Shown here piece by piece: positions 1 through 64,000 of a stretch of DNA of 64,000 nucleotides. The notes below the pieces were generated by a model. The model did no database searches, had not been told where the DNA came from, and was given only the letters and a program-made list of their open reading frames with translations. How positions within the stretch are numbered: the first letter of the stretch is position 1; each line of letters begins with the position of its first letter. The stretch comes from Deltaproteobacteria bacterium (lineage in GTDB: Bacteria; Desulfobacterota; Binatia; UBA1149; CAITLU01), in NCBI GenBank assembly GCA_016218925.1, contig JACRCR010000140.1:6389-70388 (forward strand), in the 5' to 3' direction. Position numbers and translations under genes: made by a program.

Positions 1-15
1 TTTGCGACCGAGGTA

Positions 16-927
16 GTGGTAGAAGGTGCGCTCCCACCGCGCGGAGTGCCCACTTTGGTTCCATCTCGAGAAGCTCGACTGTCGGATCGCCTGTGCGTGC
101 TCGGCGCCGCCCTGCTGTTCTCGACCGGCGGCGCGGCGATCAAGACCGCCACGCTGGACGGATGGCAGGTCGCGGGCCTGCGCGCGCTGTTCGCGCTGGT
201 CGCGATCATGGTGCTGGTACCCGGGCCGGTCGCGTTGCAGCGTCGCAGCACCGCGATGGTCGGCGCAGCGCAGGCGGCGACGATGCTGCTGTTCGTGCTG
301 GCCAACAAGCTCACCACCTCGGCCAACGCGATCTTTCTTCAATGTACCGGCCCGCTCTACCTGCCGCTGCTCGGCCCGTTGCTGATCGGCGAGAGAGCCA
401 AGCGGTCGGATTGGTGGGCGATGGCGGTGATCGGCGGCGGCATGGCACTGTTCTTCGTCGGGACTCCCGCCACCTATGCCACCGCGCCGCAGCCGCGCCT
501 GGGCGATGCGCTGGCGATCGGCAGCGGCTTTGCGTGGTCGCTCACGGTGCTCGGCTATCGATGGACTGCGCGTTCGACCGAGCACCGCGACTTCGGCGCG
601 AAGTCGGCGATGCTGTGGGGCAACGCGTTGGTCGTAGTCGCTGCGCTGCCGATGGCATTGCCGCTCGTTGACGTCAGCATCGCCGACTGGTCGGTGCTGG
701 TTTATCTCGGCGTCGTACAGACGGCGCTCGCCTATCGCCTGCTGGCGCGCGGGCTGCGGCGTCTTCCCGCCATGGAAGCCGCGCTGCTAGGATTCTTCGA
801 GCCGGTGCTCAATCCCATCTGGGCCTATCTCGTGCACGCAGAAGTACCGAGCGCGTGGGCCATGGCCGGCGCCAGCGTGATCGCGGTCGTCACCATCTCG
901 CGCGCGGTGCTGGGTTCGCGGCGGTGA
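16..927 (+). CDS. EamA/DMT family transporter
   Basis: 303 aa, about 10 hydrophobic segments in two repeats; EamA-like 'LLGFFEPVLNPIWAYLVHAE' C-terminal motif. Start codon uncertain. Confidence 0.85.
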   Translation: MVEGALPPRGVPTLVPSREARLSDRLCVLGAALLFSTGGAAIKTATLDGWQVAGLRALFALVAIMVLVPGPVALQRRSTAMVGAAQAATMLLFVLANKLTTSANAIFLQCTGPLYLPLLGPLLIGERAKRSDWWAMAVIGGGMALFFVGTPATYATAPQPRLGDALAIGSGFAWSLTVLGYRWTARSTEHRDFGAKSAMLWGNALVVVAALPMALPLVDVSIADWSVLVYLGVVQTALAYRLLARGLRRLPAMEAALLGFFEPVLNPIWAYLVHAEVPSAWAMAGASVIAVVTISRAVLGSRR

Positions 928-1069
928 CCCGACGCTCGCTCGTCGCACGCGCGCTGGTTCCCGGCTATAGTCCGTCTCCGTTTCGCTGCGCCGGCGCCGG
1001 CAAGCACCGCATGCGGCGCAAGCAGGAGCATCCGGAGAAGATCGCGCGCCGCGCTGCGAGGAAACTACG

Positions 1070-1585
1070 ATGAACGGTCCCTTTGCGACTCTGTCCATTC
1101 TCGACGCCGCCGTGCTGGCGATCGGCATCGCGCTCGGCCTCGCGATCGGCTACTTCGCGTTTCCGGCGATCCGTCAGGCCAAGCGACTTCGTGAGGAGTT
1201 GGAGGGCCTTCGCCGCGAGCACGAGGTCTACAAGGCCGGCGTCAGCGAGCACTTCCAGAAGACCGCCGACCTGGTCGGCGAGATGACCAAGAGCTACGCC
1301 GCCGTCTACGATCACCTGGCCGGCGGAGCGCGTCGCTATTGCGGTGACGCGCTGGCCGACAACGCACTCGCCTTCGGCCCTCAACTGACGATCCTCGCCA
1401 GGCCCGAGAGCGAAACGGCCGCAGCCGACGAAGGCGTAGTGATCGAGACGCGCGCGTCGGCGGAACAAGAGCTACCGCCAGTGTCGCCTCAATCCTCGCA
1501 GCAAGAGTTCTCCGTGCCGGCGCAAGAGAGCGAAACGGCCACCGCCGACGTGACGAAGCAGACGAACCCACCGGCCGGCGCGTAG
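1070..1585 (+). CDS. ZapG/YhcB (DUF1043)-like membrane-anchored coiled-coil protein
   Basis: N-terminal TM helix, then coiled coil with 'YKAGVSEHFQKTADLVGEMTKSYAAVYDHLAGGA', matching the DUF1043 pattern; low-complexity tail. Confidence 0.75.
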   Translation: MNGPFATLSILDAAVLAIGIALGLAIGYFAFPAIRQAKRLREELEGLRREHEVYKAGVSEHFQKTADLVGEMTKSYAAVYDHLAGGARRYCGDALADNALAFGPQLTILARPESETAAADEGVVIETRASAEQELPPVSPQSSQQEFSVPAQESETATADVTKQTNPPAGA

Positions 1586-1653
1586 TCCTACAGCGCGCCT
1601 GTTCCGGCCGACGTCGCGCGCGGACCCGGAGACGCAGGACGCTTCTTCCCGGC

Positions 1654-2754
1654 TCAGACGTTGAACCGGAAGTGCATCACGTCGCCGTCCTGCACCACGT
1701 AGTCTTTGCCTTCCACGCGTAGCAGACCGGCGGTGCGGCATCCGTGCTCGCCGCGATGTGCGATGTAATCGCGGTACGAGATCACTTCGGCGCGGATGAA
1801 CCCTTTTTCGAAGTCGGTGTGGATTACCGATGCTGCTTTGGGCGCCTTCCATCCCTGATGGATGGTCCAGGCGCGCACTTCCTTGGGGCCGGCGGTGAAG
1901 TAGCTGACCAGGCCGAGCACTTCGTAGCACTCGCGAATGACCTGCTCGATGCCGCTTTCGGTCACGCCGTAGGAAGCCAGGAAGTCGGCGCGTTCGGCGT
2001 CGTCGAGGCCGACCAGTTCCTCTTCGACCTTGGCCGAGATCTTGCCCACCGGGCAGCCGCGCCGCGCGGCGATCTCGCGCACGCGCCGGACGTGGTCGTT
2101 GTCCTCGGCAAGCCCGGCCTCATCAACGTTGGCGGCGAAGATCACCGCCTTCGAGGTGATCAAGCCGAGATCGGCCAGGATCTCCTCGCCCAGGTGCGTG
2201 TCGCGTTCGGGGAACTCGGCGGCCGTGCGCCCGGCGCCGAGGTGGTCTATCAGGCGGCGCACGCATTCGAGTTGGATGACGGCTTCCTTGTCGCCCTTGG
2301 CCTTGCGCGCGAGTTTTTCGGCTTTGACCTCGGCGGCCTGCAGGTCGGCCAGCATCAGCTCGGTCTCGATCACTTCGATGTCACGCACCGGGTCGATGCT
2401 GCCCTCCACGTGGACGATGTCCTCGTCCTCGAAGCAGCGCACCACGTGGACGATCGCGGCGGTTTCGCGGATGTGGCCGAGAAACTGGTTGCCGAGGCCT
2501 TCGCCGGTGCTGGCGCCGCGCACCAGCCCGGCGATGTCGACGAACTCCACTGTGGCAGCGACGATGCGCTCGGGGCTGACGATCTTGGCCAGCGCCTCCA
2601 GGCGCGGGTCGGGCACCGGCACCACGGCGTGATTGCGCTCAATCGTGCAGAACGGGTAGTTGGCCGCCTCGGCGTTCTGGGCCTTGGTCAACGCGTTGAA
2701 GAGGGTGGACTTGCCTACGTTGGGCAGCCCGACGATGCCGATGCTCAGTGCCAC
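1654..2754 (-). CDS. ychF: Redox-regulated ATPase YchF (Obg family)
   Basis: GIVGLPNVGKST, NYPFCTIE, DIAGLV, FIRAEV and the C-terminal 'GKDYVVQDGDVMHFRFNV' TGS end. Confidence 0.98.
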   Translation of the reverse strand: MALSIGIVGLPNVGKSTLFNALTKAQNAEAANYPFCTIERNHAVVPVPDPRLEALAKIVSPERIVAATVEFVDIAGLVRGASTGEGLGNQFLGHIRETAAIVHVVRCFEDEDIVHVEGSIDPVRDIEVIETELMLADLQAAEVKAEKLARKAKGDKEAVIQLECVRRLIDHLGAGRTAAEFPERDTHLGEEILADLGLITSKAVIFAANVDEAGLAEDNDHVRRVREIAARRGCPVGKISAKVEEELVGLDDAERADFLASYGVTESGIEQVIRECYEVLGLVSYFTAGPKEVRAWTIHQGWKAPKAASVIHTDFEKGFIRAEVISYRDYIAHRGEHGCRTAGLLRVEGKDYVVQDGDVMHFRFNV

Positions 2755-2909
2755 AGATGACTCCCGGAAAGCCCGTGCGTAGCGCGGACCCCTCCCGCGC
2801 TCAAGGTGGGGGCAGGCGCCCGCGCGCCGCGAGAAAAAAGATGCGCCGCCGGTCGCGGTGATCGCACAGGTTCTTCCTGCCTACCGGGAGTCCCGCTATT
2901 GTCCCGACA

Positions 2910-3596
2910 TTGCGAGGACCGCAGGCGCGGTCTTGGAAATTGGCCGAAACCACCGAAAACCTTTTGCTCGATGTCGAAGACGCGACCGGGTGCGCTTTGT
3001 CGCAGTCCCGCTTCGTGCGCCGCCCTCGGACCGGCCTGGTGGGCTGGCGATGGCCGGCCGGGGCAGTGGTCGGGGTGGTTGCGGTCGCCGTCGCTCTGGA
3101 ACTGCTGATGTTATTCGCACCGGCCGGTGAAGGCGCCAGCGACACCGGGATCGTGCTGGCATCGCGTGAGGCCGACCCGTCGGTGGCGGCCGACAAGGTC
3201 GCGGCCAGGGCGGCCATCGAGAGGGCCAACGCGGCCTGGCTCGATGCGTTTCGTAGCGGTAATTTCGCCGCGATGGCGTTGCTCTACAGCGACGACGCCA
3301 GCTTGTCGGCGCCCGGAACCGACCCGCTGGAGGGTCGCGATAGCATCCTCGGATACCTCAGCCGCCGCCGCGAGCGCGAGATGAGCGATCCATTCTTGAA
3401 GACTCTCGACGTCGTCACGATGGGCGACGTCGCGTACGAGACCGGAACCTACGGGTTCAGCTCGGGCGCGAAGGGCGGCCTGGTCAGCGCCGAGACTGGC
3501 AAGTATTTCGTCATCTGGAAGGCCGGCAGCGACGGGACCTGGCGCTACAACCTCGGCATCTGGACCAGCAATTCCGCCCCGCTTCCGCCTCACTGA
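2910..3596 (+). CDS. Membrane-anchored NTF2/SnoaL-like (DUF4440) protein
   Basis: TM segment followed by 'NAAWLDAFRSGN...LYSDDA...GDVAYETGTY...GKYFVIWK...DGTWR', typical of DUF4440. Start uncertain. Confidence 0.75.
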   Translation: MRGPQARSWKLAETTENLLLDVEDATGCALSQSRFVRRPRTGLVGWRWPAGAVVGVVAVAVALELLMLFAPAGEGASDTGIVLASREADPSVAADKVAARAAIERANAAWLDAFRSGNFAAMALLYSDDASLSAPGTDPLEGRDSILGYLSRRREREMSDPFLKTLDVVTMGDVAYETGTYGFSSGAKGGLVSAETGKYFVIWKAGSDGTWRYNLGIWTSNSAPLPPH

Positions 3597-3689
3597 ACGA
3601 TTTCGAAGCGCCGCCTCGCCGATTCCATTCCCTGTTGGCGTGCGCTCGTCTATGGTGCGAGCGGCGTTGCCTTGCGCCGTCAGCCCCCG

Positions 3690-4859
3690 ATGGATACCCC
3701 CCAGAGCATCACGCCGCTGGATCGGGCCCGCAGCCTGGTCGCGACCGTCGACGCCGGCGCCGAAGAAGGCGAGGCCAGGCGGCGGCTGGCCGACGCAACT
3801 GTCTCGGCGATCCGGGCTTCCGGGCTGTTTCGGCTGTGCGTGCCGCGACGCTACGGCGGTCTGGAAGCGCCGGCTTGCGAAATGATCGCAGCCGTCGAGG
3901 AGGTCGCGCGAGGCGACGGGTCGGCCGCGTGGTGCATCGCGATCGCGGCCACCAGCGGACTTCTGGGCGGTTATCTTCCCGAAGACGAGGCACGCGAAAT
4001 CTACGCGAGCGATCCGCTCGCGGCCAGCGGCGGTGTCTTTGCGCCGCTCGGCGAGGCAGTGGTCGAAGGCGATGGCTACCGCATTCGCGGCCGCTGGCCT
4101 TTCGCCAGCGGCATCCATCACTGTTCGTGGTTGATGGGAGGCTGCGTGGTCATCGAAGCCGGCAAGCCCGGCTTGTCGGCAAGCGGCGCACCGGACTCGC
4201 GCCTGATGCTGTTCCCGGCTGCCGAAGCAACGATCGTAGACACCTGGTCGGTGGCGGGGCTTTGCGCCACCGGCAGTCACGACATGCAGGTCGCCGATCT
4301 GTGGGTGCCGCGTTCGCGCACCGTGTCGCTGGTCGACGACAAACCGCGCGAGCGCGGGCCGCTGTATCTTTTCCCGGTGTTCGGCTGTCTGGCCATCGGT
4401 ATCGCGGCGGTCGCGTTAGGTATCGCGCGCCGCGGGATCGACGAGCTCTGCGATCTGGCCGCGGCCAAGACTCCCACCGGCAGCCGGCGCCGTCTGGCCG
4501 ACCGTGGCCACGTGCAGATGCAGGTTGCCAGGGCCGAGGCGGCCTACGGCGCCGCTCGCGCCTATCTTCACGACACGGTGACGTGCACCTGGGAGATGGC
4601 TTCGCGCTGCGGAGAGATCTCGCTGCGCCAGCGCGCGCTGCTGCGTCTGGCGGCATCCTACTGCGTCACGCAAGCTGCCGGCGTGGTGGATGCGATGTAC
4701 GAAGCCGGCGGGGGGACCTCGATCTATCGTTCCAGCGCGTTGCAGCGCTGCCTGCGCGACGTACACACCGCGACCCAGCACATGATGGTTGCCTCGCCCA
4801 CCCTCGAACTGGCGGGACGCGTTCTGCTCGGCCGCGAGGCCGACACCTCGGTGTTATGA
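3690..4859 (+). CDS. Flavin-dependent monooxygenase of acyl-CoA dehydrogenase fold (HsaA/indole-oxygenase-like)
   Basis: 'SGLFRLCVPRRYGGLE', 'GDGSAAW', 'GRWPFASG', 'GLCATGSHD', 'LQRCLRDVH'. ATG at 3690; the stop overlaps the next ATG (ATGA). Confidence 0.85.
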   Translation: MDTPQSITPLDRARSLVATVDAGAEEGEARRRLADATVSAIRASGLFRLCVPRRYGGLEAPACEMIAAVEEVARGDGSAAWCIAIAATSGLLGGYLPEDEAREIYASDPLAASGGVFAPLGEAVVEGDGYRIRGRWPFASGIHHCSWLMGGCVVIEAGKPGLSASGAPDSRLMLFPAAEATIVDTWSVAGLCATGSHDMQVADLWVPRSRTVSLVDDKPRERGPLYLFPVFGCLAIGIAAVALGIARRGIDELCDLAAAKTPTGSRRRLADRGHVQMQVARAEAAYGAARAYLHDTVTCTWEMASRCGEISLRQRALLRLAASYCVTQAAGVVDAMYEAGGGTSIYRSSALQRCLRDVHTATQHMMVASPTLELAGRVLLGREADTSVL

Positions 4860-5665
4860 ACATGCACGACATCACGCGATCGGAGTTCCACAACATTCAT
4901 TTCCACCGCGACGGCGACGTTCTGGTGGTCACCATCGACCGCGCCGACAGCGAGCTGAACGCGGTCAACGACCAGCTTCACGAAGAGCTGACCAGGTTGT
5001 TTCGCGAGTTGCGCCAGGAATCGCTGGCCAGGGCGGTGCTGCTCACCGGCAAAGGCAAGGTGTTCAGCGCCGGCGGCGATTTCGGCTGGTTCCCGCTGCT
5101 GCAGCAGCCGGGGCGATTGGATCCGCTGCGCCGCGACGCAAAACAACTGATCTGGGATCTCCTCGACGTCGAGATTCCGATAGTCGCGGCGGTCAACGGC
5201 CACGCGATGGGGCTCGGAGCCTCGATCGCGCTGCTGTGCGACGTCATCTTCGTGGCCAACACCGCCACCATCGGCGATCCGCACGTGCGGGTCGGAATCG
5301 TCGCCGGCGACGGTGGCGTGGCGATCTGGCCGCTGGCGGTGGGTCCGGCATTGGCCAAGCAGTTCCTGCTGACCGGCGATCCGGTCTCGGCCGCTGAGGC
5401 GGAACGCATGGGGCTCGTCAACAAGTGCGTGCCCGCCGAGCATCTGCTCGAAGAAGCGATGGCGTTTGCGCGGCGGCTTGCCGCCGGCGCTCCGCTGGCG
5501 GTGCGCTACACCAAGCTGGCCGTAAACAAGCTCTTGAAGGACGCACTGAACGTCGCCTTCGACACCTCGACGGCGCTCGAGATCGTCACCTTCCAGAGCC
5601 ACGATCACCACGAAGCGCTGGCCGCCCTGCGTGAGCGACGCAAGCCGCACTTCCAAGGACGCTGA
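4856..5665 (+). CDS. Enoyl-CoA hydratase/isomerase family protein
   Basis: C-terminal part of ORF 3635..5665: 'FSAGGDF', 'VAAVNGHAMGLG', 'GIVAGDGG'. ATG at 4856 is coupled to the upstream stop. Confidence 0.9.
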   Translation: MNMHDITRSEFHNIHFHRDGDVLVVTIDRADSELNAVNDQLHEELTRLFRELRQESLARAVLLTGKGKVFSAGGDFGWFPLLQQPGRLDPLRRDAKQLIWDLLDVEIPIVAAVNGHAMGLGASIALLCDVIFVANTATIGDPHVRVGIVAGDGGVAIWPLAVGPALAKQFLLTGDPVSAAEAERMGLVNKCVPAEHLLEEAMAFARRLAAGAPLAVRYTKLAVNKLLKDALNVAFDTSTALEIVTFQSHDHHEALAALRERRKPHFQGR

Positions 5666-5684
5666 GTAAGCGAAGGAGTTTTCA

Positions 5685-7226
5685 GTGAGAGACAACGTCG
5701 GCCTTTTCCTCGGCAAGCGAGCGATGCTCTCGCCAAGCGTCGAGGCGTTCGTGGAGCCGGACCTGGGACTGCGCCTGAACTACGCCGAGCTGGATCGGCG
5801 ATGCAATCGCACCGCCGACATGCTGGCGCGGGCCGGCATCCGCCCGGCTGACCGTGTGGCGCTGCTGCTGATGAACAGCGTCGAGTTCGTCGAGAGTTTT
5901 TTCGCGATCGCCAAGCTCGGCGCCATCGTGGTGCCGCTCAACTGGCGATTGGCGCCCGACGAGCTGGCTTTCATCCTCGGCGACAGCGGCGCGCGGACGC
6001 TGATCTTCGGCGCCGAGTTCGCGGCGGTGGTGGCCGATCTGCATGGGCGCGGCAACGCCGGCACCGACGTTCGAGACTGGATCCAGGCGGGAGGCGCGGC
6101 GCTCGCGCCGTTCGCCAGGTCGTACGAAGCGCTCCACGCGGCGGCGGGCGAGACGCCGCCGGCGATCGGCGGCGGCGAGAACGACGAGCTGTACATCATG
6201 TACACCTCGGGAACGACGGGGCTGCCCAAAGGCGCGGTCCACACGCATGCCAGCGTCATCGCGGCCTGTCAGACGATCAACGCAACTGAGGATGTACGCT
6301 ATCGCGACGTCTATCTGGTCGCGGTCCCGCTCTTCCATGTCGCCGCGCTGACCCCGTTTACCGCCAACGTCTACCGGGGCAGTACCAGCGTGGTGCTGCG
6401 CGCGTTCGACCCGGTCAAAGTCTGGAATCTCATCGAGCAGGAGAAGGTCACTTGCATGATCGCGGTGCCGGCGATGCTCAACGTCATGCAGCAGGCGCCG
6501 AACTGCCGCACCGTCGACTGCTCCTCGCTGCGTTGGGTGATGAGCGGAGCAGCGCCGGTGCCGGTCACGCTGATCGAGACCTACACCGCGCAGGGCATCG
6601 ACATTCATCAAGTGTACGGGCTGACTGAGAGCTGTGGGCCGGCCTGTCTGACCAGCCCCGAGGATGCCGTGCGCAAGGCCGGCTCCACCGGCAAGCCTTT
6701 TTTCCACACCGACGTGCGCGTGGTCCACGTCACCGGCGACGACGTGATGCCGGGCGAGGTCGGCGAAGTGCTGATTCGTGGCCGTCACCTGATGAAGGGT
6801 TACTGGAAACGTCCGCGCGACACGGCCGAGACGATTCGCGACGGCTGGCTCTACACCGGCGACCTGGCCACGGTGGACGACGAGGGGTTCGTCTACATCC
6901 AGGACCGCAAGAAGGACATGATCATCTCGGGCGGCGAGAACATCTATCCGGCCGAGATCGAGAACGTGCTGCTTCAGCACCCCGACGTGCGCGACGCGGC
7001 GGTGATCGGGCAGCCCGATGAGAAATGGGGGGAGAGCCCGGTGGCTATAGTGGTAGCCGCGCGCGCCATCGATCCGGCCGACATCCTGAACTTCACCAGC
7101 GGCAAGCTCGCTCGTTACAAACAGCCACGCGACATCCATTTCGTCGAAGAGATTCCCCGCAATGCTTCTGGCAAGATCCTCAAGCGAGTGCTGAGAGTGC
7201 GTTTCGCCGCGCCCGCACCCGAGTAG
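5685..7226 (+). CDS. Long-chain fatty-acid--CoA ligase (AMP-binding)
   Basis: YTSGTTGLPKG, YGLTE, GWLYTGDLA, DRKKDMIISGGENIYPAEIE, PRNASGKILK. Confidence 0.95.
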   Translation: MRDNVGLFLGKRAMLSPSVEAFVEPDLGLRLNYAELDRRCNRTADMLARAGIRPADRVALLLMNSVEFVESFFAIAKLGAIVVPLNWRLAPDELAFILGDSGARTLIFGAEFAAVVADLHGRGNAGTDVRDWIQAGGAALAPFARSYEALHAAAGETPPAIGGGENDELYIMYTSGTTGLPKGAVHTHASVIAACQTINATEDVRYRDVYLVAVPLFHVAALTPFTANVYRGSTSVVLRAFDPVKVWNLIEQEKVTCMIAVPAMLNVMQQAPNCRTVDCSSLRWVMSGAAPVPVTLIETYTAQGIDIHQVYGLTESCGPACLTSPEDAVRKAGSTGKPFFHTDVRVVHVTGDDVMPGEVGEVLIRGRHLMKGYWKRPRDTAETIRDGWLYTGDLATVDDEGFVYIQDRKKDMIISGGENIYPAEIENVLLQHPDVRDAAVIGQPDEKWGESPVAIVVAARAIDPADILNFTSGKLARYKQPRDIHFVEEIPRNASGKILKRVLRVRFAAPAPE

Positions 7227-7259
7227 CGGGTTTCTCGGCGGGCTTGCGAGGAAGGGCTC

Positions 7260-8537
7260 ATGAGTGAAGGGAAACTGGCGATCCTGGTGGGCGGCGGGCC
7301 GGCACCGGGCATCAACAGCGTGATCGGAGCGGCCACCATACGTTGCCGGCTGGCCGGCGTCGACGTGCTCGGCGTTCGCGACGGCTTCGAGCACATCATG
7401 CGCGGCGATACCGAAGCTGTCGCTCCCCTGTTGATCGACGAGGTCAGCCGCATCCACTTTCGAGGCGGCTCGATTCTGGGGATATCGCGCGCCAACCCGA
7501 CCAAGGACGCCGGTTTGCTGGAGGCCTGCGTTCAGGCTCTGGCGCGTCTCGGGGTCGACAAGCTGATGACCATCGGCGGCGACGACACCGCCTTTTCGGC
7601 GCTCAGACTCGAGAGCGTCGCGTCGGGGCGCCTGCGCGTCGCCCACGTTCCCAAGACCATCGACAATGACCTCGACCTGCCGCCCAACATCGACACCTTC
7701 GGTTTCCAGACCGCGCGTGCGGTCGGCGCCGATCTGGTCAAGAACCTGATGGTGGACGCGTTCACGACCCATCGCTGGTATTTCGTGATCACGATGGGGC
7801 GCAAGGCCGGGCACCTGGCGCTCGGCATCGGCAAGGCAGCCGGAGCGACGCTGACGCTGATCCCCGAAGAATTCGGTGACGGCCGCTTCTCGCTCGGCGC
7901 GTTGGTCGACATTCTTGCCGGCGCGATCATCAAGCGGCTCGCCGACGGTCGCGAAGACGGAGTGGCCGTCATTGCCGAGGGCGTCGTGCTCGGGCTCGAG
8001 TCCCAGGATCTGGCCGGCATCGAGAACGTCGAACGCGACGAGCACGGCAACGTGCGCATCGCCGAGATCGACCTCGGCGATCTCTTGAAGCGCCGCGTAC
8101 GTGCACGGCTGGCCGCACTCGGCGTCAAGAGCACGGTGGTCGCCAAAGACATCGGCTACGAACTGCGGTGCGCCGATCCGGTGCCCTACGACATGGAGTA
8201 CACGCGCGATCTGGGTTACTGCGCCGCGCAGTTCCTGCTCGACGGCGGCAACGCGGCGATGATCTCGCTGCAGGGTGGGCACTTCGTCCCGGTCCCGTTC
8301 GCGACAATGCTCGATGCGAGCAGCGGGAGGGCGCGCGTACGTTTGGTTGACGTGGCCTCGACCCGTTACAAGATCGCGCGCCGCTACATGATTCGTCTGA
8401 GGAAGGCGGACTTCGAAGACGCGGCCGCGCTTAGCGCGCTGGCCAAGGTCGCCAAGCTGGAAGCCGGCGAGTTTGGCCGGCAGTTCGAATACGTGACCGA
8501 AGACGAGCCGGGGCCGCTGCTGTTCGTGGGCGGGTGA
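7260..8537 (+). CDS. pfp: Pyrophosphate-dependent phosphofructokinase
   Basis: GGGPAPGIN, GGDDT (Asp at the phosphoryl-donor position) and PKTIDND (Lys), the PPi-type signature; also MGRKAG and GYELR. Confidence 0.85.
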   Translation: MSEGKLAILVGGGPAPGINSVIGAATIRCRLAGVDVLGVRDGFEHIMRGDTEAVAPLLIDEVSRIHFRGGSILGISRANPTKDAGLLEACVQALARLGVDKLMTIGGDDTAFSALRLESVASGRLRVAHVPKTIDNDLDLPPNIDTFGFQTARAVGADLVKNLMVDAFTTHRWYFVITMGRKAGHLALGIGKAAGATLTLIPEEFGDGRFSLGALVDILAGAIIKRLADGREDGVAVIAEGVVLGLESQDLAGIENVERDEHGNVRIAEIDLGDLLKRRVRARLAALGVKSTVVAKDIGYELRCADPVPYDMEYTRDLGYCAAQFLLDGGNAAMISLQGGHFVPVPFATMLDASSGRARVRLVDVASTRYKIARRYMIRLRKADFEDAAALSALAKVAKLEAGEFGRQFEYVTEDEPGPLLFVGG

Positions 8538-8556
8538 GCGTCCCTCCCGACGCAAG

Positions 8557-8588
8557 AGAGCCGGACCCCCTGGGGGGCCCGGCTCTTT
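8557..8588. terminator. GC-rich hairpin between convergent pfp and RNA-binding protein genes
   Basis: AGAGCCGG-A-CCCCC-T-GGGGGG-C-CCGGCTCT followed by TTC; a second 10-bp inverted repeat GGATCCGTCC-G-GGACGGATCC lies at 8608-8628. Confidence 0.55.
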
Positions 8589-8638
8589 CGCTTCAGTTTC
8601 TCATCGAGGATCCGTCCGGGACGGATCCGGCCGGAAAC

Positions 8639-8971
8639 CTACCAGCGGCTGCCGCCGCCGCCGCCGCGCCCGCCGCGGTCGTCACGGCGACCGCCGCCGC
8701 CGCCGCCGCCACGCGAGCGGTTGTCCTCGCGGGGCTTGGCCTCGTTGACCTTCAGGCTGCGGCCTTCGAGCTCGGATCCGTCCAGAGCTGCGATCGCCTT
8801 GTCCGCGTCCGCGTCCGCCATTTCCACAAACCCGAAGCCGCGAGACTGGCCGGTGTCGCGGTCGGTGACGATCGCGACCGAGATCACTTCGCCTTGCTGT
8901 CCGAAGTGCTGGCGGAGCGAGTCCTCAGTAGCCCTGAAGGGCAGGTTTCCTACGTAAATTTTCTTGGCCAT
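8639..8971 (-). CDS. RRM-domain RNA-binding protein with Gly/Arg-rich tail
   Basis: RNP2 'IYVGNL', RNP1 'RGFGFVEM', 'LKVNEAKPRE', GGGG tail; RBS AGGAG upstream. Confidence 0.95.
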   Translation of the reverse strand: MAKKIYVGNLPFRATEDSLRQHFGQQGEVISVAIVTDRDTGQSRGFGFVEMADADADKAIAALDGSELEGRSLKVNEAKPREDNRSRGGGGGGGRRDDRGGRGGGGGSRW

Positions 8972-9127
8972 GGTTCTCCTAAGCGAGCGCGCAACTCTTT
9001 ATTGGCGTCGACTTTGTTGTTGAATTCCCGGCAAACCGGGACACAGATTCTGGCGAGCTTCTGTGGGAGCGGGGGCTGGGGCTAGACACGCAAGGAAGGG
9101 AGTTGATCGCTTCGAAGGGGAAACCAG

Positions 9128-10768
9128 CTACAGCCGCGATACCGGATGGCATCGCGCCTGGGGACCTTTCATCACACCTGTCAAGGAATAGCCAGCCCAA
9201 GAAGTAGCCGGTCGCGGTGCGGCTGTGCCGCCCGGACCTCGCGGCGCCCGGGGAGCGGTGCCGGCGCTGGCAAGTTGTCGAAAGCCGCGACTTGACCCCA
9301 GCCGTGACCCCAGCCGGGGCGGGGGCGCAGGGGTGGCCGGTGCCCAGCCGCCGCCCAGGGCCTTGTACAGTGCGATCAGGTCGGTGGTCACGGCGGCCGA
9401 ACTGATCGCCAGCGATTCCTGGAATACGAGCGCGGCTCGCTCGGTTTCGAGCACCCGCTGGAAATCGACCAGACCGTGCTGGTACTGGGTGCGGGCCAGA
9501 TCGTCGGCCAGTCGGGCGGCAGCTACCGCCTCGCCGAGACTGTCGCGGCGGACCTGCTCGCGCACGTAGGCGACCAGCGCGTTCTCTGCCTCTTCATAGG
9601 CGGTCAGCACCGCGCCTTCATAGGTGGCCAGAGCCTGTTCCTGAAGCGCCGACTGGGCCTCGATGCGGTGGCGGATGCGACCGGCGTCGAAGACGTTCCA
9701 GGTCAGACTCGGGCCGATCGCAAAGACGCGGCTCGCGGAAGATCCCAGTGAGGCCAGATCCAGCGACGACAAGCCGATCGACCCGGACAGCGTCAGCTTC
9801 GGATACAGGTCGGCGGTGGCTACGCCGACCGCGGCGGTGGCCGCGACGAGTTGCTGCTCGGCGCGCGCTACATCGGGGCGACGGCGCAGCAGCTCGGCCG
9901 GCATTCCCACTGCCACCGAGGCAGGAGCCGATGGTACCGGCGCGGGAGCGGCCAGTTCGGCGTCGAGCGAGCCGGCGCCAACGCCGAGCAGCACGGCCAG
10001 ACGGTTTCTTGCCGAAGCCAGGCTGGTCTGCAGCACCGGGATGCGCGCCCGCGTGTCGGCAAGATTGTATTCGGCCTGCGCCACCTCGAGCTCATCGCCG
10101 AGTCCGCCGTCGCGACGCAGGCGCACCAGTTCGAGGGTGTCGGTCTGGCTGCGCGCGCTCGACTCGGCGATCGCGATGCGCGCCTGCAGCGAGCGCACTT
10201 CGACGTAGTTGCGCGCGACTTCGGCCAGGACGCTCACCATCACGTTGCCGAAATCGGCGCGCGAGGCTTCGAGTTCGGCCTGGCGCTGCTCGATGGTTCG
10301 GCGCAACCCGCCGAACAGGTCGATCTCCCAACTGGCGTCGAAGCCGGTTGCGAAGTAGTCCGACTCCAGCACCGACGCCGCCGCCGATGAGCCGCCGCCG
10401 CCGCTGCGCCGTCGCGTGTAGGATGCGTTGGCATCGAGACTCGGCAGCGGCGCGCCGCCGGCTTCTGCGCGGCGCGCTCTGGCTTCCCGGATGCGCGCGA
10501 CCGCACCTTTCATATCGGTGTTGCCGCCGATCGCGCGGCGGACGAGATCATCGAGAAGAGAGTCGCCGAGCAGGGCCCACCACTGCGCAAGGTCGGGACT
10601 CGACGCGGTGAGTCCGCGCGCGAGTTCGGCGCTCCACTGCTGTGGGGCGGTGTTTGCGGGCGGCTGTGCGTCGGGGCCGACGGCGCAACCTCCAAGGCCG
10701 AGCAAGCCGGCGCACGCGATGGCGACTGCTGCCGCGCAACTACCAGACCAGGCGCCTCGCTCACTCAT
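9128..10768 (-). CDS. NodT/TolC-family efflux outer membrane lipoprotein
   Basis: Lipobox 'LGGCAVGP', 'FDASWEIDLFG', 'PAELLRRRPDV', 'LYKALGGGW'; unusually long tail after GGGW. Confidence 0.92.
   Translation of the reverse strand: MSERGAWSGSCAAAVAIACAGLLGLGGCAVGPDAQPPANTAPQQWSAELARGLTASSPDLAQWWALLGDSLLDDLVRRAIGGNTDMKGAVARIREARARRAEAGGAPLPSLDANASYTRRRSGGGGSSAAASVLESDYFATGFDASWEIDLFGGLRRTIEQRQAELEASRADFGNVMVSVLAEVARNYVEVRSLQARIAIAESSARSQTDTLELVRLRRDGGLGDELEVAQAEYNLADTRARIPVLQTSLASARNRLAVLLGVGAGSLDAELAAPAPVPSAPASVAVGMPAELLRRRPDVARAEQQLVAATAAVGVATADLYPKLTLSGSIGLSSLDLASLGSSASRVFAIGPSLTWNVFDAGRIRHRIEAQSALQEQALATYEGAVLTAYEEAENALVAYVREQVRRDSLGEAVAAARLADDLARTQYQHGLVDFQRVLETERAALVFQESLAISSAAVTTDLIALYKALGGGWAPATPAPPPRLGSRLGSSRGFRQLASAGTAPRAPRGPGGTAAPRPATSWAGYSLTGVMKGPQARCHPVSRL
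9275..9299 (-). repeat. Dispersed 25-bp repeat, copy 1 (GGGGTCAAGTCGCGGCTTTCGACAA on the - strand)
   Basis: Exact reverse complement of 50412-50436; adjacent 12-bp tandem TGACCCCAGCCG x2 at 9293-9316. Confidence 0.9.
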
Positions 10769-11969
10769 GGCGCAGCGCCTCTATGGGGTCGAGTCTTGCC
10801 GCGCGCCGAGCCGGAACGTATCCGAAGATCACGCCGATGGCTCCGGAGAACGCGAACGCGAGCGCGATGATGCCGGGATCGAACAGGAACGGAATGTTCA
10901 TGGTGCGCGTGATCGCCGCCGTTGCGGCCAGCGCTACCGCCACTCCGACCAGACCGCCGAGCGAGGAGAGCACCACGGCCTCGACCAGGAACTGCCGTAG
11001 CACTTCGCTCTCGAGCGCTCCGATGGCCAGGCGGGTGCCGATCTCGCGGGTCCGTTCGGTGACCGACACCAGCATGATGTTCATGATCCCGATCCCGCCC
11101 ACCAGCAGGCTCACGGCGGCAACCGCACCGAGCAGCATCGTCAGCACTCGCGTGGTGCCGGTTAGCGTCGCGGCGATTTCCTTCATGTCCAGCACGGTGA
11201 AGTCGTCGTCGTTGCCCGCCGCAATGTGACGGCGCTCGCGCAGCAGTGTCTGGATGTCGGCGCGCGCCTTTTCGGTGTCGCTTTGCGCGGCGGCAGAGAC
11301 CATGACCGCACCTACGTCCTGGTTGCCGGCGATACGGCGGTGGAAGGTGCGCAGCGGCATCAGCAACGTGTCGTCCTGATCGTTGCCCATGCTGCTCTGA
11401 CCCTTGGCCGCCAGCACGCCGATCACCTGACACGAGATCTTTCCAACCCGGATCCGCTGCCCGAGCGGATCCATGCGCCCGAACAGCGTCCCGCGCACTG
11501 TCTCGCCGAGGAGACAGACCGCCTTGCCGGCGCGCAGTTCGGCCTCGGCGAAGTTACGTCCGGTGCCAAGGCCCCATGCACGCGTGGTCAGGTACAGGTC
11601 GGTGGTGCCGACGACGCTGGTCGCGCGGTTCTGGTTGCCGTAGACCACCGTGGCCTGGCGCGACGCGGTCGGGGCTACCGCCCTGATCGACGCAACCTGA
11701 TCGGCGATGGCGGCAACGTCGCGCAGATCAAAGGCTCTGGGGGCCGCCGAGGATCCGCCAGGGCCACGGTGCTGGCCGGCGATCACGACCAGCAGATTGC
11801 TGCCGAGACTCGAGATGTCGGCGGTGATCCTGGCGGTGGCGCCTCTGCCCACAGTCACCATGATGATCACCGCCGCCACTCCGATCACGACGCCGAGCAC
11901 GGTCAGGAACGAACGCAGCACACGCCGCCGGATCTCGCGGATGGCCAGTGCCAGCGTGTCCCACCACAT
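10761..11969 (-). CDS. MacB-like ABC transporter permease
   Basis: 'RSFLTVLGVVIGVAAVI', 'VGGIGIMNIMLVSVTERTREIG', 'PARRAARLDPIEALRHE'. Confidence 0.95.
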   Translation of the reverse strand: MWWDTLALAIREIRRRVLRSFLTVLGVVIGVAAVIIMVTVGRGATARITADISSLGSNLLVVIAGQHRGPGGSSAAPRAFDLRDVAAIADQVASIRAVAPTASRQATVVYGNQNRATSVVGTTDLYLTTRAWGLGTGRNFAEAELRAGKAVCLLGETVRGTLFGRMDPLGQRIRVGKISCQVIGVLAAKGQSSMGNDQDDTLLMPLRTFHRRIAGNQDVGAVMVSAAAQSDTEKARADIQTLLRERRHIAAGNDDDFTVLDMKEIAATLTGTTRVLTMLLGAVAAVSLLVGGIGIMNIMLVSVTERTREIGTRLAIGALESEVLRQFLVEAVVLSSLGGLVGVAVALAATAAITRTMNIPFLFDPGIIALAFAFSGAIGVIFGYVPARRAARLDPIEALRHE

Positions 11970-11970
11970 G

Positions 11971-12699
11971 TCAGGCGTTCTCCGCTTGGCGCACGTCGGA
12001 AGCCACCAGTCCGTCGGCGAACTGAACGACGCGCCCGGCGTAGGCGGCCATGTCGGCTTCGTGGGTGACCATGACGATGGTAACGCCGGAGCGCCGATTG
12101 AAACCGCGCAGCAGCTCCATCACCTCGTGACTGCGAATCGAGTCGAGGTTGCCGGTGGGTTCATCGGCGAGCAGCACGGCCGGCGCGGTGACGATCGCGC
12201 GCGCGATCGCGACGCGCTGCTGCTGGCCGCCCGAGAGCTCGCCCGGCCGGTGCTGCTCCCATCCCGACAAGCCTACGTCGGCAAGCGCGCCGAGTGCGAG
12301 CTCACGGCGCTCGCGCAGCGGGGTGCCGCGGTACATCAACGGCAGCTCGACGTTCTCCAGCGCGGTGGTGCGTGGCAGCAGGTTGTAGCCCTGGAACACG
12401 AAGCCGAAGCGGTGACGTCGCAGCAGCGCGCGCTGGCGCCGGGTCAGCGACGGAACTTCTATTTCCTGGAAGCGGTAGCTGCCACCGCTCGGCGTGTCGA
12501 GGCAGCCGAGGATGTTCATGCAGGTGGACTTGCCAGAGCCGCTCGGCCCCATCACCGCGACGAACTCGCCGCTGTGGATCGCGAGGTCGATGCCTCGCAG
12601 CGCGTGCATCGCCGCTTGCCCGGCGCCGTACACCTTGGTGATGGCGCGCATCCGGATCAGCGCCTGCGCGCCTGCCCCGCCCGTTCGCGCGTCGCTCAC
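11971..12699 (-). CDS. ABC transporter ATP-binding protein (MacB/LolD-like)
   Basis: Walker [10 protein letters not shown], signature LSGGQQQRV, Walker [13 protein letters not shown]-loop VTHE. Confidence 0.96.
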
Positions 12700-14027
12700 G
12701 AGGACTTGGTGGTCGCGTCGACGACCACTTGGGTGCCCGGCCTCAGGTCACCGGAAAGGACCTGCGTGCGACTGCCATCGCTGGCGCCGATCGTGACGGA
12801 CACTTCTCGCGGCCTGCCGTCCTCGAGAACGTAGACGCTGCGCTTGGAGCCTTTGCCGGCGCCATCGGCCGGTGGCCGCTTGGAGGCCGACAGACGGCGG
12901 CTAAACGGCATCAGTTTCTGCAGCAGGCTGCGGTCATCCTTCTCGTCCTGGGCGCGAGGAGGAATGAAGCGCAGCGCGGCGTTGGGAATCAGCACGGCGT
13001 CGTCGACGGTACTGATGACGATGTCGGCGGTCGCGGTCATTCCCGGTCGCAGCGCAAGATCCGGGTTGGCTACCACCAGCACGGCTTTGTAGGTCACCAC
13101 GTTGTCGACCGTCTCGGAGGCGTAACGAAGCTGGGTGATTTTGGCCGGGAACCTGCGATCGGAGTAGGCGTCGACAGTGAAGGTCGCGCTCATGCCGTCG
13201 CGTACCTGGCCGACATCGGCTTCATCGACGTCGACCTCGAGCTCCATCTGCGCCAGATCCTCGGCCAGCGTGAACAGCACCGGGGTTTGAAGTGACGCGG
13301 CCAGGGTCTGGCCGGGTTCCACCTTGCGACTCAGTACGATGCCGTCGATCGGTGCGCGGATCTCGGCTTTGGCCAGGTTGGTCTGGTCGACGTCGAGCTT
13401 GGCTGCGGCCAGCTCGATCTGCGCGGCGGCGTTGTCGACGCTGGCACGGGCGCGCTCGAGCGTCGCCGCGGCGACGTCCATGTCGTGCTGCGAGGGGAGA
13501 CGACCGCCGCTTGCCTTGCGCACCGCGGCCAGGCGTTCGAGCTCCGCGGTGGCCTCGGCCACCGTCGCTTCCTTCTCGCGACGCAGCGATTTGTTGACGT
13601 CGAGCTGGGCCTGCGACTGGACGACCGCGGCGCTCAGCTTGGAGACGTCGAGCTTGGCCAGCACCTGCCCCTTGCGGACTCGGTCGTTGAAGTCGACGCT
13701 GACGGTGTCGACGATGCCTGACAGCTCGCTGCCGACCTCGACCTTGTTGGTCGGTTGCAGGGTCCCGGTGGCACTGACCGTGACCACCAGGTTTCCCTTC
13801 TCCACCGGCTCGGTCTGGTAGAGCGCCGGCTCCTCACCGCCGCCGCCCGAGCGCATCCATATGACTCCGAGCAGCCCGAGGCCGCCGAGGGCGGCCAGCC
13901 TCAGGCGCCTGCGGCGCAGCCGCACCGGGTCGACCTCGCGGGCGAGCAGGTCATGCAGGTCCTCGTTCGGACGCTCAGTGGGGGCTCGAGAGGGGCGGGG
14001 GGATTGGGGTTGCTTGGTCGGTTCCAC
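12696..14027 (-). CDS. MacA-like periplasmic adaptor subunit
   Basis: 'VSATGTLQPTNKVEVGSELSG', 'IRAPIDGIV', 'VDEADVG', 'LRPGMTATA'. GTG at 14027 chosen; the ORF extends to 14123. Confidence 0.9.
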   Translation of the reverse strand: MEPTKQPQSPRPSRAPTERPNEDLHDLLAREVDPVRLRRRRLRLAALGGLGLLGVIWMRSGGGGEEPALYQTEPVEKGNLVVTVSATGTLQPTNKVEVGSELSGIVDTVSVDFNDRVRKGQVLAKLDVSKLSAAVVQSQAQLDVNKSLRREKEATVAEATAELERLAAVRKASGGRLPSQHDMDVAAATLERARASVDNAAAQIELAAAKLDVDQTNLAKAEIRAPIDGIVLSRKVEPGQTLAASLQTPVLFTLAEDLAQMELEVDVDEADVGQVRDGMSATFTVDAYSDRRFPAKITQLRYASETVDNVVTYKAVLVVANPDLALRPGMTATADIVISTVDDAVLIPNAALRFIPPRAQDEKDDRSLLQKLMPFSRRLSASKRPPADGAGKGSKRSVYVLEDGRPREVSVTIGASDGSRTQVLSGDLRPGTQVVVDATTKSS

Positions 14028-14236
14028 TACCTTTCGATCCGATCGTCGCTGTCCGGCGCCGCGCGCCGGCCCACCAGAGTTCGCGGCGGCCGCAGCGCCG
14101 TCACACGCAGCGGGCACGCCCAACCCTCCCGAGGGCGTCCGCGCTGCGCCTGTCAGTTAACAGCAGGCGCTCGAACTCTCCAGTGCGCGACAGGTGGCGC
14201 GGCCGCGCTTTCGAACTCGCGGCTGCGCTCGCGGGC

Positions 14237-14260
14237 AAACTTGACACCGACGTCATGTTT
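14237..14260. promoter_or_regulatory. Imperfect palindrome AAAC-TTGAC-N6-GTCAT-GTTT overlapping a TTGACA -35 box (putative TetR operator)
   Basis: Read directly: aaacttgacaccgacgtcatgttt, about 80 bp upstream of the acyl-CoA dehydrogenase operon, which ends in a TetR gene. Confidence 0.55.
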
Positions 14261-14341
14261 TTGCTACGAGCGGCGGCGGCCGAGCCGCGCCGACCTCGAC
14301 AGCTTCACGGTCTTCAAGCCTGGTTTTTCAAAGGGGACTCC

Positions 14342-15553
14342 ATGGGACTCACCGACATCGAAGTGGAACTCTCGGAAGAAGATCGCTCGGTACGCGACCT
14401 GGTTCACAAGTTCGCGGCCGAGGTCATGCGGCCGGCCGGCAAGATCCTGGATCGGATGGCCGATCCGGCCGATGTGATCGCGCGCGATTCGGTGCTGTGG
14501 AACGTCTTCGAGAAGTTTCGTGGTCTGGGGCTCGACGCGCTGGCTGACGATCCGTCGTTGATCGGCACGCCGCGGCTGGGTCGCATTCAGGCGATGGTGT
14601 CGGAAGAGCTGGGGTGGGGAGATTCCGGGCTGGCCATCAGTCTGGGGGTGTGCGGCTTTCCCGCGTTCTTCGCGCGTCTGCTGGGACGCCAGGAACTGAT
14701 CGACCGCTTCGCTGCGCCCGGCAACCGCGAGATCGGCTGCTGGGCGATCACCGAACCCAACCACGGCAGCGACGTGCTTGCGTTCAACCAGCCCTTCTTC
14801 GAGTCGCCGCAGATACGCGCCGATTGCATCGCGACCAAGGACGGCGACAGCTACGTGATCCGCGGCCAGAAGGCGGCGTGGGTTTCCAACGGAACGATCG
14901 CGACCGTGGCCACCTTGTTCTGCACGCTCGATCCGGCCCACGGAATGCGCGACGGCGGAGTGGCGCTGGTGCCGCTCGATCTGCCCGGCGTGTCGCGCGG
15001 CGCTCCTCTGGACAAGCTCGGACAGCGCGCGCTCAACCAGGGCGAGATCTTCTTCGACGACGTGCGCATCCCTGCCGATTACATGGTGGTAGGCAGCGAC
15101 TCCTATCAGATGGTGGCCGAGATGGTGCTGACGATGGCCAACGCGTCGATGGGCGTGACCTTCGTGGGAGTGGCCCGCGCGGCGCTCGAACACGCGCTGG
15201 CCTATGCGACCGAGCGCGTTCAGGGCGGCGTGCCGATCTCGCAGCACCAGGCGGTCAAGATGAAACTGTTCCACATGTTCCGCCAGACCGAGGCCGCGCG
15301 CGCGCTGGCGAGGCGCGTGTTCATCTACAACTCTTCGCAGCAGCCGGCGCTGCTCGAGTACTCGATCGCCTCGAAGACCTTCTGCACCCAGACCGCCTTC
15401 GATGTCGCCCACACCGCGGTGACGATCTTCGGCGGCAACGGGCTCAGCCGCGAGTATCCGGTGGAGAAGCTGCTGCGCGACGCGCGCGCGTCGTTGATTG
15501 AAGACGGCTGCAACGACATTCTGGGGCTGGTCGCTGCCGACAAGCTCTGCTGA
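14342..15553 (+). CDS. Acyl-CoA dehydrogenase
   Basis: 'WAITEPNHGSD', 'GQKAWVSNG', 'IFFDDVRIP', 'IFGGNGLSREYPVEKLLRDAR'. ATG at 14342. Confidence 0.95.
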   Translation: MGLTDIEVELSEEDRSVRDLVHKFAAEVMRPAGKILDRMADPADVIARDSVLWNVFEKFRGLGLDALADDPSLIGTPRLGRIQAMVSEELGWGDSGLAISLGVCGFPAFFARLLGRQELIDRFAAPGNREIGCWAITEPNHGSDVLAFNQPFFESPQIRADCIATKDGDSYVIRGQKAAWVSNGTIATVATLFCTLDPAHGMRDGGVALVPLDLPGVSRGAPLDKLGQRALNQGEIFFDDVRIPADYMVVGSDSYQMVAEMVLTMANASMGVTFVGVARAALEHALAYATERVQGGVPISQHQAVKMKLFHMFRQTEAARALARRVFIYNSSQQPALLEYSIASKTFCTQTAFDVAHTAVTIFGGNGLSREYPVEKLLRDARASLIEDGCNDILGLVAADKLC

Positions 15554-15602
15554 CGACGACCGCGACCGCTCGCTTCGGCGAGAATTGCGCACAGGAGAGA
15601 GA

Positions 15603-16391
15603 ATGGAACTGAGAGAAGCAATTGGCAGCAGGCGGTCGATCCGCTTTCTGGCGCCTTACAGGCCGGTAGAGCCCGAGAAGATCCAGCGCATGCTCGAAGC
15701 GGCGCGGCTGGCGTCGCACTGGGGCAATGTGCAGAGCCTGCGCGCGCTGGTGGTGTTCCGCGACAGCGCGCCGCAACAAACCCTCGACGCGTTGCAGGCG
15801 CCGATCGCAGGCTTCCAGATCCGTCTGGCCCCGGTCGTGATCGTCTGGTACGTCGAGACCGCGGCGGTCGACGAGCAGTCCGACCGCTTGCGCGAACTGC
15901 TCGGCGCTGGCGCGCTTGGCTTTGGCGAGGGCAAGAGGGACGCGCTCGAAAACCAGCTCATCCCGATCTTCGACAGTCTGCGCGAGGGCCTCAAGCAGCC
16001 CGGTCTGAACGAGATCGACTGCGGGCAGGGGATCGCACAGGCGACGTTGATGGCTGTGGAGCAGGGCCTCGGTTGCTGCTGCCTGGGGACACCGCACGGC
16101 GAGCCTATTCGCAAAGGCCTCGGACTTCCCGACACCTGCCGGATCCTGCTGCTGCAGACGGTGGGCTATCCGGCCGAGCGCCCGGAAGCCGGCGGTCAGC
16201 GGCCGCGCCAGCCGTTCGAGCGGATCTTCCAGATGAACACCTACGCGACGCCTTTCCCGCGTTCGCCGCAGGTGGTAGCCGAGTTGCAGAGCGAGAAGAT
16301 GCTACAGGCGCCGGCGCCGCTGCCTTGGCGCGAGGCCGAACTCGACTATCTGAAGAAGGCGCTCGGCCTCAAGGGTCACGGACTCATCTGA
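15603..16391 (+). CDS. Nitroreductase-family flavoprotein
   Basis: 'AIGSRRSIRF...PVEPEKIQRMLEAARLA', 'ATLMAVEQGLGCC', 'VGYP'. ATG at 15603 after AGGAGA. Confidence 0.85.
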   Translation: MELREAIGSRRSIRFLAPYRPVEPEKIQRMLEAARLASHWGNVQSLRALVVFRDSAPQQTLDALQAPIAGFQIRLAPVVIVWYVETAAVDEQSDRLRELLGAGALGFGEGKRDALENQLIPIFDSLREGLKQPGLNEIDCGQGIAQATLMAVEQGLGCCCLGTPHGEPIRKGLGLPDTCRILLLQTVGYPAERPEAGGQRPRQPFERIFQMNTYATPFPRSPQVVAELQSEKMLQAPAPLPWREAELDYLKKALGLKGHGLI

Positions 16392-16496
16392 GAACGGACC
16401 GGCGCTGAGGCTCGAGACACGACGGCGCGCGTGAGGACGCGTGCCAGGCAATGACATCGCGCGGATCCAAGGACTGCGCTGCGGGAGATCGAAGCT

Positions 16497-17729
16497 ATGA
16501 AACAGAACGCAATCGTCGCCGGCGTCGGCATGACCCATTTCGGCAAACACCTGGACATCGGTCTCAAAGCGATCGGCGCCGAAGCCGTCCAGGCCGCCGT
16601 CAAGGATGCCGGGATCTCGTTGGACGATATTCAGGCTGCCTACGTCGGCAACGCCGCGGCGGGGCTCGTGACCGGGCAGGAGTGCATCCGCGGCCAGGTG
16701 ATCCTGCGCTCGATCGGTCTCGGTCGCGTTCCGGTGGTCAACGTCGAGAACGCCTGTGCCAGCGGATCGACGGCCTTCCATCAGGCCGCGGCGATGGTCA
16801 CGGCCGGAGCCTACGACGTAGTGCTCGCACTCGGCGCCGAGAAGCTCTACAGCGAAGACCGCAAGAAGAGCTTCAGCGCGTTCTCGGGCGCAGTCGATGT
16901 CGAACTGATGCAGGCCATCATGGAGAGCTTGCAGCAGAGCGCCGCAAAAGGTGGAGCCAGTGCCGGCGCGTCGGGCGCCGGCGAGAAGCGCTCGATGTTC
17001 ATGGACATTTACGCGATGGCGGCGCGCTCGCACATGGAGCGATACGGCACCACCGCCGAGCAGTTCGCGATGGTCTCGGCCAAGAACTCGCTGCACGGCA
17101 GCATGAACCCGCGCGCGCAGTTCCGCGAAGAACTGACCGTCGAGCAGGTACTGGCCTCACCGGTGATCGCCGAGCCGCTCACGCGTCCGATGTGTTCGCC
17201 GATCGGCGACGGCGCGGCCGCGGTCATTCTGGTCAGCGAGCGCAAGGCGCGCGAGCTGGGGATCAGCAAGCCGGTGCGCGTGGTTTCCACGATCCTGCGC
17301 TCGGGCTGGGACCACGGGATGGACGAGGATGGCTGCGGCGATGTGTGCTCGCGCGAAGCCTACGAGGACGCCGGGGTCGGCGCCGCCGACATCAACGTGA
17401 TCGAACTGCACGACGCTTCAGCGCCGGGCGAGATCTTCGCGTACGAGTATCTCGGGCTGTGTCCCAAGGGCGAAGGCGGCAGACTGGTCGAGTCGGGGGC
17501 AACGCGTCTTGGCGGGCGCCAGCCGGTCAATACTTCGGGCGGCCTGCTGCGCAAGGGACATCCGGTCGGCGCCACCGGCGCCGCGCAGATCGTCGAACTG
17601 ACCGAGCAGCTTCAGGGGCGCTCGGGTGCGCGGCAGGTAGCCGGTGCGCGTATCGGTCTGGCCCAGAACGGCGGCGGCAACATAGGTACCGACGTCGCGG
17701 CGATGTGCGTTTCGGTCCTGCGGATCTGA
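16497..17729 (+). CDS. Thiolase, SCP2/lipid-transfer type
   Basis: 'NVENACASG' (catalytic Cys), 'ELHDA' (HDA type), 'GHPVGATG', 'CSPIGDGAAA'. Confidence 0.92.
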   Translation: MKQNAIVAGVGMTHFGKHLDIGLKAIGAEAVQAAVKDAGISLDDIQAAYVGNAAAGLVTGQECIRGQVILRSIGLGRVPVVNVENACASGSTAFHQAAAMVTAGAYDVVLALGAEKLYSEDRKKSFSAFSGAVDVELMQAIMESLQQSAAKGGASAGASGAGEKRSMFMDIYAMAARSHMERYGTTAEQFAMVSAKNSLHGSMNPRAQFREELTVEQVLASPVIAEPLTRPMCSPIGDGAAAVILVSERKARELGISKPVRVVSTILRSGWDHGMDEDGCGDVCSREAYEDAGVGAADINVIELHDASAPGEIFAYEYLGLCPKGEGGRLVESGATRLGGRQPVNTSGGLLRKGHPVGATGAAQIVELTEQLQGRSGARQVAGARIGLAQNGGGNIGTDVAAMCVSVLRI

Positions 17730-17750
17730 GGCGAGGGCAGGAGTAGGCGG

Positions 17751-19373
17751 ATGCGCGAACCGAGCCTCTTCATCCTGGCCGACATCGTACGCGAGAAGGC
17801 CAAAGCCCAGCCGGATCACGAGGTGCTGACCTTCGAGCACCTCAGTCTCGATGACGAGGCGACGCCGGACGAGGTGCGTACCTACGCTCAGTTGTCGCAA
17901 GGCGCCGATCGCATCGCGGCCGCATTGGTCGCCTACGGCATGCAACGCGGCGATCGGTTCGGGCTGATGATGCGCAACCATCCCGAGTACGTCGAGACGA
18001 TGGTGGCGGCATCGATCACCGGCACGGTGATGGTCCCTCTCGACCCGCGTACCCGCGGCGACAAACTGGCGTTCATGCTGAGCAACGCCGGCTGCCGCGG
18101 CATGGTGTGCGCCGACTACTGCCTGGGCGAAGTCGTCGCGATCCGCGAGCGGTGCCCGGATCTTCGCTGGGTACTGGCGCTGGAAACCGGTGAGGGAGTG
18201 GCGGCCACGACGGTGTCGGCCACTCGCGGCGCCGACTCGATGCGCGGGGTACTGGCAAGGCCGGCTGCGCCGATGGAAGTGAGGCTCGAGGCGAGCACCG
18301 ACCCGCTGCAGATCATCTACACCTCGGGCACCACCGGCGATCCCAAAGGCGTGGTCTTTTCCAACGATCGTTTCGGCTCGATGGCGATGCTCGGCATGAT
18401 CGCGGGTTACACCAGTGAGGAGAGACCGTACACCGGCTTGTCGCTCACCCACGGCAACGCGCAGGCGGTCACGTTGGCGCCGACGCTGGTGATGGGACTG
18501 CACGCGGTGTTCAGCCGCAAGTTCACCAAGTCGCGTCTGTGGGACGTGTGCCGCCGCCACGGCTGCACGGTGTTCTCGCTGCTCGGCGGCATGGCCACCG
18601 CCATCTACAGCGAGCCGGGAAGGCCCGACGACGGCGACAACCCGGTGCGTTTCGTCACCAGCGCCGGCATGCCGGCCGGCATCTGGGAGCCGTTCGAGAA
18701 GCGCTTCAACGTCAAGATCATGGAGTGGTACGCGGCCGTGGAAGGGGGCCTTGCATTCAACCCGATCGGCAAGGGGCCGATCGGATCGTTCGGCAAGCCG
18801 GCCCCCGGCATGGAGATGAAGATCCTCGACGAGAACGACAACGAGTGTCCGCCCGGAGTAATGGGCGAGATCTGCTCGCGCCCGGCCGGCGCCAAGGCCA
18901 GCGTCGACTACTACGGCAACGAGAAGGCTTCCAAGGACAAGACCCGCGGCGGCTGGCTGCGCAGCGGCGACATCGGCCACACCGACGACGAAGGCTGGTT
19001 CTACTTCGACTTCCGCAGCGGCGGGGGCATCCGTCACAACGGCGATTTCGTCCATTCCGGCTTCGTGGAGCGGGCCATCGCCGAGCACCCCTCGGTCAGT
19101 GATGTCTTCGTCTACGGTGTCGCTGCCGCTTCGGGAGCGCCGGGAGAGAAGGACGTGGTCGCGGCGGTGGTGCCGGCCAACCGCGCGAGTTTCGACCCGG
19201 CGGCGCTGTTCGCGGCGTGCCGCAAGTCGCTCGAATCCAACTTTGTTCCCTCCTATCTTCAGGTGGTGGACGAGATTCCGAAGACGGCTTCCGAGAAGCC
19301 CCAGGAGCGGTTCCTGCTCGACGCGTTCGATCCCGGGGCGCCGAACGTCTTTACGGAGCGGACTTCGGCTTGA
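17751..19373 (+). CDS. AMP-binding acyl-CoA ligase (CaiC-like)
   Basis: YTSGTTGDPKG, WYAAVEG, GWLRSGDIG, IPKTASEK. Confidence 0.9.
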   Translation: MREPSLFILADIVREKAKAQPDHEVLTFEHLSLDDEATPDEVRTYAQLSQGADRIAAALVAYGMQRGDRFGLMMRNHPEYVETMVAASITGTVMVPLDPRTRGDKLAFMLSNAGCRGMVCADYCLGEVVAIRERCPDLRWVLALETGEGVAATTVSATRGADSMRGVLARPAAPMEVRLEASTDPLQIIYTSGTTGDPKGVVFSNDRFGSMAMLGMIAGYTSEERPYTGLSLTHGNAQAVTLAPTLVMGLHAVFSRKFTKSRLWDVCRRHGCTVFSLLGGMATAIYSEPGRPDDGDNPVRFVTSAGMPAGIWEPFEKRFNVKIMEWYAAVEGGLAFNPIGKGPIGSFGKPAPGMEMKILDENDNECPPGVMGEICSRPAGAKASVDYYGNEKASKDKTRGGWLRSGDIGHTDDEGWFYFDFRSGGGIRHNGDFVHSGFVERAIAEHPSVSDVFVYGVAAASGAPGEKDVVAAVVPANRASFDPAALFAACRKSLESNFVPSYLQVVDEIPKTASEKPQERFLLDAFDPGAPNVFTERTSA

Positions 19374-20038
19374 GTCGCAGCGGCGCCAGCGCACGCGTAG
19401 CGCCCGCCGACGGTGGCGGGCACGCCGGACTCGGCAAGCGCCAGCGCAACGTGATCCGCAACCGCCAGTCCATCTTGTCGGCGGCTCGCGAGGTATTCAG
19501 CGAACTCGGCTACGGTGCCGCGACCATCCGTGACATAGTGCGGCGCACCGATCTGGCGGCCGGGACGTTCTACAACTACTTTCCAGACAAAGAGTCGGTA
19601 CTGCGTGAAATCCTGGAAGATTTTACCGGACGAGTGCGGCAGCGGGCGCACGAGGCACGGATGGAGGCGCGCACGCTCGAAGAGCTGATGCGCTCGTCGT
19701 TCCTGACCTGCTTTCGCCTCTACGCCGAGGAGAAGACGCTGGTTGCGATGATGGCGCGCAACGCCGGCGAGGTTCCGTTGATGACCTCCGGGACGATCCT
19801 GCAGCCGGCCATCGCCGAGTTGATCGCCGACCTCCGTGCCAAAGAGCGCGAGGGCGTCGTTCCCCGTCTCGACATCGAACGCACCGCCCGCGTGGCGGTG
19901 GCGCTGGCGAGCGAACTTGGCCTTCACATGCTGTCGCGCAAGCCGCTGGACATCGAAGGGACCACCGAGTTCGCCGCCCGCTTCATGCTTGGCGGCATTA
20001 TCGGAGTGGCTGGCGCGCCGCTGGCCAAAGGGGCTTAG
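19370..20038 (+). CDS. TetR/AcrR family transcriptional regulator
   Basis: 'ILSAAREVFSELGYGAATIRDIVRRTDLAAGTFYNYFPDKE' HTH; probable TTG start overlapping the upstream TGA. Confidence 0.92.
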   Translation: MSRSGASARVAPADGGGHAGLGKRQRNVIRNRQSILSAAREVFSELGYGAATIRDIVRRTDLAAGTFYNYFPDKESVLREILEDFTGRVRQRAHEARMEARTLEELMRSSFLTCFRLYAEEKTLVAMMARNAGEVPLMTSGTILQPAIAELIADLRAKEREGVVPRLDIERTARVAVALASELGLHMLSRKPLDIEGTTEFAARFMLGGIIGVAGAPLAKGA

Positions 20039-20244
20039 GCGTCCCGGCGACGCGCCGCGGCAAAGCCGGCCGCTGTGCACAGCCAAAAAAATTTCAAAAC
20101 TCCCCCCTCGATCTATAGCGCAGGGTTTCAACAAGATGGTAAGTATCTGGCGCGGCGCAGGGCTACGTTCGCGTGAATGGGTGGGATTCTGGTCATCTGT
20201 AGGCCCTCGACTGCCTCTCAGCACATCCAAAGGAGGAGTTACGA

Positions 20245-21327
20245 ATGACCATCCGATTCGCTAGGAAGAGCATCGCTCTTTTTTCGTCCCTTGCCGTCCT
20301 TGGCATGGCCTCGCAGGCCATGGCGAGCACGCTGAATCAGAACGTGTCGTGGACCATCGACCGCGCCGGCACTACGACCAAGTATCGCGTCGCGGCCTAC
20401 GGCGACTCGATCTACGCCGGCTACAACGGTTCGACTCTCAGCGCCGCCAAGTACCAGGCGACCACCATCGACTCCGAGTACCTCGCGGCCAAGTGGAACG
20501 CGGACATCGAGAACATCCGTCGCTGCAAGTCGGGCGCGGTGGCGTCGGACATCTACAACAACAAGATCGTAGCCGAGCGGTCGTACATGCAGGCGACCAG
20601 CACCCGCGTGGTCACCTTCGAGATGTGCGGCAACGACGGCTTGCAGGCTCGCAGCAACCTCAAAGGCCAGAGCGGCACCTGTAACTTCGGGGTGCTCGAC
20701 ACGGCACTCAACAACTGCACGACGTATCAGAGCGCCGCGATGGCCTACATCAACGCGAACGCGTCGGCCAACGTGAAGCTCAAGGTGATCGCCAACCTGT
20801 ACTACCCCGGCTACAACGCAGACAACGTGCTGAGCACCTGCACGGTGGGCGGCGTGAAGGTGAACCTGCGCGACAAGTTCCTCCCCTACATCGCCAAGAT
20901 GAACTGGAGGGCCTGCAACTTCGCCAACACCTACGGCTTCAAGTGCGTCGACAACTTCGCCGAGTACATGGGCGCCGACTACGACAGCAACGGCGACGGC
21001 CTGGTCGATTCGGAAGCGCTCAAGTACGTGCAGGGAGAGTCGGAAGCGGCCTACGTCACGCGCATCACGGTGACGCTGAAGTCGACGATCCGCGACGCGA
21101 ACACTCACTTCGCGACGTCCTCCACCAGCTACGACTACATCCAGTCGGACGACACCCACCCCACCTACACGGGCGGGACCGTGACCGCCGGTCTGTTCGG
21201 CGGCACCACGGGCAGCGGCGCGGCTCGCTACACGTCGTTCACCGGCGGCAAGAACCCGATCTGGAACCAGCTCGGACACGAGCGCATGGGATGGGCGCTG
21301 TCGACCTGGAACCCGACCGCTCCGTAA
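20245..21327 (+). CDS. Secreted SGNH/GDSL hydrolase
   Basis: Signal peptide ending AMA; blocks GDS, (S)GA, GND and DDTHP; Dx[DN]xDG loop 'DSNGDG'; strong RBS AAAGGAGG. Confidence 0.85.
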   Translation: MTIRFARKSIALFSSLAVLGMASQAMASTLNQNVSWTIDRAGTTTKYRVAAYGDSIYAGYNGSTLSAAKYQATTIDSEYLAAKWNADIENIRRCKSGAVASDIYNNKIVAERSYMQATSTRVVTFEMCGNDGLQARSNLKGQSGTCNFGVLDTALNNCTTYQSAAMAYINANASANVKLKVIANLYYPGYNADNVLSTCTVGGVKVNLRDKFLPYIAKMNWRACNFANTYGFKCVDNFAEYMGADYDSNGDGLVDSEALKYVQGESEAAYVTRITVTLKSTIRDANTHFATSSTSYDYIQSDDTHPTYTGGTVTAGLFGGTTGSGAARYTSFTGGKNPIWNQLGHERMGWALSTWNPTAP

Positions 21328-21602
21328 GGCTGCTTCGCTATCACGGGCCTCGGCCCGACATGCAAGGCCGCGTCCGGCAACTCGCCGGGCGCGGCCTTGC
21401 TCGTTGTGCGCATGGTATGGCGCGAAGCGCCGTGACCGGCGCTTTGCGCCGCGCAGCCGGGCGCTCGCTTGCGGTACGCGCGCACGAGCACTAACGTCCC
21501 ACTAACGTCCAATGATGAGCGATCGCGCCAGGCGCAGCGCATCGTCCTCGGCCGACGACGACGGGGTGCGCATCGTTGCCCGCGACGGCGGCGGCCGGCG
21601 CG

Positions 21603-22270
21603 CAATGGTTCTGTATCAGGCGATGGCGCTGTTTCTGGTGGCCTGCTCGGCGGGCTATGTGATGACACCGCGTCGCAGCACTCCGACCCCTTCTCCCGCA
21701 GCGGCGCGGCCGCCGCTGTCGCCGGCCGGCAAGGCTATCGCCGAGGCGCTCCCCGCGGCGGACAACGCCGATGACGCGGCGGCCAAGACGCAGGCCGCGC
21801 AGATAACCACCGTGTCCGGTCGTGCGATGACGCCGCGACGCGCGGCGCCGCCTCGCGCCAAGGATCCCGAGCCGCAGGGAGATACGACGCCGGACCTGTC
21901 GGATTTCGTCCCGCCGGGCCAGGCACCGACCGCCGGCGAAGTGATCGAAGAACTGCACAAGCGCGGCATCTACGAGGGTATCGGCGCGTTTCCGCCGCCG
22001 GGCACCAGCCCGCCGATGGCCGGCCTGGCGGTTCCCGAGGACTTCGAGCTTCCCGAAGGCTATGTCCGCCACTTCCAGTCCACCGACGACGGCCAGCTCA
22101 TAGATCCGATCCTGATGTTCCATCCTGACTACGAGTTCTACGACGCGAACGGACAGCGCATACCGATTCCGGAGAACCGCGTGGTTCCTCCTGAGCTGGC
22201 GCCCCCGGGGCTCCCGATCCGAGAAATCGAGATTCCGCGTGACCTAAACTCGGGAGACCTGTTGCGCTGA
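21603..22270 (+). CDS. Hypothetical membrane-anchored proline-rich protein
   Basis: Hydrophobic N-terminus 'MALFLVACSAG', low-complexity linker, compact C-domain 'GIGAFPPPGT...VPEDFELPEGYVRHFQSTDDGQ...ILMFHPDY'. Start may be upstream (ORF from 21512). Confidence 0.7.
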
Positions 22271-22296
22271 ACCGTCTCGGGCCTCTCCGCCCCGGT

Positions 22297-23892
22297 GTGC
22301 GCTGGCTCGCCGGCATCGTCGCCGCCTCGGCGATCCTCGGCCTGTGCTCGCGAATAGAAGGCTACTCGTACCTGCTCGATTTCTTCGGTCTGGTGCCGTG
22401 GCTGCTGGTCCTCGATACGACGACCACCGCGGGCGCAGCCGCTCTGTGCGGCCTCGTGATGTGCGCCGCGTTCGTTGTCACGATCTTCGCGTGGTTCGGT
22501 TTTGCCATCGCGGTCTACTCTGCCGGTGACGCAGCGGCGGGGCTGGTCGTGCTGCTGGCATCGGCTCCGCTGCTGCAGCCCCAGTTCATCGCGTTCGCGC
22601 TGGTCCGCCACCTCGCCGGTCGCCACTACGGTCCGGCGCTTCGCGCGCTGGCGGGAGCGTCGGCTTGGGTGGCGACCGAGTGGGTCTTTCCCAAGCTTCT
22701 GGCCGACAACCTCGCCCACGGATTGTACCCGTCGCCGGTACTGCGCCAGGTGGCCGATCTTGGCGGCACCGCCGGCATCACGTTCGCGCTGGTCGTCATC
22801 AACGAGTGCCTGGCGATGGCGATCGCACGCCGCGGCCGCGGCCTGCGCGCGTTGGCGGCGCCGCTGGCGACCGCGGCGGCCATCGTCGCGTTGATGACCG
22901 GCTACGGAGTGTCACGCTTGTCCGCTCTGGCCTCGGCGTCCGGCAGCGAGAAGCCACTGCGCGTAGGTCTCATACAGTCCGACATCGCCTCCTACGAGCG
23001 CCTGCGCCGCGAGATGGGAACCTACGACGTGGTCCGCTACGTGCTCGACACCCACTACGCGATGTCGCGCGAGGCCATCGACGTGAATCACGTCGATGCG
23101 TTGCTGTGGTCGGAGACCGTGTACCCGACCACCTTCGGCCGCCCCAAGAGCGATGCCGGCGGCGACCTGGATCGCGAGATCGAAGACTTCGTCTCGCGCG
23201 CTGGCGTTCCGCTGGTGTTCGGCACCTACGACCGCGACGACGACGGGGAGTACAACGCGGCGGTGTTTCTCGAGCCTGCCTCGGCCGGTGAGCCGTCGCG
23301 CTTCGACATCTACCGCAAGACCGATCTGTTCCTGCTGACCGAGTACGTGCCGTGGTGGCTGGAGGGGCCCGCGCTGCGAGCGGCGTTGCCGTGGGCGGGG
23401 ACCTGGAAGCCCGGCAACGGCGCAAGAGTGCTGCCGCTGCGTCTGGCCGATGGGAGAGAGATTCCGGTACTGCCGATGATCTGTCTGGACGACGTCGACG
23501 CGGGTCTTGCGATCACCGGCGCGCGGCTCGGTGCCCGCGTCATCCTGGTGATGTCGAACGATTCGTGGTTCACGGAGCACCCGGCCGGCGCCAACCTGCA
23601 TCTGGTGGTATCGGCGTTCCGCAGCATCGAGACCCGTCTGCCGCAGATGCGCGTGACCGCCAACGGCATCAGCGCCGTCATCGACCGCAGCGGTGAGATC
23701 GTTGCCGGCGCGGCGATGGGCGATCGCGCGGTCGTGATCGGCGAAGCGTCAACGAACGCGCCGCCTGCGACGCTGATGGTGGCCTGGGGCGACTGGGTAG
23801 GCCCGGCCTGTCTGGTGGTGCTGGTGGTGATGCTTGGCGTCCCCGCCGCAGCAAGGCGCGCAGGGCTCCGATCTCTCGGCTGTGACCCGTGA
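22297..23892 (+). CDS. Apolipoprotein N-acyltransferase (Lnt)-like protein
   Basis: Multi-TM N-domain plus nitrilase fold with E (WSETVYP), K (YRKTDLF..EYVP) and C (MICLDD); 'SNDSWF', 'RSIETRLPQMRVTANGIS'. Confidence 0.88.
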   Translation: MRWLAGIVAASAILGLCSRIEGYSYLLDFFGLVPWLLVLDTTTTAGAAALCGLVMCAAFVVTIFAWFGFAIAVYSAGDAAAGLVVLLASAPLLQPQFIAFALVRHLAGRHYGPALRALAGASAWVATEWVFPKLLADNLAHGLYPSPVLRQVADLGGTAGITFALVVINECLAMAIARRGRGLRALAAPLATAAAIVALMTGYGVSRLSALASASGSEKPLRVGLIQSDIASYERLRREMGTYDVVRYVLDTHYAMSREAIDVNHVDALLWSETVYPTTFGRPKSDAGGDLDREIEDFVSRAGVPLVFGTYDRDDDGEYNAAVFLEPASAGEPSRFDIYRKTDLFLLTEYVPWWLEGPALRAALPWAGTWKPGNGARVLPLRLADGREIPVLPMICLDDVDAGLAITGARLGARVILVMSNDSWFTEHPAGANLHLVVSAFRSIETRLPQMRVTANGISAVIDRSGEIVAGAAMGDRAVVIGEASTNAPPATLMVAWGDWVGPACLVVLVVMLGVPAAARRAGLRSLGCDP

Positions 23893-23907
23893 CCCGCGAT
23901 GCGTGTG

Positions 23908-24474
23908 CTAACGCGGCGGGAAGAGATCCTCGGCGCATAGGCGCAGATCCAGCGGAGTCGGGGGTAGACCTTCGTCAGCGGTGGCGATGCCGCTCTCGCG
24001 GTATCGATACGCCCTCGCATCCGGCGCACGGAACCACTCCACCCGCTGATCGCGCAAGTTGACGAGCCAGTAGTCGGGAATCTCAGCCGCCGCATAGATC
24101 CTCGACTTGGTCAGGCGATCCTGTCCGACCGAACTGTCGGCTGCCTCGACGACGAGCAAACAGCGGTCGGGGTGCCCGCTCTGATAACCGTCGGAGCGAA
24201 ACGGGACCACGGCGACATCGGGCTCCGGTACCGAGGCCGCGGCGGCGAGCAACGGAAGCTGCGAGCGAACGATCGCGTGATCACCAACCAGCGCCGCAAG
24301 TCTCCCGCGGATCCACCAGACCGTGGCCGCATGCAATGGCTGCTGTGGAGACATCGACACGATGAGGCCGTCCAATAACTCGACCCTCTCGTCGGGAGCC
24401 AGCGCTCCCGCCTCTACCAGCGCGAAGTACTCCGTTGCGGCACAGCGGACTTGTTGCTGGTCGCTCTCGTGCAT
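23908..24474 (-). CDS. Uma2 (DUF820) family endonuclease-fold protein
   Basis: C-terminal part of ORF 23908..25467: 'RVELLDGLIVSMSPQQPLH', 'PEPDVAVV', 'LVVEAADSS', 'KSRIYAAAEIPDYWLVNL'. Confidence 0.9.
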   Translation of the reverse strand: MHESDQQQVRCAATEYFALVEAGALAPDERVELLDGLIVSMSPQQPLHAATVWWIRGRLAALVGDHAIVRSQLPLLAAAASVPEPDVAVVPFRSDGYQSGHPDRCLLVVEAADSSVGQDRLTKSRIYAAAEIPDYWLVNLRDQRVEWFRAPDARAYRYRESGIATADEGLPPTPLDLRLCAEDLFPPR

Positions 24475-24831
24475 GCCGCAGGCAGCGTAACAGCATCGGC
24501 TGCAGGACAGAACGCCGCGCGATAACGCAGGTGGTACAGTAGCGGCCACGCCTCTGCATCGGGGGCTGCGATAGCGTGCCGGACCGTGACGGTGCGTGCA
24601 CACGGTCACTTCGGCGCGCCGGCGCACGCGGCCGAGCCAGGCCGCGTGAGGAACAGGCGATCTGTGACCTTCGTCACCGATGGGTGGGAATTCTGGATAT
24701 CGGGCGTGGCCGCGGCCTTGCATAAGGGGCGTCCGCCGGAGTAGACCCCTGCTATCGTAAGGAACTGTCCTTCGCTCAACCGGGCACTGCGCCGGGGCGG
24801 TCTCGGGGATTCGTAGGGCCGAGGCGTACCA

Positions 24832-26934
24832 GTGCGGCAACCGACGGGGAGGGTCCACAAGCGAGAGATTGCGTCCGGGCTGCTGCTGCTGGCGGCCATG
24901 CTGTTGTCGGCGCGTCAGGCCTGCGCGGACGCCGCCGCGACGAGCGATACGCCTGCCTCCGACGAGTCGCTGCGCGAGCTGGTCAGCCTGCTGGAGGACC
25001 AGACCGAAATCGCGACCAGAACCAAGCTCAACGTGGACTACGTTCCCGGATCGGTGAGTGTCGTCAGCGGCGACGAATTGCTCACGCGCGGTGCGCGCAC
25101 CGTTTTCGAGGCCCTGCCACTGGTGCCCGGCGTGCAGACATCGATCCTGCCGACGGGAATCCAGCAGGTGATCATCCGTGGCCTCGGCAAGGTGTTCCGT
25201 TCCGGCAAGGTCAAATTGATGCTGAACGGAGTTGCCGTCAACAGCACGTTCACCGGCGAGGGCAACATGCTCTTCGCCATTCCGATCGAACAGGTGGATC
25301 GCATCGAGGTGATTCGCGGCCCGGGCTCGGCGGTGTACGGCGAGTACGCGCTGGCCGGCGTCGTCAACGTCGTCACGCGCACCACCGGTAACGAGATCTA
25401 TACCCGTGTCGACGAGAACGGCGGCGTCACTCCAGGGGGCCTCTTCAGCTATCAATTCCCCGACCACGACGCGGGATTGAGTATCAATGTTGCCGGGGTG
25501 CGGAGCGACGGAGCAGACGTGACATCCGGGCCCGACGGCCTGTACGGCACGCCGAACGAAGCGGTGTCGCTGGCGCCCGGCCCGACCAATGAAGCCGAGA
25601 GTTTAGTCTCGGCCCTGGTCGATCTCCACTACCGCAAGACGTCGCTCGGCGTGCAGTACGTCAACGACGAGAAAGGTACGGCGTTCGGTCTATCGTCCGC
25701 CTACGGGCCGACACACGGCACGCCACGCGCCGAGGGGCATCTAGCAGTCGATGCGCGGCAGCAATGGCACCCTCTCGAGAGCCTCGACGTGGACTTCAAC
25801 CTGGGATGGTCACGCTATACGCTGAACACCGATCCGCGCGGCAGTCCGCAGACGCCTCCCGGCTTCAAGAGCGCGCAGTTCGAGTATCCGGACGGTCAGA
25901 ATCTCGGGGTCGACTATCCCGAGCACCGCTACCACGGCGGTGCTCAGGCCACCTATCGAGGCTTCGATCGGCATCGTCTGCTGGCCGGCATCGATCTCGC
26001 CTACATCGAGGAAGAAGACGCGAGTACGTCCCAGAACTACGACCCGCAAACCCTCGAGCCGCTGCCTGAGATCGCGAAGTTTCCCGGCGAACTCGGGCTG
26101 GTCGATGCCGGGCTGACGCGCCGTATCGTCGGTACGTTCGTGCAGGACGAGTTCTCGCTGTTCGAACCGCTGACGCTCACCGCCGGGGCGCGCTACGACG
26201 ACTACGACGACGCCGGTGGAAACTTCTCGCCACGATTTGCACTGGTCTACCGGCCGCTGGAAGCGCACATCTTCAAGTTCCAGTATGGCGAGGCGTTTCG
26301 CCCGCCGACGTTCGCCGAGAGTTCGGCGCACACGATCAACACACAGGGCAATCCGGACCTCGATCCGGAGACGGTTCGTACGTTCGAGCTGGGCTACATC
26401 TACAATAGCGGACCAACCCTGGGGCGCGTGACTTTCTCGGTGTCCGATGTTGACGATCTGATAACAAAGGACGCAACTCGCAAGTACGTCAACTCCGGAT
26501 CCGCCGAACTGAAGGGGGTAGAGATCGAGCTGGCACACACGGTGGGTAAGCGGCTCGAGCTGGAGGGGAACTTCTCGTACGTCGACGCAGAGAACAGTTC
26601 GACCAACACCCCGGTGCCCGACGTGGCGGAAATCCTTGCCAACGCCGGGGCGATCTTCCGGCCTCTGCCAACCCTCACGCTCGCGGTCCAGTACCGCTAC
26701 ACCGGATCGATGCACCGCGCAGCCGGTGATGGTCGCGACGATCTCGACGACGTTCATGCGGTCGACCTGATCGCCCGCGCTTTTGACGTCGGCTACCGCG
26801 GGTTCACGCTCAGCGGCGGCGTGCGCAACTTGTTCGACGCCGATGTCGTGGTCCCGGCTGCGGCCGGGACTTGGCGAGGCGACCTGCCGCGGCCAGGGCG
26901 AGAGTTCTGGGGCGAGGTTGCGTACAAATGGTGA
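24832..26934 (+). CDS. TonB-dependent receptor
   Basis: Plug motifs 'VPGSVSVV', 'IDRIEVIRGPGSAVYG' (as VDRIEVIRGPGSAVYGEYALAGVVNVVT), beta-barrel strands, terminal aromatic residue (AYKW). Confidence 0.92.
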   Translation: MRQPTGRVHKREIASGLLLLAAMLLSARQACADAAATSDTPASDESLRELVSLLEDQTEIATRTKLNVDYVPGSVSVVSGDELLTRGARTVFEALPLVPGVQTSILPTGIQQVIIRGLGKVFRSGKVKLMLNGVAVNSTFTGEGNMLFAIPIEQVDRIEVIRGPGSAVYGEYALAGVVNVVTRTTGNEIYTRVDENGGVTPGGLFSYQFPDHDAGLSINVAGVRSDGADVTSGPDGLYGTPNEAVSLAPGPTNEAESLVSALVDLHYRKTSLGVQYVNDEKGTAFGLSSAYGPTHGTPRAEGHLAVDARQQWHPLESLDVDFNLGWSRYTLNTDPRGSPQTPPGFKSAQFEYPDGQNLGVDYPEHRYHGGAQATYRGFDRHRLLAGIDLAYIEEEDASTSQNYDPQTLEPLPEIAKFPGELGLVDAGLTRRIVGTFVQDEFSLFEPLTLTAGARYDDYDDAGGNFSPRFALVYRPLEAHIFKFQYGEAFRPPTFAESSAHTINTQGNPDLDPETVRTFELGYIYNSGPTLGRVTFSVSDVDDLITKDATRKYVNSGSAELKGVEIELAHTVGKRLELEGNFSYVDAENSSTNTPVPDVAEILANAGAIFRPLPTLTLAVQYRYTGSMHRAAGDGRDDLDDVHAVDLIARAFDVGYRGFTLSGGVRNLFDADVVVPAAAGTWRGDLPRPGREFWGEVAYKW

Positions 26935-27518
26935 GAGGAGCGCCGCGCATCGCGTGGTTGCGCGGCGCGTGGCTGGCGTCCTGGCCGATCGCGTTCGTGC
27001 TGGCGGTTGGTCCCGCCGGCGCCGATGACGCGGCCGTCAAACGCGCCGAGATGGGCGTGAGACTGGTGCCGCAAATCGTGGCCCTGGATCAGGATCTCGA
27101 AACCAAACGCACACAGGATCAGCACACGCGGATCGCGCTCGTGTACGATCGTGACGAGTCGCTGGCCCGGCGTCTCGCTGCCGCCATGCGTGCCGGGACC
27201 GACGGCGGCGCTGCGGCGCCACGCATCGATGCGGTCGTGGTGGTGGCCGAGCGCATCGACGACTCGCAAGCGTTGCCGCCGGCCGCGCTGTTCCTGGTCG
27301 AACCGCTGCCGGACCACTTGTTCCGCGTTGTTCAGCGATTCGCGATCCAACGGCAGCGGATCTTGTTTTCCGCATTCCGGGGCGACGTGGAGCGCGGCGC
27401 GACGGCGGGTATCGACGTCGGCATCCGGGTCCGCACCTACTTCAATCTACAGACGCTGCGCGAATCCAATGTCCGGATCAACCCGCAAGCGCTGTCGATT
27501 TCCAGAACCCATGAGTGA
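26928..27518 (+). CDS. YfiR/DUF4154-like periplasmic protein
   Basis: Signal peptide, then 'ILFSAFRGDVERGATAGIDVGIRVRTYFNLQTLRESNVRINPQALSIS', resembling the YfiR C-terminus; overlaps the receptor stop and precedes a kinase. Confidence 0.65.
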   Translation: MVRGAPRIAWLRGAWLASWPIAFVLAVGPAGADDAAVKRAEMGVRLVPQIVALDQDLETKRTQDQHTRIALVYDRDESLARRLAAAMRAGTDGGAAAPRIDAVVVVAERIDDSQALPPAALFLVEPLPDHLFRVVQRFAIQRQRILFSAFRGDVERGATAGIDVGIRVRTYFNLQTLRESNVRINPQALSISRTHE

Positions 27519-27545
27519 AGCGGTGGACTCAGAGGGATCTTCGAG

Positions 27546-29117
27546 ATGAGTGTCGGCAAGAAGATCGCTTCGCTGTGCCTCGTGTCGCTGGTCATCCTCG
27601 CGGCCACGGCTGTGGTGATCGAAGGTACGACGCGGCGACTTACCGACATCGTCCAGCAATTCAATCGCCAGCGCGAGTTCCGCAATGGACTGGATGCGGT
27701 GTGGTTTCTGAACCTAGACGCCGGCGCCGGCGTGCGCCGGTACGTGATCACTGGAAACGATCGAGACCTCGACCACTACCGCAGTGTGAGCGGAACCATC
27801 GGCCAGGTGATCCAGGGAGTCAGTGAACTCGCCGCCGGCAGCCACGCCGCGCGGCCGGCGCAACTGAAGGAGATCGAATCGCTCATCCAGCAGCGACTGG
27901 CGCTGCTGGAACAGATTGTCACCGCCCAGTCCGAACAGGGGTTCGACACGGCACGGCGGCTACTGGCCGCCGGTAACGAGAAGGACATCAACGACACCAT
28001 TCGCCAGAAGATCGCCGAGATCGTCGAAGATGAAGACCGTGCGGCGGATGCGCAGAGTGCCGACGCCCGCGTCACGACGGCGACAGCCAGATCTGCGGTG
28101 CGGATCGCGATGGCGCTGGCGCTGTTGTTCCTCTCGGCGCTCGGCTACGCCACGGCCACCCGGATCGCGCGGCCCATGCACCTGCTGGCGGCGGCGGCCC
28201 GGCGGGTGGGGCGTGGTGAACTGGATCAGGCGGTAGTGGTGAACTCGAACGACGAAGTCGGCGTTCTGTCCGTGGCGTTCAATCAAATGACGACCAATCT
28301 GCGCACTCTGATGGCGACGCTGACTTCGACGAACGTGGCACTGGAAGCCGAGATCCTGGAGCGCAAGCAGGCCCAGGCCGAGATTCACCAACTCAACGCC
28401 GAGTTGAACCAGCGCGCGACCCAGCTCGAGGAAGCCAACAAGGAACTGGAGTCGTTCTCCTACTCCGTGTCGCACGACCTGCGCGCGCCGCTGCGTCACG
28501 TCCAGGGCTACGTCGAGCTGCTCGAGCGGGTTACCGAAGGCAAGCTTCCCGAGAAAGCCGGGCGCTACCTGCGGACCATCACGGACGCGAGCATCGAGAT
28601 GGGCCAGCTCATCGACGACCTGCTGGAGTTTTCGCGGACGGGTCGCGCCGAGATGCAAGCCACCGCCGTTGCGCTGGACAGTCTGCTGCAAGATAGCATC
28701 CGCGACTTGGAGATGGCGACGCAGGGGCGCACCATTGTGTGGGAGATCGCGCCGCTGCCGCACGTCATGGGAGATCCCGCGATGCTCAGACAGGTGCTGG
28801 CCAACCTCGTCGGTAACGCGGTCAAGTACAGCCGCCAGCGTGACCCGGCGCAGATCGCGATCGGCTGCGCCGGCGAAGAGAACGGCCGGGCCATACTGTT
28901 CGTACGCGACAACGGCGCCGGCTTCGATATGAAGTATGTCGACAGGCTCTTTGGCGTCTTCCAGCGGCTACATAGGGCTGAAGAGTTCGAAGGCACGGGC
29001 ATCGGCCTGGCCACCGTGCGCCGCATCATTACTCGCCACGGCGGCCGGGTCTGGGCCGAAGCGACCCCGAATGAGGGCGCCACGTTCTATTTCACCGTGA
29101 AACTGGTAGCTGGTTGA
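27546..29117 (+). CDS. Sensor histidine kinase (CHASE3-like, HAMP, HisKA, HATPase)
   Basis: Two TMs flanking a periplasmic domain, HAMP 'DEVGVLSVAFNQM', H-box 'SYSVSHDLRAPL', N/G boxes 'NAVKY', 'DNGAGF', 'GTGIGLA'. Confidence 0.95.
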   Translation: MSVGKKIASLCLVSLVILAATAVVIEGTTRRLTDIVQQFNRQREFRNGLDAVWFLNLDAGAGVRRYVITGNDRDLDHYRSVSGTIGQVIQGVSELAAGSHAARPAQLKEIESLIQQRLALLEQIVTAQSEQGFDTARRLLAAGNEKDINDTIRQKIAEIVEDEDRAADAQSADARVTTATARSAVRIAMALALLFLSALGYATATRIARPMHLLAAAARRVGRGELDQAVVVNSNDEVGVLSVAFNQMTTNLRTLMATLTSTNVALEAEILERKQAQAEIHQLNAELNQRATQLEEANKELESFSYSVSHDLRAPLRHVQGYVELLERVTEGKLPEKAGRYLRTITDASIEMGQLIDDLLEFSRTGRAEMQATAVALDSLLQDSIRDLEMATQGRTIVWEIAPLPHVMGDPAMLRQVLANLVGNAVKYSRQRDPAQIAIGCAGEENGRAILFVRDNGAGFDMKYVDRLFGVFQRLHRAEEFEGTGIGLATVRRIITRHGGRVWAEATPNEGATFYFTVKLVAG

Positions 29118-29147
29118 TTTCAGCCTGCCGTGAGGAGAGGACACCAC

Positions 29148-29606
29148 ATGAGCCAGCCGAAGCGCATTCTGTTCGTGGACGACAGCACACGCGACACCGA
29201 GCTGGCACTCGCCGCCTTCGAGGAATTCCGACTCGTCAATGAAATTGTCACCGTCCGAGATGGCGCCGAAGCGCTAGACTACCTCTATCGGCGCGGTGAG
29301 TTTGCCGAACGCGAGAACGAGGATCCGGCGGTCGTGATGCTCGACTTGAAGATGCCCAAAGTGGACGGGATGGAGGTGTTGCGTCAGATCAAAGGCGACC
29401 CGGGCCTGAAAACGATCCCGGTGGTGGTCATGACATCGTCGCGCGAGGAGCAGGACCTGATCCGGAGCTATGCGCTGGGCGTCAACGCCTACGTGGTCAA
29501 GCCGGTGAAGTTCCCGGAGTTCGTCGCTGCGGTGAAGGGAGTAGGCGCGTTCTGGCTAATGCTCAACGAACTCCCGCCGCGCCAGCGGATTGTTTCCCGA
29601 CCATGA
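29148..29606 (+). CDS. Single-domain response regulator (Rcp1/CheY-like)
   Basis: 'ILFVDDS', 'VMLDLKMPKVDG', 'VVVMTSS', 'NAYVVKPV'. Confidence 0.95.
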   Translation: MSQPKRILFVDDSTRDTELALAAFEEFRLVNEIVTVRDGAEALDYLYRRGEFAERENEDPAVVMLDLKMPKVDGMEVLRQIKGDPGLKTIPVVVMTSSREEQDLIRSYALGVNAYVVKPVKFPEFVAAVKGVGAFWLMLNELPPRQRIVSRP

Positions 29607-29646
29607 GCGGCGCAGAGGTGCGCGACACGGACGAGCAGGCGAGCTG

Positions 29647-31575
29647 ATGACTGAGTCGATTCGAGTGCTGCATCTGGAGGACAGCCCGCGCGACGCCGAG
29701 CTGATCCGAGAGAAACTGGCAACGGGAGGCCTGAGTTGCGACATAGTCCAGGTCAATCGTAAGGAGACCTTCGAGTCGGCACTGGCCCGGGAGTCGTTCG
29801 ACGTGATCCTGTGCGACTTCAACCTCCCGGACTACGACGGGCGCAGCGCCTTGAGACTGATCCAGGCGACCCGACCCAGGACGCCCGTGATTGTCATCTC
29901 CGGCACGCTGGGCGAGGACGCCGCGGTGGAGTGCCTGCGGATCGGCGCGACCGACTACCTGCTCAAAGATCGGCTCGAACGCCTGGCCGCCGCGGTGAAC
30001 CGCGCGCTGCGTGAGGCCGAAGAACATCGCAAGCGCGAGCAGGCCGAGGAGCAACTGCGGCAATCGCAGAAGATGGAGGCCATCGGTCGCCTCGCGGGTG
30101 GCGTTGCTCACGACTTCAACAATCAGATCTTCGTGATCAACGGCTACTGTGATCTGCTGCTCGCGGAGTTCACCAGCCTGCCGACCTTGCTGGGACCGCT
30201 CGGTGAGATCAAGAAGGCGGCACACCGTTCGGCGATCCTGACGGCGCAACTGCTGGCCTTCAGCCGCAAACAAGTACTGCAGCCGAAGGTGGTGGACCTC
30301 AACGTCGAACTGCGTGAGATCGAGACGATGCTGGAGCGCCTGATCGGCGAGGACATCCAGCTTACGTTGATGCTGGGGGCAGACACGGGGCATGTGAAGG
30401 TGGACCCGAACCAGCTTCAGGAAGCGGTGATGAACCTCGCGGTCAACGCGCGCGATGCCATGCCGCACGGCGGCAAGTTGACGATCGAAACCTACAACGT
30501 CGTACTCGATGAGGCCTACGCGCAATCGCGTATCGAGGTGCAGGCGGGACCGTACGTATTGCTCTCGATGTCAGATACCGGACACGGTATGGATCGGAAG
30601 ACGCTTGCCCACATGTTCGAGCCTTTCTTCACCACCAAGGGGCCGGGCAAGGGCACCGGCTTGGGTCTGGCGATGGTGCACGGGATCGTGAAGCAGAGCG
30701 GTGGGCACATCACGGTCTACAGCGAGGCGGAACACGGCACGACCTTCAAGCTGTATCTCCCGCGTGTCGATGAGCCGCTAGAGATGACCGAGCGCCGGGT
30801 GAGCGTGCCACTGACGGGCGGTTCGGAGACCATCCTACTCGTCGAAGACGACGCCACGGTGCGCGAACTCGCGCGCCGGGTGCTCGCCGAGCAGGGATAT
30901 CAGGTGCTGCCCGCCGCAAGCGGCACAGAGGCGTTACAACTGGCGGTGCAGCACCACGGGCCGATTCATCTGCTGCTCACGGACGTCGTGATGCCGGAGA
31001 TGAGCGGCTCGCAGCTTGCCGAGCGACTCACCGCCGTCTACCCGCAGACCCGAGTCATCTACATGTCGGGCTACACAGAGAACGCCATCGTGCACCACGG
31101 CGTCCTGATGGTGGGACTGGCCTTCCTACCCAAGCCTTGTCCGATTGATGTGCTGGTTCGCAAGGTGCGCGAGATGCTCGACGCGCGGCCGCTCGAGGAA
31201 CTGCGCGGCAGTCGCATCCTGGTGGTCGATGACTCGGGGGATGAGCGACTCCTGCTGGGGCGCGTGCTTTCGAGAGCCGGTTGTGAGGTGCTCGAGGCGG
31301 CCGGCGGTAGCGAGGCGCTGGGCGTACTGGAACGCGAAGTCGTGGACGCCGTCGTCACCGACGTGAACATGCCGGGAATGGACGGGTTCGCCTTGACGGA
31401 AGCCATTCGCCTCACGCCGCCGCTGCAGAGGCTGCCCGTGATCATCCTGAGCGGTGCGTACACTGAGGAAGAACGGGCTCGTAGCCGCGCCGCCCAAGCA
31501 ACCGACTGTCTGGACAAGGGCGCGATCGGTCAGCAGGTCCTCCTCGAGGTTCTGGCCAAGGTTCTGAGTTCCTGA
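29647..31575 (+). CDS. Cytoplasmic hybrid kinase REC-HisKA-HATPase-REC-REC
   Basis: N-terminal REC (LHLEDS..CDFNLP), H-box 'GVAHDFNN', 'NARDAM', 'GTGLGLA', then two REC domains (LLVEDD..TDVVMP; LVVDDS..TDVNMP). Confidence 0.93.
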
Positions 31576-31900
31576 TCCTGGTCCGTGTGGCGGGCTGATC
31601 ACGCCGCGGCAGGATCACTCGGGACGAGAGGCGCCGGGTCGTTACCGCATCCGTTCGGGTACTCGACGTCGGGGACTCCGAAGGCGACCTGACCAAGACT
31701 CTTCTGCGCACGGACCCCCTCGCGTTCTCGCGCTGCAGGGCGGTGGTGCGTCCGTGAAGATGGGCGGAATAAAAACGGCACCCCGGTGGTCGAAGCGTGA
31801 GGAAGGTCCGTTCCTGTGCTCTAATCCTCGGGACCGTCTTGGTCATCGAGACGCGGGCCTGGGTTCTGTTCAGGCTGTGACGACGGACTTGGAGAAAGCC

Positions 31901-32731
31901 ATGTACGCACATCATTGTAGGGTTCTCGGGGCGGTGCTGGCAGCCGGCACGCTGGCTATCGGCTGCACGGCCGGACCGATGACGACGCGGGAGCGCGGGA
32001 TTCTGGGAGGTACCGCGGTCGGCGCGGCTTCCGGCGCCATGATCGGCAGCGCGAGCGGCGACACCGCCGAAGGCGCGCTGATCGGAGCCGCGGTCGGCGC
32101 GCTTGCCGGCGTCGTCATCGGCGACAGCGCGCAGGCCCAGGAAGAAGCCGCCCGCAACCGCGCCCTCGTCGATGAACTGAGGGCTCGCGACCTGGACGCC
32201 CGCGGCACCGATCGCGGCGTCGTCGTCAACTTTCCCGATGTGCTGTTCGAGTTCGGCCGCGCAGAGGTGACACGCGGTGCGCACCGCAAGATCGCCAGCA
32301 TGGTCGACGTACTCCAGAGCCCGAATGCGGTCGGACGGCGCATTTCGGTGGAGGGACATACCGATTCGATAGGCGGCGAGCAATCCAATCTGGATCTCTC
32401 CGAGCGCCGCGCACGCGCCGTGGCTGATGCGCTCGTGGGGCAGGGCGTTGATGGATCGCGCCTGTCGATGCGCGGTTTTGGCGAGAGCTACCCGGTTGAG
32501 GCGAACACCTATTCGGACGGCCGCGACAATCCCCAGGGGCGCGCGCGCAATCGCCGCGTCGAGGTCATCATTCTCAATCAGTGGGACGAGCAGGCGGCGC
32601 AGCCTGCGCAGTATCCGGCGCAGCAGCCGGCCTACCAGGCGGCCCCGCAATATCAGGTTTACCCGACGTATCCGCCGGCCCCTCCGCCGGTTGGATATCC
32701 TGCCTACCCGGCCTATCCGCCGCCCTACTGA
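31901..32731 (+). CDS. OmpA-family lipoprotein with glycine zipper and Pro/Tyr-rich tail
   Basis: Lipobox 'LAIGC', 'GALIGAAVGALAG', 'VEGHTDSIG', 'LSERRARAV', 'NRRVEV'. Confidence 0.92.
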   Translation: MYAHHCRVLGAVLAAGTLAIGCTAGPMTTRERGILGGTAVGAASGAMIGSASGDTAEGALIGAAVGALAGVVIGDSAQAQEEAARNRALVDELRARDLDARGTDRGVVVNFPDVLFEFGRAEVTRGAHRKIASMVDVLQSPNAVGRRISVEGHTDSIGGEQSNLDLSERRARAVADALVGQGVDGSRLSMRGFGESYPVEANTYSDGRDNPQGRARNRRVEVIILNQWDEQAAQPAQYPAQQPAYQAAPQYQVYPTYPPAPPPVGYPAYPAYPPPY

Positions 32732-32785
32732 CGGCAGGGTGCCGGCCTGCGGGACGCGCGAGATCGCTTCACGAACAGGGCCGAG

Positions 32786-34357
32786 TCACGAGCGCGGCAG
32801 CAACGGGTCCTTGGGCGGCCTGGGCGGCGCGTGCAGTTCGCGAATGATGGCGGCATCGCGTCCGTAGACGTCGGGCAGGAACTCCACCTTGCCGTCGCGG
32901 TCCATCGCCGCGGTCCAGTAGAGAATCAGCACCGGCACCGGTTGGCGCAAGGTCAGCGTTTGCGACTTTCCGGTCGCGATCGCGCGCTCGAGCGCGTCCA
33001 CGCTCCACGCCGGATCGTCCAGCACCAGCGCGGCCAGTTCGACCGGACGTTCGACGCGCACGCAGCCGTGACTGAAAGTGCGCGTGGTCTGCTCGAAGAA
33101 CGACTTGGACGGAGTGTCGTGCAAGTACACCGAGTGCGAGTTCGGCAACATCAGCTTGATGCGTCCCAGCGCGTTCTTGGGTCCCGGTGGCTGGACGAAC
33201 TGTCCGTCCACACGCCGGAAGCCTTTCTTTTCCAGGTAGCGCGGATCGCGGCGCATGCCCGGCATAACTTCATTCCTGACGATCGATGCCGGAATCGTCC
33301 AGTCCGGGTTCAGCACGATGTACTTCATGTCGGCACGGAAGATCGGCGTCTTGGTGTAGGGCTTGCCCACCACCACGCGCGTCTCCCAGACGCGCGTGCC
33401 CTCTGCGACGAAGTAGGCCTTGAAGCCGGCGACGTTGACCAGCACGAAGCGTCGCGGCGCGTCGTGCAGTACCCAGCGGCAGCGCTCTAGCGTCGCGCGG
33501 AGCTGCTCGATGCGGTCCGCCACCGGGACGTTCAGCGCGCGCAGTGTAGCGGTTCCCACCACGCCGTCGGCGGCCAGTCCGTGCCGGCGCTGGAACGCCT
33601 CGACCGCTTCGGCCAGCGAAGCGTCGAACACGTCGCCGGTGGCGGCGCCTGCTTGTTCGTCGAGGTCCGCGGTGATCGCCAGACGGCGGCGAAGTATCGC
33701 GACACGCTGGCCCGAGCGACCCACTTCCAGAGCCGGACCCGCCGGGATCGAGGGCCACCCACCTTGCGCGGCCAAAGCGCGGTACTGCGCGAGTGCGTCG
33801 CGAGTCCTGCGGAAGAACAAGCTCTGCGGACCGATCTTGTCGAGGAACTCGGATAGATGCCGCGCCTCGATCGCCTTGCGCAGTACTGCGGCGGGGTCGG
33901 GGCCGATGAGCGGACGCGAGTAGTTCCAGTCGGTGTCCAGACGCTGCGGATCCACCTTGCCGAAGCGCGCGTGGTAGGCCAGGCGCACCAGCGCGTCGGT
34001 CAGGATCACGTCGAGGTCGGCGCACGCCCGATCGTCGCGGTCGCCGGCGGCGCGCAGGCGCGCGATGGTCGCCATGTGATAGTCCGCTGGATCCAGACCG
34101 ACCGACGCAGACTCCGCGATGGCGCGCACGAGATCGTCAACCGCTGCCGGATCGGTCCACAGCGGCTCGAAGCCACGACTCTCGTAGATGCGCGGCAGCA
34201 ACACCGCCGAGGTGACCGTGGTTCCAGCCAGCGGTTGGGGACCGCGCGCCTGCAGTGCCCGCACCGTCTGCATCAGCGCATCCGAGGGCAGGGCCGGCGC
34301 CGGCGAAAACAACGAGAGGGCGAGCGCGGCGCCGGTCAGAAGCGAGTTTGGACGCAT
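32786..34357 (-). CDS. L,D-transpeptidase, YcbB/LdtD type, with peptidoglycan-binding domain
   Basis: 'AVEAFQRRHGLAADGVVG', 'VVVGKPYTKTP', 'VYLHDTP...FSHGCVRV' (YkuD His/Cys). Confidence 0.93.
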   Translation of the reverse strand: MRPNSLLTGAALALSLFSPAPALPSDALMQTVRALQARGPQPLAGTTVTSAVLLPRIYESRGFEPLWTDPAAVDDLVRAIAESASVGLDPADYHMATIARLRAAGDRDDRACADLDVILTDALVRLAYHARFGKVDPQRLDTDWNYSRPLIGPDPAAVLRKAIEARHLSEFLDKIGPQSLFFRRTRDALAQYRALAAQGGWPSIPAGPALEVGRSGQRVAILRRRLAITADLDEQAGAATGDVFDASLAEAVEAFQRRHGLAADGVVGTATLRALNVPVADRIEQLRATLERCRWVLHDAPRRFVLVNVAGFKAYFVAEGTRVWETRVVVGKPYTKTPIFRADMKYIVLNPDWTIPASIVRNEVMPGMRRDPRYLEKKGFRRVDGQFVQPPGPKNALGRIKLMLPNSHSVYLHDTPSKSFFEQTTRTFSHGCVRVERPVELAALVLDDPAWSVDALERAIATGKSQTLTLRQPVPVLILYWTAAMDRDGKVEFLPDVYGRDAAIIRELHAPPRPPKDPLLPRS

Positions 34358-34548
34358 GAAGGTCTTCCCTGCACAACCAGTGCGAGCCGGCGGCCAGGAC
34401 TGTGACGGATGCGCATTGTCGAGTCGCGAGTGGGGCGACGCAAACTGTCTGCGCCGCACGCGGATGCGGCGGCGAGTCATGCGGCTCAGAGACGAAGGGT
34501 GACGCCCCCGGCTTGCGGCACGTGTGCGCGAGCACTAAACCTCCGGCG

Positions 34549-35439
34549 ATGACGCTCTCGGCTTCTGCGGTCTCACCGCGCGGCGCCGCCTTTCGCGCCG
34601 ACGTCGTCGCGCTTGCGCCGGCGTGGCGAATCGCCGCTGCGGCCCTCAAAGTCTTCGCGCGTGGCAGCCTGTTGGTGATGGTGGTGGCGCTGCTGCTCTC
34701 GGACGAGCCGCCGACCAACCCGCTGGCGCAGATGCGGATGTTCGCGGGGTTGTTTCTCGCGCCCGAGGCCGCGGCCTGGTGCATTGCGCGCGCGTTCGCT
34801 GCGAGTCTCAGCGTGGAGGACGAAGCCCTCGTGCTCGAGCAAAGGGGGCGGCGCGTCGAGATCCAGACGGCGGCGGTCGCGGCAGTGGAGCCATGGGTGG
34901 TCCCGCTTCCCGCAGTCGGCCTTTGGCTGAGGTTGAAGTCGGGAAGGCGTTTCTCGGAGGCGATCGCGCTGGCCGATCCGGCGGGCTTCGTCGAGGCGTT
35001 GGTCGCCCAAGGCGGTCAGCCCTCGCTCGGCGATGCGCTGTCAGGCCGCGTGGGGGCCTACGCGCGGGCGCGAGTTGCCAATCCCCACGGGCTCTTCGAG
35101 CACCCGGTTCTCAAGTTCGTGGTCTTCGCGCTGGTTCCGGCGCTGCCGGCGTTCCGCCTGCACCAGGTCATCACGTACGGTGGAACTTTCGGCGAGTACC
35201 AGACGTTCGGTCTCCAGGCCTATCTCATCGGTCTTGCGATCTGGTGGGTCTCGTGGGCGATCGGTCTCGTGCTGTTCGCGGCAGTGCTGAGGGCGGCCGT
35301 CGAGTTGGGCACCGTGGCGCTGGTGTTGGCGCGCCCGGCGTGGGCGGTTGGTGCGAGGAAGTTGCTGGAGATCGTTGGCCGCGTGTTCTTTTACGTCGGC
35401 GTCCCGACCTTGCTGCTGATCCGCCTGTGGCCGTGGTGA
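34549..35439 (+). CDS. Hypothetical membrane protein; probable stand-alone C-terminal module of long Lnt-like proteins
   Basis: Several TMs; 'LKFVVFALVPALPAFRLHQVITYGGTFGEY' recalled, unverified, as the C-terminal extension of long Lnt homologues. Confidence 0.55.
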   Translation: MTLSASAVSPRGAAFRADVVALAPAWRIAAAALKVFARGSLLVMVVALLLSDEPPTNPLAQMRMFAGLFLAPEAAAWCIARAFAASLSVEDEALVLEQRGRRVEIQTAAVAAVEPWVVPLPAVGLWLRLKSGRRFSEAIALADPAGFVEALVAQGGQPSLGDALSGRVGAYARARVANPHGLFEHPVLKFVVFALVPALPAFRLHQVITYGGTFGEYQTFGLQAYLIGLAIWWVSWAIGLVLFAAVLRAAVELGTVALVLARPAWAVGARKLLEIVGRVFFYVGVPTLLLIRLWPW

Positions 35440-35510
35440 GCCGGCGGTTTGGTACGGCGCCGTCTGCCTGACGTCGTCGCGACGACCACTGCTGCGCCAG
35501 CGCGCTACGC

Positions 35511-36854
35511 TCAATAAAGCCCCGGAATGATCTTTGCCGGCACGCGCCGGCAGTACTCGTCCCAGTCGGCGCCGTACTTGTTGCGACAGCGTTTGTCGTC
35601 GCGCGTGGCGCGATCGGCGAGCAGCAGGATCAGGAAGGTCAGGTAGAAGTACGGCACGAAGTGTTCGAAGCCGGCCGGAATGCTCCAGGCCAGCGCGAGC
35701 GCGATCTCCGGCACGTAGTGGAAGTGGCGCGCCAGTCCCCACCAGCCCGAGGCCAGCAGAAGGCTCTCGTGCTCGCTTGCGTCGGCGGTGGTGTAGCGCG
35801 CGTGGATCAGGTCCGGAGCGCGCCCCCAGACCGTCGTGTTGCCGCCGGTCTCGCGCACGCGCTGGCGCTGCTCATCGGCGGCATAGTTCACGTAGATCGC
35901 GGCCAGGCCGACCACGAAGATGGCTGCCGCAAGCGCCGCCGGCATGTCGTAGGGGCGCAGCACGAGGTACTGCGCGGTCAGTGCGTACACCGCTGGCACC
36001 CAGGCGAGCACGCCCCAGCAGATGTAGTAGCCGAAGCGGTCGTGCATGATGTCGAGTGAGGTGAAGTACCCGCTCTCCCACCAGAAGAACTTCAGCAGAT
36101 ACACGACGGTGATCGCCACCGACACCAGCATCGAATTGCTCACGTGCCCGAACAGCTCGCCCTGCTTGGCCGCGAACGAGCACACGATGATGCTCCATCC
36201 CATCATGCTGATGCGGCAGTTGATGAGCTGCTTGAGGTTGATGCCGAAAAGCTCGGGGTGCAGCTCGACGCCCCAGTAGTAGTCCCAGATGAAATTGCCC
36301 GAGACGCTACGATCTTCGCAGGTCGGCCACACCCGCCCCTTCACGTAGAGAAGCAGACACAGCACCAGCGCGAACACGACGAGGGTGATCAGCATCGGCC
36401 CGAACCGGTCCCACACGACTCCCGCACTGAAGAGCCCCAGACCGTAGGAACAACCGAAGAACAGACCATGGGTGACGAGCCAGGCGGCGATGCCGTTGAG
36501 CTTGTAGCGCGGGCGATTGCCGGACGGCGTGATCGGGCCGAAAAAGTCCTTTCCGGGAAGCCACTGCAACAAGGCGGTCTCGAGCACGACAAAGACCAGG
36601 ATCATCTCTGCGGCGGCCAGGCTCGGCGACGGGAAGTGCGCGGCGACCGAGCGCCAGCCCTTCGCCGTGAGCAGCGGCAACAGCGAGCCGTCAAAGGGCT
36701 CGAAGGTGCAGACGATCCAGAACAGGATCGCGGCGGGCGGGGTCGACAGGATCAGCAACAGCGGGCCGAGGCGCGAGCGGATCAGATCGACCCACGCACC
36801 GTCGCTGCCGGCCGCCCAGGTCGTGAGCTTCTGCGCTGGCGACTCATTCGACAT
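35511..36854 (-). CDS. Sterol Delta7-reductase (7-dehydrocholesterol reductase, ERG4/ERG24 family)
   Basis: 'YKLNG', 'DYYWGVELHP', 'YFTSLDIMHDRFGYYICWG', signature 'LLASGWWGLARHFHY', 'RDDKRCRNKYG..W..YC..VP..IIPGLY'. Confidence 0.93.
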   Translation of the reverse strand: MSNESPAQKLTTWAAGSDGAWVDLIRSRLGPLLLILSTPPAAILFWIVCTFEPFDGSLLPLLTAKGWRSVAAHFPSPSLAAAEMILVFVVLETALLQWLPGKDFFGPITPSGNRPRYKLNGIAAWLVTHGLFFGCSYGLGLFSAGVVWDRFGPMLITLVVFALVLCLLLYVKGRVWPTCEDRSVSGNFIWDYYWGVELHPELFGINLKQLINCRISMMGWSIIVCSFAAKQGELFGHVSNSMLVSVAITVVYLLKFFWWESGYFTSLDIMHDRFGYYICWGVLAWVPAVYALTAQYLVLRPYDMPAALAAAIFVVGLAAIYVNYAADEQRQRVRETGGNTTVWGRAPDLIHARYTTADASEHESLLLASGWWGLARHFHYVPEIALALAWSIPAGFEHFVPYFYLTFLILLLADRATRDDKRCRNKYGADWDEYCRRVPAKIIPGLY

Positions 36855-36932
36855 CTGGATCCCCGCGGCGCCGCACTCTCGCGTGCGGGGGCGCGTGGGT
36901 CAACAGCTGCGCGGTCACCAGGCGCCGGTCGT

Positions 36933-36946
36933 ATGATTTTTGTCAT
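36933..36946. promoter_or_regulatory. Crp/Fnr-type palindrome ATGAT-TTTT-GTCAT (site 1)
   Basis: In the divergent promoter between the sterol reductase and the oxidase operon; the 21-mer 36928-36948 matches 42659-42679 at 17/21 positions. Confidence 0.7.
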
Positions 36947-37036
36947 GGCCGGGTGCGCGCATCTGGTGTCTTGATGCCCACTGGGCGACCCCGGTCACCG
37001 CTTCGGTGTCCGGAAGGGCTGGTCCGGGAGGTATCG

Positions 37037-37198
37037 ATGGCCACGACGCACGACCCACAGCGGCAGATTCCGCTCGGACAGAGGCTCTACGACCGGCCTT
37101 TTCTGCTGCTCGGCTTCGGCCTCGTGGTGATGTTCGCGTTCTACACGATCTGGGGACTGCTCGAACTGATGTGGCTGCCGGTGGCCACGCTGCCGTAA
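37037..37198 (+). CDS. Small single-TM protein, probable accessory subunit (IIa-like) of the heme-copper enzyme
   Basis: 53 aa, RBS GGAGG, one hydrophobic helix, first gene before subunit II. Confidence 0.7.
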   Translation: MATTHDPQRQIPLGQRLYDRPFLLLGFGLVVMFAFYTIWGLLELMWLPVATLP

Positions 37199-37210
37199 CG
37201 GGGGAGGGAG

Positions 37211-37798
37211 ATGGAAGAACTGCACAGTGCACTGGTGGCGCCCCGCGGCATCTGGTGGAAGGCGGCCGGCCGCCAGGAGAGGATCTGGGTCACCGTCTCG
37301 TTCGTGTGGTGCATGATCCTGTTCGCGATGATGCCGCTATGGCACATCAAGGGCGGCCAGAATCCGTCCGGGATCCGAGCCAGGGTCGAGCCCGAGGCGT
37401 TTCGGCGCCGCGTCGATCAGTTCATCGCCGACTACAAGATCGGGTCGGAAGCGGGGGTTCCGTTGGTCGCGCCGCCACCCGGTTCCGACGTCTATCTGCT
37501 CGCGCGCATGTGGCAGTGGTATCCGGCGCTGGTGCTGGAAGAGGGCAAGACCTACGTGCTGCATCTCTCCTCCATCGACGTCAATCACGGGTTCAACCTG
37601 CAACCCTTCAACGTGAACTTCCAGGTGGTGCCCGGCTATGACTACGGGCTGCGCATCACGCCCAACCAGGCCGGGGACTATCGCGTGATCTGCAACGAGT
37701 ACTGCGGGATCGGGCATCACCTGATGACTGGCAAGATCCTCGTGAAGCCGGCCGGTAGCGCGGCCGTCGCGCCGGTCGCCCAAGGGGGTACGCGATGA
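37211..37798 (+). CDS. Heme-copper oxidase subunit II with CuA site (B-family/eNOR type)
   Basis: One TM, cupredoxin domain 'SSIDVNHGF' and 'CNEYCGIGHHLM'. Confidence 0.93.
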   Translation: MEELHSALVAPRGIWWKAAGRQERIWVTVSFVWCMILFAMMPLWHIKGGQNPSGIRARVEPEAFRRRVDQFIADYKIGSEAGVPLVAPPPGSDVYLLARMWQWYPALVLEEGKTYVLHLSSIDVNHGFNLQPFNVNFQVVPGYDYGLRITPNQAGDYRVICNEYCGIGHHLMTGKILVKPAGSAAVAPVAQGGTR

Positions 37799-39522
37799 GC
37801 GCCGCCGCAGCCGTCGCCGCCGTGTTTCGCCGCTGCCCGGTTACCGGTCTGAAGATCGATCGGCACGCCGAGAACCTGATCAAGGTCAACGCCGTAATCT
37901 CGATCGTCACGCTGCTGGTCGGAGTGATCGCGGCGATCGGTCTGGTGCTCACCCGCTGGCAGGCCGTGCACCTGCTGCCGGTGGACTGGTTCTACCGGCT
38001 GCTGACCGCGCACGGCCTGAACATGCTGATCTTCTTCATTCTCTACTTCGAGATGGCGGTGCTGTACTTCGCCGGACCGGTCATGCTCGGGTGCCGCGTT
38101 CCGACGCCGAGGCTGGCCTGGGGCTCGTTCGCGCTGATGCTGGCCGGAACGCTGATCGTCGAAGTGATGGTGTTCTCGGGCAAGGCCGACGTGCTGTTCA
38201 CGTCGTACCCGCCGCTCAAGGCCGATCCTTGGTACTATCTCGGCATCATCCTGTTCGCGGTCGGCGCGCTGATCGTCACCGCGATCTTCATGGCCACGCT
38301 GGTGGTGGCCAAGCGCGAGCACACCTACGAAGGTTCGGTTCCGCTGGTCACCTTCGGTGCGCTGACCGCGGCGATCATCGCGATCATCACGCTGCTGCAC
38401 GGCGCGGCGATCTACATCCCGGCGCTGGCGTGGTCACTGGGGATCATCACGCTCGATCCCGAAGTCTACCGGCTGCTGTTCTGGGGTCTCGGCCATTCGT
38501 CGCAGCAGATCAACGTCGCCGCGCAGGTTTCGATCTGGTACCTCCTTGGCGGTCTCACCGTCGGCGCGGTGGTGGTCAACGAGAAGATCAGCCGCACCGC
38601 CTTCGTGCTCTACGTCGGGTTCATTTCGATGGCATCGGCACACCACCTGCTGGTCGATCCTGGCATGGGGCCGGCGTGGAAAGTGTGGAACACCAGCTAC
38701 GCGATGTATCTGGCGGTACTGGCCAGCATGGTGCACGGTTTTACCGTGCCGGCCGGGATCGAGACCGGGCTGAGACTGCGCGGCTTCGTCAACGGAACCT
38801 TCGAATGGCTGCGCAAGGCACCGTGGAGCGATCCTGGATTCGCCGGCCTGATGCTGTCGCTGGTGATCTTCGGATTCATCGGCGGCATCACCGGCGTGAC
38901 GATGGGGACCGAACAGATCAACATCCTGGCCCACAATACGCTGCGCGTCCCCGGTCACTTCCACGCGACCGTCGTCGGTGGCACCGCGCTGTCGTTCATG
39001 GCGGTGACCTACTACCTGATCCCGCTCATCTTCCGCAAGAAAGTCGCGCTGTGGAAGCTGGCCAGGATCCAGCCGTATCTGTTCGGGATCGGCATCACGA
39101 TCTTCTCGATCTCGATGACGTTCGCCGGGATCTTCGGAGTGCCGCGACGCCACTGGGACATTTCGTTCGCGCAGGCGCCGTTCAAGTACGAGTTTCCGCC
39201 GGCAGTCGACCTGATGCTGGCGCTGACCGCGATCGGCGGATTGATGGCTGCCGCGGCGGTGCTGATCTTCATCGCCAGCGCGGTGATCTCGGTGTTCTTC
39301 GGCGAGAGCCTGGATCTTGCCGCACTGACGCCCGGGATGGCGGGCGTGCCGCAGGGACTGACCAAGCTGCCGCCCCAGCAGTACGAGTCGGAGACGGTCG
39401 CCAAGGTTCACGGCGCCGGAACGCCGGGCACGGTGGTGCTGGTGGCGGTCTTCCTGCTGGTCTTCGTGATGTACTACTACACCAACTGGAAGATGCTTTC
39501 GGTGGTGTGGAAGATCGGTTGA
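37795..39522 (+). CDS. Heme-copper oxidase subunit I, probable eNOR-type nitric oxide reductase
   Basis: Six His ligands (TAHG, GHSSQQ, AHH, GHFH); the His+4 cross-link Tyr of O2 reductases is Gln (HSSQQ at 38494-38508). Confidence 0.85.
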   Translation: MSAAAAVAAVFRRCPVTGLKIDRHAENLIKVNAVISIVTLLVGVIAAIGLVLTRWQAVHLLPVDWFYRLLTAHGLNMLIFFILYFEMAVLYFAGPVMLGCRVPTPRLAWGSFALMLAGTLIVEVMVFSGKADVLFTSYPPLKADPWYYLGIILFAVGALIVTAIFMATLVVAKREHTYEGSVPLVTFGALTAAIIAIITLLHGAAIYIPALAWSLGIITLDPEVYRLLFWGLGHSSQQINVAAQVSIWYLLGGLTVGAVVVNEKISRTAFVLYVGFISMASAHHLLVDPGMGPAWKVWNTSYAMYLAVLASMVHGFTVPAGIETGLRLRGFVNGTFEWLRKAPWSDPGFAGLMLSLVIFGFIGGITGVTMGTEQINILAHNTLRVPGHFHATVVGGTALSFMAVTYYLIPLIFRKKVALWKLARIQPYLFGIGITIFSISMTFAGIFGVPRRHWDISFAQAPFKYEFPPAVDLMLALTAIGGLMAAAAVLIFIASAVISVFFGESLDLAALTPGMAGVPQGLTKLPPQQYESETVAKVHGAGTPGTVVLVAVFLLVFVMYYYTNWKMLSVVWKIG

Positions 39523-39523
39523 G

Positions 39524-40459
39524 ATGTCCACGATGATCGCCGAGATGCCGCTGCGCGGTGACCGCGTGCCGGAAGCAGCCGCTACCGCGGTCGCGATGAT
39601 GACCTGCTGGACGCTGGTGACGGCGGCATGGTGGGCGCTTGCGCTGGCGCAGGTGTCCGACCCGCCTCCGTGGCTGGCGGTGGCCAGATCGGTGTGTTTC
39701 GGCTCGACGCCGAGCGGGCTGCCCGATACCTACGGATGGGTGGTGCTGGTGTGCGGCCCTGCGTCGATGCTCGGCGGGATTCTGGCGGTCTGGGGCCACG
39801 AACTCGTTGCACGGGTGCGGGCTGCGTGGACAGAGCCGCTCGGTCGCGTGCTGCTGGCGGCGGCGGCGGCGGCGGCGCTGTCTGGAATCGGCTGGGCGGC
39901 GGTTCGCATCCATAGCGGATTGCAGATCGTTGCGGCCGACTACGCGCCGCTCGAGGAGGGGCCGCTTCCAGCGACTCATCCGCGGCTCGACAAGGCGGTG
40001 CCGGCCTTCGACCTCGTCGACCAGAACGGGCGCGCATTCACCGATGCGGATCTGCGCGGGCGAGTCACGCTGCTGACCTTCGCGTTCGCCCACTGCCGCA
40101 CCGTCTGCCCGGTCATTCTCGAAGGTCTGCGGCGTGCTGCGGCGGCGGCACACGACCCGCGCATGCAGGCGGTGGTGATCACCCTGGATCCGTGGCGCGA
40201 CACCCCGAGCCGGCTGGCGCAGATGAAGAACGAGTGGGCGCTGCCGGTGGAGACCCACCTGCTCTCCGGCGAGGTCGGCGCGGTGACGCGCGCGCTCGAC
40301 GCCTTCGGGGTTGCCTGGAAGCGCAACGATAACGACGGCGACGTCGTCCACGCGCCGCTGGTCTACGTGGTCGGAGGCGACGGGCTGATCGCGTACGGGT
40401 TCAACAACCCGGCGCCCAACTGGCTGGTCGACGCGACGATGCGGACGGCGGCTCGGTGA
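39524..40459 (+). CDS. SCO family copper chaperone with N-terminal membrane domain
   Basis: CxxxC 'HCRTVCP', 'ITLDPWRDTP', conserved His 'VVHAPLVY'; three N-terminal TMs. Confidence 0.88.
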   Translation: MSTMIAEMPLRGDRVPEAAATAVAMMTCWTLVTAAWWALALAQVSDPPPWLAVARSVCFGSTPSGLPDTYGWVVLVCGPASMLGGILAVWGHELVARVRAAWTEPLGRVLLAAAAAAALSGIGWAAVRIHSGLQIVAADYAPLEEGPLPATHPRLDKAVPAFDLVDQNGRAFTDADLRGRVTLLTFAFAHCRTVCPVILEGLRRAAAAAHDPRMQAVVITLDPWRDTPSRLAQMKNEWALPVETHLLSGEVGAVTRALDAFGVAWKRNDNDGDVVHAPLVYVVGGDGLIAYGFNNPAPNWLVDATMRTAAR

Positions 40460-40472
40460 GCCGCTACAGCGC

Positions 40473-40985
40473 CTACTTCACGACAAAATCGGTGTCATCG
40501 CCTTCGAGAGAAACGATGCGGATGCGGCCCTCGTCGAAGGCGATCCGTCCGTCGAACGCGTAGGTGGGCAGCGGTTTGTCGCTGGCCGCGACCGAGGTCT
40601 CCGGGGCGAATCGCACCGCGACATCGTGATCGCCAGGCGTGACCGCGATCGTGGAACTGTGCGTGATCGGCCGATCGCCGTGAATTCCGGCCGGGCGGCA
40701 ACGCTCGTCGGCCACCTCCACCTCGTCAATTTTCACCTGTAGTCGGTAAGCGACCGGTGTCATCTCGCACGCCGTCGGGCGGCGCATGTGCTGGGGCAGG
40801 CCGGCCAGTTCGTCTTCAGACAGCGTGCGGCAGACCTGCGCGCGACCTGCCGAAGTGCGCAGCGCCAGTTGCAGCAACGAGCCCCGCGTAGGGTCGGAGC
40901 CCTCCATGTGCAGCACCGTGAGCGTTGCAGCCCCGAGCAGCAGTCCGCCCAGCACGCGTCCCGCGCCGACCGCGATCTCAGCCAC
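40473..40985 (-). CDS. Hypothetical membrane-anchored protein coupled to the cytochrome b fusion
   Basis: N-terminal TM; 'VCRTLSEDEL..LPQHMRRPTAC' then a beta-rich domain; GTG overlaps the upstream stop by 8 nt. Confidence 0.65.
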   Translation of the reverse strand: MAEIAVGAGRVLGGLLLGAATLTVLHMEGSDPTRGSLLQLALRTSAGRAQVCRTLSEDELAGLPQHMRRPTACEMTPVAYRLQVKIDEVEVADERCRPAGIHGDRPITHSSTIAVTPGDHDVAVRFAPETSVAASDKPLPTYAFDGRIAFDEGRIRIVSLEGDDTDFVVK

Positions 40986-42594
40986 GACTTGCCACCTGCT
41001 TCGGTTCGCACTGCGTGCCCACCTGCAAGTCGCCGGCTGGCAGGCCCGGCCCGAGCGCGGCCAGGCGTGCGCGGAAACTCTCGATCTCGGCCTCGAGGCT
41101 GCGCCACTCGCCGCGCGAAGCGGCGTGGATCGCCACGCGCCTCTTGTCGACGCGCGCCGGCAACTCCGCCTCGCGGTCGTTGTAGACGCGCTCGTACAGC
41201 CACTTGGGGCCTTCGCGGCACGGCGCGCTGCGCGGCGGGCACGCAGCTATGAAGACGCCGCCGCTACCGGCGCGCAGCAGCATTTCGATCACGGAAGTAT
41301 GAAGGTTCCCTGCGCACTCTACCGTCATGACGCTGGCACCGGGCAGCGAGGTCAGCCGGGGATCGTCGTGCAGCGGGTTGTGGCGGCAGGCCAGCAGCGT
41401 GAACCCGTCGGCGCGAACGCCGTGCTTCTCGATCAGGTCCTGCGTGCGACGCAGTTGGATGCGTCCGGTGTGCGCTGGTGGTCCTATTCCCATCGGCGCG
41501 CACGAGCCCGCGCAGATGCCGCACGCTACACAGCGCGCCGGGTTCACCCACGAGTAGAACTGCGAGCGGCGACCCGGATCGGGTCGCTCGAGCATCGAGA
41601 TCGCGTCGAAGGGGCAGTCCTTGTAGCAAGTCGTGCAGCCGGTGCACACTTCCGGGTCGGACCACGAGGGCTGCGCCCGTGCGCGTTTGTTCTTCCACCA
41701 CCAAGGCACCGAACACATCAGCGCGGCCGCAGACAGCCACGACGCCAGGTGCACCGCAGGGGAGACCTGCCAGGCCAGCGGCAGCCAGAAGTTGTAGAGC
41801 AGGTCGATCGGAACGTTGCGCGGGATCACCAGCAAGTCGGCGCGCTGGCCGAGCGGGACGCGCAGCACCAGCGCGAGCACCGACAGCACGCCGACCACGC
41901 CGATCGCGAGCGCGCGCGGCGGCGCCAGATGCGGCCGCGCGAGGTTGGCAAGGTGCAGCCACAGCGCCGCGGCCAGTCCCAGCGGCAGACACACGTGCAA
42001 GAACAGGTTCATGAAGAAGAACGACGCCGGCACCGGAGCCAGCCCGGCGAAGGCCCTTCCGATCGGCACCGAGAACAACGGCAGCAGGTCGACGATTTTG
42101 GTGAGTTCGACCGCCACCACCTGGCCCTGCAGGTCCCACGCCATCACCTGACCGGTCCAGCCGCACGCCAGCGTCGCTCCGACCAGCACAGCCCCGCTGA
42201 TCCACGCGCGCGTTCGCGGGCCATGGAAGCGTCCGGCCAGGAACATCTTGAGCGCGTGCAGCAGCGCGGCCGCCATCGCCAGGTCCGCGGCGTAGGTGTG
42301 CAGGGCGCGCACCCAGCTTCCCAGCGGGATATCGGTGTCGATGCGGGCCACCGACTGGTAGGGGTGCTCGATGCTGTAGAACAGGAACAGGAAGATGCCG
42401 GTGGTGATCAGGACCAGGAACGCGACGATCGCCAGCGTGCCGCTCTGGTGCAGCGGGTTGAAGTTCGAGGAGTAGAAACGATCGAAGAGTTCGTCGAGCC
42501 TGGTCACCGCGCTGTCGATCACCGCGACCGTGCGCGACCACGTCGCCGGCCTGGAGTTGGGCAAGTCTGCCGGTTGTGTGGCTGGGCCGCTCAA
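40978..42594 (-). CDS. Cytochrome b(N) + 2x[4Fe-4S] ferredoxin + MvhD/FlpD-like fusion protein
   Basis: Cyt b helices with 'RALHTY...LLHALKMF' and 'MNLFLHV'; CTGCTTCYKDCP and CVACGICAGSC; MvhD-like 'VECAG...GVFIAACP...CREG'. TTG start at 42594 with GGAGG RBS. Confidence 0.85.
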   Translation of the reverse strand: MSGPATQPADLPNSRPATWSRTVAVIDSAVTRLDELFDRFYSSNFNPLHQSGTLAIVAFLVLITTGIFLFLFYSIEHPYQSVARIDTDIPLGSWVRALHTYAADLAMAAALLHALKMFLAGRFHGPRTRAWISGAVLVGATLACGWTGQVMAWDLQGQVVAVELTKIVDLLPLFSVPIGRAFAGLAPVPASFFFMNLFLHVCLPLGLAAALWLHLANLARPHLAPPRALAIGVVGVLSVLALVLRVPLGQRADLLVIPRNVPIDLLYNFWLPLAWQVSPAVHLASWLSAAALMCSVPWWWKNKRARAQPSWSDPEVCTGCTTCYKDCPFDAISMLERPDPGRRSQFYSWVNPARCVACGICAGSCAPMGIGPPAHTGRIQLRRTQDLIEKHGVRADGFTLLACRHNPLHDDPRLTSLPGASVMTVECAGNLHTSVIEMLLRAGSGGVFIAACPPRSAPCREGPKWLYERVYNDREAELPARVDKRRVAIHAASRGEWRSLEAEIESFRARLAALGPGLPAGDLQVGTQCEPKQVASRG

Positions 42595-42663
42595 GGGGAC
42601 CTCCGCGACGCGGCGCCGCGGTTCTTCGTATCGATCAGGTAGCGCAATCGGCGTCGTCGTCGT

Positions 42664-42677
42664 ATGACGGATGTCAT
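42664..42677. promoter_or_regulatory. Crp/Fnr-type perfect palindrome ATGAC-GGAT-GTCAT (site 2)
   Basis: In the divergent promoter between the cytochrome b fusion and DUF2249; same flanks (GTCGT...GG) as site 1. Confidence 0.72.
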
Positions 42678-42735
42678 GGGCCCGGCGCGGCTCATTTCGT
42701 AGGTTCGATAATCGTTGCGACCGAGCGGATCCGAC

Positions 42736-43023
42736 ATGATCTACCAACCCGACGACGAGCGAGTGCGCTTCTGGCAGGACTCGACCGACCCGATGCGATC
42801 TCATCTCGACGTTCGCGAACTGCTCGAGGACGGCGGCGAACCCTACGCGATCATCATGGAGTGCGTGAACAGGCTGCAAGGCGGCGAGTGCGTGGTGCTG
42901 CATGCGATCATGCAGCCGCGCCCGTTGCTGGCCCAACTGGGTAGGATGGGTTTCGCCTGCGACGTGCGCCACGTTGGCGCCGATCACTGGGAAGTCGACA
43001 TCAGCGCAAGGGCGCAGGCCTGA
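42736..43023 (+). CDS. DUF2249 domain protein
   Basis: 'LDVRELLEDGGEPYAIIMECVNRLQGGECVVLHAIMQPRPLLAQLGRMGF...HWEV' fits the DUF2249/TusA-like pattern. Confidence 0.75.
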   Translation: MIYQPDDERVRFWQDSTDPMRSHLDVRELLEDGGEPYAIIMECVNRLQGGECVVLHAIMQPRPLLAQLGRMGFACDVRHVGADHWEVDISARAQA

Positions 43024-43040
43024 CGGCCCGCGCGGCCGGT

Positions 43041-44501
43041 TCAGGCCTGCGCCCCGGCGCGCGTGGTTCCGTTTCGCAGGCGGCTGTGGCGCACGCCGTA
43101 GGCGCTGTAGATCACCAGACCGATCATCAGCCACACGAGCAACCTCAGCCAGTTGGCCCAGCCGAGCGAGAACATCAGCAGCAGATTGGCGCCGATCCCG
43201 AGCAGCGGCACCGCCGGCACCAGCGGCGTGCGGAACGGCCGCCGCACTTCGGGTCGCGTGCGGCGCATGATCAGCACGGCTGCGCACACGATCACGAACG
43301 CGAACAACGTTCCGATGTTGACCAGCTCCGAGAGCACCTTGAGGGGAAACAGCGCGGCCACTGTCGCGACGAACGCGCCGGTCAGGACGGTCGACAGATA
43401 CGGAGTGCGAAATCGCGGGTGGATTGCGGCGAAGATCGCTGGCGGCAGCAATCCGTCGCGCGCCATCGCCAGCAGCACGCGGGCCTGGCTCAGCATCATG
43501 ACGAGCAACACGCTGGTGATGCCCGCCACCGCACCGAGCGAGATGATGAGCGTGGCGGTGCCCAGCCCGTAGCGGGCGAAAGCCTCGGCCAGCGGTGCGT
43601 CGATGTTGATCTGGGGCGTCGGGACCATGCCGGTCAGTACGCCCGCCACCGCGATATAGAGCAGGGTACAGACTCCGAGCGAGCCGAGCAGCGCCAGCGG
43701 CACGTCGCGTTCGGGATGGCGCGCCTCTTCGGCGTGGGTGCTGATCGAATCGAACCCGATGTAGGCGAAGAATACGTAGCCGGCGCCTCGCAGGGTGCCG
43801 CTCCAGCCCTGTGGAAAGAACGGCTGCCAGTTGGCCGGGTCGACGTGAGGGATGCCGGCAAGGATCACGAACATCTCGACGCCGAGCTTGAGTGCGACGA
43901 TCAGCACGTTGAGTCGCGAGCTCTCGCGAATTCCGATCACCAGCACGACCGTGAGCGCGACCACGATCGCGGCGGCGGGCAGGTCGAAGACGATCGGCAC
44001 GGAGCCGATGTGCCACGCCTCGGCCAGCACCTGCGGTGACGCGCTGAACGGATCGATCGACAGCGGCCCCGGCACGCGGATGCCGAACAGTCCCAGGAAG
44101 GATTGGAAGTAGTGCGACCAACCGTGCGCCACCGCGCACGAGGCCACCGCGTACTCGAGGACCAGATCCCAGCCGATGATCCACGCGAACAGTTCGCCGA
44201 GGGTGGCGTACGCGTAGGTGTAGGCACTGCCTGCCACCGGGATCATTGCGGCGAACTCCGCGTAGCACAGACCGGCCAGCGCGCAGCCGAGCCCCGAGAG
44301 CACGAACGAGAGCATCAGCGAGGGCCCGGCGTAGTCGCGGGCAGCCAGGCCGGTGAGTACGAAGATGCCGGCGCCTATGATCGCGCCGACTCCGAGCGCG
44401 GTCAGCGACACCGGACCCAGCACGCGGTGGAGGCGGTCGTGCGCCTGCAGCTCGGCATGGAGCAACTCGACGGACTTGCGGGCGAAGAGGGGGCTGGCCA
44501 A
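43041..44501 (-). CDS. APC-family amino acid permease (cationic amino acid transporter-like)
   Basis: 'LGVGAIIGAGIF', 'CYAEFAAMIPVAGSAY', 'FFAYIGFD', 'MARDGLLP'. Confidence 0.95.
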   Translation of the reverse strand: MASPLFARKSVELLHAELQAHDRLHRVLGPVSLTALGVGAIIGAGIFVLTGLAARDYAGPSLMLSFVLSGLGCALAGLCYAEFAAMIPVAGSAYTYAYATLGELFAWIIGWDLVLEYAVASCAVAHGWSHYFQSFLGLFGIRVPGPLSIDPFSASPQVLAEAWHIGSVPIVFDLPAAAIVVALTVVLVIGIRESSRLNVLIVALKLGVEMFVILAGIPHVDPANWQPFFPQGWSGTLRGAGYVFFAYIGFDSISTHAEEARHPERDVPLALLGSLGVCTLLYIAVAGVLTGMVPTPQINIDAPLAEAFARYGLGTATLIISLGAVAGITSVLLVMMLSQARVLLAMARDGLLPPAIFAAIHPRFRTPYLSTVLTGAFVATVAALFPLKVLSELVNIGTLFAFVIVCAAVLIMRRTRPEVRRPFRTPLVPAVPLLGIGANLLLMFSLGWANWLRLLVWLMIGLVIYSAYGVRHSRLRNGTTRAGAQA

Positions 44502-44574
44502 AGTGCGCGCAGTCTACACGCGGCCGCTCATCGCGCAACGTTGCAGTGCACACATGACAGCGGCCCGCACCCTC

Positions 44575-45267
44575 TCACGAGCCTCCTGCAAGCTGGGCCA
44601 TGGCGCGCCGATCGCGCACGCAAAGGCCGCGATCGTCCTGGCCGATCAGCCCGTCCTTCTGCCAGCGGCTCATGATGCGGATGACGGTCTCGATGCGTGC
44701 GCCGACCATGTCGGCGAGATCCTGACGGGTCAGCGGGATCGGCAGGTAGACCGGGCCGGGCTGGTCCGGCGACTTGGCACACAGGGCCTGCAGAACCCTG
44801 GCGATGCGGTACTCGACTCCGCCTCCGCCAAGATCCTCCATGCGTCGCTGCATCACGCGCATGCGCAGCGTCAGATCGCGGATCAGCGCGATGGCGGTTC
44901 CCTCGAAGCGCTCGAGGTAGGTGAAGTAGGCTTGGCGCGGCATCACCCATACGGTCGCGTCCTCGTGGGCGGAGGCCGAGGCCGGATAGCCGGTGCCGTC
45001 GATGACCGCGACCTCTCCGATGGCATCGCCGAAACGGAAGATGCCGAGAATCAACTCGCGCCCGCTCTCGAGCGAGCGAAAGACTTTCACCGCGCCGCTT
45101 TCGACCAGCCACAGATGCGAAGAATCCTCGCCCTCCAGGAACAGCATCGCGCCCTTGGCGTAGGAGCGCCGCGATAGCTGCTCGGCCAGCCAGGTGAGTG
45201 CCTGCTGCGACACGCCGCTGAAGCGCGGTATTCGGCTGATGGTGCCGATGGAGTCGGGGTCGATCAC
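44575..45267 (-). CDS. Crp/Fnr family regulator (no FNR Cys cluster; DNR/HcpR-like)
   Basis: cNMP-binding fold 'LFLEGE...GAVKV...GDAIGE', HTH 'LTRQDLADMVGARIETVIRIMSRW'. Confidence 0.92.
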   Translation of the reverse strand: MIDPDSIGTISRIPRFSGVSQQALTWLAEQLSRRSYAKGAMLFLEGEDSSHLWLVESGAVKVFRSLESGRELILGIFRFGDAIGEVAVIDGTGYPASASAHEDATVWVMPRQAYFTYLERFEGTAIALIRDLTLRMRVMQRRMEDLGGGGVEYRIARVLQALCAKSPDQPGPVYLPIPLTRQDLADMVGARIETVIRIMSRWQKDGLIGQDDRGLCVRDRRAMAQLAGGS

Positions 45268-45276
45268 GCTGTCACA

Positions 45277-46806
45277 TCATTGGGGCCGCGGCGACGTGTC
45301 GGCCGTCGGCCAGCCTCCGGCAAGTGCCTTGTAGAGCGCCACCGCGTCTTCGGCAACGGCGCCGCGGCTCGATGCCAGTGCATCCTCGGCGTAGTACAGC
45401 GAGCGTTCGGCATCGAGCACCTGCAGGAACTCGACCACACCGCCGGCGAACAGTTCGCGCGCGAGGTCGGCGCCGCGTTTCTCCGCTTCGGCGGCGCGGC
45501 CCAGTGCCTCGGTTCTCTCGCGTTCGGATCCGAGTGCGGTCAGCGCCGTTTCGACGTCTGCCAGCGCTCTTCGCACCGCGTCCTCGTAGCGCGCGGCGGC
45601 CTGCTCGGTGCGGGCGCTGTGCACCTCGACGTTGGCGAGCAGACGCCCGGCGTCGAAGATCGGCCAGCGCATCCCCGGGCCGACCAGCCAGAAGCGGCTG
45701 TCGCTCGTGAGCAGGTTGCCGGTCTGCTGGCTCTGGAAGCCGAAGCTGCCGCTGAGCGAAAAGCGCGGCAGCAATTCGGCGCGCGCAACCCCGATGCGCG
45801 CGGTCGCGGCGGCCAGTTCGCGCTCGGCGCGTCCGAGGTCGGGGCGGCGCAGCAGCAATTGCGACGGCAAGCCGGCCTCGACCAAGCGCGGTGGGGTCGG
45901 AACCTCATGGGCGGCCTCGAACTGCCGGTCGAGAGCGCCGGAGTCGGCGGCGACGAGTACCTCCAGGCGGTGCATGGTCGCGCTTCGCCGGCTGCGCAGC
46001 GCCGGCACATCGGCCTCGGTGGCGGCCAGCCGCGCCTGCGCTCGCGCGACGTCGAGCTCGCTCGAGACGCCGGCGTCGTGGCGCTGGCGTATCACGCTCA
46101 GCGTGTCGGCTTGCGCGGCCATGTTGTGTTTGGCGATCGCGAGCCTCGCATCGAGCGTGCGCAGCGTGATCACTTCACGCGCGGTCTCGGCCGCCAGGCT
46201 CAGCAACGCGTCGCCGTATGCCGCTTCGGCGGCCTGCAGTTCGGCGTTGGCCGCCTGCACCGAGCGGCGCACGTGTCCGAACAGGTCGACTTCCCACTGC
46301 GCGTCGAAGCCGGTCTGGTACAGATCGATCGACTGGCCCGGCAGCACTGCGCCCGGCAGGGTGCCGCCGCCGGTGTTGGTGCCGGTGCCGAACCCCTCGA
46401 GAAAACCGTGCTCGCTCATGCGCGAGTTCGAGTAGGAGGCGGTCGCGTCGAGCTTCGGCCACAGACCTGCCCCGGCTACCGCGCGCAGCGCCCGTGCTTC
46501 GCGTACACGCGCGGCGGCTTCGCGTGCTCTTGGCGTGGCGCGGACGGCACGCTCTACCAGCGCCGCGAGATCGTCGTCGCAGAAGCCGCGCCACCAGCTC
46601 TGCTGCAGCGCCGCGTCGTGTTGCGCGCCGGCCGCTTCGCCGCCGCGCGGTGCTTGCTCGCTCGTACCCGCAGTCCATGCCGCCGGCGAGTCGATCTGCG
46701 GCCGCTGATAATCCGGACCTACCGCGCAGCCTTGCACCGCCGCCAGCGCGCACAGGCACGCGATACTCCCTGCGATCGCGACGGCGCGCAAGGCGGAGCG
46801 CTTCAT
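45277..46806 (-). CDS. NodT/TolC-family efflux outer membrane lipoprotein
   Basis: Lipobox 'VQGCAVGP', 'FDAQWEVDLFG', 'PSQLLLRRPD', 'LYKALAGGW'. ATG at 46806. Confidence 0.92.
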   Translation of the reverse strand: MKRSALRAVAIAGSIACLCALAAVQGCAVGPDYQRPQIDSPAAWTAGTSEQAPRGGEAAGAQHDAALQQSWWRGFCDDDLAALVERAVRATPRAREAAARVREARALRAVAGAGLWPKLDATASYSNSRMSEHGFLEGFGTGTNTGGGTLPGAVLPGQSIDLYQTGFDAQWEVDLFGHVRRSVQAANAELQAAEAAYGDALLSLAAETAREVITLRTLDARLAIAKHNMAAQADTLSVIRQRHDAGVSSELDVARAQARLAATEADVPALRSRRSATMHRLEVLVAADSGALDRQFEAAHEVPTPPRLVEAGLPSQLLLRRPDLGRAERELAAATARIGVARAELLPRFSLSGSFGFQSQQTGNLLTSDSRFWLVGPGMRWPIFDAGRLLANVEVHSARTEQAAARYEDAVRRALADVETALTALGSERERTEALGRAAEAEKRGADLARELFAGGVVEFLQVLDAERSLYYAEDALASSRGAVAEDAVALYKALAGGWPTADTSPRPQ

Positions 46807-48410
46807 TCCAGCACCACTGCGGCTGCGCCCGCGGTGCTCGGCGGCTTGCGGATCAGCAGCATCATCGGGACCACGATCAGGAAGCCGATCGACATCATGC
46901 GGAACACGTCGACGAAGGCCAGGGTGCGGGCCTGAGCGCCGAGCATCTGGTAGATCGCGGCCTGAGCCTGCGCGGTAGCCTGCGCGAGATCGGAGGTATG
47001 GGCCGAGAACGCCGCGGTGAGCTGGGTCATCCACGCGCCGTAGGCCGGATCCAGCGGCGTGGCGTGCGCCACCAGCAGACTCTGATGGACCTGAGCCTGG
47101 CGCGCGATCATCGTAGCCATCGACGCGATTCCGACGCTGGCGCCGATGTTGCGCGCCAGGCTGATCAGGCTGGAGGCCGCACCGCGGTCGGCGGTACGTA
47201 TGAAAGCGTATGAGACGGTGCTCAGCGGCACGAAGATGAAAGCCATCCCGAGCCCCTGCAGCATACGCGCGACGACGATGTCGCCGAAGGCGACGTCGAG
47301 GCTGAAGCGTCCCATCGCGAACAGTGCCGAGGAGACCACCAGCGCGCCGAAGATGATCATCTTGCGAGCGTCCAGGTGTGCGACCAGCCAGCCGACGATC
47401 GGCATGAAGAACATGATGACGAGTCCACTCGGCGACACCGCCATGCCGCTGAGCATCGCGGTGTAGCCCATCAGCGTCTGTGTGAAGAGCGGAATCAGCA
47501 CGGTGCTGCCGTACAACACGAACCCGAACAGCAGCGTTGCCGCGACCGACAGCGCGAAGTTGCGTTCCCCGAGCAGCCGCAGGTCAACCACCGGGTCCTC
47601 GTGGCGCAATTCCCACCAGATCGTGAAGACGAACGCGGTGACCGACGCCACCGCCAGCGTGCAGATGAAGCGCGACGCCATCCAGTCGTAGCGCTCGCCG
47701 AGGTCGAGGATCATCTGCAGCGCGCCGATCGCCAGCGCCAGCCCTCCCAGTCCCATCCAGTCGATCGAACTGCGCTCGGCGCCGTGGCGTCGCGGCAGGA
47801 ACGGAGGGTCGGTGATGAAGCGCGACGACAGCAGCAGCGACAGCACGCCGATCGGCACGTTGATGAAGAACACCCAGCGCCAGCTCGCGTTGTCGGTGAT
47901 CCAGCCTCCGAGCGTGGGCCCGATCACCGGCGCCGCCACCACCGTCATTCCGTAGACCGCCATGCCCATCCCGCGCTTGGCCAGCGGAAAGGTGTCGACC
48001 AGGATCGCCTGCGTGGAGGGCTGCAGTCCGCCGCCGCCTAGCCCCTGCAGCAGCCGGCACAGTACCAGCACCGAGAGGTTGGGCGCCAGTCCGCACAGCA
48101 GCGAGCTGAGCGTGAACAGTGCCACGCACGCGAGGTAGAAGTTGCGCCTGCCGAACAGTGTGGACATCCAGCCGCTGATCGGCAACACGATCGCATTGGA
48201 GACCAGATAGGAGGTCAGGATCCAGGTGCTGTCTTCGACGCCTGCGCCGAGGTTGCCGGCGATGTGTGGCAGCGCGACGTTGGCGATGCTCGTGTCGAGG
48301 ATTTCCATGAAAGTTGCCAGCGTGGCCACGACCGCGATCAGCCACGGATTGAAAGGGGCGTGGAAGTGCTCCACGCCCGACTCGTCGCTCGCGGCTGCAG
48401 CCGCGCTCAC
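46803..48410 (-). CDS. DHA2/EmrB family MFS efflux permease
   Basis: 'MEILDTSIANVALPHIAG', 'GPTLGGWITDN', 'WRWVFFINVPIG'; about 14 TMs. Confidence 0.95.
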   Translation of the reverse strand: MSAAAAASDESGVEHFHAPFNPWLIAVVATLATFMEILDTSIANVALPHIAGNLGAGVEDSTWILTSYLVSNAIVLPISGWMSTLFGRRNFYLACVALFTLSSLLCGLAPNLSVLVLCRLLQGLGGGGLQPSTQAILVDTFPLAKRGMGMAVYGMTVVAAPVIGPTLGGWITDNASWRWVFFINVPIGVLSLLLSSRFITDPPFLPRRHGAERSSIDWMGLGGLALAIGALQMILDLGERYDWMASRFICTLAVASVTAFVFTIWWELRHEDPVVDLRLLGERNFALSVAATLLFGFVLYGSTVLIPLFTQTLMGYTAMLSGMAVSPSGLVIMFFMPIVGWLVAHLDARKMIIFGALVVSSALFAMGRFSLDVAFGDIVVARMLQGLGMAFIFVPLSTVSYAFIRTADRGAASSLISLARNIGASVGIASMATMIARQAQVHQSLLVAHATPLDPAYGAWMTQLTAAFSAHTSDLAQATAQAQAAIYQMLGAQARTLAFVDVFRMMSIGFLIVVPMMLLIRKPPSTAGAAAVVLE

Positions 48411-49555
48411 CGAACTTTCACCGCCGGGACCACCGACATGCCGGCCCCGAGCAGGTAGCGCGACGGATCGGGCTGCTCGTCGAAGACGATCTTGACCGGA
48501 ACGCGCTGCACCACTTTGACGTAGTTGCCGGTGGCATTCTCGGGCGGCAGCAGGCTGAAGCGCGACCCCGCGCCGGCCTGTATGCTCTCGACGCGACCGC
48601 GGAACGTCGCGTCGGGATACGCATCGACATGCAGCTCGGCGATCGCCCCCGGCCGCACGCCTTCGAGCTGGGTCTCCTTGAAGTTGGCCACCACCCAGCG
48701 CTCGGCGGGCAGCAGAGCCATCAGGATCTGTCCTTTCTGGACGTAGTTGCCCGGCTGTACGTTCTTGCGCGTGATGCGGCCGGCTTCGGGCGCGACGATG
48801 TGCGTGTATGAGACTTCGAGCGTGGCCGCATCGACCGCTGCGCGCGCACGCGCAGCAGCGGCCTCGGCGCGTGCCACATCGGCCTCGCGTACGGCGAGTT
48901 CGTGCGGCGCGGCCTCGGCGGCGGCCAGGCGGCCGCCGGCGGCCGCTACTGCCGCACGCGCCGCGGCTACGTTCCTGCGCGCCGCCTCCAGGCGCGCCTC
49001 TGCGGTGCGCGCTTTGGACTGGGCCGCCTCGCGCTGCTGGTCGGAAATCGCGCGATCGCTCAGGTGACGGTAGCGCGCCAGGTCCGAGCCGGCCTGCGTG
49101 GACTCGCTCGCTGCGGCGCTTTGCTGCGCTTCGGCTTCAGTGAGTCTGGCGCGTGCGGATTCGAGAATCGCTCCGGCTTCGTCCACCGCCGCAGCGGTAG
49201 TGGTACGCGCCGCTTCGAAGGTCGCGCGCGCGGCGTCGATTTCGGCCTCGGCGAGCCGCAGCGCGGCGCGGGCCTGCGCCAGATCCGCGTCGGCGTCGCG
49301 AGAGTCGATGTCGATCATCGGCTGGCCGGCCTGCACCTCCTGGTTTTCCGATACGTGGACGCCGGCGACGCGACCCGCGATCGAAGGGCTAACCTGCGCG
49401 ACGCGCGCTTCGATGAAAGCGTCGTCGGTAGAAACCCAGGCCCGCCACACCAGCAGGTAGCGAAGTCCGAGGCCGGCGCCGACCAACGCGACGACAATCG
49501 CGACGGCGATCGGCACGCGACCGCGCATCGGCTTGGAGAGCATGTTCGCGCTCAT
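48407..49555 (-). CDS. EmrA/HlyD family adaptor protein
   Basis: 'STDDAF', 'IVAPEAG', 'VVANFKETQL', 'FSLLPPENATGNYVKVVQRVPVKI'. Confidence 0.95.
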   Translation of the reverse strand: MSANMLSKPMRGRVPIAVAIVVALVGAGLGLRYLLVWRAWVSTDDAFIEARVAQVSPSIAGRVAGVHVSENQEVQAGQPMIDIDSRDADADLAQARAALRLAEAEIDAARATFEAARTTTAAAVDEAGAILESARARLTEAEAQQSAAASESTQAGSDLARYRHLSDRAISDQQREAAQSKARTAEARLEAARRNVAAARAAVAAAGGRLAAAEAAPHELAVREADVARAEAAAARARAAVDAATLEVSYTHIVAPEAGRITRKNVQPGNYVQKGQILMALLPAERWVVANFKETQLEGVRPGAIAELHVDAYPDATFRGRVESIQAGAGSRFSLLPPENATGNYVKVVQRVPVKIVFDEQPDPSRYLLGAGMSVVPAVKVR

Positions 49556-50331
49556 CGTTTTCTCCGCGACGCGCTCTCGTCCGGCTGCGGCTGCCGGGCT
49601 CGCGTCTTGGTGTCGCTCGCGCCGCTGGCCGCCGCGTGCGACCGGTCGGTGCGCAGGCCCGCCAGCGAGAACGCCGTGATGTGTTGCGCCAGCGCGTCGA
49701 GGTCGAGGCTCGTACCGGGCGTCATCGCGGCCAGCAACGCACGTGCGCTGCGGTGCACGCTGCACTGGCCCATGATGCTCGCGACGTTCAGTCGCGTGTC
49801 GGCGCAGTCGCCCGGCTGTCCGGTGATCTGCGAGACGATCGCGGCCAGTTCGTGGAACATCGGCTCGGCGACCTCGTCGACCATGACCGCGAACGCGGGG
49901 CCAGGGTCGGCCAGCTCGCGTGTCATCAGGCGTCCGTGCCAGGCCGGACGCCCGCGATCGAGCAGGCGCCTCAGAAAGGTCACGATGAAGCGGTGCAGCG
50001 CGCCCTCGGCATCGGTCCTGGCGAGCGCGGCCAGGCCGTCGATCGGATAGCGTTCGGCCGCGTACTCCTGGGTGCTGCGCAGCACCGCTTCGTAGAGCGC
50101 GGCCTTGGACCCGAAGTGGTAGGCCACCGCCGAGACGTTGGCGTTGGCGCGGCCGCAGATCTCGCGCACCGCGCCGCCGCGGTAGCCGTGCTCGGCGAAC
50201 ACCGCGCCGGCTGCCTCGAGCAGGCGCCGTCGAGTCGCCGCCGCAGTAGCGCCGCCGGCTGCGGCTCCGCGGCGCGTCCTGGGCAGTGCAGGTGTTGTCA
50301 GCGAGGAGCGGGGAGGCCGGCGACGTGGCAT
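49552..50331 (-). CDS. TetR regulator, CecR/DUF1956 type
   Basis: 'TRRRLLEAAGAVFAEHGY...VREICGRANANVSAVAYHFGSK', 'GRLMTRELADP', 'HITAFSLAGL'. ATG at 50331. Confidence 0.9.
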   Translation of the reverse strand: MPRRRPPRSSLTTPALPRTRRGAAAGGATAAATRRRLLEAAGAVFAEHGYRGGAVREICGRANANVSAVAYHFGSKAALYEAVLRSTQEYAAERYPIDGLAALARTDAEGALHRFIVTFLRRLLDRGRPAWHGRLMTRELADPGPAFAVMVDEVAEPMFHELAAIVSQITGQPGDCADTRLNVASIMGQCSVHRSARALLAAMTPGTSLDLDALAQHITAFSLAGLRTDRSHAAASGASDTKTRARQPQPDESASRRKR

Positions 50332-50336
50332 CTTAG

Positions 50337-50374
50337 TCAAACACGCGTTTGAAAGAATTAGAACGAGCGTTTGA
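50337..50374. promoter_or_regulatory. Two tandem TetR-type operators: TCAAAC-ACGC-GTTTGA and TAGAAC-GAGC-GTTTGA
   Basis: Perfect palindrome at 50337-50352 and an imperfect copy at 50359-50374, immediately upstream of the TetR start. Confidence 0.65.
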
Positions 50375-50400
50375 CCGAGGCAAGCCCCGCGCCCCACCGG

Positions 50401-50468
50401 CAAGCGGGCAAGGGGTCAAGTCGCGGCTTTCGACAAGCGGGCAAGGGGTCAAGTCGCGGCTTTCGACA
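50401..50468 (+). repeat. 33-bp tandem duplication carrying copies 2 and 3 of the dispersed repeat
   Basis: CAAGCGGGCAAGGGGTCAAGTCGCGGCTTTCGA at 50401-50433 and 50434-50466. Confidence 0.92.
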
Positions 50469-50651
50469 GGTCCCCTCGACCTCTCGGAGCCGAGACGAAC
50501 CGCGCCGGCTCGCGCCCGCAGGCGCCACGCGCCGTCGCCCTACGAGAAAATGCTGACGCGACGCGTTGCTCTTGCGGCGCGGGTGCTCTACTGTGCGCGG
50601 TCTTTGCCATCCCCAGCGCGCCCCTTTTCAGGCCCGAGGCCTCGTACACCC

Positions 50652-52517
50652 ATGCAAACCCGTAATCTGGCTGTTGCCGTCACTTCTCTCGATGATTCCG
50701 ACGCTGCCTTCGAAGAAGACCAGTGCAGCGCCGGCGCCTTCGAGGCGGTCGCGACGCCGCTGCGCGACGCCCTGCGCGACCGCGGCTTTAGCGCACTGAC
50801 GGCGGTGCAGCAGGCGGTGCTGGAGGCGACGATCGACGGCCGCGACCTGCAGATCTCATCGCAGACCGGCTCCGGAAAGACCGTTGCGCTCGGCTTCGTG
50901 ATGGCGCCGCAGCTTCTCGAACTCGATGCACGCGCGCCGAAGGCTCGGCCGCTGCCGGCGGGTCCGGTGGCCCTGGTGATCGTTCCGACCCGCGAGTTGG
51001 CCGCTCAGGTCAAGACCGAACTCGAGTGGCTCTACGCAGGCGTTCCGGCGGTCGTGGTCGAGTGCGTCACCGGTGGCACCAGCGTCGGCCAGGAGCGCCG
51101 CCGCCTGGGCGCAAGGCCTCCGGTCGTCGTCGGTACTCCAGGGCGCCTGCTCGACCACATCCGCAGCGGCGCGCTGGATTGCTCGCTGGTCAGCCAACTG
51201 GTTCTCGACGAAGCCGACCGCATGCTCGACATGGGCTTTCGCGAAGAGCTTGCGGCGATCCTCGAAGCCACGCCCGCCGAGCGTCGCACGCATCTGGTTT
51301 CCGCCACCTTCCCGCCCGAGATCCGCGCGCTGGCGCGCCAGTACCAGGTCGAGCCGTTGCAGGTTCAGGGAACCCGCCTCGGAGTGGCCAACGTCGACAT
51401 CGAACACGTCGGCCATCTGCTGCGCCAGGACGACCGCTACGCTGCGCTGGTCAACATCCTGCTGCTGGCCGAAGGCGAGCGCACGCTGGTGTTCGTCAAC
51501 ACCCGCGTCGAAGCCACCCAACTCGCCGACCAGTTGTCTGGCGACGGCTTCACGGCACTGCCGCTCAGCGGCGAGCTCGAACAGGCCCAGCGCACCCGCA
51601 CGCTCGCGGCGTTTCGCAACGGCGCGGCCAGCGTGCTGGTAGCTACCGACGTAGCCGCGCGCGGCCTGGACATTCCCGAAGTCGGCACGGTCATTCACAC
51701 GGCGCCGCCGATCGACTCGGAAACCTACACGCATCGAAGTGGACGTACCGGGCGCGCCGGACTCAAGGGCCGCAGCGTGTTGCTCGCGCCCGCGCACCGC
51801 CAGCGCAAGGTCGAGTTCCTGCTCGCGCGCGCCAAGGTCAAGATCCAGTGGCGCGAGGTGCCCACGGCTGCGTCGGTGGCCAAGGCTCTGGCCAAGCGCG
51901 AACGGCGGCGTCTGGAGAAGGCTCTGGACGGAGCCCCCGAGCTCACCGAGACTCAGCTCGAGTACGCGCGCGCGCTGCTGGAGAAGCGCGACGCTGCGCA
52001 GCTCGTTGCCAACCTGATCGAGCAGTGCCGCGCGCCGCACAAGGCCGCGCCGCGCGAAGTGAAAGCCGCGAGCGCCGAACTCGCCAGTCGCCCCGAGGCG
52101 CGTTCCGAGCCCCGCCACGGGCAGGACGCGCAGCGCCCGCGCGTGCGCCAGCTGCGCGAAGACGACCGCTATCAGCGTCGCGACGACGGTTATCGCCGGC
52201 CCGAGCGCGAAGACGACTCTCGTCGCGGCGGTGCGGTGCATTTCGAGATCAACTGGGGGTATCGCGATGGTGCCAGTCCGCAGCGGCTGCTCGCCGTCAT
52301 CTGCCGTCGCGGCGACATCTCCAGTCGCATGATCGGCGCCATCGACGTCGACACCCACGTTGCCACGTTTGAGGTTGCCGGCGAGGCTGCGCGCGAGTTC
52401 GACGCCCGCGTTCGCCGCCCCGACTCGCGCGATCCGGATCTTTGCATCCGCCGCGTGCGCGCGTACGAAGGTCCGGCTGGCCCGCGGCGGATCTACACCA
52501 GATCCAGTACGCGCTGA
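50652..52517 (+). CDS. DEAD-box RNA helicase with DbpA-type C-terminal domain (DeaD/CsdA-like)
   Basis: QTGSGKT, PTRELA, GTPGRLLDH, LDEADRM, SAT, ARGLD, HRSGRTGRAG; C-terminal RNA-binding domain. Confidence 0.93.
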   Translation: MQTRNLAVAVTSLDDSDAAFEEDQCSAGAFEAVATPLRDALRDRGFSALTAVQQAVLEATIDGRDLQISSQTGSGKTVALGFVMAPQLLELDARAPKARPLPAGPVALVIVPTRELAAQVKTELEWLYAGVPAVVVECVTGGTSVGQERRRLGARPPVVVGTPGRLLDHIRSGALDCSLVSQLVLDEADRMLDMGFREELAAILEATPAERRTHLVSATFPPEIRALARQYQVEPLQVQGTRLGVANVDIEHVGHLLRQDDRYAALVNILLLAEGERTLVFVNTRVEATQLADQLSGDGFTALPLSGELEQAQRTRTLAAFRNGAASVLVATDVAARGLDIPEVGTVIHTAPPIDSETYTHRSGRTGRAGLKGRSVLLAPAHRQRKVEFLLARAKVKIQWREVPTAASVAKALAKRERRRLEKALDGAPELTETQLEYARALLEKRDAAQLVANLIEQCRAPHKAAPREVKAASAELASRPEARSEPRHGQDAQRPRVRQLREDDRYQRRDDGYRRPEREDDSRRGGAVHFEINWGYRDGASPQRLLAVICRRGDISSRMIGAIDVDTHVATFEVAGEAAREFDARVRRPDSRDPDLCIRRVRAYEGPAGPRRIYTRSSTR

Positions 52518-52557
52518 TGCGCGCGCCTGTCCCCGGCGCCGGCGGGGAGAACTCGCG

Positions 52558-54726
52558 ATGCGTGAAGAGAAGGTCACGTTCTGCCGGGTCTGCGAGGCCC
52601 TGTGTGGGCTCGTTGCGACGGTGGAAGACGGGCGCGTCACCGGGCTCAGGCCCGATCCCGATCACATAGTGTCCAAGGGCTACGCGTGTGCCAAAGGGCT
52701 CGCGTTCCACGATGTGACCCACGATCCCGATCGCGTCGTTCACCCCATGAAGAGGCAGGGCGAGCGCTGGCAGCGCATCGACTGGGATAGCGCGCTCGGC
52801 GAGATCGGCGCCAGGCTGCGCACCGTCCGCGAGCGCGACGGAGTCGATGCGGTGGCTTTCTATACCGGCAACCCGACGGTTTTCTCGTACAGTGCGCGTC
52901 TCTTCGCCGGCGCGCTGGCAAGCGCGGCGGGCACCCGCAACACCTACAGCGCCGGCACCCAGGACAACGCCGCCGACTTCCTGGCCTCGAAGTTCCTGTA
53001 CGGCGCCTACCTGTTGCAGCCGATCCCGGACCTCGACCGCACCGATCATCTGCTGCTGGTCGGCGTCAACCCCGTCGTCTCGCACGGCACGTTGCTCCAC
53101 GCGGCCGACATCGGCCGGCGGATCAAGGCGATTCGCGAGCGCGGTGGCAAGGTGGTGTTGCTGGATCCGCGCCGCACGCAGACCGCGAAGATCGCCAGCG
53201 AGCACCACTATGTTCGGCCCGACTCGGACATCTTCGTGCTGATGGCGATGCTGCGCGTGATCCTCGACGAGCGTTTGGAGGACAAAGCGTTTCTCGACGC
53301 GCACACGCAGGGGCAGGACGACCTGAGGCGTGTGGTCACGGCGTTTTCGCCCGAACTCGCGCAGGCGCGCAGCGGCATCGACGCAGACATCGTGCGCCGC
53401 ATGGCACGCGAGTTCGCCGTCGCGCCGCGAGCCTGCGTCTACGAGCGCGCGGTGTGCGGCACGTTCGGGACGCTGACCGCTTGGGCCTGCGACGTTCTCA
53501 ACATCGTGACCGGCAATCTGGACGCAGCCGGTGGCGCGATCTTCGCCGGCGGTCTGCTCGACATGGTGGCGGTCACCGAGAAGATCGGCATGAACGAATA
53601 CGGCGGGCGCCACAGCCGGGTGGACGCCATGCCCGCTTGTCGCGGCGATCTTCCCAGTGGCGTCCTGGTCGATGAAATCCTGACCCCCGGTGCCGGGCAG
53701 ATCCGCGCGCTGGTCGTCACCGCTGGCAACCCGGTGCTGTCGATCCCGCGCGGCAACGAACTGGCGCTGGCGATGCGCAGCCTCGAGTGCAGCGTAGCGA
53801 TCGATTTCTACATGAACGAAACGGCTGCGTGCGCCGACTACTTCCTGCCCGCCACCACGTTCCTCGAACGCGAGGATCTGCCAGTGGCGCACCAGAATCT
53901 GATGCTCGAGCCGTTCGTGCAGTGGACCGAGCCGGTGATCGCGCCGCTCGGCCAGGCGCGCCAGGAGTGGGAGATCCTTTCCGAGCTCGGAGAGGCGATG
54001 GGGCTGCCGTTCCTGAACAACCCGTTGCTCGACGCCGTGCGCAGGGTCTCGCGTCTCGTCGGCCGTCCACTGTCGGCGACCGGGGTCATCGACCTGATGA
54101 TTCGCACCGGGCGGCTCGGCGACAAGCTGCTGCCATGGCGCAGCGGGCTTTCGCTGGCCGAGATCCGCAAGCATCCCCACGGGATGCGTCTGCCAGGCAA
54201 CACCACCGGCGATCTCGCGGGCAAGATCCGTCATCCCGGCGGCAAGGTGCAGCTGTGGAACGAGCACCTGGAGCGCGACCTCGAGCGTCTGCATGCGACC
54301 ATCGTCGTATCACCAGCGCGAAGCGACGGGGCGCCGCACCGGCGGCCGCTGCAACTGATCGGCCGGCGCGATCCGCGCTCGCACAACTCCTGGATGCACA
54401 ACGTGCCGCGGCTGCTCGCCAGCAACGTCTGCGATCTACGCATTCATCCCGACGACGCCGGCGCTCGCGGGATCGGTGCCGGGCAACGGGTGCGTGTTTC
54501 CAGCAACGTCGGTTCGATCGAAGCGATCGTGGTGCTGAGCGACGAGCTGATGCCCGGCGTCGTGTGCATGCCGCACGGCTGGGGGCACGACGCCGCGGGC
54601 GGCCGGGCGGTTGCGTCCAAGCCGGGCGTCAACTGCAACCTGCTGATCGACCGCCACGCGATGGAGCCGCTGTCGGGGATGAGTTTCCTCAACGGATTCC
54701 CGGTCGAGGTCGAGAAGCTGGGCTGA
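52558..54726 (+). CDS. Molybdopterin (bis-MGD) oxidoreductase, single subunit
   Basis: N-terminal CRVCEALC...C [4Fe-4S] motif, 'ADYFLPATTFLE', C-terminal 'SHNSWMHN...IHPDDA...GVVCMPHGWG'; no Tat signal. Confidence 0.92.
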   Translation: MREEKVTFCRVCEALCGLVATVEDGRVTGLRPDPDHIVSKGYACAKGLAFHDVTHDPDRVVHPMKRQGERWQRIDWDSALGEIGARLRTVRERDGVDAVAFYTGNPTVFSYSARLFAGALASAAGTRNTYSAGTQDNAADFLASKFLYGAYLLQPIPDLDRTDHLLLVGVNPVVSHGTLLHAADIGRRIKAIRERGGKVVLLDPRRTQTAKIASEHHYVRPDSDIFVLMAMLRVILDERLEDKAFLDAHTQGQDDLRRVVTAFSPELAQARSGIDADIVRRMAREFAVAPRACVYERAVCGTFGTLTAWACDVLNIVTGNLDAAGGAIFAGGLLDMVAVTEKIGMNEYGGRHSRVDAMPACRGDLPSGVLVDEILTPGAGQIRALVVTAGNPVLSIPRGNELALAMRSLECSVAIDFYMNETAACADYFLPATTFLEREDLPVAHQNLMLEPFVQWTEPVIAPLGQARQEWEILSELGEAMGLPFLNNPLLDAVRRVSRLVGRPLSATGVIDLMIRTGRLGDKLLPWRSGLSLAEIRKHPHGMRLPGNTTGDLAGKIRHPGGKVQLWNEHLERDLERLHATIVVSPARSDGAPHRRPLQLIGRRDPRSHNSWMHNVPRLLASNVCDLRIHPDDAGARGIGAGQRVRVSSNVGSIEAIVVLSDELMPGVVCMPHGWGHDAAGGRAVASKPGVNCNLLIDRHAMEPLSGMSFLNGFPVEVEKLG

Positions 54727-54797
54727 GCCGCGCCGCGCCGTGCCGCAGGCGAGCGGGTCACTGCGGCGGTAGCCGGCGACGCGGCGGCCGCCCGGCG

Positions 54798-56132
54798 TTA
54801 CAGCTCGGGTCGATCGGCGCGCACGCCGAACTCGGCAGCGTTCTCGCCGCGAATGACCTCGATGATGGCGGGAAAGTCGGCCTGGGTGACGCGGCGGCTG
54901 TCCTTGCGCGGCAGCGGGAACCCGTTGCTGACCAGTTTATCGCTGACTTCGATCTGCAACACCGCGTCGTTGGTGAAGGCCGTACCCTGGAAACTCTCGG
55001 GGCTGCGCAGCGCGAGCGCGGGACCCGCGCCGGCACAGTCCTGGAGAGGACGCGATGGCGCAAACGCCATCGAGACCAGCCACGGATGTATGACCGGGCC
55101 GATGTCCAACTGGCGTCGCGTCGTCAGCTTCCAATCGGGGATTCGCCTGCTCGGATCCCACCAGATGCCGGCCACCGATCGGATCGCGCCGGTCGCCGAT
55201 TCCTTCGAGACGACTCGCAGCCGTTTCAGCGTCATCGCGATCCAGGCATCCATCGCTTCGTTGTAGCGGCGTTCGTCGCCGGTATCGCGCTGCGCGATGA
55301 TGCCGCCGGCCAGTTTCACCCCGAGCAGGTCGGAATAGATATCCTCGGGCGAGAACGCCGAGATCTTCTCCGGCCAGGTGGTCGCCGATGCGTAGCCGTA
55401 CCAGGTGGAGATCTCGTGCCAGATCGAAAGCTGGAACGCCAGCCACTTCGCGAGCGCGACTGCGTTGGCGCGGCGACCTACGCTGGAGATCCGAGCCTTG
55501 TCGATGGCGCCGAGCAGGATGGTGCGCTTGCCGCCCTGATCGGACAAGTCGATGGCGGCGCCTCTGTCCATGTTGCGCGCGATCTGCGCGGTCAGATACA
55601 CGGTCATGTCCGCCCAGTCGCGGATGTGCGCTATGTCTAGAAAGCCGCCGCGACACGTGTAGACGAGCCCGTTGTTTTCGCGCTCGATGATCCGCCCGGT
55701 GTCGCTCGAGCCGATCTCGAGGACGCCGACGTTGTACTTGTGAGGCCCGAGATCGCTGGCGCCGCGGATGTTGCTGAGGGAGAACCCCGGCACTGGTATC
55801 GCGCCGACCGCGATGCGCAGGTCCACGCCGAAGGCGCAGCAAGGCCGCAGGTTGGTCGGCTCTGGCGGCAGCGGAATCGAAGCGGGGTCGAACGCGGATG
55901 CCGCGCCCGGGTACGCATCGTCGAGGGCTGCGGCGACGGCACGGTCGGGTGCACGTAGGTCGGCGGGGGCGCGCCACGCCGAGACGGTTGCGCAACCACC
56001 GCTGCACAGCAGCGCGAGCAGCCAGGCGGCGCCGCGCGGCGCTCGGGGCCGGGCTGTGATCGCGGGCCGCCTGGAGCCGGGCGGTTCGCTGCGGGCGCCG
56101 TGCATCCGCAGAAAAGAACTAGATCGCCGCAT
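54798..56132 (-). CDS. DUF4056 family putative lipoprotein
   Basis: 'LRPCCAFG', 'GLVYTCRGGFLDIAHIRDWAD', 'WHEISTWYG', 'SAFSPEDIYSDLLG'. Start uncertain (56132 or 56105). Confidence 0.75.
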   Translation of the reverse strand: MRRSSSFLRMHGARSEPPGSRRPAITARPRAPRGAAWLLALLCSGGCATVSAWRAPADLRAPDRAVAAALDDAYPGAASAFDPASIPLPPEPTNLRPCCAFGVDLRIAVGAIPVPGFSLSNIRGASDLGPHKYNVGVLEIGSSDTGRIIERENNGLVYTCRGGFLDIAHIRDWADMTVYLTAQIARNMDRGAAIDLSDQGGKRTILLGAIDKARISSVGRRANAVALAKWLAFQLSIWHEISTWYGYASATTWPEKISAFSPEDIYSDLLGVKLAGGIIAQRDTGDERRYNEAMDAWIAMTLKRLRVVSKESATGAIRSVAGIWWDPSRRIPDWKLTTRRQLDIGPVIHPWLVSMAFAPSRPLQDCAGAGPALALRSPESFQGTAFTNDAVLQIEVSDKLVSNGFPLPRKDSRRVTQADFPAIIEVIRGENAAEFGVRADRPEL

Positions 56133-56733
56133 ATATGTCGAGTGGTCTCGGTGCGCGCGTGGTCTGAGGAGCCGGCGCGGCGGTTTTCTCGCCGGGCCAC
56201 GACGCACATCGGCCCAGCGCCGGTCCGTCGCGATCGTAGCCGCGCCACGAGTCCCAGCCGTAGCCCCATCGCCATGGGAAAGGCAGCCATGGACTGCCCC
56301 CGAGCCGTGTTGTGGCGTAGGCCAGCCAGCCGAGCAAGGTCGAGCCTCTCGTCGCGACGATGCACTGGCGCAGGCGGCGGTCGGCCAGTCGCCGGGCCGG
56401 CGCACCGCCGCCGCACCAGTAGGCCAGGTCGTGCTCGATGCAGCACTGCCCCCAGGTTCCATCCGGCGACATCGAGCAGCCGTCGGTCGTGAACGGATGT
56501 GGCGGCAGGTCCTCGGATCCGCGTAGCGCGGCACAGGCGATTCGGGCTCTGCTTGCCAGTTCCTGCGCCGCTCCACGGCTCTCGCGGTACGGGCTGAGGC
56601 GAAACCGTGTGGGCGTACACGCCCCTACGGCGACGACGGCAGGTAACGAGACCGCGACGACGAACCAGCATGCGCCGACCCTGATCCGAAGCCGGGCGAT
56701 GGCTCGTGCGCAGGCGGGCGGCATCACCACCAT
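56119..56733 (-). CDS. Putative lipoprotein with phospholipase A2-like motif
   Basis: Lipobox 'VGAC'; 'FTTDGCS...CCIEHDLAYWCGG...ADRRLRQC' resembles the sPLA2 CCxxHDxxY / Asp helix. Confidence 0.6.
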   Translation of the reverse strand: MVVMPPACARAIARLRIRVGACWFVVAVSLPAVVAVGACTPTRFRLSPYRESRGAAQELASRARIACAALRGSEDLPPHPFTTDGCSMSPDGTWGQCCIEHDLAYWCGGGAPARRLADRRLRQCIVATRGSTLLGWLAYATTRLGGSPWLPFPWRWGYGWDSWRGYDRDGPALGRCASWPGEKTAAPAPQTTRAPRPLDIYAAI

Positions 56734-56871
56734 GCTGGTCGATTCTCGCGACCGGTTCGAACGCTCCGATGCAGTCGTGCGAGGCGGCGCGGTTGCGAAG
56801 CCGATGGCGCGCTAGTAGAACCGCCCGCGCTGCGGGAGCTCTGTCTCGTAGTTGGGGGGCAAGGTGAGGCT

Positions 56872-58206
56872 GTGGCTCCTTCGTCCGATGACAATCCGAG
56901 ATCGGGACTGCTCCCGGAAGAACAAGACCGCTCCTTGCTGGCGCGCAGTCTGCGCGCCGTGTGCGGCGTCGCCCTGGTTCTGATCGCCGCGTCTGCCGGC
57001 GCTCACATCGCGTGGAGCGGTCCGCGCTACCCATCGATTTTTCTCCTCGAACTCACGCAGGTCGTCATCGTGCTGGCTGCCCTGCGATGGCTGCAGAGAC
57101 GCCAGGCCAAGAACCGGCTGCTGGCGGTGGCAGTGGCGGTTTTCGCGGTGTTCTACATGACGTCGGCCGCGCTCGGCACGCTCGCCGGCAACGCGGTGAC
57201 GAGCGCGCTGATCTTCAGCGCTTTCGCACTGGCCACCGGAGCGATGCTGCCGTGGGGTCTGCAGCCTCAGCTCATAACCGTGTCGGTGGCCGGCCTGGCG
57301 CTGCTCGCGCAGGTGTTCTTCTTCGACGCGTACAATCTTGCCGGCGGCTACCAGGCCGCCAGCCTCGGCGTCACCGCGGTCGCGCTGCTGGCGAGTCTGG
57401 GCATGGTGTGGCGGATCGAGAGCTACCGGCTGCAGAGTTCCAAGGACCACTCGCTGTGGCTCGAAGCCGAGCGCGCGCTGACCGACGTGCAAACCGAAAT
57501 CGAGCGCCGTGTCGGCGAACGAATCGGTGAACTCGAGAGCGCCAACCGCGATCTCGAGAGCTTCAGCTACAGCGTTTCGCACGATCTGCGCGCGCCGTTG
57601 CGCACCGTCAGCGGATTCACCGAAGTGCTGATCGAGGACTACGGCGGACAGCTCGATCCCAAAGCCATCGAACTGGTGCAACGCCTGCGTGCGGCGATCC
57701 AACGCATGGGAGACCTGGTAGACGCGCTGCTCGAGGTTTCGCGGGTTACCCACCACGAGTTGCGCGCGGAGACGGTGGATCTGGCCGCCGTGGCAGGAGA
57801 GATTGTCGGCGATCTCGCGGTCGCGTCGCCCCAGCGTAGTGTCGAGGTTACGGTGGCCCCGGGGCTCGTCGCCCACGGCGACTCTCGGCTGCTGCGCGTT
57901 TTGCTGACCAACCTGATCGAGAACGCATGGAAGTTCACCTCGCGGCAGGCCTCGCCGCGAATCGAGATCGGGCAACGCGAAGACGGAGGCGAGACCACCT
58001 ACTTCGTGCGTGACAACGGCGTCGGGTTCGACGAGAAGACGGCCACTGGAATGTTCACCGCGTTCAGCCGGTTTCATCCTGGTTTCGAGGGGACCGGAAT
58101 CGGGCTTTCGATCGCTGCGCGAGTGGTTGCGCGGCACGGCGGGCGGATCTGGGCCGAAGGCCGCCCCGGTGAAGGTGCGACCTTCCTGTTCACTCTGAGG
58201 GGCTGA
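56872..58206 (+). CDS. Membrane-bound sensor histidine kinase (orphan)
   Basis: About six TMs, H-box 'SYSVSHDLRAPL', 'NAWKF', 'DNGVGF', 'GTGIGL'. Confidence 0.92.
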   Translation: MAPSSDDNPRSGLLPEEQDRSLLARSLRAVCGVALVLIAASAGAHIAWSGPRYPSIFLLELTQVVIVLAALRWLQRRQAKNRLLAVAVAVFAVFYMTSAALGTLAGNAVTSALIFSAFALATGAMLPWGLQPQLITVSVAGLALLAQVFFFDAYNLAGGYQAASLGVTAVALLASLGMVWRIESYRLQSSKDHSLWLEAERALTDVQTEIERRVGERIGELESANRDLESFSYSVSHDLRAPLRTVSGFTEVLIEDYGGQLDPKAIELVQRLRAAIQRMGDLVDALLEVSRVTHHELRAETVDLAAVAGEIVGDLAVASPQRSVEVTVAPGLVAHGDSRLLRVLLTNLIENAWKFTSRQASPRIEIGQREDGGETTYFVRDNGVGFDEKTATGMFTAFSRFHPGFEGTGIGLSIAARVVARHGGRIWAEGRPGEGATFLFTLRG

Positions 58207-58258
58207 GCACGAGCGCAGCGCGACGCGGCGCCGTCATCGTCGTCGCAGGAAGACTCAC

Positions 58259-59122
58259 ATGGCACGCGTTCTGATCCCGCTTCCCTCGCGTGACTTCGAC
58301 CCCACCGAAGCAGCGGTCAGTTGGCAGGTGCTGCGGCGTCTGGGCCACGAGGTCGTGGTGGCGACTCCCGACGGGCGCGAAGCTCAGGCCGATCCGATCA
58401 TGGTGACCGGCCACGGACTCGATCCCTGGAGCCGCGTTCCGCTGCTCGGCAAGTTGCGAGTGATCGGCGCTCTGCTTCGCGCCGACGCCGCCGGCCGCGA
58501 GGCTTACGAGCAGATGCGCGGGGATCTGGCGTTTCACAGTCCCTCGCGCTGGGACGATCTACGCGCGAGCGACTACGACGGATTGCTGCTTGCCGGAGGT
58601 CACCGGGCGCGCGGCATGCGCGAGTATCTGGAGAGCCCGGTGTTGCAGGGGCTGGTCGGTGAGTTCTTCGCGGCCGGCAAGCCGGTAGGCGCGATCTGCC
58701 ACGGCGTTGTGCTGGCTGCGCGCTCGCCGCATCCGGGGAGCGGACGTTCGGTTCTCTACGGCAAGAAGACCACGGCGCTCACCTGGGCTCTGGAGAAGAG
58801 CGCGTGGAGCGTGGCGCGTATCGGGCGTTTTTGGGATCCTGACTACTATCGAACGTATAGGGAGAAGGCAGGGGAACCGGCAGGCTACTGGAGCGTGCAG
58901 GCCGAGGTCACGCGGGCACTGGCCGACCCCGCGCATTTTCTGGATGTGCCGGCCGGCGATCCGGATGCGCGGCGCAAACGCGGCGGCATGTCTCGGGACC
59001 GCTTCGACGATTCGCGCCCGGCCTTCGTGGTGAGCGACGGCAACTACGTGTCGGCGCGCTGGCCCGGCGACGCCTACACCTTCGCGAAGACGTTTGCTGC
59101 GCTGTTCGACGCGAAGGTGTGA
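58259..59122 (+). CDS. DJ-1/PfpI (type 1 glutamine amidotransferase-like) protein
   Basis: 'DFDPTEAAVSW', 'LLLAGGH', nucleophile elbow 'GAICHG', 'SDGNYVSARWPGD'. Confidence 0.9.
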   Translation: MARVLIPLPSRDFDPTEAAVSWQVLRRLGHEVVVATPDGREAQADPIMVTGHGLDPWSRVPLLGKLRVIGALLRADAAGREAYEQMRGDLAFHSPSRWDDLRASDYDGLLLAGGHRARGMREYLESPVLQGLVGEFFAAGKPVGAICHGVVLAARSPHPGSGRSVLYGKKTTALTWALEKSAWSVARIGRFWDPDYYRTYREKAGEPAGYWSVQAEVTRALADPAHFLDVPAGDPDARRKRGGMSRDRFDDSRPAFVVSDGNYVSARWPGDAYTFAKTFAALFDAKV

Positions 59123-59133
59123 AGCGCGGCGGC

Positions 59134-59487
59134 TCAGTACGGGGGCCGGACGTAATAGGCCGGAGGGCCGTAGTAGACCGGCGCCGGGGCGTAGTAGACG
59201 CGAGGGGCAGGGTAGTAATAGACGGGCGGCGGTGCCTGGTAGAGAACCGGCGCCGGTGCGGCGTAGTAACGCGGCGCCGAAACCGCGTCGGCGATGGCCG
59301 CCACTCCAAACAGCGCGCCGGTGATCCCCGCTACGACAGCCCAGTCGTTACTGTGGCCGTACGAGTGATGGTAGTAGGGCTGGTGGTGGCCGCCACCTCC
59401 TCCGTGCCATCCGCCGCCCGCCTGGGCCGTCGACGCCATCAGACCGAACGCCAGGACCCCCGCTGCCAGTGCTACACCAGTCTTCAT
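59134..59487 (-). CDS. Small secreted Gly/His- and Pro/Tyr-rich protein
   Basis: Signal peptide ending AQA, 'GGGWHGGGGGHH', hydrophobic glycine-zipper-like segment, (Y)YxPxP repeats. Confidence 0.65.
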   Translation of the reverse strand: MKTGVALAAGVLAFGLMASTAQAGGGWHGGGGGHHQPYYHHSYGHSNDWAVVAGITGALFGVAAIADAVSAPRYYAAPAPVLYQAPPPVYYYPAPRVYYAPAPVYYGPPAYYVRPPY

Positions 59488-59647
59488 GTTTCGTCCTCGC
59501 CGGAGATTCTGCGCCTGTTGCACCCGCTCGAGGCCATCCCTCGTTCGGTGCCCCGCGCTTCTCCGACACAAGGCAGACGATAGGCGCGGTTACGGATTCA
59601 TTCCAAGCCGATCTTTTTGAAAGCCGGCGGATTTCCCCACGCGAGGT

Positions 59648-59690
59648 GACATTCCGCTCACCCTCCCCGCGCGAGAGCGAGCGGAATGTC
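59648..59690. other. 12-bp perfect inverted repeat downstream of gdhA
   Basis: GACATTCCGCTC (59648-59659) and GAGCGGAATGTC (59679-59690); no clear U-tract. Confidence 0.5.
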
Positions 59691-59710
59691 TGTCTGCGAC
59701 CGGCTGGTCT

Positions 59711-61159
<1,449 letters not shown>

Positions 61160-61236
61160 TTACCGCTCGGGAGGGCTCGCAGGACGCGGCCCCCTCGTTC
61201 GCGGTAAGGCGGCTTGAAGTCAAGGAGTTCGCGTGT

Positions 61237-61306
61237 ATTTGGGCGTGAATGGGTATACTGACCATTCTACGTGATGGAGGCCGAATAAATGGGTGTAAAT
61301 GGGCGT
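61237..61306 (+). repeat. Two pairs of 10-bp direct repeats upstream of the Fic-like gene
   Basis: ATTTGGGCGT/GAATGGGTAT at 61237-61256 and AAATGGGTGT/AAATGGGCGT at 61287-61306. Confidence 0.65.
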
Positions 61307-61333
61307 GTAGGCGTCCCGGGGAGGTAGAACGCC

Positions 61334-62404
61334 ATGGACCATCGGCTCGACACCAGGCTGCTGCAACTCGCCCCGCCATCGCTGCATGGTTTGAGCGTCG
61401 AACTCTGTGCGATCGACGAGTTCAAGGGATGGTGGTGCCGTGAAGCGCATCTTGGTTCGGCCGCAGAAGATACCCGGCGGACCGTGAGCGAATCCCTCGA
61501 CGCGCTCGCCAAGGTCGAAGCCTTCGGTGCCCCGGAAGCGAGGGCGCAGTCGCGGCGCGTCGCGCGTGGCTCGCTGTCGGCGCCCGCAGCCGGCTACGCC
61601 GACACGCTCGAAGCCGTATTGTGCGACCACGGTCGAATGGAGTTCGGCGAGGAACTGCTCCTCGAACTGCATGGGCGCCTGCTGGTCTCCTCGCCGGCCG
61701 GCCGCAAGGGGGCCGGCCAGTATCGGTCCCCCTGCGACCGCGCGGTGGCAACCGAGCGCGGCAGCGCTGCGGCGCGGCTGGCGCCGATGGCGGCGCACCT
61801 GGTTCCCGGCGAAACCAGGGCGCTGATCGAGTGGACCCGCAGCCGCCTGTCCGGCGCTGCGTTTCACCCGCTGCTGACCATCTCGTCGTTGCTACTGGAA
61901 CTGCTGGCGATCCGCCCCTTTGAGCACGGCAACGCGAGGCTGGCCCGCGTCATCGGCCACCTGCTGCTGCTGCGCTGCGGCTACGATCAGGTCGCGCGGG
62001 TATCGCTCGACGCGGTCGTCGCGGATCGGTGGGAGCCGTGCCAGATCGCGCTGCACAAGAGCCTGGCCAGCCGCCGGCTGCCACGGCCCGACATTGCGCC
62101 GTGGCTGGGCGCCTGCCTCGGCGTCTTGCTCGAGCATGCCCGCAGAGTCAGGGTCTTCGCCGAGCAGAGTCCCGACGAGTCGCTGCTGTCGGCCAACCAG
62201 CTCGGCGTCTTGCGACTGCTGGACCGCAACCGCGAGATCACCAACCGTGCGATCCGCGAGGGGCTGGGGCTGCCGCGCGACACCGCCAAGCAGGTGATCA
62301 AACGCCTGGTCGCGCTCGGCCGCGTCGAGGTCTTCGGCGCCGGTAGGGCGGTCCGCTACCGGCGCACCGTCCGGCGGCGCGACTCGGGTGGGCCGACTCG
62401 GTAA
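61334..62404 (+). CDS. Fic-domain protein with degenerate active site and C-terminal winged HTH
   Basis: 'IRPFEHGNARLAR' versus canonical HPFxxGNGRxxR; C-terminal 'ITNRAIREGLGLPRDTAKQVIKRLVALGRVEVFGAGRAVRY'. Confidence 0.8.
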   Translation: MDHRLDTRLLQLAPPSLHGLSVELCAIDEFKGWWCREAHLGSAAEDTRRTVSESLDALAKVEAFGAPEARAQSRRVARGSLSAPAAGYADTLEAVLCDHGRMEFGEELLLELHGRLLVSSPAGRKGAGQYRSPCDRAVATERGSAAARLAPMAAHLVPGETRALIEWTRSRLSGAAFHPLLTISSLLLELLAIRPFEHGNARLARVIGHLLLLRCGYDQVARVSLDAVVADRWEPCQIALHKSLASRRLPRPDIAPWLGACLGVLLEHARRVRVFAEQSPDESLLSANQLGVLRLLDRNREITNRAIREGLGLPRDTAKQVIKRLVALGRVEVFGAGRAVRYRRTVRRRDSGGPTR

Positions 62405-62430
62405 CGTGACGTCGCCGAGGGAAGAGGGAT

Positions 62431-63699
62431 ATGAGCGATTCAGCGATGTCTGCCGGCCAGATCAGCTACCAGCGACCCGTCCAGCGAGCGCCCGTCAAGA
62501 TCTTCAACATCCTCGGACGCGCTCTTCGTCGAGTCGGTGTTCCGGTCGTGGATCTGTCGGCGCAGTCGCTGTGCGCCGCTGCCATGCGTCGCACGGGTCT
62601 GGCCGATTTCGGCGACGAGTCCTTTCGCGAGCCGCTCGAGGTACTGCTGCGCTCTCTCGAAACCGAAGCGCGACTGAACACGTTCGGTCGTATCCACGCA
62701 CGCGGCTACATCACCAACGCACTGTCGAACCGGCTGATGCTCGAGCACTGGTGGACTCGTCATCCGGAGATCCTGACCGGCACGATACGCGAGCCGTTGT
62801 ACATCTTGGGGCTGCCGCGCACCGGCACCAGTTTGCTTCTCAAGCTTCTCGCGAGCGATCCCGCGCGCCGCTGGCTGGCGTTCTGGGAAGCGCACGAACC
62901 CTGCCCGCCGCCGAGCCGCGACACATACGCGAAAGATCCCAGACGCCGGCGCGCCGCTCGGCGCGTTCGGACTCTCGACTACCTGGCCCCCGATTTTCGT
63001 GGCATTCACGAGTTCGAGAGCGACGGGCCCGAGGAATGCTACCCGCTGCTCGCCAACACCTTGATCGGAGCCCAGTACAGTTGGATGTTTGTTATCCCCG
63101 GCTATGACGCGTGGCTCTCCGGGTGCGACATGAAGCCGCCCTACGCGTACTACCGAAGGCAGTTGCTGCTGCTGCAGTGGCGCTGGCCGGCCGAGCGCTG
63201 GGTGCTCAAGTCTCCGGTGCATCTGTTCGCGCTCGACGCGCTGCTGGCGAACTTTCCCGATGCCCGCATCGTTCATCTCCATCGCGATCCGGCCAAGGTT
63301 GTCGCGTCGCTTTGCAGCCTGGTCGCCACCACGCGTGCCGTCGCGACCGACACCATCGACAACGCTGCGCTCGGCGCGCAGGTGGTGGACGGGCTGGTCG
63401 AGGGTCTCGATCGGTGCATGCGTGCACGCGAAGCCGCCGAACCTGCTCACGTGTGCGATGTCCAATACGTCGACCTGCTGCGCGATCCGATGGCGACCGT
63501 ACGCCACATCTACGCGCGGTTCGGGCTGGCGCTCTCGGCGGAGGCCGAAGTAGCGATGAAACGGTGTCTTGCGGAGAGCCCCCAGCACAAGCACGGCGTG
63601 CACCGCTACTCGCTCGCGCAGTGGGGGCTGAGCGCCGAGGGCGTACGCCGGCAATTCGCGCGATATCGCGAAGCGTTCGCGATCGGCGACGAGGCCTGA
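62431..63699 (+). CDS. PAPS-dependent sulfotransferase (Sulfotransfer_3 family)
   Basis: 5'-PSB loop 'ILGLPRTGTSLL', 'WVLKSPVHL', 'HRDPAKVVASLCS', 'DVQYVDLLRDP'. Confidence 0.92.
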   Translation: MSDSAMSAGQISYQRPVQRAPVKIFNILGRALRRVGVPVVDLSAQSLCAAAMRRTGLADFGDESFREPLEVLLRSLETEARLNTFGRIHARGYITNALSNRLMLEHWWTRHPEILTGTIREPLYILGLPRTGTSLLLKLLASDPARRWLAFWEAHEPCPPPSRDTYAKDPRRRRAARRVRTLDYLAPDFRGIHEFESDGPEECYPLLANTLIGAQYSWMFVIPGYDAWLSGCDMKPPYAYYRRQLLLLQWRWPAERWVLKSPVHLFALDALLANFPDARIVHLHRDPAKVVASLCSLVATTRAVATDTIDNAALGAQVVDGLVEGLDRCMRAREAAEPAHVCDVQYVDLLRDPMATVRHIYARFGLALSAEAEVAMKRCLAESPQHKHGVHRYSLAQWGLSAEGVRRQFARYREAFAIGDEA

Positions 63700-63715
63700 G
63701 CGCGAGCAGCGCCGC

Positions 63716-63850
63716 GCCGTGTTCCAACTGCTTGGCGGCAACGTCACGTCGCGCGACCATCCGATCGAGAAGCTGTTTCGCGATGCCGAGGCGGCGCTGA
63801 TCGAGGATGGCGAGAACTGCGTGCCGGCGATGCGCCTCGGGCTGCTGTGC
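63716..63850 (+). pseudogene. Acyl-CoA dehydrogenase C-terminal remnant
   Basis: 'VFQLLGGNVTSRDHPIEKLFRDAEAALIEDGEN' parallels '[30 protein letters not shown]' of the 14342 gene; no N-terminal domains upstream. Confidence 0.7.
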
Positions 63851-64000
63851 CAGCAACTCTATGCCGAAGGCTCGGGTCGTAGCTGCGCGGGTCTCTGCGC
63901 TAAAGCGATCCCCGGCGGCAGATGCCACCGGGGATCGCTTCAGCGCCGCGTGCGGCCCGCGCGCTACTTGCTGAGGTTGGCCTGAACCGTTGCGGCTGCG

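Follow-up and report, generated by a model that had tools for sequence, protein, structure and literature searches.

The question raised by this locus is how an eNOR-type nitric oxide reductase obtains its electrons, and whether a gene pair of unusual composition next to its operon takes part in the supply. The recently discovered eNOR, sNOR, gNOR, nNOR and bNOR families together account for about two thirds of the known NOR diversity and about half of the NOR abundance in nature; among these five families, NO reduction has been demonstrated biochemically only for eNOR and bNOR (PMC11214002). For eNOR, NO reduction without O2 reduction and the presence of haem As were shown for the R. marinus enzyme only (PMC11214002).

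In the window, i.e. the whole 64 kb stretch of DNA analyzed here, the oxidase operon lies on the forward strand. It contains a gene for a small one-helix protein (36953..37198, the likely true start being the ATG at 37038), which is conserved in the cluster and precedes the gene for subunit II (37211..37798). Subunit II was recognized by Pfam COX2 and NCBIfam CoxB, and its sequence displays an upstream His followed by the CuA motif CNEYCGIGHHLM; a CuA-containing subunit II is expected in eNOR (PMC11214002). Subunit I of the haem-copper oxidoreductase (37795..39522, Pfam COX1) was aligned with T. thermophilus ba3. The alignment showed that GHSSQQ of subunit I corresponds to HPIVY of ba3, so that Gln replaces the cross-linked Tyr, and Gln at this position is the criterion for eNOR (PMC8756737, Table A4). 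Judged by these sequence features, the Gln for Tyr replacement and the CuA-containing subunit II, the oxidase of the window is of the eNOR type. The last gene of the operon encodes a SCO1/SenC copper chaperone (39524..40459, Pfam).

The gene pair is located on the reverse strand and is convergent with the SCO1 gene, the gap between them being 13 nt. A reading made earlier from the sequence only had described the larger gene as a single ORF combining a cytochrome b, two CxxCxxCxxxC clusters and an MvhD/FlpD-like Cys domain, and had noted that it overlaps by 8 nt the gene of a membrane-anchored two-Cys protein and that the pair converges on the oxidase operon. All of these points were borne out by Pfam, by the invariance of the ligands and by the coordinates. 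The fusion gene (40978..42594) starts with TTG, 5 nt downstream of a GGAGG sequence, and encodes 538 amino acids; the same 538-aa protein was called independently on a Logan contig. Pfam Cytochrome_B (PF00033) matched residues 38–218 (E 2.9e-18, 66.8 bits against a cut-off of 27.2), and Fer4 and Fer4_7 matched residues 313–366, both above their cut-offs. The architecture is common to more than 1342 homologues, and the AlphaFold2 model of the protein had a pLDDT of 90.4 and a pTM of 0.89. NCBI names the protein either ‘hydrogenase iron-sulfur subunit’ or ‘cytochrome b N-terminal domain-containing protein’.

The membrane domain (residues ~38–300, 41695..42483, reverse strand) is a dihaem cytochrome b of the bc/b6 type with helices A–F. 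The four haem ligands, H99, H113, H200 and H214, were invariant in an alignment of 60 sequences, with a spacing of 14 residues. A profile search against PDB matched the domain to cytochrome b6 (E 2.6e-26), and Foldseek aligned the model with bc1/bcc cytochrome b over 280–350 columns (E ~1e-7) and with b6 at a target TM-score of ~0.70. The domain thus resembles the cytochrome b of bc1, b6f and actinobacterial bcc complexes in the A–F fold, the four bis-His ligands and the bc1-type spacing; it also has an Arg three residues before the first ligand and a ‘WD’ motif in the cd loop that is similar to PWDQ of b6. It differs from these complexes in that its cluster is devoid of a Rieske protein, cytochrome c1/f, helices G–H and subunit IV, and in that it carries a covalently attached Fe-S chain on the N-side and has a new periplasmic subunit on the P-side. 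In the loop that joins helices E and F on the P-side, bc complexes have PEWY; the sequence here reads VPxDLFYxFWLP with an invariant Asp (D264), and proteobacterial proteins have LDWFYL. The likeness was noticed only by visual comparison, and no bc1 or b6f protein in PDB was matched by a profile of the helix E–F segment. No Qi-site residues were found at the positions known from bc1, the consensus after H214 being VSRVARP, with neither His nor Asp. There was no convincing CxxCH domain for c-type haem in any of the 277 proteins retrieved; PMC8756737 (Table A3) lists one protein that combines c-type cytochrome, b6, Fe-S and FlpD domains.

The membrane domain is followed by two ferredoxin-type [4Fe-4S] motifs, predicted to be cytoplasmic (41491..41664, reverse strand), of the form CxxCxxCxxxCP (C317/320/323/327 and C355/358/361/365); all eight Cys were invariant in the 60 sequences. 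The C-terminal domain (41047..41409, reverse strand) had been expected to score as FlpD, and failure to do so had been set beforehand as a reason to abandon the interpretation. Pfam FlpD (PF02662) matched residues 413–515 with 37.7 bits against a cut-off of 22.3, and the domain was likewise present in the homologues. Of its Cys residues (C403, C427, C452 and C459), C403, C427 and C452 were invariant in the 60-sequence alignment, while the alignments to MvhD (PDB 5ODC chain D and 8RVU chain F) placed C427, C452 and C459 opposite MvhD Cys of 5ODC chain D. To judge from these alignments, the domain probably holds a [2Fe-2S] site. By profile, the Fe-S part was similar to the C-terminal ferredoxin domain of HdrA (E 1.7e-14), and the NCBIfam model of the HdrA2 C-terminal region matched residues 311–516. 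The Fer4 and MvhD unit thus resembles, with conserved Cys, the C-terminus of HdrA2 and MvhD of 5ODC, and in the known MvhD, FlxD, HdrA2 and QmoB systems such a unit is an electron connector. Here, in contrast, no HdrA, hydrogenase or Flx is found nearby, and the unit forms one chain with a membrane cytochrome b; to our knowledge, no such fusion of MvhD has been described. The absence of hydrogenase and Hdr genes, which had also been noted earlier, held in a Pfam scan of 20 large window ORFs, and neither HdrA flavoprotein, hydrogenase nor Flx was detected among these ORFs or in related clusters.

The partner gene (40473..40985, reverse strand) has GTG as its start codon and overlaps the end of the fusion gene, stop codon included (40978–40985). 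Its product of 170 aa, annotated as ‘hypothetical’, is predicted from alignment and an AlphaFold2 model (pLDDT 82.9) to consist of an N-terminal membrane helix and a periplasmic beta-sandwich. The two Cys, C52 and C73, are invariant and an H66-M67-R68 motif is conserved, but in Thalassospiraceae and Steroidobacteraceae an Asn stands in the place of H66. In the model the Cys pair lies on neighbouring strands, and C52 and C73 are more likely to form a disulfide. Pfam and NCBIfam gave no match for the window partner or for 33 partner homologues at E values up to 1, and a Foldseek search of the model against PDB returned generic beta-sandwich matches only (E > 0.01). The sequence does not contain the CxH/CxxH boxes of Rieske proteins. 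We rejected the idea that the partner is an obligate Rieske-like or copper centre, as it has only two Cys and the His is changed to Asn in some proteobacteria. Word-indexed searches gave only 8–9 homologues, and the family became visible by exhaustive search alone, with 1384 cluster representatives. Among its members are natural, independent fusions in which cytochrome b, Fer4, FlpD and the partner form one chain. Given these fusions and the translational coupling seen in the DNA, the fusion protein and its partner are physically linked.

An association with eNOR genes had been named in advance as a test of the proposed link between the module and the NO reductase, and the synteny was near-complete in both directions. 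When well-flanked loci (at least 5 kb on both flanks) were collected from cytochrome b, the oxidase was present in 23/25. When loci were collected from subunit I (identity 50–81%), the cytochrome b fusion was found in 50/50 and the partner in 47/50, and in the beta/gammaproteobacterial clade both were found in 52/52. Thus, the fusion stands beside eNOR in all 102 well-flanked eNOR loci sampled, and the gene neighbourhood is near-obligate, which strongly supports the link to the NO reductase made in the sequence-only reading. The loci span more than a dozen phylum-level lineages, with Binatia, Thermoanaerobaculia, Gemmatimonadota, Bdellovibrionota, Methylomirabilota, Kiritimatiellia, Myxococcota and Alpha-, Beta- and Gammaproteobacteria among those sampled. 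The pair is co-directional with, convergent on or divergent from the oxidase operon, and adjacency is kept. The fusion protein shows 35–65% identity across phyla, and identity to the window proteins was correlated between subunit I and the cytochrome b protein (Spearman 0.80, n=140).

A similar operon has been described in Ferrigenium straubiae, with genes for eNOR II, eNOR I, haem O synthase, sco1, a ‘scaffold protein’ and two cytochrome b fusions (10.64898/2026.01.22.701106), one with Fe-S and the other with Fe-S, FAD and NADH-binding domains (10.64898/2026.01.22.701106). The fusion genes were regarded there as ‘rather unusual’ for eNOR operons and possibly Ferrigenium-specific (bioRxiv 10.64898/2026.01.22.701106), whereas we found fusions in all eNOR loci sampled, across many lineages, and the Ferrigenium-like layout in 50 of the 52 beta/gammaproteobacterial loci. 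The second fusion of these proteobacterial clusters is a paralogue in which Fer2, FAD_binding_6 and NAD_binding_1 take the place of Fer4-FlpD; the window has the Fer4-FlpD type only. The same domain set occurs in the NADH-oxidising NqrF and in phthalate dioxygenase reductase. The presence of an NAD(P)H module in the paralogue suggests that a cytoplasmic donor is favoured at least as much as quinol.

The two gene groups of the window also have a promoter element in common. The palindromic operator ATGACGGATGTCAT (42664..42677) lies between the cytochrome b gene and a divergent DUF2249 gene (42715..43023, forward strand, Pfam), which has this operator region in common with the fusion gene and keeps its place next to that gene among the closest relatives. 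A matching operator, ATGATTTTTGTCAT, is found upstream of the eNOR operon (36933..36946). The pattern ATGA-N6-TCAT occurs at exactly these two positions in the 64 kb, against 0.31 expected, and the TATGAC-N4-GTCATA palindrome at both promoters is conserved in related loci; the ‘site 2’ assigned earlier to the promoter of the fusion gene was thereby confirmed. A regulator of the CRP/FNR family (44575..45267, reverse strand, Pfam and NCBIfam) is a candidate binder of both palindromes, and such a regulator was found in loci L001–L003, L005 and L084, which are the loci with the palindrome. Near loci of other lineages, NO-related regulators and genes (Rrf2, hemerythrin) were observed. The operator common to both promoters suggests that the eNOR operon and the cytochrome b pair are co-regulated.

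Taken together, the pair is very probably an uncharacterised redox accessory of eNOR. We lean, with modest confidence, towards a dedicated complex that carries electrons across the membrane to the adjacent eNOR. Its large subunit would be a Rieske-less dihaem cytochrome b of the bc/b6 type, followed after helix six by two cytoplasmic [4Fe-4S] clusters and then by the MvhD-type [2Fe-2S] domain, and its small subunit a one-helix anchor with a cofactor-less beta-sandwich on the periplasmic face. Electrons from a cytoplasmic reductant would enter the MvhD/Fe-S chain, pass to haem bH and on to haem bL near the periplasmic side, and from there reach eNOR, either at CuA of subunit II or directly at the low-spin haem; the partner may be a docking or capping subunit, and the P-side pocket with its invariant Asp could admit quinol as an added or substitute donor. 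The four invariant His, the eight invariant Fer4 Cys, the MvhD Cys and the bc1 cytochrome b fold through helix F all argue for a redox wire, while its topology, complex formation with eNOR, electron donor and direction of flow are what we infer. Quinol as the donor and the replacement of a bc1/cytochrome c route, both put forward in the sequence-only reading, are putative. When the Ferrigenium culture KS grew by denitrifying Fe(II) oxidation, its proteome contained the subunits of eNOR as well as both cytochrome b fusions (10.64898/2026.01.22.701106). Against the proposal, the partner has no recognisable cofactor site and no matching solved fold, so that the final step to CuA lacks an evident carrier, and the six genes that form the conserved core of the examined loci include neither a cytochrome c nor a cupredoxin gene. 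Flow from the cytoplasm to the periplasm leaves the retention of a Qo-like loop with an invariant Asp unexplained, and a cytoplasmic donor would lower the energy yield for eNOR, which is predicted to be electrogenic.

The proposed wire resembles Qmo, HdrDE and Hme in its connection of membrane b haems with Fe-S centres of the cytoplasm, by which the quinone pool is joined to a cytoplasmic redox partner. Those systems, however, use cytochromes b of the NarI/HdrE type, with an unrelated fold, in sulfur or methanogenic metabolism, whereas the present module has a bc-type cytochrome b and, as its genomic partner, a haem-copper NO reductase. The wire would also follow the logic of NOX/FRE, MsrQ-Fre and the dihaem succinate:menaquinone reductases, in which electrons enter from NAD(P)H or Fe-S centres in the cytoplasm, cross two stacked b haems and reach an acceptor at the outer face, and the FNR-type paralogue fits this logic closely; the membrane folds of these enzymes are nevertheless unrelated, and for our complex the direction of flow and the acceptor are putative.

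As the operon also contains SCO1 (and haem O synthase in proteobacteria), a role in maturation fits the synteny equally well. As a biogenesis factor, the complex would send reducing equivalents across the membrane for eNOR maturation, to Cu(II), to Fe(III) or to the Cys pairs of SCO1 and apo-CuA, with a logic like that of CcoG/FixG, the cupric reductase of cbb3 assembly, which combines two [4Fe-4S] clusters and an Ig-like domain in one membrane protein. The layout of a membrane part, 2x[4Fe-4S] and a beta-sandwich is like that of CcoG, the pair adjoins SCO1 in most loci, with haem O synthase and SCO1 together in proteobacteria, and the partner offers two invariant Cys and a His-Met motif on its periplasmic beta-sandwich; the earlier reading had named cofactor maturation as well. 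SCO1 nevertheless remains in the oxidase operon where the pair of cytochrome b and partner genes has been relocated or inverted, the partner His is not invariant, and there is no homology to CcoG/FixG domains, as neither FixG nor FixG_C of Pfam was found in the fusion, the partner or 33 partner homologues. A five-cofactor protein of 538 aa, with the identity across phyla given above, is also heavier than the known assembly factors, and both fusions were detected in the denitrifying Ferrigenium proteome. We regard a biogenesis role as rather unlikely. The haems of eNOR give rise to a more specific variant, in which the protein is an alternative haem A synthase or haem-modifying enzyme that makes haem As in place of the CtaA of other eNOR operons. 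The sampled clusters do contain haem O synthase and no CtaA, and mitochondrial Cox15 depends on ferredoxin and ferredoxin reductase, a module that the FNR-type paralogue possesses; but the membrane domain is clearly a bc/b6-type cytochrome b and not CtaA/Cox15, two Cox15 homologues are encoded elsewhere in the Ferrigenium genome, and there is no catalytic precedent, which makes this function very improbable.

Two further explanations give the P-side pocket a central role. In quinol bifurcation, quinol would be oxidised at this pocket in a Rieske-less eNOR-cytochrome b supercomplex, one electron passing to the high-potential eNOR, in the place of the Rieske protein, and the other via bL and bH into the Fe-S/MvhD chain and from there to a cytoplasmic acceptor of low potential (ferredoxin) or, via the FNR-type paralogue, to NAD(P)+, so that NO reduction would drive reverse electron flow. 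This is consistent with the bc-type cytochrome b and its conserved E–F loop, in which, aligned by eye, the invariant D264 takes the place of the PEWY Glu and proteobacterial orthologues read LDWFYL..Y, with the absence of a Rieske gene from the conserved cluster and of canonical Qi residues, and with the position of the Fe-S chain on the bH side. The Fer4 and MvhD unit is, moreover, homologous to the C-terminus of HdrA2, part of the flavin-based bifurcation machinery, and coupling of NO reduction to NAD+ reduction has been proposed for Ferrigenium (10.64898/2026.01.22.701106). Nevertheless, no similarity of the E–F segment to bc1 cytochrome b or to subunit IV of b6f could be detected statistically, no high-potential centre is placed to accept the first electron, passing electrons on from the b haems to clusters of the ferredoxin type, against the membrane potential, would by our estimate be energetically marginal, and most carriers are heterotrophs (Rubrivivax, Piscinibacter, Simplicispira, Defluviimonas) with no evident need for reverse flow; bifurcation is thus unlikely in our view. 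Alternatively, the pair could be a stand-alone quinone reductase or quinol dehydrogenase that, in the manner of dihaem succinate:menaquinone reductase, connects a cytoplasmic donor with the quinone pool and is co-regulated with eNOR without contacting it, CuA being fed by an ordinary bc1/cytochrome c or cupredoxin route. A dihaem cytochrome b with cytoplasmic Fe-S or flavin follows the usual logic of quinone-reactive dehydrogenases, the P-side pocket is conserved, and NapGH and NosGH are dedicated quinol-reactive modules in the clusters of other reductases. Confinement to eNOR loci, on the other hand, would not be expected of a general quinone-pool enzyme, which would not need a conserved and repeatedly fused periplasmic subunit either, and we consider the stand-alone enzyme distinctly unlikely.

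The statement of the sequence-only reading that this architecture has no characterised function holds in the searchable literature, where we found no functional study of the module and, on FlpD/MvhD combined with a bc-type cytochrome b and an NO reductase, no paper except two passing mentions, the 2026 Ferrigenium preprint being one that touches on it in passing. The work defines two unannotated protein families, the fusion protein and its partner, which are possible genomic markers for telling eNOR from the oxygen reductases with which it is routinely confused. The conserved pair is a concrete candidate for the missing electron-input pathway of eNOR, and as the carriers include cultured organisms, the module is testable. 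If it is fed by a cytoplasmic reductant, N2O production in its carriers would be decoupled from the bc1/cytochrome c chain. If it is bifurcating, it would represent a new mode of energy conservation, in which NO respiration directly yields low-potential reductant.

Translation of the reverse strand at 40978-42594 of the window gave an ORF of 538 amino acids with a TTG start, preceded at 5 bases by GGAGG, and the identical gene call was found on a public Logan contig. Pfam searches matched Cytochrome_B at residues 38-218 (E 2.9e-18), Fer4 and Fer4_7 at residues 313-366, and FlpD at residues 413-515, where the score (37.7 bits; gathering threshold 22.3) bore out the proposal that the C-terminal domain is of FlpD type. 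NCBIfam gave b6-like matches, and residues 311-516 resembled the C-terminal Fer4 and MvhD part of HdrA2. Across 60 aligned sequences sharing 45-67% identity with the window protein, the haem ligands H99, H113, H200 and H214, all eight cysteines of the two CxxCxxCxxxCP motifs, and C403, C427, C452 and the tail residue C529 were invariant. C427, C452 and C459 aligned with cysteines of the solved MvhD subunit (5ODC_D, 8RVU_F). The Pfam matches and the alignment thus confirmed that one ORF joins a cytochrome b, two CxxCxxCxxxC motifs and an FlpD-like domain, as the sequence-only reading had it. C529 (nt ~41008-41010) is kept in 60/60 homologues although the C-terminal tail is otherwise variable and was modeled with low confidence; it may serve as fifth cluster ligand or touch the partner protein.

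The AlphaFold2 model of the fusion protein had a pLDDT of 90.4 and a pTM of 0.89. Foldseek aligned 280-350 columns of its membrane part with bc1/bcc cytochrome b, and the match to b6 had a target TM-score of ~0.70; the membrane domain therefore corresponds to helices A-F of a bc-type cytochrome b. Homology places the two ends of this domain on the cytoplasmic (N) side, in keeping with the basic sequence WKNKRAR that follows helix F, and both [4Fe-4S] motifs and the MvhD domain are thus predicted to be cytoplasmic as well. They would lie on the haem bH side, the membrane face that holds the Qi site in bc1; no canonical Qi residues were seen in the fusion protein. The conserved ligands reported here describe a predicted five-cofactor transmembrane wire, consisting of a possible [2Fe-2S] cluster, two [4Fe-4S] clusters, haem bH and haem bL.

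The partner gene (40473-40985, reverse strand) encodes 170 amino acids from a GTG start that overlaps the stop codon of the upstream fusion gene, in agreement with the 8-nt overlap between the fusion gene and a two-cysteine partner noted earlier. As the ORFs, domains, invariant residues and overlap all match, the earlier description was right in every detail that could be checked. The partner belonged to no Pfam or NCBIfam family, and its model (pLDDT 82.9), a single N-terminal helix followed by an all-beta sandwich, had no significant match among solved structures. C52 and C73 lie on neighbouring strands of the model, which suggests a disulfide between them. An H66-M67-R68 motif is conserved, with H66 replaced by Asn in some proteobacteria. 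An exhaustive profile search found 1384 representatives of the partner family, and the long proteins among the best matches were all fusions of cytochrome b, Fer4, FlpD and partner, or fragments of these. In such natural fusions the partner forms the C-terminus after one extra membrane helix, and the beta-sandwich is therefore on the periplasmic side. The fusion protein and the partner probably act together, the latter as a fixed periplasmic subunit.

Subunit I of the enzyme encoded by the neighbouring operon (37795-39522, forward strand) had its best match in subunit I of T. thermophilus ba3 (E ~1e-43). Where ba3 reads HPIVY, the window protein has GHSSQQ, with Gln replacing the cross-linked Tyr, which is the published diagnostic of eNOR (PMC8756737), and the eNOR of Rhodothermus marinus reduces NO, not O2 (PMC11214002). 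The CuA ligands are retained in subunit II of the window. Subunit II is preceded by a small single-helix protein (36953-37198, forward strand; probable start ATG 37038, with GGGAGG upstream) that is kept in non-proteobacterial clusters, and that sits where ba3-type oxidases have their subunit IIa. Directly upstream of the operon, and divergent from it, is a gene for an ERG4/ERG24-family (sterol reductase-like) membrane protein (35511-36854, reverse strand; Pfam E 2.3e-77), of which a homologue fragment was present in one Binatia locus, L053. A 797-aa molybdopterin oxidoreductase (52333-54726, forward strand; Molybdop_Fe4S4, Molybdopterin and Molydop_binding domains) is encoded ~10 kb from the eNOR cluster.

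Synteny counts were restricted to loci flanked on each side by 5 kb or more. The oxidase was present in 23/25 loci seeded with the fusion protein; when the window subunit I was the seed (50-81% identity), the cytochrome b fusion was found at 50/50 loci and the partner at 47/50, and with a gammaproteobacterial subunit I both were found at 52/52. The synteny of the fusion with an eNOR-type oxidase was thereby upheld, and the genomic coupling of the fusion-partner pair to eNOR is near-obligate among the eNORs sampled, which shared 50% identity or more with the window enzyme or came from the beta/gammaproteobacterial clade (the Rhodothermus, archaeal and Chloroflexi loci lie outside this sample). 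The 51 fusion-seeded loci span Binatia, Thermoanaerobaculia, Gemmatimonadota, Bdellovibrionota, Oligoflexia, Kiritimatiellia, Myxococcota, Latescibacterota and others, and almost all have the order small protein, subunit II, subunit I, copper chaperone SCO1, cytochrome b fusion, partner. The pair is adjacent to the oxidase operon in all three arrangements, following it, converging on it (the window and its Binatia relatives) or diverging from it (Gemmatimonadota). The window itself seems to derive from a Binatia-like bacterium. Identity to the window in subunit I, 80-81% in the closest loci, co-varies with that in the fusion protein (Spearman 0.80, n=140). In a cultured isolate, Defluviimonas sp. 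SAOS-178_SWC, the complete cluster is plasmid-borne, comprising the genes for eNOR, haem O synthase and SCO as well as those for the cytochrome b fusion, the partner and hemerythrin (locus L215, NZ_CP156080.1 14059-20598).

The window has two copies of the palindrome ATGA-N6-TCAT against 0.31 expected: one precedes the eNOR operon and the other separates the cytochrome b gene from a divergent DUF2249 gene (42715-43023, forward strand), so that the site earlier assigned to the fusion promoter is indeed one of only two. The longer form TATGAC-N4-GTCATA is kept at both positions in Binatia relatives, one Schekmanbacteria locus and one further locus, and each of these loci also encodes a CRP/FNR-type regulator. 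The common palindrome points to a probable shared regulation of the pair and the eNOR operon. The DUF2249 gene, which shares this operator region with the cytochrome b gene, keeps its position in Binatia, Schekmanbacteria and one other lineage. In one Longimicrobiales genome, the gene of a regulator of the Rrf2 family, that of the NO sensor NsrR, separates the eNOR operon from the divergent cytochrome b gene (L134:9418-9855, reverse strand); in the window the CRP/FNR regulator (44575-45267, reverse strand) and the palindrome take its place. In alphaproteobacterial clusters the gene immediately after that of the partner encodes a hemerythrin-domain protein (Thalassospiraceae, L108:14796-15206; Defluviimonas plasmid, L215:11104-11508; both forward strand), and in L108 a CRP/FNR regulator comes next. 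The presence of Rrf2, or of hemerythrin and CRP/FNR, beside the clusters is consistent with control by NO or low O2.

A variant was found in beta- and gammaproteobacteria, with at least 583 relatives including isolates of Piscinibacter caeni (MQ-18), Curvibacter (sp. PAE-UM) and Simplicispira. The typical order is subunit II, subunit I, UbiA-type haem O synthase, SCO1, cytochrome b/Fer4/FlpD fusion, partner, second COX1-like protein, and a paralogous fusion of cytochrome b with Fer2, FAD_binding_6 and NAD_binding_1 (L116:14481-16397, forward strand). The second COX1-like protein (471-478 aa; L116:13069-14484 and L149:15529-16965, forward strand; Pfam COX1 E ~1e-13 to 1e-16) occupies this position in many beta/gammaproteobacteria and some Bdellovibrionota; it is shorter than subunit I, has the motifs GGGHALQF and HYHG, and is absent from the window. 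The paralogous fusion was present in 50/52 beta/gammaproteobacterial eNOR loci, and some lineages (Steroidobacteraceae, Woeseiaceae) have only this fusion and the partner, without the Fer4-FlpD fusion. The cytoplasmic module is therefore exchangeable, an Fe-S/MvhD connector in one case and an NAD(P)H-flavin-[2Fe-2S] unit in the other. What does not change is the cytochrome b, the partner and the eNOR context. This pattern argues for a cytoplasmic end that serves as a redox port to soluble carriers. Since the Fer2-FAD-NAD arrangement is that of the NADH-oxidising NqrF and phthalate dioxygenase reductase, flow from cytoplasm to membrane is favoured.

On balance we lean towards a module that transfers electrons to eNOR. 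Electrons from a cytoplasmic donor would pass through the Fe-S chain to the b haems in the membrane and on to eNOR; within this reading, such a donor is somewhat more likely than quinol. Throughout the family, the P-side E-F loop bears the motif ADLLxxPxxVPxDLFYxFWLP, in which D264 is an invariant Asp, and it reads LDWFYL..Y in proteobacterial orthologues. Because a profile of this segment matched no bc protein, despite a likeness by eye to PEWYFLFAY of the Qo site, a quinol site here is possible but unproven. The module could also be the output branch of a quinol-bifurcating system, which we consider improbable, or, with still less likelihood, an enzyme of the quinone pool independent of eNOR. 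That it serves instead in eNOR maturation is unlikely, though of the alternatives the least so, and a substitute for haem A synthase is very improbable.

The sequence-only reading knew of no characterised function for this architecture, and our literature search likewise found no functional study of the fusion-partner module and no report of its cross-phylum conservation. One cytochrome c/b6/Fe-S/FlpD protein appears without comment in an appendix table (PMC8756737). A preprint on Ferrigenium straubiae (2026, 10.64898/2026.01.22.701106) described two cytochrome b fusion genes in the eNOR operon as 'rather unusual', suggested a quinol:NAD+ oxidoreductase or a supercomplex, and detected the fusion proteins in the denitrifying proteome. 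The individual domains are all known and their combination is new: a Rieske-less bc-type cytochrome b covalently wired to cytoplasmic Fe-S centres and paired with a novel periplasmic subunit, dedicated to a haem-copper NO reductase.
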